A stretch of 43,532 nt of DNA from Promethearchaeota archaeon (GTDB taxonomy: Archaea; Asgardarchaeota; Lokiarchaeia; Sigyniarchaeales; SOKP01). A model generated the notes under the pieces. That model did not search any database. It was not told the origin of the DNA and was given only the letters and a program-made list of their open reading frames with translations. A program made the position numbers and the translations under genes. The DNA is taken from assembly GCA_016839585.1 (NCBI GenBank), contig JAEOTZ010000044.1, forward strand, positions 1 through 43,532, read 5' to 3'. How positions within the stretch are numbered: the stretch's first letter is position 1; every line of letters begins with the position of its first letter. Shown in pieces: positions 1 to 43,532 of this stretch.

Positions 1-578
1 GCTTGAGCAGCATAATAATAATTTTTGTTATCATAGTAAATATTTGCCATTTGGATAAATATTGGAAATCTCATCCATGCATTTTCAATATTTAATGGAG
101 AATCACCATTAATCATAGCTAAACATAGAGCTTGAAGTGCTTGATGAAAATTTCTAGGATTCAAATTTAAAAACGCTTCTAAACTGAGATAATTAACCCA
201 AATGGTTTCCAATAAGTCATTTACTGACATTGGTAAAACACCATTTTGATCATAAAAAATTATAACTGTTGGTATATCTCTCTTAACCGAAAATATATCG
301 GGAAGAAGCATCTTGAATAATTCAAATTCTCCTACTTCCAAAGGATTTAAAAAGTAAACAATTCCGTCAGCAGTAGGAAGTAGCTCATCAAAATCAGCTG
401 CAATATTTGTAATAACATCAACTTCTAAATCGCAATAATCTTCTAAAACCCTTATTTCCCTATACCATTCGTTATAAGATTCTTTTTCTTCTCCAATTTC
501 ATTAAAAGCTTCAGAAATATAAAGGTCAGATATTTCTGGATTGCCGGAAAAGATTAAGATTTTGAAGATATATCGCAT
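1..578 (-). CDS. Degenerate small-GTPase-fold (pseudo-GTPase) protein, probably followed by a helical/TPR-like region; runs off the window edge
   Basis: Not in the ORF track. Hand translation from ATG at 578 is open to the window end: MRYIFKILIFSGNPEISDLYI...DLEVDVIT...ADGIVYFLNP...DIPTVIIFYDQ...MANIYYDNKNYYYAAQ. The strand order matches a Ras/Rab G-domain, but GxxxxGKS/T, DxxG and NKxD are all absent. Confidence 0.65.
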   Translation of the reverse strand, partial: MRYIFKILIFSGNPEISDLYISEAFNEIGEEKESYNEWYREIRVLEDYCDLEVDVITNIAADFDELLPTADGIVYFLNPLEVGEFELFKMLLPDIFSVKRDIPTVIIFYDQNGVLPMSVNDLLETIWVNYLSLEAFLNLNPRNFHQALQALCLAMINGDSPLNIENAWMRFPIFIQMANIYYDNKNYYYAAQ

Positions 579-803
579 TTTTATAAAAATTATCAAATTT
601 TTTTTTAATACTTATTGTATAAATATTTATGATTCTTTTTTATTTTTATTTTATAACAAGGAACTATATTGATTAGAATTAACTCATAAAATTAAGAGTA
701 TAAAACTTATGATAAAATTTATTATTAGAAGGGTTCTTTTAAATATAATTATTTAAATTCAAGTGTTTATAAAAATTTTTAAGGACAAATCGGAGATTCA
801 ACA

Positions 804-1466
804 TTGGATTACATTGAAAGGAATTATCATATTATTGAACAAAGAATGATTGAGCAAATGGAACACTCTATAGGATTAGGAAGACAATTAATTGAGACAG
901 AATTGGATACAGGGTTATTAAACTTTATCGTAAAACCTATAGTAAAGACTTTTTATGATTTTTGGGCTAAAAATGATGCAAGGTCTGGAACTTTAAAACA
1001 AATTAAAATTACTCTAGATAGCGGTAAAGAATTATTACTTAATGGCAATTTAGAACAAAATCTTGATAAAATTGTTGAAGAAAACTTTCCAAAATATCTT
1101 GAAGCAGATCAAACGCATACCCAATGCTCGAAAACACATCACAATTATGAAAGAATAAAACAAGTTGCAAAAGAAACGTTTATGAATTATTTGAAAGAAG
1201 TGATAAAGCTTTTAGAAGTAAAGGATGATGTAGAAAATTATGGAGACTTATGTCGGGTAGCATTTCCTTCCAGAGAAATAGCTGAAGAGAATTTAATGAG
1301 ACAGTTAGATTGTACAGAAAAAGGTATTGAAATAGTTGAAGAGGATCTTTCAATTCTTAAAATCCCATTAGGACGAAAAATTATTGTCAAAGCACTTAGA
1401 CGAGGTCTTGAGTTAACTAAAAAAGAATTCATTGATGCTTTAAATGATACATATAATCAAAAATAA
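804..1466 (+). CDS. Hypothetical alpha-helical protein, paralog of 1577..2236
   Basis: 220 aa ORF with TTG start and GGAG just upstream. Aligns end to end with the next ORF. Confidence 0.85.
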   Translation: MDYIERNYHIIEQRMIEQMEHSIGLGRQLIETELDTGLLNFIVKPIVKTFYDFWAKNDARSGTLKQIKITLDSGKELLLNGNLEQNLDKIVEENFPKYLEADQTHTQCSKTHHNYERIKQVAKETFMNYLKEVIKLLEVKDDVENYGDLCRVAFPSREIAEENLMRQLDCTEKGIEIVEEDLSILKIPLGRKIIVKALRRGLELTKKEFIDALNDTYNQK

Positions 1467-1576
1467 TTAAACTATTAATTTTATAGTTGATTTAAAATAA
1501 TATAAGTTCTATTTTTCTTAAAACAGAATAATAAAGATATAAATTATACTTGATCAATCCTGTTGGAGAATAACTC

Positions 1577-2236
1577 ATGAATTATATGAATAGAAACTAT
1601 AAAATCTTAGAACGAAGAATGATTGATCAAATGCAAATTTCACTCAATTATGGAAAATCCCTTATTGATTCTGAATTGAATGTTGGTGCTCTAAATTTTG
1701 TTGTAAAACCAATTGTACAATCATTTTATAAATACTGGTCTGATAAAGATGCTAAAGTGGGAACATTAGAACAGATAAGAATCACTCTTGATTCTGCTAA
1801 AGAACTTGTACTAAATGGAGATCTTTCAAAAGAAAAATTGGATAAAATTATTAATCGAAATTTCCCTATTTACCTAAAGCATGACCAGACAAACATGCAG
1901 TGTAAAAAAAATCATTCTAATTATCTAAGACTCAAAGAAGTCACAAAAAAATGCTTTGAAACACAGGTTGAAGAAAGTCTCTTATTTTTAAAAGTTGAGG
2001 AAGATATTAAAGATTACACTGAATTATCGAAAGCAGCATTTAAATACAAAGAAAAAGCATATCAAGCTTTAAAGCGTCAGTTAGACTTTAATGAGGAGGG
2101 TATTTCGATTGTAGAAGAAGATGATTCAATTTTAAAAGTTCCTATCGGCAAAAATATAATTTTAAAAGTACTTCGAAAGGGATTTGAACTTACAAAAGAA
2201 CAATTAATAGAAGAGCTTGACCACATTTTCAATTAG
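1577..2236 (+). CDS. Hypothetical alpha-helical protein, paralog of 804..1466
   Basis: 219 aa ORF with GGAG upstream. Shared motifs: RNY, LNFxVKPIV, GTLxQIxITLDS, DQTxxQCxKxHxNY, RQLD, SILKxPxG. Confidence 0.85.
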   Translation: MNYMNRNYKILERRMIDQMQISLNYGKSLIDSELNVGALNFVVKPIVQSFYKYWSDKDAKVGTLEQIRITLDSAKELVLNGDLSKEKLDKIINRNFPIYLKHDQTNMQCKKNHSNYLRLKEVTKKCFETQVEESLLFLKVEEDIKDYTELSKAAFKYKEKAYQALKRQLDFNEEGISIVEEDDSILKVPIGKNIILKVLRKGFELTKEQLIEELDHIFN

Positions 2237-2283
2237 AACAAGTAAAATGTTATAAATTCTACAAATAAACATTTGATATTATC

Positions 2284-3330
2284 TTGATTGAAGAAGCTAA
2301 TGGAAATGAACAAAGAACCCTGTTAAGAACAGTTTTTTTAAATATCTTAATTAATATTTTCATTATTATGACCTATGTATATATTTCAGATCCTTTTGGA
2401 TCAATCTCAACCAATTTTATTAAAAGCCAAGATTTTGAAATAGAATTTGGAGTGACACTGCTTATTTTTACATTTCTATCTTTTCTAGCAGGATCTTATC
2501 ATGGATTTATAGCCGGTTTTTTAGGTGAATTACTATTTCAACTAGCTTTTTATCATGAATTATATCTTGAGTGGTGTCTAATTGTTGCTATTTTAGGATT
2601 TTTATGTGGTATATACAAGTATAAACCTTTAAAATATCAAGAAGGAATGAAAACTTATTATACGTTTATTATACTAATTGCCATTTCGTTTTTGATAACT
2701 GGTATTATCATTTTGTTTTATTACATATTCCATCATAATGAATTTAGTAACGAAACTATAATTTTGAATTTTGGATTCAAATTTTTTATCCAATCTCTTC
2801 TTTCAATTATGTTTATAATTCCTCTGCTTCTAGCGTTATATGATAGGATTTTAGCCAAGGATGAAAAATTTATATATAATATGCTCTTAACTCATCATCC
2901 CGTTTCAGCAAGTGACCATACTTTTTATTTTAAATTCGGGAGGACCAGAATATATCTATGTTCTAGATGCTCTGGAGTAATTCTAGGTGGGATTATAGCA
3001 CTATTTTCAACTTATTTAATAGAAAACATATTCAATGCGCAATTTAGTCCTGAATTAGCAGTAATTTTATGTATTGTGTTACCTATTCCAGGAATTATTG
3101 ATTGGGGAACACAAAGGTTATTATTAAGGAAAAGTACAACAACTTCAAGGTTATTTACAGGATTTATTATTGGAAATGCCTTGCATTTTATATCGTTGAC
3201 AGAAAAGTATTATTTTTTTATCTTATTCTTAATTATGTTTTACTTCAGTATTTTCTTTCTACTTGTATATTTAGGCCACAAAAAGGAATTGAAATTATTA
3301 AAAGCCGAAGCTGATGGATTTTCTTCTTAA
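2284..3330 (+). CDS. Membrane protein: ECF-transporter S-component-like N-terminal part fused to a DUF2085-like (HH...CxRCxG) membrane domain
   Basis: The N-half has the S-component-like pattern FLAGSYHGFIAGFLGELL...WCLIVAILGFLCG. The C-half has THHP...YLCSRCSG...PGIIDWGTQ...SRLFTGFIIG, typical of DUF2085. Confidence 0.6.
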   Translation: MIEEANGNEQRTLLRTVFLNILINIFIIMTYVYISDPFGSISTNFIKSQDFEIEFGVTLLIFTFLSFLAGSYHGFIAGFLGELLFQLAFYHELYLEWCLIVAILGFLCGIYKYKPLKYQEGMKTYYTFIILIAISFLITGIIILFYYIFHHNEFSNETIILNFGFKFFIQSLLSIMFIIPLLLALYDRILAKDEKFIYNMLLTHHPVSASDHTFYFKFGRTRIYLCSRCSGVILGGIIALFSTYLIENIFNAQFSPELAVILCIVLPIPGIIDWGTQRLLLRKSTTTSRLFTGFIIGNALHFISLTEKYYFFILFLIMFYFSIFFLLVYLGHKKELKLLKAEADGFSS

Positions 3331-3411
3331 GAACAAATTGAATAATGTAATATTTCTCTTATCAAAAAAAAATTTAAAATAATCTATATATTAAAAAGGA
3401 AGGTTTCAAAA

Positions 3412-3927
3412 ACGGAAAACATAATATTTATTCATGGACTTGAAAGTTCTGGTCGTGGATTCAAAGCTCTATATTTAAAAAGGCAATTACCTGAGATATT
3501 AACACCTAGTTTCATAGAATTCACATCAGGTATATCATATAAAATTTTATTGAAAAAGAGGATGAACCAATTAATTGAAATTTTAAAAAATAAAGATTCT
3601 TGGATAATTATTGGATCAAGTTTTGGAGGATTAATGGCAGTACTTTATACATGTCTTTATCCTTCCAAAATCAAACATCTGATTCTTCTTGCCCCTTATT
3701 TAGCTATTCCCGAACTAGATCCTAAAAATTTTTCAAATTTACCTCTTAACATTCCTATAATTATTTATCACGCTAGACAAGATAAAATCATTTCAATGAA
3801 AAAGTCTCGAGCAAGAGCAGAACAACTTTTCTCCAATATTACTTATCATATAATTGAAGATGATAACCATAAACTCCAATCCACTGTACAAAGAATAAAT
3901 TGGAAAGAATTGATTCAACATATTTAA
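3412..3927 (+). CDS. Alpha/beta-hydrolase (YqiA/UPF0227-like esterase); probable non-canonical ACG start
   Basis: Nucleophile GSSFGG, acid (HARQD) and His (DNHKL) are present. The family motif IIFIHGLESSG is in frame upstream of the track's TTG at 3550. The in-frame ACG at 3412 follows AGGAAGG. Confidence 0.75.
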   Translation, partial: TENIIFIHGLESSGRGFKALYLKRQLPEILTPSFIEFTSGISYKILLKKRMNQLIEILKNKDSWIIIGSSFGGLMAVLYTCLYPSKIKHLILLAPYLAIPELDPKNFSNLPLNIPIIIYHARQDKIISMKKSRARAEQLFSNITYHIIEDDNHKLQSTVQRINWKELIQHI

Positions 3928-4067
3928 CTTAGAAAATTGAAATTTGGAATTTATTATCTATTTCTCTTTTTACAACAATTTTTAAAAACTGGACTCCATT
4001 TTTTTTAAAATTAATCATTAACATCATTTTATTAATATTATTTAAAAATCTAAAAAGTGTAATAAAG

Positions 4068-4586
4068 ATGGATTGGAGTAATATTGCTGATAAAATTTTT
4101 TTATGGTATAATGAGTTTATAGAATGGTATTTAGTACAACCTATTTATGGTCAGATATTAGTAATAATTGGAATTGTAGCACTTTTAGCAATATTAATAA
4201 CTCTTGTTTATTATCTGATAAAAGGTATTAGTTATTTAATTTACTATGCTATTAAGGGGGTCTATTATCTTCTCAAGGGTGTTGGCTTTGGTTTTTATAA
4301 ATTATGTGAAGGTTTTTACTATTTAATATCAGGTGAACCAAAGCCTAAAAAGCAAAAACAGAATTTGATCCCCCAAAATAAACAATCTAATGGGCAATCT
4401 GAAGAACCTTACAGAATAATGGAAATAGTTCAACATAATATTATGTATTGCAATGAGTGTGGAAATAAATTTTCTGAAAAAATGCATAATAATTTAAAAA
4501 TCAATGGAATTGCTTTCTGTGTACATTGTGGAAAAAGATTTGAATTAAATGAAACTACAAAACACATAATTTCTATTTATCCTTAA
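4068..4586 (+). CDS. Membrane protein with periodic Tyr/Gly helix and C-terminal Zn ribbon
   Basis: TM segment ILVIIGIVALLAILITLV, five YYxxKG-like units, and CNECG-x18-CVHCG. Confidence 0.8.
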   Translation: MDWSNIADKIFLWYNEFIEWYLVQPIYGQILVIIGIVALLAILITLVYYLIKGISYLIYYAIKGVYYLLKGVGFGFYKLCEGFYYLISGEPKPKKQKQNLIPQNKQSNGQSEEPYRIMEIVQHNIMYCNECGNKFSEKMHNNLKINGIAFCVHCGKRFELNETTKHIISIYP

Positions 4587-4662
4587 TTAAATTTTATGCT
4601 AAAATCAAAAAAAATTAAAATAAGCAAATAAAAACAATATTATATAGGTGTAGTTAAAGAGT

Positions 4663-6264
4663 ATGTCAAAAAAATTGTTTGTATGCAGTGAATGTGGATA
4701 TGTTTTTCCAGAACAATTATCTCATTTAATAGAACAAAATATTCAAGTATATTGTGAAAGATGTGGTTCGCCATTTATTCTAGAAGGAGTTGAATTTAAA
4801 CCAGCACCTGTTCCATATAGGAGAAAAACATTACCTTCTCCATTAAGCATATCACAAAAAGATTCAACTGCACTAAATAAGATAATCCAATTTTTAAACA
4901 GAATTGCTTTTATCCCTCTATTAATATTCACTATCGTTAGTTTTGGTTTAATTTTTGGAGTAATTTTTGATCCCGATAATTGGTTTGATATTTTTTTCAG
5001 ATACGCTCTTCAAGGAATTATTGGTCTTTTCATTTTAATATATGATAGAGCTTATATCTCACCAAAAATAAAAGAAAGAAAATTTAATGTCATATTTATT
5101 GATGCCTTCAGTTGGGGAATTTTAGGTTGTGTACTTTACGGTACAGGTGTAATTCTTCTTATTAAGGGCATATTTATAATGCTCTATGTTATAACTGATC
5201 GAGAAAATAAAGACTATAAAGCTTATGATTTTGGATTACTTATTAAAAATTCATTAAATTATTTTTCAGCTAAAGCCGGTTTGTTAATAATTTTATTGGG
5301 AATATATGGTGTTTATCTTGGTGAATTGTATTTAGCAATAAATGCCGCTAGAGTAATAATTATAGAATATCCTGTTTATATAGAACTATCTCCTATGCTA
5401 TTAGCCTTAATTGTCTTACTAATAATAGCATTAATAGTAATTATAATTGACGCTAAGTCAAAGCATAAAATTAAGGAGAAAAGAGAATTTAAAAAAAGAG
5501 ATGCAGTTCCGGTAATTATTCGCGGAATATTTAGTACAATATTTTTTGCAGCTGGTATTTTTATTCTACTGAAAGGAATACTTCTGTTTATCCTTACTTT
5601 TGGCAAACCTTCTGAAATTAGAAAAGTTATTCCTAAAGAAGAAAAACAAGTATATTATCCTCCGCCATATAAACAAATTGAGCCACCAGATAGAGTCATT
5701 CCTGAAGAAAAAGAAGTTGAGTTTGAAGAAACTTCTAAACCTATTATTAGTCAGCCACCCTCAGCATTCCTGCCCGAGGAAAAAGTTTTAACGATTGAGC
5801 AACAAAAAGATGTAAGGCTTGAGTTAGGTAGAATTGAAAAAGAAGATAAGAAAAAATATAAAAAAGAAAAAGAAATAAAGGAAAAAGAATTTGAATTAAA
5901 ACTACATGAATCTCTTTTACCAGTAAAAAATGAGAAGGATAAGAAATTAGTACAGCAATATTTTTCAAAAATTTTTACGGTTTTATCTAAGGATTTAAGA
6001 AAACAAATAATTGACTTAAAAATCCCCAAGAAAGAGAAAAAAGAATTATTAGAAGAACTTGTCTTTTTAACGAAGGAAGAACAAGTTAAATACATCGAAG
6101 CTTTAGTTAGTTTATATGAAGAAATACCTCATAAACTAATAGAAAGAATCCGAAAACTCCCTAATGTTAAACCTAAACATTATGATAAAATTGTGACCCA
6201 ATTGAAATATATGGATGCTAAAGAGCAAATAAAGTTCATACAATTTTTAGAGGAAAACGCCTAA
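4663..6264 (+). CDS. Polytopic membrane protein with N-terminal Zn ribbon, duplicated TM module, Pro/Glu/Lys linker and C-terminal helical repeat
   Basis: CSECG-x18-CERCG, about 8-9 hydrophobic segments, charged C-terminal domain. Confidence 0.8.
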   Translation: MSKKLFVCSECGYVFPEQLSHLIEQNIQVYCERCGSPFILEGVEFKPAPVPYRRKTLPSPLSISQKDSTALNKIIQFLNRIAFIPLLIFTIVSFGLIFGVIFDPDNWFDIFFRYALQGIIGLFILIYDRAYISPKIKERKFNVIFIDAFSWGILGCVLYGTGVILLIKGIFIMLYVITDRENKDYKAYDFGLLIKNSLNYFSAKAGLLIILLGIYGVYLGELYLAINAARVIIIEYPVYIELSPMLLALIVLLIIALIVIIIDAKSKHKIKEKREFKKRDAVPVIIRGIFSTIFFAAGIFILLKGILLFILTFGKPSEIRKVIPKEEKQVYYPPPYKQIEPPDRVIPEEKEVEFEETSKPIISQPPSAFLPEEKVLTIEQQKDVRLELGRIEKEDKKKYKKEKEIKEKEFELKLHESLLPVKNEKDKKLVQQYFSKIFTVLSKDLRKQIIDLKIPKKEKKELLEELVFLTKEEQVKYIEALVSLYEEIPHKLIERIRKLPNVKPKHYDKIVTQLKYMDAKEQIKFIQFLEENA

Positions 6265-6266
6265 AA

Positions 6267-7151
6267 ATGTCGCTTGAGAAAAGAAGAGAAACCAATGGAA
6301 CTAATAAAGAGGAATTATTAGAGGATAGTTCATTTAGGCGCTCAGATTTTACTCCTCTTGAAATAAAAGAGAAAAAAGAAATATTAAAAACACCAGTTTC
6401 AGAAGATTTAACTGAAATTGAAAAAGATATATTAGAAATTGCAAAGGAAATATTAAAATTAAAACGTTATGGTGCTGAATTTGAGATCGAGTCAGAAACT
6501 CAAATACAAAAGTATCCAATAATTGAGAAATTATATGCAAAAAGTATTGCAAAGCTTTCTTATAAGAAGGGATATAGTAAAGAAGAAATCTTTCTCGCAA
6601 TTCGAAGTTTAGAAGAAAAGAATTGGATAGTTACAAACGAAAGAAGGACGAAATTAGAAATTTTAAACAACAAAAAATTAATGAATATTTTAAAATATAT
6701 TGAAGACCATCCAGGGATTCATGCGAGAGATGAGAGAATTGAAAAAGAGTTAAAAATCACACGAACACCATTTTTAAAACATGTTATGACTTTAGAAAGA
6801 TTTAAACTTATTAGATCAAAAAGAATTGGTAAAACTCTTCATTATTTTTTAAAAGATCTCTCAGAAGATCATGATAAATATAAAATAATCTTTTTAAATC
6901 CAATGATTCCTAAAATTATTGAGGAATTCTTTAAAGATGAGTCTATAACAATTTCTGCGATTGGAGAAGCGCTTGATATTTATTCAGGTACAATTCAATA
7001 TCATATTAACAAATTAAAAGAATTAAACCTTGTAAAAACCGCTAAAAACCAATCAGACAAAAAAATTCATTTAGTAAATATCGAAATATTAAAGAAATAT
7101 AACAAGTTTTTTAAAGAACCTGATTTTTCTAGATTATTACGGGGGCTTTAA
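6267..7151 (+). CDS. Multi-winged-helix transcriptional regulator (COG3398-like)
   Basis: ILKYIEDHPGIHAR...KHVMTLERFKLIRS and TISAIGEALDIYSGTIQYHINKLKELNLV wHTH motifs. Starts 2 nt after the preceding stop. Confidence 0.75.
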   Translation: MSLEKRRETNGTNKEELLEDSSFRRSDFTPLEIKEKKEILKTPVSEDLTEIEKDILEIAKEILKLKRYGAEFEIESETQIQKYPIIEKLYAKSIAKLSYKKGYSKEEIFLAIRSLEEKNWIVTNERRTKLEILNNKKLMNILKYIEDHPGIHARDERIEKELKITRTPFLKHVMTLERFKLIRSKRIGKTLHYFLKDLSEDHDKYKIIFLNPMIPKIIEEFFKDESITISAIGEALDIYSGTIQYHINKLKELNLVKTAKNQSDKKIHLVNIEILKKYNKFFKEPDFSRLLRGL

Positions 7152-8027
7152 TTAAAGAAGTTGCTTAACTTTGGGTAATACCTTAGTTAATAATTCTATT
7201 GCATTATCTATCCCATTTTCCATATCAGGATGAATTTCATTTGAATTAAGTAAGTCAAAATTCGGATGTCCGGGTAAGTCTGATACAGAAAGGATTGAAA
7301 CTGTTTTAATATTAAATAATCTCCCTAATAAGAATAAAGTAGAAGATTCCATGTCTATACCTTGGACGTTTATTGATGTTAAAGCTCTTATGAATTCTAA
7401 AGTTTCGCAAAATAAAGCATCAGTGGTCCATAAATTAATCTCTTTAACTCTATCAGGTAAAAAGGAAACTCCTTTAGTTAAACATAAATCTTTTAATATC
7501 TCATTGGGTTTAGATATGAATATAGTATGATTTCCAGCAATTATGTTTTGAAATCTAGCTAAAGGATTCGAAATAGAATCTAATTGATTTGCTAACGAAG
7601 GATTCGTTCTAATATAATTTGGTGAAGTTCCATCATCACAATAAGCTAATTTTGGGATTAGTATGTCCCCTATATTGATTGGATAAATTTCATTTTCAAT
7701 CCCTCCGCAAAAATCAATTCTTATTACTGCTTTAGTTTTACAGCGTTTTAAACATTCCATTGTTAAAGCACAATTAGGAGCTCCAACTAAGGAACGAATT
7801 ACACTAACTCTTATATCATTTATGGTACCATTATAAACTCTCCCATAATTTCTTTTATTCTGAAGCTTTTGTAAGATTTTTTTCATTACTAATTTTACTG
7901 CAGGAAGTATAACAATCTCATTAATATTAGAAGGGCTGGTTTCTAAAAATAATCTTACTATTTTCTCATCTACGCTAATAAATTTTAGTCCAAGATTTAA
8001 TAATTCACTTTTTATTCTATTTAGCAT
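7152..8027 (-). CDS. Nucleoside phosphorylase (PNP/UDP family I)
   Basis: VGAPNCA, IRIDFCGG, WTTDALFCET, GIDMESS and SVSD motifs. Confidence 0.85.
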   Translation of the reverse strand: MLNRIKSELLNLGLKFISVDEKIVRLFLETSPSNINEIVILPAVKLVMKKILQKLQNKRNYGRVYNGTINDIRVSVIRSLVGAPNCALTMECLKRCKTKAVIRIDFCGGIENEIYPINIGDILIPKLAYCDDGTSPNYIRTNPSLANQLDSISNPLARFQNIIAGNHTIFISKPNEILKDLCLTKGVSFLPDRVKEINLWTTDALFCETLEFIRALTSINVQGIDMESSTLFLLGRLFNIKTVSILSVSDLPGHPNFDLLNSNEIHPDMENGIDNAIELLTKVLPKVKQLL

Positions 8028-8334
8028 TTTAAAATCATTGAATATTTGTTGAATATGAATAAACTATACCTTATTCTATATATAAAATTAATATTAATTT
8101 TTCTAATATTAATATTTCATATTGAACTTAACATGAGTGGCTCGAAATGGGAGATCATTTTTATTAAACTTTTAGTAAGTAAATGAAAAGAATTCAAATT
8201 GTTTTGGTTATAATTTAAAAGAACTCTCCTAATTACTAATAAACTTATAATTTGTAAGAATATAAATTTAATATGTTGCTATAATAGATTTATTTATTAA
8301 AGCTAATTAGAAATTAGAATTCAAAGGTTACTAG

Positions 8335-9627
8335 ATGAAAAATCGCTTTATCATTGATAACAGAATAACAAATGAATTTGTTGAAAAATACACAAAAACA
8401 ACATATAGAATCATAGGTAAAAATAAACATTCTTTTATCAAACCTTGTCATTGGTTAGAACAAAGATTAATGACAGGAAGAGATAACAGAAACTGTTATA
8501 AAGGAGTTTTCGGTATAAAAAGTCATAGATGCTTACAAAATACACCTTCTTTACCTTTTTGTAATCATCAATGTGTATTTTGTTGGAGAGATATAGAAAT
8601 TGGCTCTCTCGGAGCAGATTTCGTTGTTGAGCCAGATGATCCAAAATTTCTAGTTGATGAAATGATACGCCACCAGCAGGATATTATAAAAAACCATTTA
8701 CCTTTAAGACGTTATTTAGATAATTATGAGATAATGATTGATATTCTTTATTATATGCTTCTTAATTCAAATGAAAATCACAATATAAGTTCACTTTCAA
8801 ATAAAATTCATGTATCTAAAAATAAAATAGAACGTGCAATCAATTTACTAAAAAATCAAGAATACATTAAATCTAAAGATCAAGAACTTCGATATTTTGA
8901 ACTCGATGATGACTTCAAATGTTGTATAGAATCAAGAGATGAAATTGAATTGTTAATAAATAGAGAACTAACAACTCCAGATGAAATCATGGAAACTCAT
9001 AGTGAAGCAATGTATCCTAACCATGCCGCAATTTCTCTAGATGGAGAGCCATTATTATATCCACGAATTTCCGAATTTGTTCAAGAATTCAAGAAACGAG
9101 ATATAACCACATTTATTGTAACGAATGGTACATTACCAGAAAAGATAGGGAAATTAGATCCATTACCTACGCAATTATACATAACATTACCTTCTCCAAA
9201 TGAAGAAATTTATAAAAAAGTTTGTCGTCCAATGATTAAAAATGGTTGGGAAAAAATTAATGAAAGCTTAAGTTTAATTGAATCATTATCTTGTAGGACA
9301 TTAGTGAGATTAACAGCTGTGAAAAATCTTAATTTAAGAGACCAATATCTTAAAGATTATATTAAAATTATTGAAAAAACAAATCCAAACTTTTTTGAAA
9401 TTAAAGGATTTACTTTACAAGCTAAAGCTTTATTAATAAAAGAGAGATTAAAAAGTGATAAATCCCTTCAATCTTATTTTCCAGAATATGATTATTTGGA
9501 AGAGATTGCCTTAAAATTTGAAGAATTAAGTGGATTCCCTCTAATCTATAAAAACAAAGCAAGTAGAGATTTTCTATTTGCAATAAACTGGGATAAAGAT
9601 AAAGATCCAAAGATAACTAAACCTTAA
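8335..9627 (+). CDS. taw1: 4-demethylwyosine synthase Taw1/TYW1 (radical SAM), with inserted wHTH domain
   Basis: HSFIKPCHW, CYK (catalytic Lys), SHRCLQNTP, CNHQCVFCWR, HAAISLDGEP, FIVTNGT, PTQLYI and FFEIKGF. Confidence 0.93.
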   Translation: MKNRFIIDNRITNEFVEKYTKTTYRIIGKNKHSFIKPCHWLEQRLMTGRDNRNCYKGVFGIKSHRCLQNTPSLPFCNHQCVFCWRDIEIGSLGADFVVEPDDPKFLVDEMIRHQQDIIKNHLPLRRYLDNYEIMIDILYYMLLNSNENHNISSLSNKIHVSKNKIERAINLLKNQEYIKSKDQELRYFELDDDFKCCIESRDEIELLINRELTTPDEIMETHSEAMYPNHAAISLDGEPLLYPRISEFVQEFKKRDITTFIVTNGTLPEKIGKLDPLPTQLYITLPSPNEEIYKKVCRPMIKNGWEKINESLSLIESLSCRTLVRLTAVKNLNLRDQYLKDYIKIIEKTNPNFFEIKGFTLQAKALLIKERLKSDKSLQSYFPEYDYLEEIALKFEELSGFPLIYKNKASRDFLFAINWDKDKDPKITKP

Positions 9628-9668
9628 TCGATGATAGTGAAAAATTTAGGATTTAAAATAAATTAGCT

Positions 9669-10316
9669 CTATTCTTTTTTTTGTTCCCGAGATAAGGACA
9701 TCATTTTTTTTATGACTTTATTATACTGTTCTCTAAAATCTTCAATGCTCTCAACCATTTCCCTAAAATATTCCAACCATTTTATCTCTGCTTCATTGTG
9801 AAGCCTCCAATGTTTTAGAGGAAGTATGTAGAATGGATTTAAATCATAGAGATAAAGAGATTCAACTAGTCTCTCCCCTTCATCAGCATGCTTGAACATA
9901 TTTTTCCTCTCCTTAAGTTGTTTATCTATAGAATCTACTATGATTTGTTTTCCCTTAAAGATACCAAATAGCAAAATAAATGGAGTTGCAGCATCTATAT
10001 CAAAATATAATTCTTTTATTTGATTAAGGAAAAAAGAAATCTGTTCTTGAAATTCCATTTTACCTTTATTTAATAATTTATAGATAATTTGCTCGGGACG
10101 ATTACCTTCTTGCTTAGATCCTACTTCTTTAATGAACCCATCTCTTTCAAGTTGCTTTAATGTATAATAGAAAGATGCTTTCGTAGCCTTAATATAATGA
10201 TCATAACGCCATTCTTTTGCTAAAGAAATGAGTTCATAACCACTCATAGGTTTAGGATTTGTACTCATTACACCCAATATAAATGTTTTTAATGGTGTAT
10301 ATCTTTTTTTTGGCAT
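9669..10316 (-). CDS. PadR-family transcriptional regulator
   Basis: ILGVM..KPMSGYEL...SFYYTLKQLERDGFI...RPEQIIYKLLNKGK, plus the C-terminal EAEIKWLE helix. Confidence 0.9.
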   Translation of the reverse strand: MPKKRYTPLKTFILGVMSTNPKPMSGYELISLAKEWRYDHYIKATKASFYYTLKQLERDGFIKEVGSKQEGNRPEQIIYKLLNKGKMEFQEQISFFLNQIKELYFDIDAATPFILLFGIFKGKQIIVDSIDKQLKERKNMFKHADEGERLVESLYLYDLNPFYILPLKHWRLHNEAEIKWLEYFREMVESIEDFREQYNKVIKKMMSLSREQKKE

Positions 10317-10373
10317 TATTTCTCCTCAGCTCATTATATACATAAAAAAAATTTCATTTTTAATTTTTTTGAA

Positions 10374-10391
10374 ATAGTCAAATTTGAATGG
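10374..10391. promoter_or_regulatory. Putative PadR operator (imperfect palindrome ATAGTCAAATTTGAATGG, core TCAAATTTGA)
   Basis: Perfect 10-bp palindrome at 10378-10387 in the divergent padR/ICMT intergenic region. A more degenerate copy (TATTCAATCTTAATTA) lies at about 10403-10418. Confidence 0.4.
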
Positions 10392-10464
10392 TTAAATTTA
10401 AATATTCAATCTTAATTATATCTAGTGACACCAATTATTTAAAATTTATGGTGATGTTTGAAAA

Positions 10465-11055
10465 ATGTTGAAAAACGATATTATTACTGAAAAAAATAGT
10501 ATTAATAAAACAGATAAAAAAATATCCCAATCAAAATCTTCCTGGAAATATTTGATTCCTTCTATGATCTATAGTTCATTATTGATTGCTCAATTTATTT
10601 TAGTATTTTTCTATTACAATTTTTATCATCTTAATATTCTTACTTGGTTTGGATGGGTTTTCATGGTTTTATTTATGGTGGTTGGATCATTACCAAGGCA
10701 AGCATTCAAGAGATATGGTGAAATTGAAAAAGGAAAAAGTCATGTATACACAACAAGACTAGTGGATAAGGGTATTTATGCCATTATTAGGCATCCATAT
10801 TGGTTATGTTGGATATTTCTCAGCATTTCGGTAACTTTAATGTCGCAACACTGGTTAATGGTGATCTTTGCAGTTCTTATATGTTGGATCGTTTATGGGG
10901 AAACTTATCTTTTAGATAAAGGACTTATAGAAAAATTTGGGGATGAATATAAAGAATACAAAGAAAATGTCCCCAGAATGAGTTTGATATTGGGTCTTAT
11001 CAAGTATGTAAAAAGAAACAAGATAAGAGGTTGTCTGAAAAATGATGAAAAATGA
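10465..11055 (+). CDS. Isoprenylcysteine carboxyl methyltransferase / PEMT-family membrane methyltransferase 1
   Basis: TTRLVDKGIYAIIRHPYW...LIEKFGDEYKEYKENVPR; 4-5 TM segments. Confidence 0.88.
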   Translation: MLKNDIITEKNSINKTDKKISQSKSSWKYLIPSMIYSSLLIAQFILVFFYYNFYHLNILTWFGWVFMVLFMVVGSLPRQAFKRYGEIEKGKSHVYTTRLVDKGIYAIIRHPYWLCWIFLSISVTLMSQHWLMVIFAVLICWIVYGETYLLDKGLIEKFGDEYKEYKENVPRMSLILGLIKYVKRNKIRGCLKNDEK

Positions 11056-11572
11056 AAGAATGATAAATAAAAAGGAAAAAAAATTTAAATTCATGAATAT
11101 AATCTTTACAACAATATTTACGATGGCTTTCTTAACTCAAATAATCCTAATGTTCATATTTTTTAATGAATTGAATTTAATCATTTTAATATATATTGGA
11201 TATATAATTTGGGGATTCAGTCTTTATTTTGGTTTAATTTCTTTTTGGACTTTTAAGAAACGTGGGGGAGTACAAAAGGGAAAGAGTTACATACGTACAA
11301 CAAAGTTAGTGGAAAAAGGTCCATATGCTATAATTCGTCATCCACAATATTTAGGAGGAATATTATTTACTATCAGTATTACATTATGGACTCAATTATG
11401 GGTAAGTTTAATCCTTAGCATCATTATCCTAGTTTTAACCTATCAATGGACGTATGCAGAGGATAAAAATCTTATTGATAAATTTGGTGAAGATTATAAG
11501 AAATATAAAGAAAAAGTACCACGTCTCAATCCTATATTGGGAATAATTAAATATTATATTCAGAGAAAATGA
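11042..11572 (+). CDS. ICMT/PEMT-family membrane methyltransferase 2
   Basis: TTKLVEKGPYAIIRHPQYLG...EDKNLIDKFGEDYKKYKEKVPR. Confidence 0.9.
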   Translation: MMKNERMINKKEKKFKFMNIIFTTIFTMAFLTQIILMFIFFNELNLIILIYIGYIIWGFSLYFGLISFWTFKKRGGVQKGKSYIRTTKLVEKGPYAIIRHPQYLGGILFTISITLWTQLWVSLILSIIILVLTYQWTYAEDKNLIDKFGEDYKKYKEKVPRLNPILGIIKYYIQRK

Positions 11573-11573
11573 G

Positions 11574-12110
11574 GTGAATACCATGTTAACAGATTTTATA
11601 CCTTTAATAATATGGATTGCAATAATGATATATTGCAGTTATTGGGTCGTATCTGTGCTAAAAATGAAAACTAAGTATGAGATTTCAGAGGCTTTAGCTT
11701 TGGCTTCTTATTTTACTGCAGCACTTCTGGGACAATACTTTGAACCATTTTATCATAATTTATACTTAACTATAACTGGAGTTGTCCTAATCTTTATAGG
11801 TATTTTTATTTTTATCAGTCAAGTGATAATTATGAAAAAATTCGGGCAAGGAGAGCACTGGGAAGATACTAAGATCATAATCGAGAAAGGATGGTTTAAA
11901 TATATGCGACATCCCATGTACTTCGGACTTGCAATTGCAAACATTGGCGTTATAATATGGATTCCTTCTTTTTTCTCAATAATATTTGCCCTGATGTCTT
12001 TCATATTATGCTTAATAAGCTCGATTTGGGAAGATAAAGTAAATATAGACAAGTTTGGAGATGCTTACAGGGAATACATGAAAAATGTGAAGCTCTGGGG
12101 AATCTTTTAA
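11574..12110 (+). CDS. ICMT/PEMT-family membrane methyltransferase 3
   Basis: IIEKGWFKYMRHPMYFG...EDKVNIDKFGDAYREYMKNV. The start could be GTG 11574 or ATG 11583. Confidence 0.88.
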   Translation: MNTMLTDFIPLIIWIAIMIYCSYWVVSVLKMKTKYEISEALALASYFTAALLGQYFEPFYHNLYLTITGVVLIFIGIFIFISQVIIMKKFGQGEHWEDTKIIIEKGWFKYMRHPMYFGLAIANIGVIIWIPSFFSIIFALMSFILCLISSIWEDKVNIDKFGDAYREYMKNVKLWGIF

Positions 12111-12742
12111 AACATTTCTTTTAAAAATTTTTGAATTATTTTTTTTAATTTTTCTATATTTATCTTTTTTAAAGCTGAAAATTCTAGATATGGAATTTCT
12201 GCTTTATTATGGAATTCATGGTCATCTAAATGAACCAAATTTAATTCATATATTTCTGCTGATTTAATGAATGTTTTGATGCTTTTAGTTTTATCAAGAT
12301 TAGATACTTTGTCGATTTTATTAAAAATCACTATAATTGGAATATCAAATTCTCTCAGAAATTTTATCAATTCAAAACTTAAAGGTATAGTTTCTTGATT
12401 ATGAATAAAATACTTTTCAATTTCGTCTTTAATTCTTAAAATATTAATAACTACCAAGCCGAAAAAATAATCTTGATGATGCTTCTCAATATGTATAACA
12501 ATTTGCTTCTTAATATGCTCTTCTCGTCTATGACTAGCCCGTCTAATATATCCAAAACCAGGAAGGTCTATTATTTTATAAGGCAAATCAATTTGGGTAA
12601 TAGGTTTTATTAATAATGTACTTCCAGGATGCTTGCCTATCTTACCCTTAAATTTTCGTGGATTTGGGAGTAAAAGTCTTGTTATTGAACTTTTTCCTAC
12701 ATTAGAATTTCCAATAATTAATAACGAAGGTTTTTCATTCAT
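12107..12742 (-). CDS. engB: EngB/YihA (YsxC)-family GTP-binding protein
   Basis: G1 GNSNVGKSS, G2 PGST, G3 DLPGFG, G4 NKID, G5 FSAL. Confidence 0.88.
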   Translation of the reverse strand: MNEKPSLLIIGNSNVGKSSITRLLLPNPRKFKGKIGKHPGSTLLIKPITQIDLPYKIIDLPGFGYIRRASHRREEHIKKQIVIHIEKHHQDYFFGLVVINILRIKDEIEKYFIHNQETIPLSFELIKFLREFDIPIIVIFNKIDKVSNLDKTKSIKTFIKSAEIYELNLVHLDDHEFHNKAEIPYLEFSALKKINIEKLKKIIQKFLKEMF

Positions 12743-12760
12743 AATTTACATAAAATCCTA

Positions 12761-13633
12761 CTAAAAATCGAGAAAATCATCTTTAAGAAATTCTTTAAAC
12801 ATTTTTTTCTTTTCTTCCTCTTTAATAACGGGCCTAGTACTTATTGGTTCACCAGCTTCTTCTACCAATTGCGTTAATTCTTTTATATTTACATTAACTT
12901 TAAATTTACCATCTCTTAGAAAACGTATTACTTGTTTATTATTTAATGATAATCTTAAAAGATAACCTAAACCAAAATAAAATTGATGTTCCGGGATGGG
13001 ATCAATTGGAGATCTACTTGTTATTTCTTTTAATACATCATAAAGTAATTCTTTTGAAGCAATATGATCCTCTACATTAAAAACTAAATAATATAACGCA
13101 TGATACCAAATCTTTTCTCGTTTTTCTTTAAGATAGGCAAGAAGTTTTTCGGGGGTTATAATTTCCACTTTTTCTAATTCTTTTTTTTTTGCTAATTCTT
13201 CCTTAATTCTTTGCTCTAATTCACTGGGGATTGTTTGAGGTTTAAATTCTGTATCTTCTTCGGATGAAACCAGTTCCTCCTGCTTGACACTGTCTATAGC
13301 TTCTTTCATCTCTCTTAATTCATCCATATCAATTTCATCCATATCAGAAAAATCTGACAGCATAGCTTCTTTGTATTCTTTTTCTTGTTCTAATTCCGAA
13401 ACAATTTCAGAGTTTTTAACTCCTTCAGAGATTTGTTCATTAGCTAATTCTTCGCTTTCCTTAACTTTTTCAATAGCATCTTGCATTTCTTGAAGTTCTT
13501 CAAAGTCTAATTCATCTAGATCTGAAAAATCAGATTCAAGTGCTTTCATTTCACTAAGATAAGCTTGTAAATCATCTCCTTTTTCCTCTTTCTCATTTAT
13601 ATCTTCTTGTCTCTCTTCTTGATTTTCATTCAT
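12761..13633 (-). CDS. Hypothetical protein: acidic N-terminal tandem repeat plus probable C-terminal winged-helix-like domain
   Basis: 290 aa; two SDFSDxDExDxxELxEMxxAIxxVK units. Confidence 0.8.
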   Translation of the reverse strand: MNENQEERQEDINEKEEKGDDLQAYLSEMKALESDFSDLDELDFEELQEMQDAIEKVKESEELANEQISEGVKNSEIVSELEQEKEYKEAMLSDFSDMDEIDMDELREMKEAIDSVKQEELVSSEEDTEFKPQTIPSELEQRIKEELAKKKELEKVEIITPEKLLAYLKEKREKIWYHALYYLVFNVEDHIASKELLYDVLKEITSRSPIDPIPEHQFYFGLGYLLRLSLNNKQVIRFLRDGKFKVNVNIKELTQLVEEAGEPISTRPVIKEEEKKKMFKEFLKDDFLDF

Positions 13634-13835
13634 ATTTTCTTTTGTTTAGATAGTAGGCATTTTATTCAATTTTTTCTATATTAATATTAGTTCTTTAGTT
13701 CTTTAAATATTAATATTCGTATAATTAAAATTAGAAAATGTTAACTTTATTATGAAAAAACAAAAGTAAATCAGGGGGGAATAAGAAAAGACTTAAAGAT
13801 CGTAAAATTAAAAAATCATGCTAACTATTTAGAAG

Positions 13836-14558
13836 ATGGTGAAATTAAAATTGATTTCTTATTCTGGTTTGCTTGATGGATTATCAGCAACAGGCGTTAT
13901 TATATCTTCCTGTGTTTTTGGATTACTATTTTTTCACAAATCATTAAAATTAAAGGCAAAGTTACTTACTTTTGCAGGTATAATGACATTTTTAGCAGGT
14001 CTTTTTTATTTAGGTCCTTTTTCTGACTTTATGTCGGTTATATTGACTGGAGATAATTTGGAAAACCCTGTAACAATTGGTATATATGGAAGATTAAGCT
14101 ATATGTGGGTTGCTCCAAGTCTTATATGTGCTATGTATATTGGGTCAGAACTCATTAAACCTGATAAAAAATGGTTTATTGTATCAATCTATATTATTTT
14201 GGGGGTAATTTTTGAATTTTTTCTATTTTTTAATACGATGCATTCTTTTACTTTTATATTAAAAAATCCTGGAGAAGACTTAATTGATGCTAGTTTTGTT
14301 TTAGGACATCCCACATTCATACTTATTGCTATTTTTTTACTTTCCATTCTAATCTTTAATGGATTTGGGTTTTTATATAAGAGTTTTCAATCAACAGGAA
14401 TATTAAGACGAAAATTTTTATTTTTATCATTAGGATTCTTAATTTTTGTAATAGGTGGAGCAGGTGATTCATTAATTAGTCCAGGGGTAACTTTGGTTTT
14501 TATAAGAATCTTAATGGTTATTAGCTCATGGGTTTTGTATTTAGGCTTTAAGAAATAA
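13836..14558 (+). CDS. Stand-alone 7-transmembrane protein (resembles sensor-kinase N-terminal 7TM modules)
   Basis: Seven hydrophobic segments counted by eye, no soluble output domain, no retinal-binding Lys in TM7. Confidence 0.7.
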   Translation: MVKLKLISYSGLLDGLSATGVIISSCVFGLLFFHKSLKLKAKLLTFAGIMTFLAGLFYLGPFSDFMSVILTGDNLENPVTIGIYGRLSYMWVAPSLICAMYIGSELIKPDKKWFIVSIYIILGVIFEFFLFFNTMHSFTFILKNPGEDLIDASFVLGHPTFILIAIFLLSILIFNGFGFLYKSFQSTGILRRKFLFLSLGFLIFVIGGAGDSLISPGVTLVFIRILMVISSWVLYLGFKK

Positions 14559-14768
14559 ACAATTGTAAGAAATTAATAAAAAAAGTAAAGATCTTAAGTA
14601 AATCTCTTTTAAATCATCTTAAGTTCTTATTTTAATATATTTCAAATCGTGTGACTTAAAGTTCTAAGCTAATAAAGCAGCTATTTTATAGAATTTTAAA
14701 AAAATCTTTTTTAACGTTTTCAAATTTTAGTATAGTTAAAATTACTCTAAACATTAATCCACTTTAAG

Positions 14769-15476
14769 ATGGATAAAATAAATTTGGAAAACTATAAAGG
14801 AATCATTTTCGATTTAGATGGAATCATCTACGACATTACAGATGCGATCACTAAAGCTGTCGATGATGGAATAGAGAAGTATCAATTAAAAGTTAACCGT
14901 GATGCTGTTATGGAAGAAATTGCTCATTTAATCGAAGAAATTCAAAATTATCCCGTTCCTAAAATACTATTAAATTCCTATGAATTACTTAAAATAAATT
15001 CTTTAGAAGGCCTTAGTTTCTTCAAAAAATTACGGATAGCTATTTTTTTATTTAATCAATTTAATAAATATAGAGAAGAAGCTACTATCTTCGATGGTAT
15101 AGATGATTTAATCTCAAAACTATCAAAAAGTTTAAAATTAGCTATCTTAACCAATAATAAAAGTCAATATGCCGAAGAAGTATTAGAGAAATTTAATTTA
15201 ACTAGATATTTTGGAACTATAATTGGATTTAATGAAGTGACAGAAGTTAAACCAAGTCCTGAAGGCATTCTAAAGATTCTTGAAAAATGGAAGATTAAAC
15301 CCTCAGAAGCTATTTTCATAGGGGATATGACAACTGATATTGAAGCAGGCAAAACGGCTAATGTTAAAATGGTATGTGTAGCTAGTGGATTAGCTCAAAA
15401 AGAGACTTTAAAGGAGCATAATCCGGACTTCCTTGTTGATGATACAGCTGAACTAAAACAGCTTTTTAATTTATAA
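14769..15476 (+). CDS. HAD-superfamily hydrolase (phosphoglycolate phosphatase-like)
   Basis: FDLDG, ILTN, KPSPEG and FIGDMTTDIEAG. Confidence 0.92.
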   Translation: MDKINLENYKGIIFDLDGIIYDITDAITKAVDDGIEKYQLKVNRDAVMEEIAHLIEEIQNYPVPKILLNSYELLKINSLEGLSFFKKLRIAIFLFNQFNKYREEATIFDGIDDLISKLSKSLKLAILTNNKSQYAEEVLEKFNLTRYFGTIIGFNEVTEVKPSPEGILKILEKWKIKPSEAIFIGDMTTDIEAGKTANVKMVCVASGLAQKETLKEHNPDFLVDDTAELKQLFNL

Positions 15477-15525
15477 TTTTTAAAGATAATCTCTAAAATA
15501 GTAGGAGTAGAATTTTTAAAAAATT

Positions 15526-17778
15526 TTAAGTTCTTTTATAAATAAATCTCTCCCAACTTCTAGTACTTGGCATCTCTAATGGCATATTTTTCCTTTTGCG
15601 AATTTCTAAGATTACATCTTCTTCTAAAGAAGGAGGTACTTTCTCAAAGCCTTTAAATTCATATCCGAAAAAAGCCCTTCCCTGCGTAGAACTGCGAATT
15701 TCATCTGCTATGCCAATTATTTCTGCGGCAGGTATTTGCCCTTGAATTCTTACATATTCCCCTTCAGGGATGACATTGTTTATGCGACCTCGGTGCCTAT
15801 TAATTATTGTATTTACTCCGCCTTCAGATCCTTGAGGTGTTTTTACATCTATTCTCTGTATAGGCTCATAAAGATGAGGTTCAGCATTAAGCATAGCTAA
15901 TGAAAGAGCAGAATAGCTCATGCTTGCGGTCTGAGCAAACTGAGTATGGCGCGGATCTTCATGAATTGTTAAGTCTATAAACACTGCTCTAATTCCCATA
16001 GCAGGTTCTTTAGCAATTATACACTCTTCAATCCAATTTCTAAATGAACTAACTAAATCATTTTTAATTCTATCAAATCGCTGTATTCCAGAAGTTCCAT
16101 TTACTAAAATATTTCCTTTATAAACATCAACAATACGTCTAGCTTCTTTTGTATCCCATCCTGCCTCTTCTCTTAAAATTTGTGCACGCTCTTTTTCATT
16201 CTGTAAATCAGTAATTCTACCTTCATCAATTAATTCTTCAGTTTTTTCATCTAAAGGTTCTACATATAACAGAAGACGATTATGAGCATTTGAAGACTTA
16301 GTATGAAATTGTTTACTTTTTGCATTGATTTTTTCTCGGTATACTATAATAGGTTCTCCTATATCAATTTTTACCTGGTTATTTATTCTTTTAACTAGAA
16401 TCTCGATTTGGAGTGGATCTATACCAGAAAGTATATATTCTTTACTCTCCTTATCAAGTCGGAATTCCGCAGTGGGATCCGCTTGTAACCACTTCCCAAC
16501 AACGTCCCCTAATTTGCCAAGGTCATGTGGATCTTGGGGTTTAATACTTCTTGATACAACAGCTTTACAAGCATAATGGATTTTTTCAAAAGTAGGGATC
16601 TTAGCAATTTCTTCTTTATCTTTTGGGACCATTTCATTATGTATAAAAGTCTCTCCAGAAGGACAGATGAATCCATATAATGCAAAAAGGTTTCCCGCCG
16701 GTATCTTAGGTATGTCCAAAAGATCCGTTATCTCCATAACACCTAATCTTTTTACTCGATTTGAGGTTCGACTTCCAAGTAGATAGATTGAGTCAGTCTG
16801 ATTAAAAGTTCCGGAGAAAACTCTCCCAATCAAAGTTGCTGCATATTGACGTCTTGGGTCCAAAAATATTTTTGTAATCATCCCATATAAAGGTCCGCTA
16901 GAATCACATTTTTGCAGTGATTGACCCAGTTCTGAGTTCAAATCTCCTCCCCAGAGATGAGGAATTCTATATTTAGATGCACTAACAGGATCAGGTAGAT
17001 GATCAACAATCATTCTTAACATTGGTTCATCTAATGGTAGATTATCTCTTAACCATTCTATGTCTCCCTCGTTGTATTTAACAAAAACATCCTGAGGTTT
17101 AAGGTTTTTTTCTAGTAAGATCTCATATGTAAAACCCCACCCATGTTTGGCTGAACCTACTGCTACAGAATTCTTCGCAAAATCTACTCCCCAATTTGAA
17201 CCTTCAGGTCTCACTTTCTTAATTAACTCATTGACTTCTTTTGTAATTTTATCAATTCTTTCGAAAGTGTCCTTTGGACTAAGTCTTAGTTCACTAATTA
17301 ATCTATCAACTTTATTTATAAAAAGGACTGGTTTACAGTATTCTTCGCCTACTGCGAGTCTAATATTAGTTTCGGTTTGCGTCATAACACCCTCAAGGGC
17401 ATCAACTAGAATTATAGCACCATCTGAGCCTCTGAGAGCTCTTGAAACTTCTCCTGTAAAAGAAATATGCCCTGGTGTATCATTCAATTGAAAAATGTAG
17501 GGTTCATTATCGTCCGGCTTTCTAAGGTCTTGAAATGCAAGTAAAACTACACTTGTGAAGATGGTAATCCCTCTTTCTTGTTCTTCATCATCTGAATCGG
17601 TCATTTGGAGCTGACCAGCATCCTCTTCCCTCATGAGTCCAGCTCGACGCAACAGATAATCTGTAGCTGTAGTTTTACCATGATCTATATGTGCTGTTAT
17701 TGAGAAAATTCTTTTTTTCTGATATGATCCAGAAGTAACCAGTCTAGCGATTTCTTCAGGATTCTTAACTTTTACCAT
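15526..17778 (-). CDS. fusA: Translation elongation factor EF-2 family, probably the aEF-2p paralog
   Basis: AHIDHGKTT, ERGITI, DTPGH, NKVD. The domain IV tip reads HEDPRHTQFAQ instead of HEDxxHRGxxQ. Not adjacent to rpsL/rpsG. Confidence 0.92.
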   Translation of the reverse strand: MVKVKNPEEIARLVTSGSYQKKRIFSITAHIDHGKTTATDYLLRRAGLMREEDAGQLQMTDSDDEEQERGITIFTSVVLLAFQDLRKPDDNEPYIFQLNDTPGHISFTGEVSRALRGSDGAIILVDALEGVMTQTETNIRLAVGEEYCKPVLFINKVDRLISELRLSPKDTFERIDKITKEVNELIKKVRPEGSNWGVDFAKNSVAVGSAKHGWGFTYEILLEKNLKPQDVFVKYNEGDIEWLRDNLPLDEPMLRMIVDHLPDPVSASKYRIPHLWGGDLNSELGQSLQKCDSSGPLYGMITKIFLDPRRQYAATLIGRVFSGTFNQTDSIYLLGSRTSNRVKRLGVMEITDLLDIPKIPAGNLFALYGFICPSGETFIHNEMVPKDKEEIAKIPTFEKIHYACKAVVSRSIKPQDPHDLGKLGDVVGKWLQADPTAEFRLDKESKEYILSGIDPLQIEILVKRINNQVKIDIGEPIIVYREKINAKSKQFHTKSSNAHNRLLLYVEPLDEKTEELIDEGRITDLQNEKERAQILREEAGWDTKEARRIVDVYKGNILVNGTSGIQRFDRIKNDLVSSFRNWIEECIIAKEPAMGIRAVFIDLTIHEDPRHTQFAQTASMSYSALSLAMLNAEPHLYEPIQRIDVKTPQGSEGGVNTIINRHRGRINNVIPEGEYVRIQGQIPAAEIIGIADEIRSSTQGRAFFGYEFKGFEKVPPSLEEDVILEIRKRKNMPLEMPSTRSWERFIYKRT

Positions 17779-17937
17779 TGATAATTCACTTCATCTTATA
17801 TTATATTCATAATCATGTTATAATTGTAGAAAAAAATATGTTAAATCATAAAAATTTTATGAATATAGGCTATAAACTGGATCTACAAAAAAAATGAGTG
17901 AAATTTTAATAAAGCCAAATAGCAATTAAAAATAATC

Positions 17938-18159
17938 CTACTCATTTGTTTTATTATTCCAAATATAAGAAATATAGTCTGTTAACGTTTCATAATTGTG
18001 AGTAAGAATGTCTTCAAATTTTTGATAATATTTCATATCAGTTCCAAATTTATTTATTTGGTCTTGAGGAAAATATTCAAAGAATTTACTTACTATATAA
18101 TCCAGTTCTTTTTTCACTTGTTTATCTTTTATCTTTTTAGGAAATCTACCCACAAACAT
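17938..18159 (-). pseudogene. Short ORF resembling the C-terminal half of Asgard longin-like small proteins (possibly truncated)
   Basis: GFMFVGRFPKKIKDKQVKKELDYIVSKFFEYFP...KFEDIL. The frame extends about 29 codons upstream to a TAG with no canonical start and no recognisable N-terminal half. Confidence 0.35.
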
Positions 18160-18309
18160 GAATCCCTCTTTAGATAAAATTTTTACTTGTAAATTATACT
18201 TCGAATATTTAAACTTGAGCTGATTGCGACATAAAATGTTGTTTGCCTAATTTTAAAATAAAAAAAGAGAACTGTAAAATACTAGTTATTTTTCTTAATT
18301 ACCTCTGGC

Positions 18310-19728
18310 TTATTCAACGTACTTGTAACCTAATTTCTTTAAGGTTTCAATTTCTTTCTGTTTGTGAATTTGTGCTAATTTATCTTTTGTTTTTTCCCAT
18401 TCGGAACCAGTTAGAGGATAAATTTTCATTACAAAAAAACACAATAATAAAAATATTGCAGGTAACAACATCCATCCAATAATAATACCTGTTTCTACTC
18501 GAAAAGATTGCTGACCTGGATCTAAATCTTTATCAAAACCAAAGACTACAATAATAAACAGAAAGACCGATTCTGCGATACTATAGGCATATTTCGTTAC
18601 AAAAGAATTAATGCCAGCATACATTCCTTCTCTTCTTTGACCTGTCATATCCTCATCCTTATCAATTACATCTCCGTTCATTAAAGGAATTAAATATAAA
18701 GCACCTGTTAATCCAATACCTAATCCTATAAATCCTATCATTGTTATTGCTAAAATTCGCCCAAAAAAGAGTATTATAAAACATCCTGCCGAGAAAATAA
18801 GGAGCATTATTTGCATCGCCTTTTTTACACCCATAACTTGACCTTTTATTATGAAAAGGATGATTCCAACTATTATTCCAATACCTAGAAATGCATATAA
18901 CAGCATCATTGGCATTTCTAATTCACTGGTATAAAATGGTACTCCTGTTAAAATTCCTCCTTGAACAAAAATAATAGTAAAGCTAATAACTTCAAAGACA
19001 ATAAAAGAATTATTTTTAAATGTGTTTTTTAGTGATTTCAAGAAAGGAACTTTTTCTTCTTCTTTGGGAAATTGCTTTTCCTTATAGAAAAATGTGCTTA
19101 GAAATACAATTAGTCCAGCTAAGATACCTAATATAATTTGAAAAATTTGAAAAAAAGGTAAATCAGCTTTAGTCTCAGGCTTAATCATATCCAATAGTAA
19201 AAGTGGTGCTACCATTGCAAATACACTAAAAATAACTTTCCAGAAAAAAATACTTCCACGGGCTTTATTGGATATAGCCATTTCATAGGGCATAACATAT
19301 AGAGCAGAAGCTACAGCAGTATATAAAAGATCATAAAAAAATAGAAAAACTAATAATTGAATAAACATTGCTAATTGATCAGTTTGTGAACCTGGCCAAT
19401 AAATCCAACATAAAATATATGATAATGCAATCAATGGAGCGCCATAGCGGATATATGGGATCCTTCTTCCTAATTTACTTTTTGTGCGATCTGTAATATA
19501 TCCAAATAAAGGATCATTGACCATATTCCATAATCCAAAAATTAACCAAGCAATACCAGCAAGAATTGCATCAAGACCTCGAAGAGAGATAAAATAATAA
19601 CTTATAAGGGTGAGTATGAATGTTTGCATTAATGCAACTGCAGCATCCGCTCCAGAAACCCATATTCTACTTTTTAAGGGAATAATTTCTTCTTTTAATT
19701 CAATTTCTTCTTTCATAATAAACACCAT
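18310..19728 (-). CDS. MFS transporter, glycoside-pentoside-hexuronide (MelB/GPH) family
   Basis: WNMVNDPLFGYITDRTKSKLGRRIPYI and GDVIDKDEDMTGQRREGMYAG; about 12 TM segments. Confidence 0.92.
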   Translation of the reverse strand: MVFIMKEEIELKEEIIPLKSRIWVSGADAAVALMQTFILTLISYYFISLRGLDAILAGIAWLIFGLWNMVNDPLFGYITDRTKSKLGRRIPYIRYGAPLIALSYILCWIYWPGSQTDQLAMFIQLLVFLFFYDLLYTAVASALYVMPYEMAISNKARGSIFFWKVIFSVFAMVAPLLLLDMIKPETKADLPFFQIFQIILGILAGLIVFLSTFFYKEKQFPKEEEKVPFLKSLKNTFKNNSFIVFEVISFTIIFVQGGILTGVPFYTSELEMPMMLLYAFLGIGIIVGIILFIIKGQVMGVKKAMQIMLLIFSAGCFIILFFGRILAITMIGFIGLGIGLTGALYLIPLMNGDVIDKDEDMTGQRREGMYAGINSFVTKYAYSIAESVFLFIIVVFGFDKDLDPGQQSFRVETGIIIGWMLLPAIFLLLCFFVMKIYPLTGSEWEKTKDKLAQIHKQKEIETLKKLGYKYVE

Positions 19729-19800
19729 TAAAATAACTAAAAAGTATGGAAGAAAAAATAGTATTTCTTATTTAAACTTTTGAAAAATAAAACTATAATA

Positions 19801-21258
19801 TTAGATATAAAAAGGTAAAACCATTTCTTTTAAAATGAAAATAGTTTTTTTTCCAGAACTAGATTTGCACTTTAAAGAAATTGATACATTATAAATACTA
19901 AGGTTATCTGGAATTTTATTCTTAATAAAATCTTTTAAAAATTCAGAGAATTGATAATATTCTCTTTTAGTTTCAACCCATAAATACCCTTTTTTTTCAA
20001 AATATTCTAGATTTTTTTCTTTAAATTTATTAGCATGAAATTCTTCTTTAACTGGAGGCCCTCTTCGAATATATGTTGGTGAGATTTGTGGTTTTTCACA
20101 ATAAATAGCTATGTTATATTCATCAACTTCATCTTCAAAAAAAATTTCAAAAAATATACTTCCAAATCGTTCTGCACGAGTAAACTCCCTTTCTCCATTA
20201 GCTTTAATGCTTTCTGCTAGTGAATCTAATTTATCTCTATTTATTGTATAATGAATGTCTTTATTATTATTTCTTAATTCGATAATGAAGATTTTTGATA
20301 GAATTAGATCTTTTAAATTAGAAAGATCTACTTCTGGTATTGCTTTTTGTATGAAAAATTCTTTAGACGGTTTTTTCAAAAACTTTTTTACTTTTTCGTT
20401 ACAAAAAGTATATGCTCTTCCTGATATTGCCGAAGCAACATTCCTATTCTTATCTATTGGATCTATGATTATAAGATAATCATTTTGAAAATGTTGTATT
20501 CTCTTTAATTCATTGTTATTTCTTTTATAATAATCCAACGGTTTTTGCTTTAGAGTGTGAAAATTTCTAAAAAGTTTTTGGATATTCCCAAAATAATAGA
20601 TCAATAATTCAGCACTGTATCCAATAAATCCAACCTTACCAACAGCACTGGTATCTCCATAACAATGACTAGATTTAAAGAATTGTTTTAATAACCTAAC
20701 ATCATTTTTCTGTTCAACAGTTAAATTTTCCCTTATAAATTGACCATGCCAAGGAGATCTGTCAACTGCGGTGATTGGTCCATTTTGTTCTATGAATTTT
20801 TTATCTAAATCAAAATATAGAACAATATCGATTTTTATTTTAAAGTTATTTACTATATAATCCACTGTTACATATGGATGTTCAGCATATAGAAGCCGTG
20901 GATTTTGAAATTCTTTTAATGTTAGAGATTTAATAATCCAATTATTACAAAGTCTTAAAAAATCTTTTTTGGATTCTTTTTTTAATTTATTTTTGCTTAG
21001 GCCTTCATAGGTTGGTTTATATAAGTTATAATCTAATCCAATAAATAAGTCTATGTCAAAATCCCCTTTTAATTGAGTTTGTTTGATACCAGTTGATCCC
21101 TGCGATTCAATTAAAGTGTAATTAATGTTTAATTCTTCTGCTTTGCTTTTTAGTAAATGCTTTAATTTCTCAACTATTTCATTAATTAACTTTAACTCTT
21201 GATTAGTTGGAATGATTTGATTTAGAGTGTTTGTTAAGATCTCATTAATCGATGTCAT
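19801..21258 (-). CDS. cca: Archaeal (class I) CCA-adding tRNA nucleotidyltransferase
   Basis: QGSTG..TQLKGDFDIDLF, YAEHPY, TAVDRSPWH, VRLLKQF, GYSAELL and IIDPIDKNRNVASA. Confidence 0.93.
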   Translation of the reverse strand: MTSINEILTNTLNQIIPTNQELKLINEIVEKLKHLLKSKAEELNINYTLIESQGSTGIKQTQLKGDFDIDLFIGLDYNLYKPTYEGLSKNKLKKESKKDFLRLCNNWIIKSLTLKEFQNPRLLYAEHPYVTVDYIVNNFKIKIDIVLYFDLDKKFIEQNGPITAVDRSPWHGQFIRENLTVEQKNDVRLLKQFFKSSHCYGDTSAVGKVGFIGYSAELLIYYFGNIQKLFRNFHTLKQKPLDYYKRNNNELKRIQHFQNDYLIIIDPIDKNRNVASAISGRAYTFCNEKVKKFLKKPSKEFFIQKAIPEVDLSNLKDLILSKIFIIELRNNNKDIHYTINRDKLDSLAESIKANGEREFTRAERFGSIFFEIFFEDEVDEYNIAIYCEKPQISPTYIRRGPPVKEEFHANKFKEKNLEYFEKKGYLWVETKREYYQFSEFLKDFIKNKIPDNLSIYNVSISLKCKSSSGKKTIFILKEMVLPFYI

Positions 21259-21343
21259 ATTACTTGTAAAAATATCAATTAATAATGTAAATAGTATACA
21301 TACAATTAAATATTACTTTAGATAAAAAAAAGGATTCTCATTA

Positions 21344-23152
21344 TTACATTCCCCACCAAGGATGTTCATAGGTTCTCTTTAATTTAATATACTCTCTTAA
21401 AGCTTGTTTTTGATCTGTGGTTAATTCATCAATGAACTTTCCCATTAATTGCCTAACGTGAGATTCGGGGACATTTACGAATAAAGTTTCGTCTTTTCCT
21501 ATATCTCGACCTATTTCAATACCACGGATAGAAATAGCTACCTCAGAATCCTTAGGTGCTTTTTCTATTGTTTGACCTTTATCTTGAATTTGATGAACTC
21601 TTCTGACTCTTTTTCCTGTGTTAGTTATTAAGGGTACTTTTGGATATAAAGTTCCAGCTTCAACATATACACCAAATACTGCGGGATCTGAATTTCGAAA
21701 TATAAAATCTGGGAGCATCTTAATCTTTGCTGGTAATAGTAATTCACTTAACGCTTTAGCAGTATCTTCCGCTTTCCTAGTTTCAGCATATTCAATATAA
21801 TCTTCTAACAATCGATAAATAACATTATTTGTAAAGATTCTGATATTATCAATATTAGCTTGTTCTTGAGCTTCTGGTAATATCGGAATATTAAACCCTA
21901 AAACAGTTGCAGAATAAGGATCGAAATCTTTAACTATATTTGCATTCATTACATCTTCTTTCTTAATTGGCCCAACATCAGCTATGCTAATTTTAACTCC
22001 ATTCTTTGTAAAAAAACTCACTAAGGCTTCAAGAGAACCTAAAGTATCTGCCTTTAATACTACTCCTGCTTTTTCTGTTCTAATTCTAATAGCTTGAACT
22101 TCTTCTTCAATTTCTTTATAGATAACTTCTTCCTTGGAAGGATCTCCAATTCCCTTAAAAGGTGATCCTGCTACTACATCATCAATATTTGGAGCTAATA
22201 TTTTTACACCAGCTGCTGCACTTACAAATTCTTCCGAATCGAATTTTTGGCGAGGATCCCTGATCTCATCTAATGGTTTTGGTATTAAAATTGCTCTAAC
22301 TTTTGATTTAATTGGCTTTTCTAATCCTCCAACAATAAATTCATCTCCTTTTCTAATAATACCATCATAAATTAATACATCCATTGTTTTTCCTTGACCC
22401 TTTTCCTTCTTTACTTCTAATACAACCCCTTTAGCAGCACCAGAAGAGAATTTTAAATTTGGTGTTAAAAATTGTTGAACTAAGCCCATTAATATCAATA
22501 ATAATGTTGAAATACCTTCTCCTGTTTTAGCACTTGTAGGAACGATAGCAATCTTTTTAGTGAAATCCTTTATCTTATCATATCTATCTATGCCTTTAAA
22601 TCCCTCTTCTAAGAAGTTAGTACTTATTTGCACAAGTTTCTCGTCTAAAAAGTCCTTTACATGAGGTTTTTGAGAATTATAAGTATCTAAAAAGTCAGCA
22701 TCATTTTTCGATTTCCAGCCAGATATTCTATCAATTTTATTAGCAGCTATAACGAAAGGTGTTTTTCTTTCTCTCAATATTCTTACGGATTCCCAAGTTA
22801 TTGGCATTGTCCCAGCTGTAACATCAATTACTAAAATTGCGATATCTGCAACAGCGCCACCTCTTCTTCTAAGATTCAAAAAAGCAGCATGACCGGGAGT
22901 ATCAACTATTAATATACCTGGAAGTTTAATATCTTTCTCTGCAAATTCTTGTTTTGATTTTTTTAGAAAATCCTTAATATCTTGAGTTGGAAAGTATGAT
23001 GCTCCTATGTGTTGAGTAATCCCTGCCGCTTCTCTTTTTTGAACAACAGTACCCCTAATATAATCTAAGAGTGATGTTTTGCCATGATCAATATGGCCTA
23101 AAATACATGCAATTGGGGCTCTAATTATTTTAGATTCTTCTTGAGTAGCCAT
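21344..23152 (-). CDS. infB: Translation initiation factor aIF5B (IF-2)
   Basis: RAPIACILGHIDHGKTSLLD, EAAGITQHIGA, DTPGH, NKID and KADTLGSLEAL. ATG at 23152 is preferred because GGTG precedes it. Confidence 0.96.
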   Translation of the reverse strand: MATQEESKIIRAPIACILGHIDHGKTSLLDYIRGTVVQKREAAGITQHIGASYFPTQDIKDFLKKSKQEFAEKDIKLPGILIVDTPGHAAFLNLRRRGGAVADIAILVIDVTAGTMPITWESVRILRERKTPFVIAANKIDRISGWKSKNDADFLDTYNSQKPHVKDFLDEKLVQISTNFLEEGFKGIDRYDKIKDFTKKIAIVPTSAKTGEGISTLLLILMGLVQQFLTPNLKFSSGAAKGVVLEVKKEKGQGKTMDVLIYDGIIRKGDEFIVGGLEKPIKSKVRAILIPKPLDEIRDPRQKFDSEEFVSAAAGVKILAPNIDDVVAGSPFKGIGDPSKEEVIYKEIEEEVQAIRIRTEKAGVVLKADTLGSLEALVSFFTKNGVKISIADVGPIKKEDVMNANIVKDFDPYSATVLGFNIPILPEAQEQANIDNIRIFTNNVIYRLLEDYIEYAETRKAEDTAKALSELLLPAKIKMLPDFIFRNSDPAVFGVYVEAGTLYPKVPLITNTGKRVRRVHQIQDKGQTIEKAPKDSEVAISIRGIEIGRDIGKDETLFVNVPESHVRQLMGKFIDELTTDQKQALREYIKLKRTYEHPWWGM

Positions 23153-23251
23153 TTGGCACCACAAATTTGGAATTAATGTATTAATCTTCTTAATATGAAT
23201 AATATTTTAAAAAAAGTAAGGAAAAGTAAAGAAATTTTTCTTTCTTAAGAA

Positions 23252-26125
23252 TCAATTATCATTTAAATATTTTTTAAGATATTTTGCTGTATAGGAACTT
23301 TTGTAATTAATTATTTCTTCTGGTGACCCTACTACAACTATTTTACCACCTTTTTCTCCACCTTCAGGTCCAAGATCGATAATATAATCTACAGATTTGA
23401 TAATATCCATATTGTGTTCTATGATAATAACAGTATTCCCCTTATCCACTAATTTTTGAAGAACTTTAAGTAAAAAATTAATATCATAAGATGATAAACC
23501 CGTCGTTGGCTCATCTAAGATATAAAGTGTATTGCCAGTACTAGTTTTTCTTAATTCTCTTGCAATTTTAATTCTTTGGGACTCTCCACCGCTTAGTGTC
23601 GTTGATGATTGACCTAATTCTAGATATCCTAATCCAACATCTACAACAGTTTTTAAAGTTCTTTTTAAATTCGGATAACTATCAAAAAACTCAAGTGCTT
23701 GATTGAAGGTCATTTCTAAAACGTCTGATATTGTCTTTCCACGATATTTAATTTCAAGTGTTTCAGCGTTATATCTTTTTCCTTTACATAAATCGCATTT
23801 AATATAAACATCTGGTAAAAAGTACATTTCTTTAAGTATATATCCTGTACCTTTGCATTTCTTACAATGTCCAACTTTTGTATTAAAACTAAATCTTCCT
23901 TTTTTATATCCTCTTTCTCTTGATTCAGGCAACCCAGCAAAGATTTCTCTAATATAATCTAATGCTTTTGTATAAGTTGCTGGTACAGATCTAGGAGTTC
24001 TTCCAATTGGTGATTGATCAATATTAATTATTTTATCAATTTTTTCGAAACCAATTATATCATCAAACTCTCCAGTATATAATTTGGAACTACGTGTATT
24101 GATTATATTATGCAAACCTTTATACAAACAATCAATTATCAGACTTGTCTTTCCTGCTCCTGAAACTCCAGTAATACATGTAAATAAACCTAAAGGTATC
24201 TTAACATCAATCTTTTTTAGATTATTTTCTCTTGCTCCTTTAATTTCTAGATAATCATCATTTATTTTTCGCTTATTTTTTGGAATTTCTATTTTCTTTT
24301 TTCCTGATAAATACATTCCAGTTAAAGTATCTGCATTTATAATTGTATCCAATGGCCCTTCAGCAACTATTTCTCCGCCTTTTTCTCCTGCTAATGGACC
24401 TAAATCAATAATATGATCTGCATTTTGTATTATTGCATTATCATGTTCTACCACTATTACAGTATTACCCAAATCCCTCAATTTTTTCAACATATTTATA
24501 AGGCTATTAATATCTCTTTGATGCAATCCTACGCTAGGTTCATCTAAGACATATAAAACTCCCACTAGACTAGAACCTAATTGAGTAGCTAATCTTATTC
24601 TTTCTGCTTCTCCAACAGATAAAGTATCTGATCGCCGACTAAGAGTAATATAATCCAATCCTACATTTTCTAGGAATGATAGTCTATCAAAGATTTCTTT
24701 TAAAACTTCTTTAACTATAGTTTTTTGTGTTTCATCTAGCTCTAATGCCTTGAAAAATTTAATTGATTCTTTAACTGATAATTCTGATAATTCTGCAATA
24801 TTGAGGTCATTAATAGTGACTGCCAAGCTTTCTTGCTTTAACCTTTGACCATTGCATTGGGGGCATTTAACTTTATTCATAAAATTTTCATAAATATCTC
24901 GAGCCCATTCAGAGCTAGTCTCCATGTATCTTCTGTGTAACCAGGGGATTACTCCTTCAAACGGTCTAACAACATGCCATGAGGATTTAACTTCATTCTT
25001 ATAATTTCTATGATTATTATTATCACTTTCAAAATGAAACTCAATTGATTCGTTATCTGTACCAAATAATATCTTATCAAGCTTTTTTGGATCTATATCT
25101 TTAATAATTGTTTTATTAGTATCAATACCATAATGCTTAGCAACTTGTTGTAATGATTGCCAAACATATCCTGATTCGGATCCAAATCCAGGAATATTTC
25201 TAATAGGTGTATCTTGAAGTGGAACATCTAAATCATCACCTAAGATTAACCCATAATCAAATTCCATTACTGAACCTAGTCCATTGCAATATTTACAACT
25301 TCCATGTGGTATATTAAATGAAAACATTTTGTGGTCTAGTTGAGGAATTGAAATACCACAGTCTACACATGCTAGATGTTCTGAAAATATTTGTTCTGTA
25401 TTTCCAAGAATATCAATAATAACTAAACCTTCTGTTAAATCTAAAGCTGTTTCGATTGAGTCCGCAAGTCTTGCTCTAATATCTTTTTTCATTACTAACC
25501 TATCTATAATAACATTGATTGTATGTTTCACATTCTTTTCCATTGAAATTTCTTCGTCAAGAGTGTATTGAATACCATCAATCTCAACTCTCCCATATCC
25601 CTGTTTCTTAAGATCTTGCAAGAGTTCTTTATATTCTCCCTTCCTATCTCTTATCACAGGTGCTTTAATTATAAATTTTTGATTTATTTTAATTGAATCT
25701 AATATTTGTTGGATTATCTGTTGCGGAGTTTGAGGTTTAATTTCTTTACCACAATTTGGACAGTGAGGTATTCCTACATTTGCATATAATAGTCTGTGAT
25801 AATCATAAATCTCTGTTACTGTACCTACTGTACTTCTTGGATTTTTTGATAATGGTTTTTGCTCAATAGCGATTGCAGGAGATAAGCCCTCAATAGAATC
25901 TACATCTGGTTTATCCATCTCTCCAAGAAATTGTCTTGCATAACTAGATAAAGATTCAAGAAATCTTCTTTGTCCTTCTGCATATAAAGTATTAATAACA
26001 AGGGAACTTTTTCCGCTTCCACTAATACCTGTTATTACTATTAATTTATTACGTGGAATTACGACATCAATATTTTTTAAGTTATTTTGTCTTGCTCCTT
26101 TAATTATGATGGAATCTTGGCTCAT
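23252..26125 (-). CDS. uvrA: Excinuclease ABC subunit A
   Basis: GARQNNLKNI, TGISGSGKSS, EGQRRFLESLS, Zn modules, second Walker A GVSGAGKT, LSGGESQR and LDEPTTGL. Confidence 0.97.
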   Translation of the reverse strand: MSQDSIIIKGARQNNLKNIDVVIPRNKLIVITGISGSGKSSLVINTLYAEGQRRFLESLSSYARQFLGEMDKPDVDSIEGLSPAIAIEQKPLSKNPRSTVGTVTEIYDYHRLLYANVGIPHCPNCGKEIKPQTPQQIIQQILDSIKINQKFIIKAPVIRDRKGEYKELLQDLKKQGYGRVEIDGIQYTLDEEISMEKNVKHTINVIIDRLVMKKDIRARLADSIETALDLTEGLVIIDILGNTEQIFSEHLACVDCGISIPQLDHKMFSFNIPHGSCKYCNGLGSVMEFDYGLILGDDLDVPLQDTPIRNIPGFGSESGYVWQSLQQVAKHYGIDTNKTIIKDIDPKKLDKILFGTDNESIEFHFESDNNNHRNYKNEVKSSWHVVRPFEGVIPWLHRRYMETSSEWARDIYENFMNKVKCPQCNGQRLKQESLAVTINDLNIAELSELSVKESIKFFKALELDETQKTIVKEVLKEIFDRLSFLENVGLDYITLSRRSDTLSVGEAERIRLATQLGSSLVGVLYVLDEPSVGLHQRDINSLINMLKKLRDLGNTVIVVEHDNAIIQNADHIIDLGPLAGEKGGEIVAEGPLDTIINADTLTGMYLSGKKKIEIPKNKRKINDDYLEIKGARENNLKKIDVKIPLGLFTCITGVSGAGKTSLIIDCLYKGLHNIINTRSSKLYTGEFDDIIGFEKIDKIINIDQSPIGRTPRSVPATYTKALDYIREIFAGLPESRERGYKKGRFSFNTKVGHCKKCKGTGYILKEMYFLPDVYIKCDLCKGKRYNAETLEIKYRGKTISDVLEMTFNQALEFFDSYPNLKRTLKTVVDVGLGYLELGQSSTTLSGGESQRIKIARELRKTSTGNTLYILDEPTTGLSSYDINFLLKVLQKLVDKGNTVIIIEHNMDIIKSVDYIIDLGPEGGEKGGKIVVVGSPEEIINYKSSYTAKYLKKYLNDN

Positions 26126-26166
26126 TGTTTTATCTAACTATTTCAATTTATAATAAAAGAAAAATC

Positions 26167-28173
26167 TCATACTTTTATTTTATAATTTGCTTTAATTTCT
26201 TTAATTTTATCTCTTAAATAAGCAGCATCTTCAAATCTAAGTTCTTTAGCAGCCAAAAACATTTTATTCTCAAGATATTGAATAATAATATCGGTATCTT
26301 CTTCTTTCTCTAATTCTTTGATTTTATCATTAATATTTTGCTTTAATCTTTTGACTTCCCGTTCCTTAAATTCTTGTTCTTCAGAAAGAGAATCTAAAAT
26401 GTTTTTCTGAATAGTTTTTGGAGTAATATTATTTTGCACATTAAAATCAGTCTGTTTTTTTCGTCTTCTATTTGTTTCATCTATAGCTGCTTTCATAGCG
26501 GGTGTTAATTTATCTGCATATAAAATTGCTCTTCCATAAAGATTTCTAGAAGCTCTTCCAATAGTCTGAATAAGCGATCGGGTATCTCTTAAAAAACCAA
26601 GTTTATCAGCATCTAAAATAGCTACTAACTGAACTTCAGGTAAGTCTAAACCCTCTCTTAAGAGATTTATTCCTACTACCACATCATGTGTTCCATCCCT
26701 TAATTCTCGTAAAATCTCGAATCTTTCCACCGTATCTACTTCTGAGTGAAGATAAGCAATTTTAATTCCTAAATCAGAATAATATTCAGCAATATCTTCT
26801 GCCATACGTTTTGTAAGTGTCGTGATTAAAATTCTACCTTCATTGCTCATTACCTTTCTAATTTCATTTAGTAAATCATCGATTTGATTTTCTGCGGGTC
26901 GAATCTCCACATTTGGATCAACTAATCCAGTTGGTCTAATTATTTGCTCAGCTGAAATGCCTTCACTTTTTTTTAATTCATAATCACCTGGAGTTGCTGA
27001 CATAAAAATAATGTATTCAATTTTACTTTCCCACTCTTTAAATGTAAGAGGTCGATTATCATATGCACTAGGTAAGCGCCAACCATATTCAACTAGATTT
27101 TTTTTACGAGACTGGTCCCCTCCTATCATTCCGTGAATCTGGGGTATGGTAACATGACTTTCATCTACAACAATTAAAAAATCTTCTGGAAAATAATCAA
27201 CTAAAGTCATTGGTGGTGTTCCCGGTGGTCTTCCATCTAGTGGTCTTGAATAGTTCTCTATTCCTTTACACCACCCCATTTCTCTCATCATTTCTAAATC
27301 AAATTTAGTTCTCCTTTCAATCCACTCAGCTTCAGCATATTTTTTTTGACTTTTAAAGAATTCAATTTGATGTTCTAATTCTTGTTCAATTAATTCCAAT
27401 GCTTTTACTTTATTTTCTTCAGGAATAATAAAATGAGTTGCAGGAAAAATTCTATAATTAGGTACTTTTTGTAGAGGACTATTCGAAATAGGATGAATTT
27501 CGGTTATAGATTCAATCTCATCGCCGAATAGGGATAATCTAACGGCATTGTGTAAATAAGCAGGATAAATATCAATAATATCCCCCTTTACCCGCACATT
27601 TCCCGGTTTGAATTCAGTATTATTTCGCTCATAGTTCATTTTTACCAATCGTTTGAGAATTTCCGAACGTTTTTTTTCCATACCAACTTCTAGGTAAAGC
27701 GCAATTTTCTCCCAAAGCTCGGGATTTCCTAACCCATATATACATGATACAGTTGCTACTATAATTACATCTCTTCGTGTTCTAACAGCATGCGCTGCGG
27801 CAAGTCTTAATCGTTCAATTTCTTCATTAACACTAAAATCTTTTTCTATATATAAGCCTGAAACAGGCATATATGCCTCTGGCTGATAATAGTCGTAATA
27901 AGATACAAAATAATGGACTGCATTATTGGGAAACAATTCTTTAAGTTCATTGTATAGTTGTGCTGCAAGAGTTTTATTTGGAGCCATAATTAGGGTGGGC
28001 TTTTGAATTTTTTGAATTATATTCGCAATAGTAAAGGTTTTACCCGTACCAGTGGCACCTAATAACGTTTGGAATTGTTTTCCTTTAAATATATTATCTG
28101 CGAGAGCTTTTATTGCTTCTGGTTGATCTCCTGCAGGTTTAAACTCAGATTCGAGTTTGAATTTAGCAATCAT
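26167..28173 (-). CDS. uvrB: Excinuclease ABC subunit B
   Basis: PAGDQP, GATGTGKT, YYDYYQPEAY, VDESH, GINLLREGLD and the C-terminal UVR domain AAKELRFEDAAYLRD. Confidence 0.97.
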   Translation of the reverse strand: MIAKFKLESEFKPAGDQPEAIKALADNIFKGKQFQTLLGATGTGKTFTIANIIQKIQKPTLIMAPNKTLAAQLYNELKELFPNNAVHYFVSYYDYYQPEAYMPVSGLYIEKDFSVNEEIERLRLAAAHAVRTRRDVIIVATVSCIYGLGNPELWEKIALYLEVGMEKKRSEILKRLVKMNYERNNTEFKPGNVRVKGDIIDIYPAYLHNAVRLSLFGDEIESITEIHPISNSPLQKVPNYRIFPATHFIIPEENKVKALELIEQELEHQIEFFKSQKKYAEAEWIERRTKFDLEMMREMGWCKGIENYSRPLDGRPPGTPPMTLVDYFPEDFLIVVDESHVTIPQIHGMIGGDQSRKKNLVEYGWRLPSAYDNRPLTFKEWESKIEYIIFMSATPGDYELKKSEGISAEQIIRPTGLVDPNVEIRPAENQIDDLLNEIRKVMSNEGRILITTLTKRMAEDIAEYYSDLGIKIAYLHSEVDTVERFEILRELRDGTHDVVVGINLLREGLDLPEVQLVAILDADKLGFLRDTRSLIQTIGRASRNLYGRAILYADKLTPAMKAAIDETNRRRKKQTDFNVQNNITPKTIQKNILDSLSEEQEFKEREVKRLKQNINDKIKELEKEEDTDIIIQYLENKMFLAAKELRFEDAAYLRDKIKEIKANYKIKV

Positions 28174-28303
28174 TAGAGTAATAAATCAATTTTTCGACTA
28201 ATGTAAATTAAAAATAAAATCAATATATAAAAGATAAGACTTAAGATATTCTAATGTATAATAACTTATGATTTTTACTATTATATAAATAAAAAATTAG
28301 ATT

Positions 28304-31300
28304 TTAGTTTCTTACAGCTTCTTCGTGTGAGTCTTCAGCCCCTTCTATTGTTCGGGCAAGAATTAAGAGAGTATCCTCATCGGTAAGAACATCCTCAATT
28401 AGTTGTTCTAGTCTAGTTATTGTCATCGATATGATAATATAGCCTGTAAGATTAGCAATTTCGTATGAACTCCCTTGTTCAAATACAAATTCACTGAGAT
28501 TGATATAAGTTTCATTAATATAGATAGAATCAATTGTGACATTCCATTTACCATAATTATTGATTCGAATTGTGAGCTTGTCATCACCAAGATCTGCTGT
28601 GGTCCCTGATCCATCTATCTCAATATTGTAGAATTCTGAATTAACTTTTGCGTATAATGTTTCATTATCTTCAGCAGTGGAGTAGGTAGTTACTCTTACA
28701 TTAATTTCATTTGATTTATTTATCTTTAATCCGGGAATATCAAAGGAAACGACCGCACATTCTTGTACATCTATAATAGCATTTCCATAGATAAATTCAA
28801 CCTCATTGCTATTTGAGCAATTTAGTATTACTGTCTCATTAATATATACGCTATCTAAAGTTACTGGAATATTTCCAGTATTTTTAATAACTAAACTTCC
28901 TGTTTCATTCGCATAAATGTAGGAAATTGATGTACCCTCAACATTCTCTATTATTTGAATATCTGGATTATTCCTTGTAGTGTGAATATAACCGATATCT
29001 GAAGCTACTGTTTCTCCGAAGCTTGTTGTAACACAGAGGAGTATTTCTTCATTAACTTCACCGTCAATATAGTCAGTTGCATCAACAACAATAATTTCTT
29101 CTTCATTTGGATATAAAATTTCATCATCAACAAGATAGTCGATATCTTCAGGAATAACTTCTTCCAAAGATTCTGTGAGATATATCGGACCTAAGGCATA
29201 AATACTATCCCCAGTATTTTTAACATATATTTTTATAATAGTACTGCCGTTATCATATATATAAGCATGTGTCTTGTTAAAATCTATTGGTATATGTTTT
29301 CTATAATAGCTTTCGATCGATGATGCTGCTAATTCAGGTGATAAAATTCTATCATCATTATAAATTGTAATAGAATTGTTCTCCTGACTTGATGTAAATA
29401 AAACTTCATCTCTAATATCATTTGGAGTGACTACACCGATCTTATTAAATTTTCCAATAGGATAAAACGATACAGGGGATTCTTCCAAGTATATTGTCGC
29501 TTTTTCTCCTGGATATAGTATCGAAGAACCACTAAGATATTCAATATTCTCGTTGAGAAATCTATTACTGACTATATCGTCATTTACATAAAACCTATCG
29601 AGAACAACAATAGATTCTCCTACATTCTCCACCTCAAGGAGAGCATTAGCATGATTCTCATCAATCTGAATAACTTCACTATTTGCTTTATTGATGTGTA
29701 TAGCTCCTTCTCCCCCTTCTTTAACAAAAAAGTTACTTGTAGAATTCGAAAATGTAAATATTTTTTGTTCTAGTGCCTCTGATTCGGCTGAAACATTTAT
29801 ACTTACAACATCATTTTTTTTAAAAGTTGTACCTCCTGATTTTATATCAACCCAAACGAGATCATCTTCTCCTGCATCTACTATTTGTGTATTTATTCCT
29901 TTACCTAAGGTAAAATTATAATCCTTCCCATTAACTTCTACACCTGTTATCTGTAAGTCCTTCGTTCCAATGTTATCTAATTTAAAGGTACCATATCCAC
30001 TATCAAATACTTCTGGATTGGTTATCATAAATTTTGAATCTAGAGCTGTATAATCCACTTTATATAATTTTACCATTCCATTCGGTGAAAAATGTTCTGG
30101 AACAAAGACATTAGAATCATATTGTCCATTTGGTGGTATATAGTCTGCCCAAACACCGCCATCATCAGTTTGTCGCCGATTAATTTGATTAGCGTAATTA
30201 TATGCTAAAGTACCTTCAGTTGTAGATCCAGGATCTGTTGGTACTCCGTAAAACATTAGTTTTACTAATTGACTCTCAAACCATTTTGCTCCCATAGCTC
30301 CAGTTGTTGAATTTTGATATTCATTTTCATCAAATACAGCATTTTCAGCCCAGTTATCCTTTTCAAGACCCATTTCCTTGTAAGTTTCATAGTGATCATT
30401 ACATATGCGAACCATCCAAGGCCATTTGCCTTCATCCCCACCTAATCCAGAATATAAAAATCCAAAATATACTAATACATAATCCGCCTTCAATCTATGA
30501 AATAACTCTGCACTATAAATTTCGTTTGTTTGCATGAATGCCATTCCTGTCATTCCTATTCTCTCGCCTTTAAAAGTGGCATTATCGTTAACCGTCGTTA
30601 CGTTTCCTATAGGTGTGAGCCAATACCCATAATCCCACCATGAAACTACAACAGAAGTACCTGGTAAATTATTTTTCATCCAAAGTAATGATTCTTCCCA
30701 ATCATGAAGCAGTCCTGCAGGTGTAATTTGACTGTATGATAATCGATCAATTGAAACATCTACGGCATGAACTACCTGAGCAACACATAAGAATCCCACA
30801 ATAAAATAAACTGCTAGCACTTCGGTATTACCCACAGTACCTTTAACCTGTCTCCTCCGTTTTCTACTTACTCCCCGTTTTTGTTCTCCTATAAAACCAC
30901 CATAAATCTTTAAAATGTTAACCAATCCATAGGCGCCTATTAGAGATGCGGCAGGAGCAAATAATAGGATTACGCGGATCATAGCTCCAGTGAAATAGAA
31001 CAACAATAATACGAATACTATCATAAAAATATCAGGAGCGTTTAATTTCTTTAAACAAAAATAGATTCCAAGTGGTACTAAAATTAATGGAATCAGAATA
31101 TTATAGTAAAATACACCCCAGGCACTTGGATTTTGCTCTGCAACTGAGGCAACCAGACTCATACCTTCTCGTACTAATGGATTTAGTAGAACATAAAATC
31201 TGCCACCAAAACCAAAAGGAATAAGTGCAGGATCAATCCAGATAAGTATCGCAACAATCAATATCACCGGAATAAGCCCCCATTTTATAAGATTAATTAA

Positions 31301-32215
31301 TCCATTATAAAATCTAGGATATTCATTTTTCTTTGTATAAATTAAATGAAAAATAATTAAAATAATTGTAAAGAGAAAAATTCCTCCTGTTTCTAAGCTC
31401 GAGAATAAAGTTTCAGGGTTAAAATTAATATATAATGAGAATATTAATAAACCAGTACCTTGAGCTCCAGCATATGCTATTAAAATATGTTCATTATATT
31501 TCTTTATCAAAATTAGAATAATGCAAATTAGCGGGATAATTAAGTATGCAAATTGATATCCACCCCAACTTAAGGATAAATAACCTAAAAACACTCCACT
31601 TAATATTGAATAAGATATTTTTCCTGTTCGTATCGCTTTTAGAAAAAATAAAAAGATCATTAAAACACTAAAAACACCTATTGTTTCATTATCAAAAAAG
31701 CCAGCAATGGTGCGTTGAAGAAAGCCAATATTAAAAGCTAAAAAGAAAGCAGCCATAAGACCCGTTCCTTTACTATGCACTTCCTTTCCTAAAAAATACA
31801 TAACAAGGACCGTAATGCCACCCATAATTGCTGGGAAGAAATAACAAATATGATATAATGAGACAGGTATTCCGAGAAAATTAAAGGTTTTATAAATTGC
31901 GACAACTGTAAACGTCAATCCGGGACGTAATGTACTTCGAAAATAACCTTCAGGGTACCAACTCTTAAAATCTCGCCAATTAAAATATTCGTAAAATGAA
32001 TGGGTTGAAAGATATTCTGCGTTATAATATTGTATCCATGGATCAAAAGCTTTAATAAGAAGTGGTCCTCTTAGGACTGGAGTAAGCCTTACAACTATAG
32101 CTAGGGTGACAAGTAGGAATAGTGTTATGAATAATAATATATTTCGAGTTTTGAGTGATACAGAAGCTCGAGCGCGATCACGGAAATTTCTAATTGAAGC
32201 AATAACTCTAGGCAT
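28304..32215 (-). CDS. aglB: Oligosaccharyltransferase STT3/AglB with a long C-terminal extension of five beta-sandwich repeats
   Basis: FDPW, GFFDNE, SWGGY, SVAEQ, WWDYG, DNAT and the DK motif GGDEGKWPWMVRI; about 13 TM segments; 1303 aa. Confidence 0.95.
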   Translation of the reverse strand: MPRVIASIRNFRDRARASVSLKTRNILLFITLFLLVTLAIVVRLTPVLRGPLLIKAFDPWIQYYNAEYLSTHSFYEYFNWRDFKSWYPEGYFRSTLRPGLTFTVVAIYKTFNFLGIPVSLYHICYFFPAIMGGITVLVMYFLGKEVHSKGTGLMAAFFLAFNIGFLQRTIAGFFDNETIGVFSVLMIFLFFLKAIRTGKISYSILSGVFLGYLSLSWGGYQFAYLIIPLICIILILIKKYNEHILIAYAGAQGTGLLIFSLYINFNPETLFSSLETGGIFLFTIILIIFHLIYTKKNEYPRFYNGLINLIKWGLIPVILIVAILIWIDPALIPFGFGGRFYVLLNPLVREGMSLVASVAEQNPSAWGVFYYNILIPLILVPLGIYFCLKKLNAPDIFMIVFVLLLFYFTGAMIRVILLFAPAASLIGAYGLVNILKIYGGFIGEQKRGVSRKRRRQVKGTVGNTEVLAVYFIVGFLCVAQVVHAVDVSIDRLSYSQITPAGLLHDWEESLLWMKNNLPGTSVVVSWWDYGYWLTPIGNVTTVNDNATFKGERIGMTGMAFMQTNEIYSAELFHRLKADYVLVYFGFLYSGLGGDEGKWPWMVRICNDHYETYKEMGLEKDNWAENAVFDENEYQNSTTGAMGAKWFESQLVKLMFYGVPTDPGSTTEGTLAYNYANQINRRQTDDGGVWADYIPPNGQYDSNVFVPEHFSPNGMVKLYKVDYTALDSKFMITNPEVFDSGYGTFKLDNIGTKDLQITGVEVNGKDYNFTLGKGINTQIVDAGEDDLVWVDIKSGGTTFKKNDVVSINVSAESEALEQKIFTFSNSTSNFFVKEGGEGAIHINKANSEVIQIDENHANALLEVENVGESIVVLDRFYVNDDIVSNRFLNENIEYLSGSSILYPGEKATIYLEESPVSFYPIGKFNKIGVVTPNDIRDEVLFTSSQENNSITIYNDDRILSPELAASSIESYYRKHIPIDFNKTHAYIYDNGSTIIKIYVKNTGDSIYALGPIYLTESLEEVIPEDIDYLVDDEILYPNEEEIIVVDATDYIDGEVNEEILLCVTTSFGETVASDIGYIHTTRNNPDIQIIENVEGTSISYIYANETGSLVIKNTGNIPVTLDSVYINETVILNCSNSNEVEFIYGNAIIDVQECAVVSFDIPGLKINKSNEINVRVTTYSTAEDNETLYAKVNSEFYNIEIDGSGTTADLGDDKLTIRINNYGKWNVTIDSIYINETYINLSEFVFEQGSSYEIANLTGYIIISMTITRLEQLIEDVLTDEDTLLILARTIEGAEDSHEEAVRN

Positions 32216-32425
32216 TATTTTTTAAATAAGTTTTTTAAAATATTTAGCTAAAAAGCATAATGAAATTTTGAATATAAAAAAAATCCCTCTCTTTAAAATG
32301 TTATCCTTTAATAGAAACATATTACAATATTCTAAAACTTTGAAAAGAATTTATGAGTTTTAGATTTTTAATAATTTTTATAAGGATAATAAAATTAATT
32401 TCTTGAAATATTACTACTAAATGTC

Positions 32426-33271
32426 ATGGAAAGATGTAGATTTCTCTTTAAAATGTATTATATAGGCTCTAAAAAATTTTATGGTTCTCAGAGACAAAAG
32501 AATATTTTAACTATAGAAGATTGTCTTTTAAATGCTTTAATTATGAACGGATATTTTAGAGATATTAAAAAGGCGGGATTAGAATTTGCAAGTAGAACCG
32601 ATAGGTTTGTATCTGCTCGTTCTTCCTGTTTCTCTTTCATTTCAGTAAAACAACCAATTTTAATGGAAATTAATTCAGCATTACCTAAAGATATAGGTGT
32701 TTGGGCTCACTCAGAAGTGTCAATGAATTTTTCATCTAGATATGATGCTATTCTACGTCATTATAAATATATTGTTCCTGAATCACTTATATCTCTTCAA
32801 AAACAACATTCTTTAAATTTAGAGATAATGGAAAAAGCTTGTAGAGAATTAGAAGGAACCCATGATTTCATTAATTTCTCTAAAAGAGAAAAACTAGAAA
32901 AAAAAACTGTTAGAGAACTAGAAGTTGTAAAGATGACTATTGATAAGGATTTCATAATATTTGATTTTCTAGGTAAGTCCTTTCTTAGACAACAAATTCG
33001 TAGAATGGTACAAAAGATATTAGGACTTGGTATGGGAGAGATTGACTATGATGATTTTTTATCATTATTTGACAGCTCAAGAGATATTTCTTACCAAGCG
33101 GCAGATCCAAGAGGATTGATACTGTGGGATATAATTTATGACGAAAAGATTAAGTTTTTAGAAGATAAAAAATCAAAAGAAAGAATGGAAAATTATTTCA
33201 TAAATAAAGAGTTAAAATATCATTTTAAACAGCAATTATTCCGAATCTTGCAACGAAACAATTCTAGCTAA
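32426..33271 (+). CDS. truA: tRNA pseudouridine(38-40) synthase
   Basis: YIGSKKFYGSQRQ, ASRTDRFVSA, RHYKY, EGTHDFINF and SFLRQQIRRMV. Confidence 0.93.
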   Translation: MERCRFLFKMYYIGSKKFYGSQRQKNILTIEDCLLNALIMNGYFRDIKKAGLEFASRTDRFVSARSSCFSFISVKQPILMEINSALPKDIGVWAHSEVSMNFSSRYDAILRHYKYIVPESLISLQKQHSLNLEIMEKACRELEGTHDFINFSKREKLEKKTVRELEVVKMTIDKDFIIFDFLGKSFLRQQIRRMVQKILGLGMGEIDYDDFLSLFDSSRDISYQAADPRGLILWDIIYDEKIKFLEDKKSKERMENYFINKELKYHFKQQLFRILQRNNSS

Positions 33272-34207
33272 TAATGCTTGTAATTGAATTTCTTCTGTAC
33301 TACCTTGACTCAATCGAAATTCAAATTCAGCTAAAATTTTAGATAATTCAATTTTTAAATCTTCTATTATATTCAAATTGTAGACTTCTCTATGAATATT
33401 TTTTATAATATTTTGACCTGAAAGACCATAATTATTGATTAAATCATATAATAGTTTTATTGAAAGTTGTAATTGACCTTCTATGGCAGTTTGTAAAATT
33501 TCTTTTATTTTTTCCGGAGGTACTTCACCTGCTACTCGAAAAACAATTTCTTGATCTATTTTTTTAGAAATAGTTCCACAGGATTGCAAATAATTTATCG
33601 CTCTTCTACAATCTCCTCTAGAAACGTCAGTTAAAGCGTTTAAACCATCAGGCTTGAGTGTGATATTCTCTTGTTGAGCGATATATTTTACCCTTTTTTT
33701 AATATCGTCATTATTCAAAGAAGAAAATCTAAATACAACACATCTAGATTGAATGGGGGGTATTATTTTATTAGAATAATTGCATATTAAAATCATCCGG
33801 CAGTTATTTGTATATTTTTCCATTGTTCTTCTTAATGCTTGTTGAGCCGGAGAAGTCATATTATCGGCTTCATCTAAAATTAAGATTTTAAAAAATATAT
33901 CAATAGGGGGTCTAGCTTTTGCGAAATCTTTAATATAAGTTCTTATAACATCAATACCTCGAGCATCACTCGCATTTAACTCTAAATATGTTCTATTAAC
34001 TAACATTTTTCTACCATATAGTTCTCGAACTATTGCTAATGCTGAAGTGGTTTTACCTGTTCCAGCAGGACCAGCAAAAATCAAATGTGGCATTGATTTA
34101 TCTTTGACAAATTGTTTTAAACGCTTAATAATACCTATTTGGTTTACTAAATCATCCAATATCCTTGGTCGATACTTCTCGACCCATGGTCTATTTTCAA
34201 AAGACAT
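33236..34207 (-). CDS. rfcS: Replication factor C small subunit
   Basis: PWVEKYRP, GPAGTGKT, ELNASDARG, LDEAD and IQSRC; no intein. Confidence 0.96.
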   Translation of the reverse strand: MSFENRPWVEKYRPRILDDLVNQIGIIKRLKQFVKDKSMPHLIFAGPAGTGKTTSALAIVRELYGRKMLVNRTYLELNASDARGIDVIRTYIKDFAKARPPIDIFFKILILDEADNMTSPAQQALRRTMEKYTNNCRMILICNYSNKIIPPIQSRCVVFRFSSLNNDDIKKRVKYIAQQENITLKPDGLNALTDVSRGDCRRAINYLQSCGTISKKIDQEIVFRVAGEVPPEKIKEILQTAIEGQLQLSIKLLYDLINNYGLSGQNIIKNIHREVYNLNIIEDLKIELSKILAEFEFRLSQGSTEEIQLQALLARIVSLQDSE

Positions 34208-34324
34208 TATTTATTGAATTTAAAATGAAAATTTATATTAATATAAAAGAAGAAATTATTAAGAATTAATTCTTCTTACTTCTTTTTAATGATTTAAATT
34301 AAAAAAAATTAATGAGATTTTTTT

Positions 34325-35632
34325 ATGAATGATTTTAAAATAACAAAAATTAAAGCTAGATGGATTTTAGATTCTAGAGGGAATCCTACCGTAGAATCAG
34401 ATGTTTATGTTGGAAATGTTTTCTCTAGAGCAGCAGTACCTTCAGGCGCCTCAACTGGTGCTTTAGAGGCACTTGAACTACGAGATGGAGGGAAAGCTTT
34501 TATGGGAAAACATGTTACTAAAGCAGTGACAAATATCAATGAAATACTCGCAAAAAAATTAACAGGTTTTGATGTAAGAGAACAAACAAAATTAGATGAA
34601 GAAATGATTAGAATCGACGGAACAGAAAACAAGAGCAAATTAGGCGCTAATGCAATATTATCTATTTCATTAGCAGTAGCAAAATTAGCAGCTAAATTGC
34701 TGAATAAACCATTATTTGTACATTTAAATGAGTTAACTTACAATGAGACTCGAGAACAATACTTATTACCTTTGCCATGTTGTAATATCATTAATGGGGG
34801 GGAACATGCTGGAAATAATTTAGCAATACAAGAATTTATGGTATTACCAATAGGAGCCCCAACCTTCTCTAAAGCAATTCAAAATGCAGCAGAAGTATAT
34901 CATACTTTGAAAAAATTATTAGGAAAAAAGTATGGACCCTCTGCTGTTAATGTTGGTGATGAAGGAGGATTTGCACCAAATTTGTCAGAAACTCGAGATG
35001 CAATAAATATCATTATAGAGGCTATTGAGGAGGTAGGATTTATGATGGGAACTGATTTTGTAATAGGAATGGATGCGGCTGCAAGTGAATTTTTCAAAGA
35101 TGATTTATATAATATAGATGGTAGGAAACTAACAGAAGAAGAATTATTACAATATTACCTTGATTTAATTCATGATTATCCTTTGAAATCTATTGAAGAC
35201 CCATTTGATGAAAAAGCATTTAGAAGTTTTACAAATTTAACAATCAAAGTTGATAAGTCAATTCAGATTGTAGATGATGATCTTACTGTTACAAATATCA
35301 AATTACTTGAGAAAGCAATTAAAGAAAAAGCCGGAAATGCATTATTACTTAAAGTTAATCAAATTGGATCCTTATCAGAAGCAATTAATGCATGTAAAAT
35401 GTCATTTAGAAATGGATTTAATGTAATGGTTTCACATAGATCTGGTGAAACTGAAGATCCATTTATTGCAGATTTAGCAGTTGGACTTTGTAGTGGTCAA
35501 ATAAAAACAGGGGCTCCAGCAAGATCTGATCGAAATTGTAAATATAATCAGCTTCTCAGAATCGAGGAACTATTGGAAAGTAATGCAAAATATCCTAAAA
35601 GTTTAGACTCCTGGAAAGATTTTCAAAAATAA
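34325..35632 (+). CDS. eno: Enolase
   Basis: DSRGNPTVE, VPSGASTG, GDEGGFAP, LLKVNQIG and SHRSGETED. Confidence 0.97.
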   Translation: MNDFKITKIKARWILDSRGNPTVESDVYVGNVFSRAAVPSGASTGALEALELRDGGKAFMGKHVTKAVTNINEILAKKLTGFDVREQTKLDEEMIRIDGTENKSKLGANAILSISLAVAKLAAKLLNKPLFVHLNELTYNETREQYLLPLPCCNIINGGEHAGNNLAIQEFMVLPIGAPTFSKAIQNAAEVYHTLKKLLGKKYGPSAVNVGDEGGFAPNLSETRDAINIIIEAIEEVGFMMGTDFVIGMDAAASEFFKDDLYNIDGRKLTEEELLQYYLDLIHDYPLKSIEDPFDEKAFRSFTNLTIKVDKSIQIVDDDLTVTNIKLLEKAIKEKAGNALLLKVNQIGSLSEAINACKMSFRNGFNVMVSHRSGETEDPFIADLAVGLCSGQIKTGAPARSDRNCKYNQLLRIEELLESNAKYPKSLDSWKDFQK

Positions 35633-35657
35633 TAATATAATTTTTGTTAAATTTCTT

Positions 35658-36302
35658 TTACATTTTGATAAATCTATAAATATTCACATCAATTTTTTTC
35701 TTTTTTTGAGTGTGAAATTGAAACGTTTTTTCAAGAACCAATTTTAATGGAAACACATAATCTATAATCCAATTAAATTTTTTAATGAATTTTAAAATAA
35801 ATCTATGAATTTTATCACTAGCTAAATGTATTGAGTATACAACATCAGAAAAGGTAAATGCTCTTTCCAAAAAGATTCTATCAGCAGTTTTTCTTTGTAC
35901 TCCAAATGGTGGGTTCATTATAGTTGTTATTTTCATATTATAAGGCAAAAGAAGTCTTTTAATTTCAAAATTATTTATATCAGAACATATAGGAAAAATT
36001 ATTTGTTCAAGATCGAGAGATTGAATATTTCTCTTTAAAACTGTCAACGCATCCCAGTCAATGTCAATACTTATTACGATATGGGCTTTCATAAAGGCAC
36101 AAGCTATAGATAATCTACCTGTTCCAGTGCCGAGGTCAAATATTAAATTATGCTTAATATCATTAAATTCAAAACCCGCAAAAAAAATGATATCAACCGC
36201 ACTTTTTGCGTCGATGCAATATTGTTCTAATTCTATCTTAGGTTTAATGAAGGTTTCAGTGTTTTGTATTATAGAAACTAATTCCTTTTTGTTGATTTTC
36301 AT
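35658..36302 (-). CDS. METTL5-like N6-adenine methyltransferase (COG2263)
   Basis: PKIELEQY, DLGTGTG, MNPPFG, VYSIH and FHTQKKK. Confidence 0.9.
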   Translation of the reverse strand: MKINKKELVSIIQNTETFIKPKIELEQYCIDAKSAVDIIFFAGFEFNDIKHNLIFDLGTGTGRLSIACAFMKAHIVISIDIDWDALTVLKRNIQSLDLEQIIFPICSDINNFEIKRLLLPYNMKITTIMNPPFGVQRKTADRIFLERAFTFSDVVYSIHLASDKIHRFILKFIKKFNWIIDYVFPLKLVLEKTFQFHTQKKKKIDVNIYRFIKM

Positions 36303-36419
36303 CCGATAAATTGTTTACTCTTTTATGATTAAATTTATAATAAAATTTATTTATTTTATTTAATAATATTTACTTAAAATTGAAAGAGATTGAGAAATTA
36401 AAAAATTATATCGATAATT

Positions 36420-37019
36420 ATGAGTAAAAAGCTATTTAAAAATAAAGATATTGTTCTAACTGGACAATACCTTGGAGTAGTAGAAGAATTTTTACCTGAT
36501 AAACAAACTACTTTTATTAAGGAAGGGCAAATTTATGCTAGCAAATCAGGTTTAATTAATATAGATGAAAAAAAGAGAGAAATAGAGATAAAAACTCATC
36601 AAGAAAAAGATAGGAAAGTAGTAAGAAAAGGAGATATTGTGATAGGCACAATACTTTTTCTAAGACAATATTCTGTTGGTGTTAATTTTTATACAGTAAA
36701 TAGTAAAATTCATTTTAATAGTTATTATTTTGGAAATATTCATGTTTCTCAGGTTTCAGATAGATATATTGATAAAATTTATGATGCTTTCCAAATAACC
36801 GATATTTTAAGAGCACGTGTTATTGAGCAAAATTACAATGAGTACAAGTTAAGTACTGTTGGTAAAAGTTTAGGAGTTATTTATGCTGATTGTATGATCT
36901 GTGGAACTCCTCTTAAAAAGATCGGTTTTAATAAGCTAAGATGCCAGAGATGCGGTAATGTCGAAACGAGAAAAATTGCTAATGATTATGGAAATGTAAA
37001 TGAAAGTTTAAGATTTTAA
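36420..37019 (+). CDS. csl4: Exosome cap protein Csl4
   Basis: VLTGQYLGVVEEF, S1 domain IHVSQVS...DILRARV, LGVIYA and the Zn ribbon CMICG...CQRCGNVETRK. Confidence 0.92.
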   Translation: MSKKLFKNKDIVLTGQYLGVVEEFLPDKQTTFIKEGQIYASKSGLINIDEKKREIEIKTHQEKDRKVVRKGDIVIGTILFLRQYSVGVNFYTVNSKIHFNSYYFGNIHVSQVSDRYIDKIYDAFQITDILRARVIEQNYNEYKLSTVGKSLGVIYADCMICGTPLKKIGFNKLRCQRCGNVETRKIANDYGNVNESLRF

Positions 37020-37091
37020 TTTATAACTTAAGTGAAAATTTATTTATTAGATATATATTACACTCCAATTGAATTAAATAAGGGTAAATTT

Positions 37092-37310
37092 TTGAGAAAA
37101 ACAGGAAGAAAAGTTGTTCGTTTTTACAATAATAGCGGTTCTTTAGATAATGTAGTTAAATTTCTTGAAGACATTCAGAAAAAAATAGATTATCTTAATT
37201 TAAATATTACTGTTGAAGGAAAAGATATTAAAATAACATTATTTGGAACGAGAGATCTTCAATATTTAGCATGTGAAAGATTAAAAGATTTGGCAAATCG
37301 ATACTTATAA
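37092..37310 (+). CDS. Small hypothetical protein, possibly related to the DUF2067 N-terminal domain
   Basis: Alternating beta/alpha pattern (NITVEGKDIKITLFG...ERLKDL) and position between csl4 and rpoL. Start uncertain (GTG 37032 or TTG 37092). Confidence 0.5.
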   Translation: MRKTGRKVVRFYNNSGSLDNVVKFLEDIQKKIDYLNLNITVEGKDIKITLFGTRDLQYLACERLKDLANRYL

Positions 37311-37398
37311 AATTTTGTTTTGTTATTCAGTAAACCATAAAAAATTTATTTTATAACCTATTATTATTAACAAATCCGAATAATTTGGAGTTAAACTA

Positions 37399-37920
37399 AT
37401 GGCAAAGAAAAAGTCAGTTAAACCAAAAGAAGAAAAAGACGAAGAATTCGATGAATTAGAAGATGAATTATTGGAAGATGAGGATTTTGAAAGCGTTTAT
37501 CCTAAATTAGAAAAGGAAACAAAGGAAGATGATGATAAATCAGGAATACCCTCAACTGTAGATAATGAAGTTAGCGAATATCCAGAAGAAGAATTAGAAT
37601 ATGAGATGGAAGAAGAAGTTAAATTTCCTAGTTATAGATATCTGAATCTAAAAATAAAGAAGGATATTGGTAAGAATGATTATGAGTTAATTGTTGAAGG
37701 GCAATCTCATGGATTTTGTAATATTCTTGTTAAACATATTTTAGAGATCGAAGGAGTAAATATTGCTGCTTATAAAGATATTAAACTTGAACCTTCAACC
37801 ATTTTCATCAGACTTGAAAATTCAAAAAAATATAAAATTAAAGAGATTCTTAATAAAGGGATTGAATCTTTAAGAGATGAAGTAACAGAGGTTCATAAGC
37901 TATTTAAAAAGATTACTTAA
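37399..37920 (+). CDS. rpoL: RNA polymerase subunit Rpo11 (L) with acidic N-terminal extension
   Basis: YELIVEGQSHGFCNIL...IEGVNIAAY matches the RpoL GEDHTLxNLL...GVxxAAY pattern; conserved position downstream of csl4. Confidence 0.8.
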   Translation: MAKKKSVKPKEEKDEEFDELEDELLEDEDFESVYPKLEKETKEDDDKSGIPSTVDNEVSEYPEEELEYEMEEEVKFPSYRYLNLKIKKDIGKNDYELIVEGQSHGFCNILVKHILEIEGVNIAAYKDIKLEPSTIFIRLENSKKYKIKEILNKGIESLRDEVTEVHKLFKKIT

Positions 37921-37979
37921 ATTAATATTCATCTTTTTTTATGAAAAATTTATAAGAAGCAATAAATCAACTTATCTTA

Positions 37980-38432
37980 ATGGTTTATGAGTTTTTAATT
38001 AAGGACTTAAATAGAATTAAATCTCAAAAGAGCATAGGAACTGACAAAGGCTTAGCAAAAATAGGAGACGGAATAGTTAATCTTGCATACTCGGTTGCCA
38101 AGTCCATTTTTTTGACAAAAAATAATTTAAGAGATAAAATTTTTAGAACAGGTTCTAAAGTTAGCAAACAGATTCTGGCAAATGCATTAAAAAATGCTGA
38201 TATGAAAGATTTTGCGAAAAACAGAGCTGATGCTCATGATCTCGCTGACACTGGAGAAGCTCTAGTTGCTTATGTATGGTTAAGTAAAAATTTGACTTTA
38301 AATGGAATCATAGATTTTCTTACTAATAATTTATCAGGCGATTTAACAAATAGATCTGAAGAAATTAAAAGTGCCACTATAGCTTTTACTAATTTATTTA
38401 TTAATATTAGAAAATTCTTACCTGAGAAATGA
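37980..38432 (+). CDS. Archaeal RNase III-like domain protein
   Basis: DKGLAKIGDGIVNLAYS...KVSKQILANAL...DAHDLADTGEALVAY; known neighbour of rpoL/DUF99 in archaea. Confidence 0.8.
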   Translation: MVYEFLIKDLNRIKSQKSIGTDKGLAKIGDGIVNLAYSVAKSIFLTKNNLRDKIFRTGSKVSKQILANALKNADMKDFAKNRADAHDLADTGEALVAYVWLSKNLTLNGIIDFLTNNLSGDLTNRSEEIKSATIAFTNLFINIRKFLPEK

Positions 38433-38436
38433 TAAA

Positions 38437-39000
38437 ATGAAAGATAACCCCATAACCATAGGATTTGATGATGCTACATTCGAGCTTAAAACAGGTTCAG
38501 AAACAACTCAACTAATAGGAGCTTTGTGTCAGGGAATAAGAATGATTAAAGTCGTTAAATGTGAAATAGTTATTGATGGAAATGATGCAACTGAGAATTT
38601 GATAAAACTTGTAAAACAAAATGAAAATGTCCAATATATTTTAACTCACACAATCACGTTTGGGGGTTTCAATATTGTTGATTTAGAAGAAATCTATCAT
38701 GAAACAGGTAAGCCAATAATTGCTGTTACTGAAAAGAAAGTAGATCTTGATTCTGTCATAAAAGCTTTGAAAAAAAAATTCCCATCCAATTACAATAATA
38801 AAATTAAAAATATTTTTAATGCTGGAGAATTATATGAAACAGATCTAAATACTGCTGGTGGATTTTCAAGAGTCTTTTTTCATTCTAAGGGACTTAAAAT
38901 TGCAGAAGTTGAAGCATTACTAAATAAAATCAATATCGATTCAAAGCTACCTGAATGCGTTAGATTAGCACATTTAATTGGAAGAATCTTTAAAGAATGA
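38437..39000 (+). CDS. DUF99 / endonuclease dU (endonuclease V-like)
   Basis: IGFDD, IDGNDAT, ITFGGFNIVD and LPECVRLAHLI. Confidence 0.88.
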   Translation: MKDNPITIGFDDATFELKTGSETTQLIGALCQGIRMIKVVKCEIVIDGNDATENLIKLVKQNENVQYILTHTITFGGFNIVDLEEIYHETGKPIIAVTEKKVDLDSVIKALKKKFPSNYNNKIKNIFNAGELYETDLNTAGGFSRVFFHSKGLKIAEVEALLNKINIDSKLPECVRLAHLIGRIFKE

Positions 39001-39049
39001 TCCTAAATTAAAAAGAGTATTGTTTTTAAAACGACAATAATTATGACAT

Positions 39050-39517
39050 TTAATTTGTACTAATCTCGTATTCTAAAATATTCCTCATTCTTTCACTTAA
39101 TTCCAGTCTTATTGCTGACATTCCATATGTTTTTATACCTAGCTTCTTTTGAACTTTTTTAGCACTTAAAGCGCCAGGAAGATCTTGCTTGTTCGCGATA
39201 GCAATTATTTTTGTATCTAGATATTTAGAAAATTTTTCAAAAATCTCTCTAGTTTTTTTAACATTCTCTTCTGTAGAATCACATACTAAAATGGTTAAAC
39301 CAGCACCTTTTAGAAAGTCTTCCCACATGAATTGATATCTTTCTTGGCCTCCCAAATCCCATATATTTACCTTATTACCATTAAGTAAAGAATTCTCTAT
39401 TTCTAAACCAACAGTTGGATTTCTTTCATTTGGAATATTTCTGCCTTTCAGCAAGCAAAGTAAAGAAGTTTTTCCTACACCACTATTTCCTAAAAAGCAT
39501 ATTTTAGTCTTTGTTAT
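39050..39517 (-). CDS. Arf-like small GTPase; probable ATA start
   Basis: The P-loop KICFLGNSGVGKTS is in frame upstream of the track's TTG at 39454. PTVG, WDLGGQ, ANKQDLPGA and MSA are present. An in-frame TGA lies 5 codons upstream of ATA 39517. Confidence 0.85.
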   Translation of the reverse strand: MTKTKICFLGNSGVGKTSLLCLLKGRNIPNERNPTVGLEIENSLLNGNKVNIWDLGGQERYQFMWEDFLKGAGLTILVCDSTEENVKKTREIFEKFSKYLDTKIIAIANKQDLPGALSAKKVQKKLGIKTYGMSAIRLELSERMRNILEYEISTN

Positions 39518-39534
39518 AAGAACTTTAAATCAAC

Positions 39535-39567
39535 CTTTTCTAATTAAGACACTTTTAATTAGAAAAG
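39535..39567. repeat. Perfect 13-bp inverted repeat CTTTTCTAATTAA-N7-TTAATTAGAAAAG
   Basis: Read directly: arms at 39535-39547 and 39555-39567. Confidence 0.8.
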
Positions 39568-39613
39568 ATTACTAAAACTTCAAAAATTAAAATAATATTC
39601 ACATATCATGAGA

Positions 39614-39631
39614 GTATTCTAAAAAGAATAC
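39614..39631. repeat. Perfect 7-bp inverted repeat GTATTCT-AAAA-AGAATAC
   Basis: Read directly; lies in the tuf/GTPase intergenic region. Confidence 0.65.
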
Positions 39632-39744
39632 AGCGATGTTATAGATCTAATTTTATATACGAATAATGATAAAAATCCTAAAAATAAAATTTCAAAAAAA
39701 CAATTAAGTAGTATATAATAAAAAAATTCAAAAAAAAAGACGTT

Positions 39745-41043
39745 TTAAGCTCCTGTGGTTAAATCTTTGACGATGCCGACTGCAACGGTTCTACCCATAT
39801 CCCTTACAGCAAATCGACCCATTTCTGGAATAACTTCATATTTCTCAAGACACATTTTCTTGATTGGAGATAATTCAACAATTGCAGCTTCATTTTTCTT
39901 TAAAAATTTCGGTGAATCTTCAATAACTGCTCCAGTTTTCTGATCAAGTTTTTTAGATAAACTAATAAATTTTGCTGCAATTTGTGCCGTATGTGCATGA
40001 ATAACAGGTGTGTATCCTTGAGCTATTGCTGTTGGATGCCAAATAACGATTATCTGTCCTGTCCATTTTCCCTTAGGTGTTATTACCGTTGGAGGATCTG
40101 AAGGATGGCCTAAGCAATCACCTCTCCCAACATCTTCCATTGTAATTCCTCGGATACTAAAACCAACGTTATCTCCGGGTTCTGCCTGAGGAATCTCTTC
40201 ATGGTGCATTTCAATACTTCTGATCTCACCTTTGAAGCCTGTTGGCATTATAATGATTTTATCACCTTTCTTTAGCACTCCAGTTTCTACTCTTCCAACA
40301 GGAACAACTCCAGTTCCTTTGATTTTATATGCATCTTGAATTGGAAGTCTTAAAGGTTTATCTAGAGGTTTTTCTGGAATTGAAAATTGATCAATTGCAT
40401 CGATCAGCGTTGGACCATCATACCAAGGCATTTTATCACTTTTCTTTGATAAATTCTCCATTGCCATTCCACTTGTTGGTACAAAAGGTACTTCTTTAAG
40501 CTTGAAGCCAATATTTTTTAGAAGATCACCAATTGCTTCCTTGCACTCATTAAATCTTGCCTCAGAATAATCATAAATATCAGCTTTATTTATGGCAACA
40601 ACAACTTGTTTTACGCCTAAAGTCTGTGCTAAATAAGCGTGCTCACGAGTTTGTCCATTAGCTGCTATTCCGACTTCCATTTCACCTTTCTTACCAGATA
40701 CAACAAGAATGGCTGCATCAGCTTGGGACGCCCCTGTAATCATGTTTTTAACGAAATCGGCATGACCGGGAGCATCAATAATTGTGAAATAACGATGTGG
40801 AGTTTCAAATTTTCGAAAAGCTAGATCAATAGTAATACCACGTTGTCGCTCTTCTTTTAATTTATCAAAGACGAAAGCGTAGGACCAAGAATCTCTGTCA
40901 TAATCCTTTGCAATTTTATCTAGTTCTCTCGCTTCTCTTTCGGTAACTGCGCCTGTTTCTATGAGTAAAGCACCCATCATGGTAGATTTACCGTGGTCTA
41001 TGTGTCCTATAATAACGAGATTCAAATGTTGTTTTTCAACCAT
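39745..41043 (-). CDS. tuf: Translation elongation factor EF-1alpha
   Basis: GHIDHGKST, ERQRGITID, DAPGHADFVKNMITGASQAD, NKAD, VPVGRVETG and GRFAVRDMG. ATG at 41043 is preferred. Confidence 0.97.
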   Translation of the reverse strand: MVEKQHLNLVIIGHIDHGKSTMMGALLIETGAVTEREARELDKIAKDYDRDSWSYAFVFDKLKEERQRGITIDLAFRKFETPHRYFTIIDAPGHADFVKNMITGASQADAAILVVSGKKGEMEVGIAANGQTREHAYLAQTLGVKQVVVAINKADIYDYSEARFNECKEAIGDLLKNIGFKLKEVPFVPTSGMAMENLSKKSDKMPWYDGPTLIDAIDQFSIPEKPLDKPLRLPIQDAYKIKGTGVVPVGRVETGVLKKGDKIIIMPTGFKGEIRSIEMHHEEIPQAEPGDNVGFSIRGITMEDVGRGDCLGHPSDPPTVITPKGKWTGQIIVIWHPTAIAQGYTPVIHAHTAQIAAKFISLSKKLDQKTGAVIEDSPKFLKKNEAAIVELSPIKKMCLEKYEVIPEMGRFAVRDMGRTVAVGIVKDLTTGA

Positions 41044-41359
41044 TTTAATCAATTTCCTTAATTTTAATTTATAAATATAATTTCAAATACTTTCTTATTT
41101 TAAATTAAATGATAACTTCTTTAATGAAGTCCTATATATATTTTTTACTATAATTAGGGTGTTAAGTTTGGGTAAAATAAAGTTGTTTATTTAAGATCTT
41201 CATATAGTTCATGTTTATTTTCTCTTAATAGTTGAAAAATTTCATTAATTTCTTTTTGGAAGTTAATCCTCTTGCTAGTATCATTAAATATTTCTAAAAT
41301 AACTTTTTTTTGGATATAAAATTTAAAAAAAAACTCTAAATCTAAGATATTTTTTACTA

Positions 41360-41432
41360 GCTTATTCCGTCGAATTAGGTGAACGGTATCTAGAGATGGC
41401 GGCACTTTTTTTCATAATAAGAGGTTTCTTAT
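41360..41432 (+). ncRNA. Candidate structured RNA element (GC-rich hairpin with GAA/A internal loop, U7 tract, second hairpin)
   Basis: CCGTC-GAA-TTAGGT-GAACGGT-ATCTAG-A-GATGG folds with G-U pairs only on the + strand. It is followed by T7 and ATAAGA-GGTT-TCTTAT. Confidence 0.3.
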
Positions 41433-41614
41433 ACGCTGTTAGAATTATATACTTTTTGCCTGTATTATAATCCTTATGTAATTTTATAATAACTCTTTTT
41501 TTTTATTCATATTAATAGGTATTTTATAAGATAATAAAATAAAAAAATAATAGAACGTTAAATAAAATTAAGAATTTATAATAATTGATATTAAACATAA
41601 ATCTAATCGAGATT

Positions 41615-42436
41615 ATGGTTAAAAGTAGAACTAATTTCCCAAGGGAAGGAGAATTTGTAATTGGCAAGATAAAGCAGATTGAAAACCAATATGTCTATGT
41701 AGATTTAGTCGATTATACGGGATTAGCTTCTGAAGAATTCGTAAAAGGGTTCATTCACGTATCTGAAATATCTTCAAGGTGGATAAAGAACATCCGTAAT
41801 TATGTTAGAATCGGTCAAAGAGTTGTGCTTCGAGTATTAAGAGTTGATCCACAAAAAGGACATGTTGATTTGTCATTAAGAAGAGTTAATTCTGCTCAGA
41901 AAGAAAACAGGTTGAAAGAATGGAAATATGCTGTTAAATTTGAAAATTTATTACAATTTCTTACTGAAACAGAAGGTATTAATCTTACCCTAGATCAAGC
42001 TTATGATTTGATTGGTTGGTCAGTTCTAAATCAGTTTGACTCTTATCAAGAAGCTCTTGAAGTCCTTAAAGAAAGTGGTATTGAAATTTTAAATGATTTA
42101 AAAGGTGTGTCAGAAGATGTTAAGAAAATATTATTAAAAATCATTGAAGAAAATGTAAAGATTTCAACGGTAAGCATATCAGGAAAAATAAGACTATCGT
42201 TTAACTCTGAAAATGGAATTGACCAAATCAAAGAATCTTTGATTGAAGCTAAGGAAATAATTGAGTCAAAAGAGACGCGAAGTATAAATATAAGTTATAT
42301 TGCGGCACCGCTTTATCAATTAGAAATTATTTCAAAAGATTATTTAGACGCAGAAAATATTTTATCAGATGCTCTTGAAATTATTGAGCAAAAAACAGAA
42401 CAATATAATGGTAGTTTTGAATTTATTAGAGACTAA
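41615..42436 (+). CDS. eif2a: Translation initiation factor aIF2 alpha subunit
   Basis: FPREGEFVIG, FIHVSEISSRWIKNIR, VLRVDPQKGHVDLSLRRV and YIAAPLYQ. ATG at 41615 is preferred. Confidence 0.95.
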   Translation: MVKSRTNFPREGEFVIGKIKQIENQYVYVDLVDYTGLASEEFVKGFIHVSEISSRWIKNIRNYVRIGQRVVLRVLRVDPQKGHVDLSLRRVNSAQKENRLKEWKYAVKFENLLQFLTETEGINLTLDQAYDLIGWSVLNQFDSYQEALEVLKESGIEILNDLKGVSEDVKKILLKIIEENVKISTVSISGKIRLSFNSENGIDQIKESLIEAKEIIESKETRSINISYIAAPLYQLEIISKDYLDAENILSDALEIIEQKTEQYNGSFEFIRD

Positions 42437-42441
42437 TAAAT

Positions 42442-42627
42442 ATGACAAAATATCTTCAAAAATGTAGAGAATGTAATAGATACGGAATACAGAATCCAGA
42501 ATCAAAATGCCGTTATTGTGGTGGTCAATTAATAAATCCTAAACCACCTAAATTCTCTTTAATGGATAAGTATGGAAAATATCGATTAAAATATTTCAAA
42601 GATGATTTCGATAAGAAATTTAAATAA
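42442..42627 (+). CDS. nop10: H/ACA RNP protein Nop10
   Basis: KCRECNRY...CRYCGG...PKPPKFSLMDKYGKYR; directly after aIF2alpha as in other archaea. Confidence 0.92.
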   Translation: MTKYLQKCRECNRYGIQNPESKCRYCGGQLINPKPPKFSLMDKYGKYRLKYFKDDFDKKFK

Positions 42628-42628
42628 C

Positions 42629-43297
42629 TTAAGAGAGTTCTATTTTTTCTGCAAATTTTTCATAAATAAGGATTTTAGCGTTCTCAAAAGGCAAATTTGC
42701 AATATCTTCTTTTTCAAATGGACCATAATTTATAAGATCAATTCCGACTAATGGAGGGGTTTTTTTCAAAATTCTTATTAGAGTATAATTAAAATCTTCC
42801 TTTCTTTCTTTAATTGTCGATTCAGAAATCTTAGTAATTTTATCCTCACTCAACACTTTAGGTTTTATACTCCGGATTTCTTTACCTGCTTCTATTATAC
42901 CTATTTTTTCAGGAGTTATATCCTCAATTTCTCCATAAATAGAATATTTCTTTACTTTTTTATATCCTTTAATAGAACTTACTAAATTTTGATAGAACAA
43001 TTTTTCAGCTTCAATAACGTTATCTAAATCAATTTCTACCAATGCAAAAGCGAAATTGATTATTTTTATTTCTCGAATCTTTAAAAGATCCTTAAATAAA
43101 TAGTTGAAATTATTCTTATAAGATTCTAATAGTTGGCTTTTTATATTGTCTTTTTTCTCTTCTTCATAATTTTTTATATAGTTAATAATTTTTTTATAGT
43201 CATCGAAAATATCTTGAGATAGAGCTGTTAATTCTGTTTGTTGAAATTCATTAAGCCAATGCTGGTATAACTTCTCGTAATCCTTTTTTAAGTCCAT
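42629..43297 (-). CDS. GINS complex protein Gins15 (Gins51)
   Basis: N-terminal helical A domain (IREIKI) and C-terminal B domain IRILKKTPPLVGIDLINYGPFEKEDIANLPFENAKILI. Confidence 0.88.
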   Translation of the reverse strand: MDLKKDYEKLYQHWLNEFQQTELTALSQDIFDDYKKIINYIKNYEEEKKDNIKSQLLESYKNNFNYLFKDLLKIREIKIINFAFALVEIDLDNVIEAEKLFYQNLVSSIKGYKKVKKYSIYGEIEDITPEKIGIIEAGKEIRSIKPKVLSEDKITKISESTIKERKEDFNYTLIRILKKTPPLVGIDLINYGPFEKEDIANLPFENAKILIYEKFAEKIELS

Positions 43298-43361
43298 AAA
43301 AATTGAAATTGATACTTAATAGTAAATAATAAATTAAATTCACATAAAATTTTATTATTTA

Positions 43362-43532
43362 CTAACTTAATTTTGCTACTTCTCTACATAATAAAAAAAC
43401 GGCTATATGGTGGGGTACTTCAATTATATCTCCTTTTTTGTAAGGACCATATTTTTTTCCTTTAATTCTCGTTTCTGGCACATCATGTTCAATGATTTGA
43501 AGTTTATGGGTTTCTTTTTTACCTAGAAATAC
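43362..43532 (-). CDS. priS: 3' end of probable DNA primase small subunit (GINS-B-like C-terminal domain); starts outside the window
   Basis: Hand translation ...HDVPETRIKGKKYGPYKKGDIIEVPHHIAVFLLCREVAKLS*, resembling the PriS-CTD. priS normally precedes gins15. Confidence 0.7.
   Translation of the reverse strand, partial: VFLGKKETHKLQIIEHDVPETRIKGKKYGPYKKGDIIEVPHHIAVFLLCREVAKLS

Follow-up and report, generated by a model that had tools for sequence, protein, structure and literature searches.

PseudoGTPases have been reported mainly from eukaryotes, as scaffolds and as assembly chaperones (PMC12490416, PMC5593906). The biochemical criterion for class i is that the domain neither binds nor hydrolyses guanine nucleotides (PMC12490416), and the class-i heads described in AAGAB, CENP-M and p190RhoGAP are protein-binding modules (PMC12490416, PMC5593906). 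The N-terminal psGD of AAGAB, CENP-M and the pG1/pG2 domains of p190RhoGAP share with the protein described here a conserved Ras-like fold from which the G motifs are missing. This protein is encoded at the edge of a 43,532-nucleotide stretch of Asgard archaeal DNA (the window). It is probably a dead G-domain head of Ras/Rab descent carried on a TPR-like platform, serving as a nucleotide-independent scaffold or adaptor.

A preliminary description of the same DNA had claimed an unannotated open frame within positions 1-578. The frame is real: it lies on the minus strand (window 3-578), running from the ATG at 576-578 (MRYIFKILIFSG...) to window base 3 with no stop codon before the window edge. 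As it appears only in an open-ended frame listing, it was missed by the ORF track. The upstream limit of the frame is at window 596, and the ATG at 578 was chosen as the start because orthologues begin MRY. The peptide strings on which the preliminary description relied all fall where it had put them: YIFKILIFSG at residues 3-12, DLEVDVIT at 50-57, ADGIVYFLNP at 70-79, DIPTVIIFYD at 101-110 and MANIYYDNKNYYYAAQ at 177-192. Their assignment to β1/G1, β3/G3, β4 and β5/G4 agrees with the AF2 secondary structure, with hhalign and with the HMM alignment.

Window base 1 is also base 1 of contig C29, in a genome of 3.45 Mb and 91 contigs. Window 1-127 is identical to G000:C78:14984-15110, an exact 127-nt overlap between two contig ends of the kind typical of an assembler k-mer overlap. 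Because the assembly breaks inside the gene, gene callers report two partial genes. The frame resumes on contig C78 and continues for ~880 further codons to a stop, so that C78 and C29 joined give an unbroken 1,071-codon gene from the ATG. Support for the join comes from: the colinearity of relative P0003 (1,071 aa; 94% identity to the window piece and 95% to the C78 piece); the finding of no second copy in a search of the genome; and the flanking genes of the two contigs, which occur in the same order on single contigs in seven other genomes of the family. The split over two contigs could in principle reflect a decaying pseudogene or a contig-end assembly artefact. This explanation can hardly be correct, as the overlap restores the full frame, the gene order recurs on single contigs in eight other genomes, dN/dS is well under 1 and intact orthologues are present in >130 genomes. 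The product, ~1,071 aa long and cytosolic, comes from a single-copy gene found in one order of Loki-type Asgard archaea. Its features and those of its neighbours are collected in Table 1.

Table 1. Features of the candidate scaffold gene and its surroundings. Positions are window positions unless a locus or contig handle precedes them; parts of the gene beyond the window are given in full-length residue numbering.
Feature	Position	Strand	Basis or remark
5' part, codons 1-192, of the ~1,071-codon pseudoGTPase-TPR candidate scaffold gene	1..578	-	ORF, overlap and relative P0003
Remainder of the gene	G000:C78 12346-15110 = L005:9347-12111		On contig C78
Predicted Ras/Rab-like pseudo-G domain, residues 1-160	99..578	-	AF2, Foldseek, VIA
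G1 remnant, S11-G12-N13-P14	537..548	-	AF2 (E2-11, H14-25), HMM alignment
G3 remnant, D54-V-I-T57, end of β3	408..419	-	AF2, family alignment
G4 remnant, Y109-D110-Q111-N112, replacing [N/T]KxD	243..254	-	hhalign register; conserved Y-D-Q-N-G
G5 remnant, E134-A-F-L-N138 after β6, replacing ETSAK	165..179	-	AF2; conserved E-A-F-V-N
Near-invariant linker (PLNIENAWMRFPIFIQMAN) and first solenoid helices, residues 161-192	3..98	-	AF2 (H164-183, H187-191)
Solenoid layout: TPR-like array ~167-441; 64-residue helix; second array ~513-696; long helices			Full-length numbering
Near-consensus TPR (GNRLFNKGKYEEAAKIYEKA), ~235-285	L005:11700-11860	-	Designed-TPR match
Two ~130-aa modules, ~755-890 and ~935-1071	L005:9347-9760, ~9900-10300	-	Duplicated helical modules with LPLFEEE ends
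Divergent intergenic spacer, 225 nt	579..803	.	Common to the candidate scaffold gene and the 220-aa gene
Tandem 220-aa all-helical paralogues, no Pfam family	804..2236 (804-1466, 1577-2236)	+	Always divergent from the candidate scaffold gene
Membrane protein, 348 aa	2284-3330	+	ECF-transporter S-component-like (PF07155) fused to DUF2085 (PF09858, CxxC)
Rag/Arf-like GTPase, 423 aa	L005:6952-8223 = G000:C78:9951-11222	-	Pfam Gtr1_RagA 1.3e-20, Arf 3.6e-20
Double winged-helix regulator of sister-family genome G089	L024:11492-12166	+	HTH_20, ArsR/MarR-like

The AF2 model of the head, built on a 38-sequence family alignment, has a pLDDT of 91.7 and a pTM of 0.87. Its predicted elements are: β1 (2-11), α1 (14-25), β2 (35-44), β3 (47-56), α2 (63-69), β4 (72-77), α3 (82-97), β5 (104-108), α4 (119-129), β6 (133-137) and α5 (141-157). 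The resulting order, β1-α1-β2-β3-α2-β4-α3-β5-α4-β6-α5, is Ras-like in the model, with a six-stranded sheet that includes an antiparallel β2. Foldseek returned at least 500 PDB matches for the head; among those listed all are Ras, Rab, Rap or Ral proteins at probability 1.00, with a best E of 6e-9, identities of 11-18% and a target-normalised TM of ~0.72. VIA-align, a search independent of Foldseek, placed Rab23 first among 48,161 representative chains (Z 16.9, 153 residues aligned, rmsd 2.7 Å), followed by Sec4 (Z 16.5), Rab3C, Rab32 and Ypt32. Its top 30 rows are Rab/Ras/Rho/Ran-type GTPases (Z 13.8-16.9, ~140-170 aligned residues), and Arf6, MglA and RagD score ~13.3-13.7. By these rankings, the predicted fold is Ras/Rab-like rather than Arf-like. 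The preliminary description had named a structure other than a G domain as evidence that would count against it; by AF2, Foldseek and VIA-align, the predicted structure is a G domain.

Sequence comparison bears on the descent of this fold. Pfam finds no G-domain family in the protein even at E <= 1, with the Ras, Arf, Roc and Gtr1 models included. Searched as a single sequence against 1.84 billion representatives with phmmer, the head retrieves its own family only (45 clusters), as does a search of the ESM Atlas, and the profile of the full family had no significant sequence match in the PDB. Alignment of the head to the genome's Ras profile by hhalign is weak (probability 16%, E 1.5e-3) and in register at β4 and G4. 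When a head-only profile was run against 400 genomes of the phylum, strong matches fell inside the order only, and the matches outside it were weak (per-genome E 2.5e-5 to 1e-2). Four of the latter, out of five fetched, were examined (E 2.5e-5 to 1.7e-4); each is a genuine small GTPase whose motifs are intact, and three of the four align to the head profile from β1 through β5 or beyond. Together with the fold, these outside-order matches support descent of the head from a Ras/Rab-like GTPase. As judged from profiles and a predicted model, the probable homology rests mainly on fold and on modest HMM matches.

The lack of a Pfam G-domain match, and of any GTPase in the single-sequence phmmer search, would also be expected if the head had arisen by convergence, as a flavodoxin- or Rossmann-like alpha/beta domain with no GTPase ancestor. 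Such an origin is very improbable: the best 50 VIA-align rows are all GTPase G domains, with no CheY or flavodoxin families among them; the predicted order of elements is identical to that of the GTPases, down to the antiparallel β2; and the outside-order matches examined are real small GTPases, three of the four in register from β1 through β5.

The preliminary description held that every G-box of this Ras/Rab-like domain is eroded. The loss of the motifs stands, but 'eroded' understates what happened at G1, where the P-loop has been physically cut by 4-5 residues. The loop between β1 and α1 of the head comprises two residues (G12-N13), compared to ~6 in Ras, and the P-loop is 4-5 residues shorter. 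Consistent with this, when the head HMM is aligned with genuine small GTPases, the 'GGVGK' or 'GSVGK' of the GTPase aligns as a five-residue insertion. The Walker A 'GxGK' of the head has therefore been deleted, not just mutated. At G3 the aspartate is kept in 125/144 aligned sequences and the glycine of DxxG is absent family-wide. The register at G4 was confirmed by hhalign, using a profile built from ten Ras-family sequences of the same genome, and at G5 the SAK is replaced by F-L-N.

These losses are a property of the family. Intact P-loops in orthologues had been named beforehand as evidence against the pseudoGTPase reading; among 143 full-length family members, 0/143 contain Walker A (GxxxxGK[ST], first 60 residues) and 0/143 contain NKxD. 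The Walker lysine and its Ser/Thr, the guanine-specificity residues of NKxD, and SAK are missing in 143/143, and the residues that replace them are conserved across the family as G-[D/N]-P, Y-D-Q-N-G and E-A-F-V-N. The head is also the best-conserved region of the protein, with a mean pairwise identity of 45% as compared to 23-44% in other regions. Relaxed selection on this copy, which the preliminary description had named together with intact orthologue P-loops, is not what the head displays: its dN/dS against metagenomic relatives is 0.06-0.09 at dS ~0.24-0.27, indicating strong purifying selection. By these sequence comparisons, the loss of the motifs is ancestral and selected.

A GTPase fold, here in the predicted model, and missing G-motif residues are features of class-i pseudoGTPases, and the head is most likely unable to bind or hydrolyse GTP, making it a class-i-type pseudoGTPase. 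Two conserved acidic residues, D54 and D110, lie close to what was once the nucleotide pocket, where they might have a role in binding a ligand. With D54 at the G3 aspartate position, N112 conserved as well as D110, and the head under strong selection, one could propose that it binds a nucleotide or another small ligand non-canonically, through a class ii/iii arrangement or a re-purposed pocket, and acts as a ligand-regulated switch. This is unlikely: the two-residue β1-to-α1 loop of the model would allow no phosphate-binding anion hole to form, and the Walker lysine and Ser/Thr, NKxD and SAK are gone from every one of the 143 members. A class-i-type head thus remains our reading of the domain.

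Past residue 160, the protein is of a different nature. The preliminary description had claimed a helical, TPR-like continuation, and this is borne out by an all-helical model, by matches to TPR scaffolds and by one near-consensus TPR. The 920 C-terminal residues are modelled as helical hairpins throughout (pLDDT 85.7), with a pTM of 0.38, so that the modules are locally confident and their mutual arrangement in the model is uncertain. One repeat matches designed consensus TPRs with an E of 2e-9; the best Pfam TPR_2 score, 22.8 bits, is under the 27-bit cut-off. A sequence search for natural TPR proteins gave none that was significant, FKBP52 and RPAP3 reaching only E 0.08-0.3. In a separate observation, the near-consensus TPR superposes best on the EEVD-binding TPRs of co-chaperones (Sti1, CHIP, Sgt2, PP5).

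The two ~130-aa modules at the C-terminal end both begin K/RRK..R.YF/YY and end LPLFEEE, and hhalign relates them with a probability of 99.8% (E 6e-28); no Pfam family was found for the module. Family members of ~1,240 aa carry a 173-aa insertion between the two modules, ending LVLFEPE, which by eye looks like a third copy of the module. As a speculation, the near-consensus TPR could act as a carboxylate clamp for the acidic LPLFEEE motifs of this protein, either within one molecule or head-to-tail between molecules.

Structure searches with the solenoid raise the question of whether it has a eukaryotic counterpart. The top Foldseek matches are Ski3, Ctr9, subunits of IFT-A and the APC/C, and Tom70, with probability 1.00 but a TM of ~0.1. 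VIA-align places gamma-SNAP first (Z 14.7, rmsd 27 Å on the 920-residue model), and generic TPRs come next at Z 9-12; according to the calibration of VIA-align itself, helical repeats reach such Z values by chance. If the Ski3, Ctr9, IFT-A and gamma-SNAP matches were taken at face value, the protein would be a diverged orthologue of a eukaryotic TPR/SNAP subunit (Ski3/TTC37, Ctr9, IFT-A or alpha/gamma-SNAP), and hence a eukaryotic signature protein whose role in one particular machine has been conserved. We regard this as quite unlikely. The global TM of ~0.1 comes with an rmsd of 27-50 Å, and the leading Z lies within the chance range for helical repeats. Moreover, natural TPR proteins gave no significant match by sequence, an exhaustive HMMER search gave the protein's own family only, and an N-terminal G-like head is present in none of these eukaryotic proteins. 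Specific orthology to Ski3, Ctr9, IFT-A or SNAP was considered and is unsupported at a TM of ~0.1. What is supported is a TPR-like solenoid across the C-terminal ~900 residues, at fold-class level and with no specific orthology.

The family to which this pseudoGTPase-TPR protein belongs is narrowly distributed. The gene occurs once per genome, and a profile search detected it in three families of the order, in 121/134, 13/14 and 1/1 genomes respectively. Four genomes of a fourth family (63-88% complete) yielded no copy, and the remainder of a 400-genome sample of the phylum gave no strong matches. The database relatives, among them Lokiarch_03720 of Lokiarchaeum GC14_75, come from Lokiarchaeota/Promethearchaeota MAGs, in line with the Asgard archaeal origin proposed in the preliminary description, and their annotations read 'hypothetical' or TPR protein in every case. 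The source genome has a large small-GTPase expansion: 51 matches to Pfam Ras (PF00071) at E <= 1e-10, of which several lie within long multidomain ORFs (330-660 aa). In the literature searched, no published description of this family was found: no paper names both Asgard archaea and pseudoGTPases, none concerns Lokiarch_03720, and a preprint of 2026 that clusters Asgard solenoids by structure contains no link between GTPases and TPR solenoids and never uses 'pseudo'.

The gene order conserved across the family is: Rag/Arf-like GTPase; TFB; candidate scaffold; one or more 220-aa helical proteins; and ECF-S/DUF2085 membrane protein. The divergent transcription from a novel gene cluster that had been claimed is confirmed by the pair of 220-aa genes, which lie on the plus strand. 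These paralogues share invariant DQT..QC...H.N residues, and where a genome has just one copy, it is of the type resembling the gene at 1577-2236. A 220-aa gene is present in 25/25 and 2/2 genomes of two families and in 0/123 elsewhere, a phyletic pattern equal to that of the candidate scaffold; the genomes behind these pairing counts are related, so the counts are not independent. The 220-aa gene lies divergently, 186-344 nt upstream of the candidate scaffold gene, at 19/19 metagenome loci with enough upstream sequence, and it stays close to that gene even in the sister family, where the candidate scaffold is 27% identical. The pairing is as old as the family. A complex prediction between residues 1-445 of a 95%-identical relative and the 220-aa protein of the window returned a score of 0.00, which weighs neither way.

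Between the two divergent genes, the half of the spacer nearest the 220-aa gene is conserved in relatives at 65-97% protein identity, with TAATTAT..TTAAAAGA and ATTAATTTTATGTGTT blocks; the part beside the start codon of the candidate scaffold is not conserved. The spacer may be a shared promoter or regulatory element. Synteny of the membrane protein gene with the candidate scaffold gene and with the 220-aa gene extends to the sister family. There, a winged-helix regulator and a 168-aa ORF separate the candidate scaffold gene from the 220-aa homologue, and on the other side a 775-aa protein without a Pfam family replaces TFB and the GTPase.

The Rag/Arf-like GTPase lies two genes from the candidate scaffold on the same strand and is syntenic across the window's family. 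Its G1 (GLDNAGKT) and G3 (WDLGGQ) are intact and HKFD replaces NKxD; the G domain is flanked by N-terminal and C-terminal extensions of ~140 aa and ~90 aa, and a paralogue is encoded on contig C26. The GTPase was considered as an obligatory partner and rejected: with this query, its unique N-terminal extension was found in 22/25 genomes of the window's family and in 0/2 of the sister family. As the extension was found only in the window's family, the link to the GTPase is shallower than that to the 220-aa gene. Both the 220-aa protein and the GTPase nearby are candidate partners.

A more far-reaching model would have the candidate scaffold, its paired 220-aa protein or proteins, and possibly the Rag/Arf-like GTPase form an order-specific Asgard assembly, whose frozen G domain would serve permanently as a 'GTP-state mimic' or as the hand of an assembly chaperone. 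This is doubtful at present. If true, the assembly would be a prokaryotic precedent for the AAGAB-type pseudoGTPase scaffolds and assembly chaperones of eukaryotic membrane trafficking.

The reading we favour, a nucleotide-independent scaffold or adaptor, is drawn from the fit of a GTPase fold with missing G motifs to the class-i pattern. Mechanistically, it would involve: a head that, with its P-loop deleted and G3, G4 and G5 replaced, no longer binds or hydrolyses GTP; use of this frozen G-like head as a 'hand' that binds proteins constitutively, by analogy with AAGAB, CENP-M and p190RhoGAP; and the binding of further partners by the TPR arrays. The pseudoGTPase interpretation of the preliminary description is thus supported on the two points it had singled out, orthologue P-loops with selection and the predicted fold. 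Its terms 'nucleotide-free' and 'adaptor' are inferences, as are the role as a scaffold and the choice of candidate partners; nucleotide binding is excluded by sequence and model geometry.

The kinds of module involved, a pseudoGTPase and a TPR scaffold, are already known; what is new is their fusion in an archaeal protein with a putative function. An Asgard order with dozens of live small GTPases appears to have fixed, at an early date, a dead GTPase joined to a very large TPR platform, and to have kept the gene single-copy, near-universal in the order and under strong selection. The family is also relevant to the question of whether the G fold came to be used independently of switching before eukaryotes arose. 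The ~160-aa head, the 220-aa neighbour and the Rag/Arf-like GTPase would offer a tractable entry to the wiring of Asgard small-GTPase networks.

Compared to AAGAB, CENP-M and p190RhoGAP, the archaeal protein likewise carries its dead domain inside a larger protein, and the known proteins act by protein-protein interaction; in AAGAB the dead head is N-terminal, as it is here. In contrast to those three, the present protein is archaeal, with no sequence relationship to their domains detected, and its fusion to a ~900-aa TPR solenoid is an architecture not reported for them. Loss of nucleotide binding is a biochemical result in the eukaryotic proteins and a prediction in the archaeal one (PMC12490416, PMC5593906). 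With the Ras/Rab GTPases (PF00071) the head has in common its predicted fold and order of elements (Z up to 16.9) and a residual in-register similarity at β1, β4 (xDGxxxxx[DN]) and β5; it differs from them in lacking Walker A, DxxG, NKxD, SAK and a Pfam match, and in being part of a 1,071-aa protein rather than a switch of ~180 aa. Ski3/TTC37, Ctr9, IFT-A and the TPR subunits of the APC/C resemble it as superhelical platforms in which TPR-like hairpins extend over hundreds of residues. This match is one of fold class (TM ~0.1) without sequence homology; a G-like head is absent from the Ski3, Ctr9, IFT-A and APC/C subunits, and the LPLFEEE modules are the family's own. Finally, a Ras-like domain and a TPR protein also come together in prokaryotes as MglA with SgmX in Myxococcus (PMC7519303) and as MglA with a TPR protein in Bdellovibrio (PMC3983030). 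The MglA of both systems is an active GTPase and a polypeptide of its own, whereas in the archaeal protein the G-like domain is probably dead and is covalently fused to its TPR-like platform.
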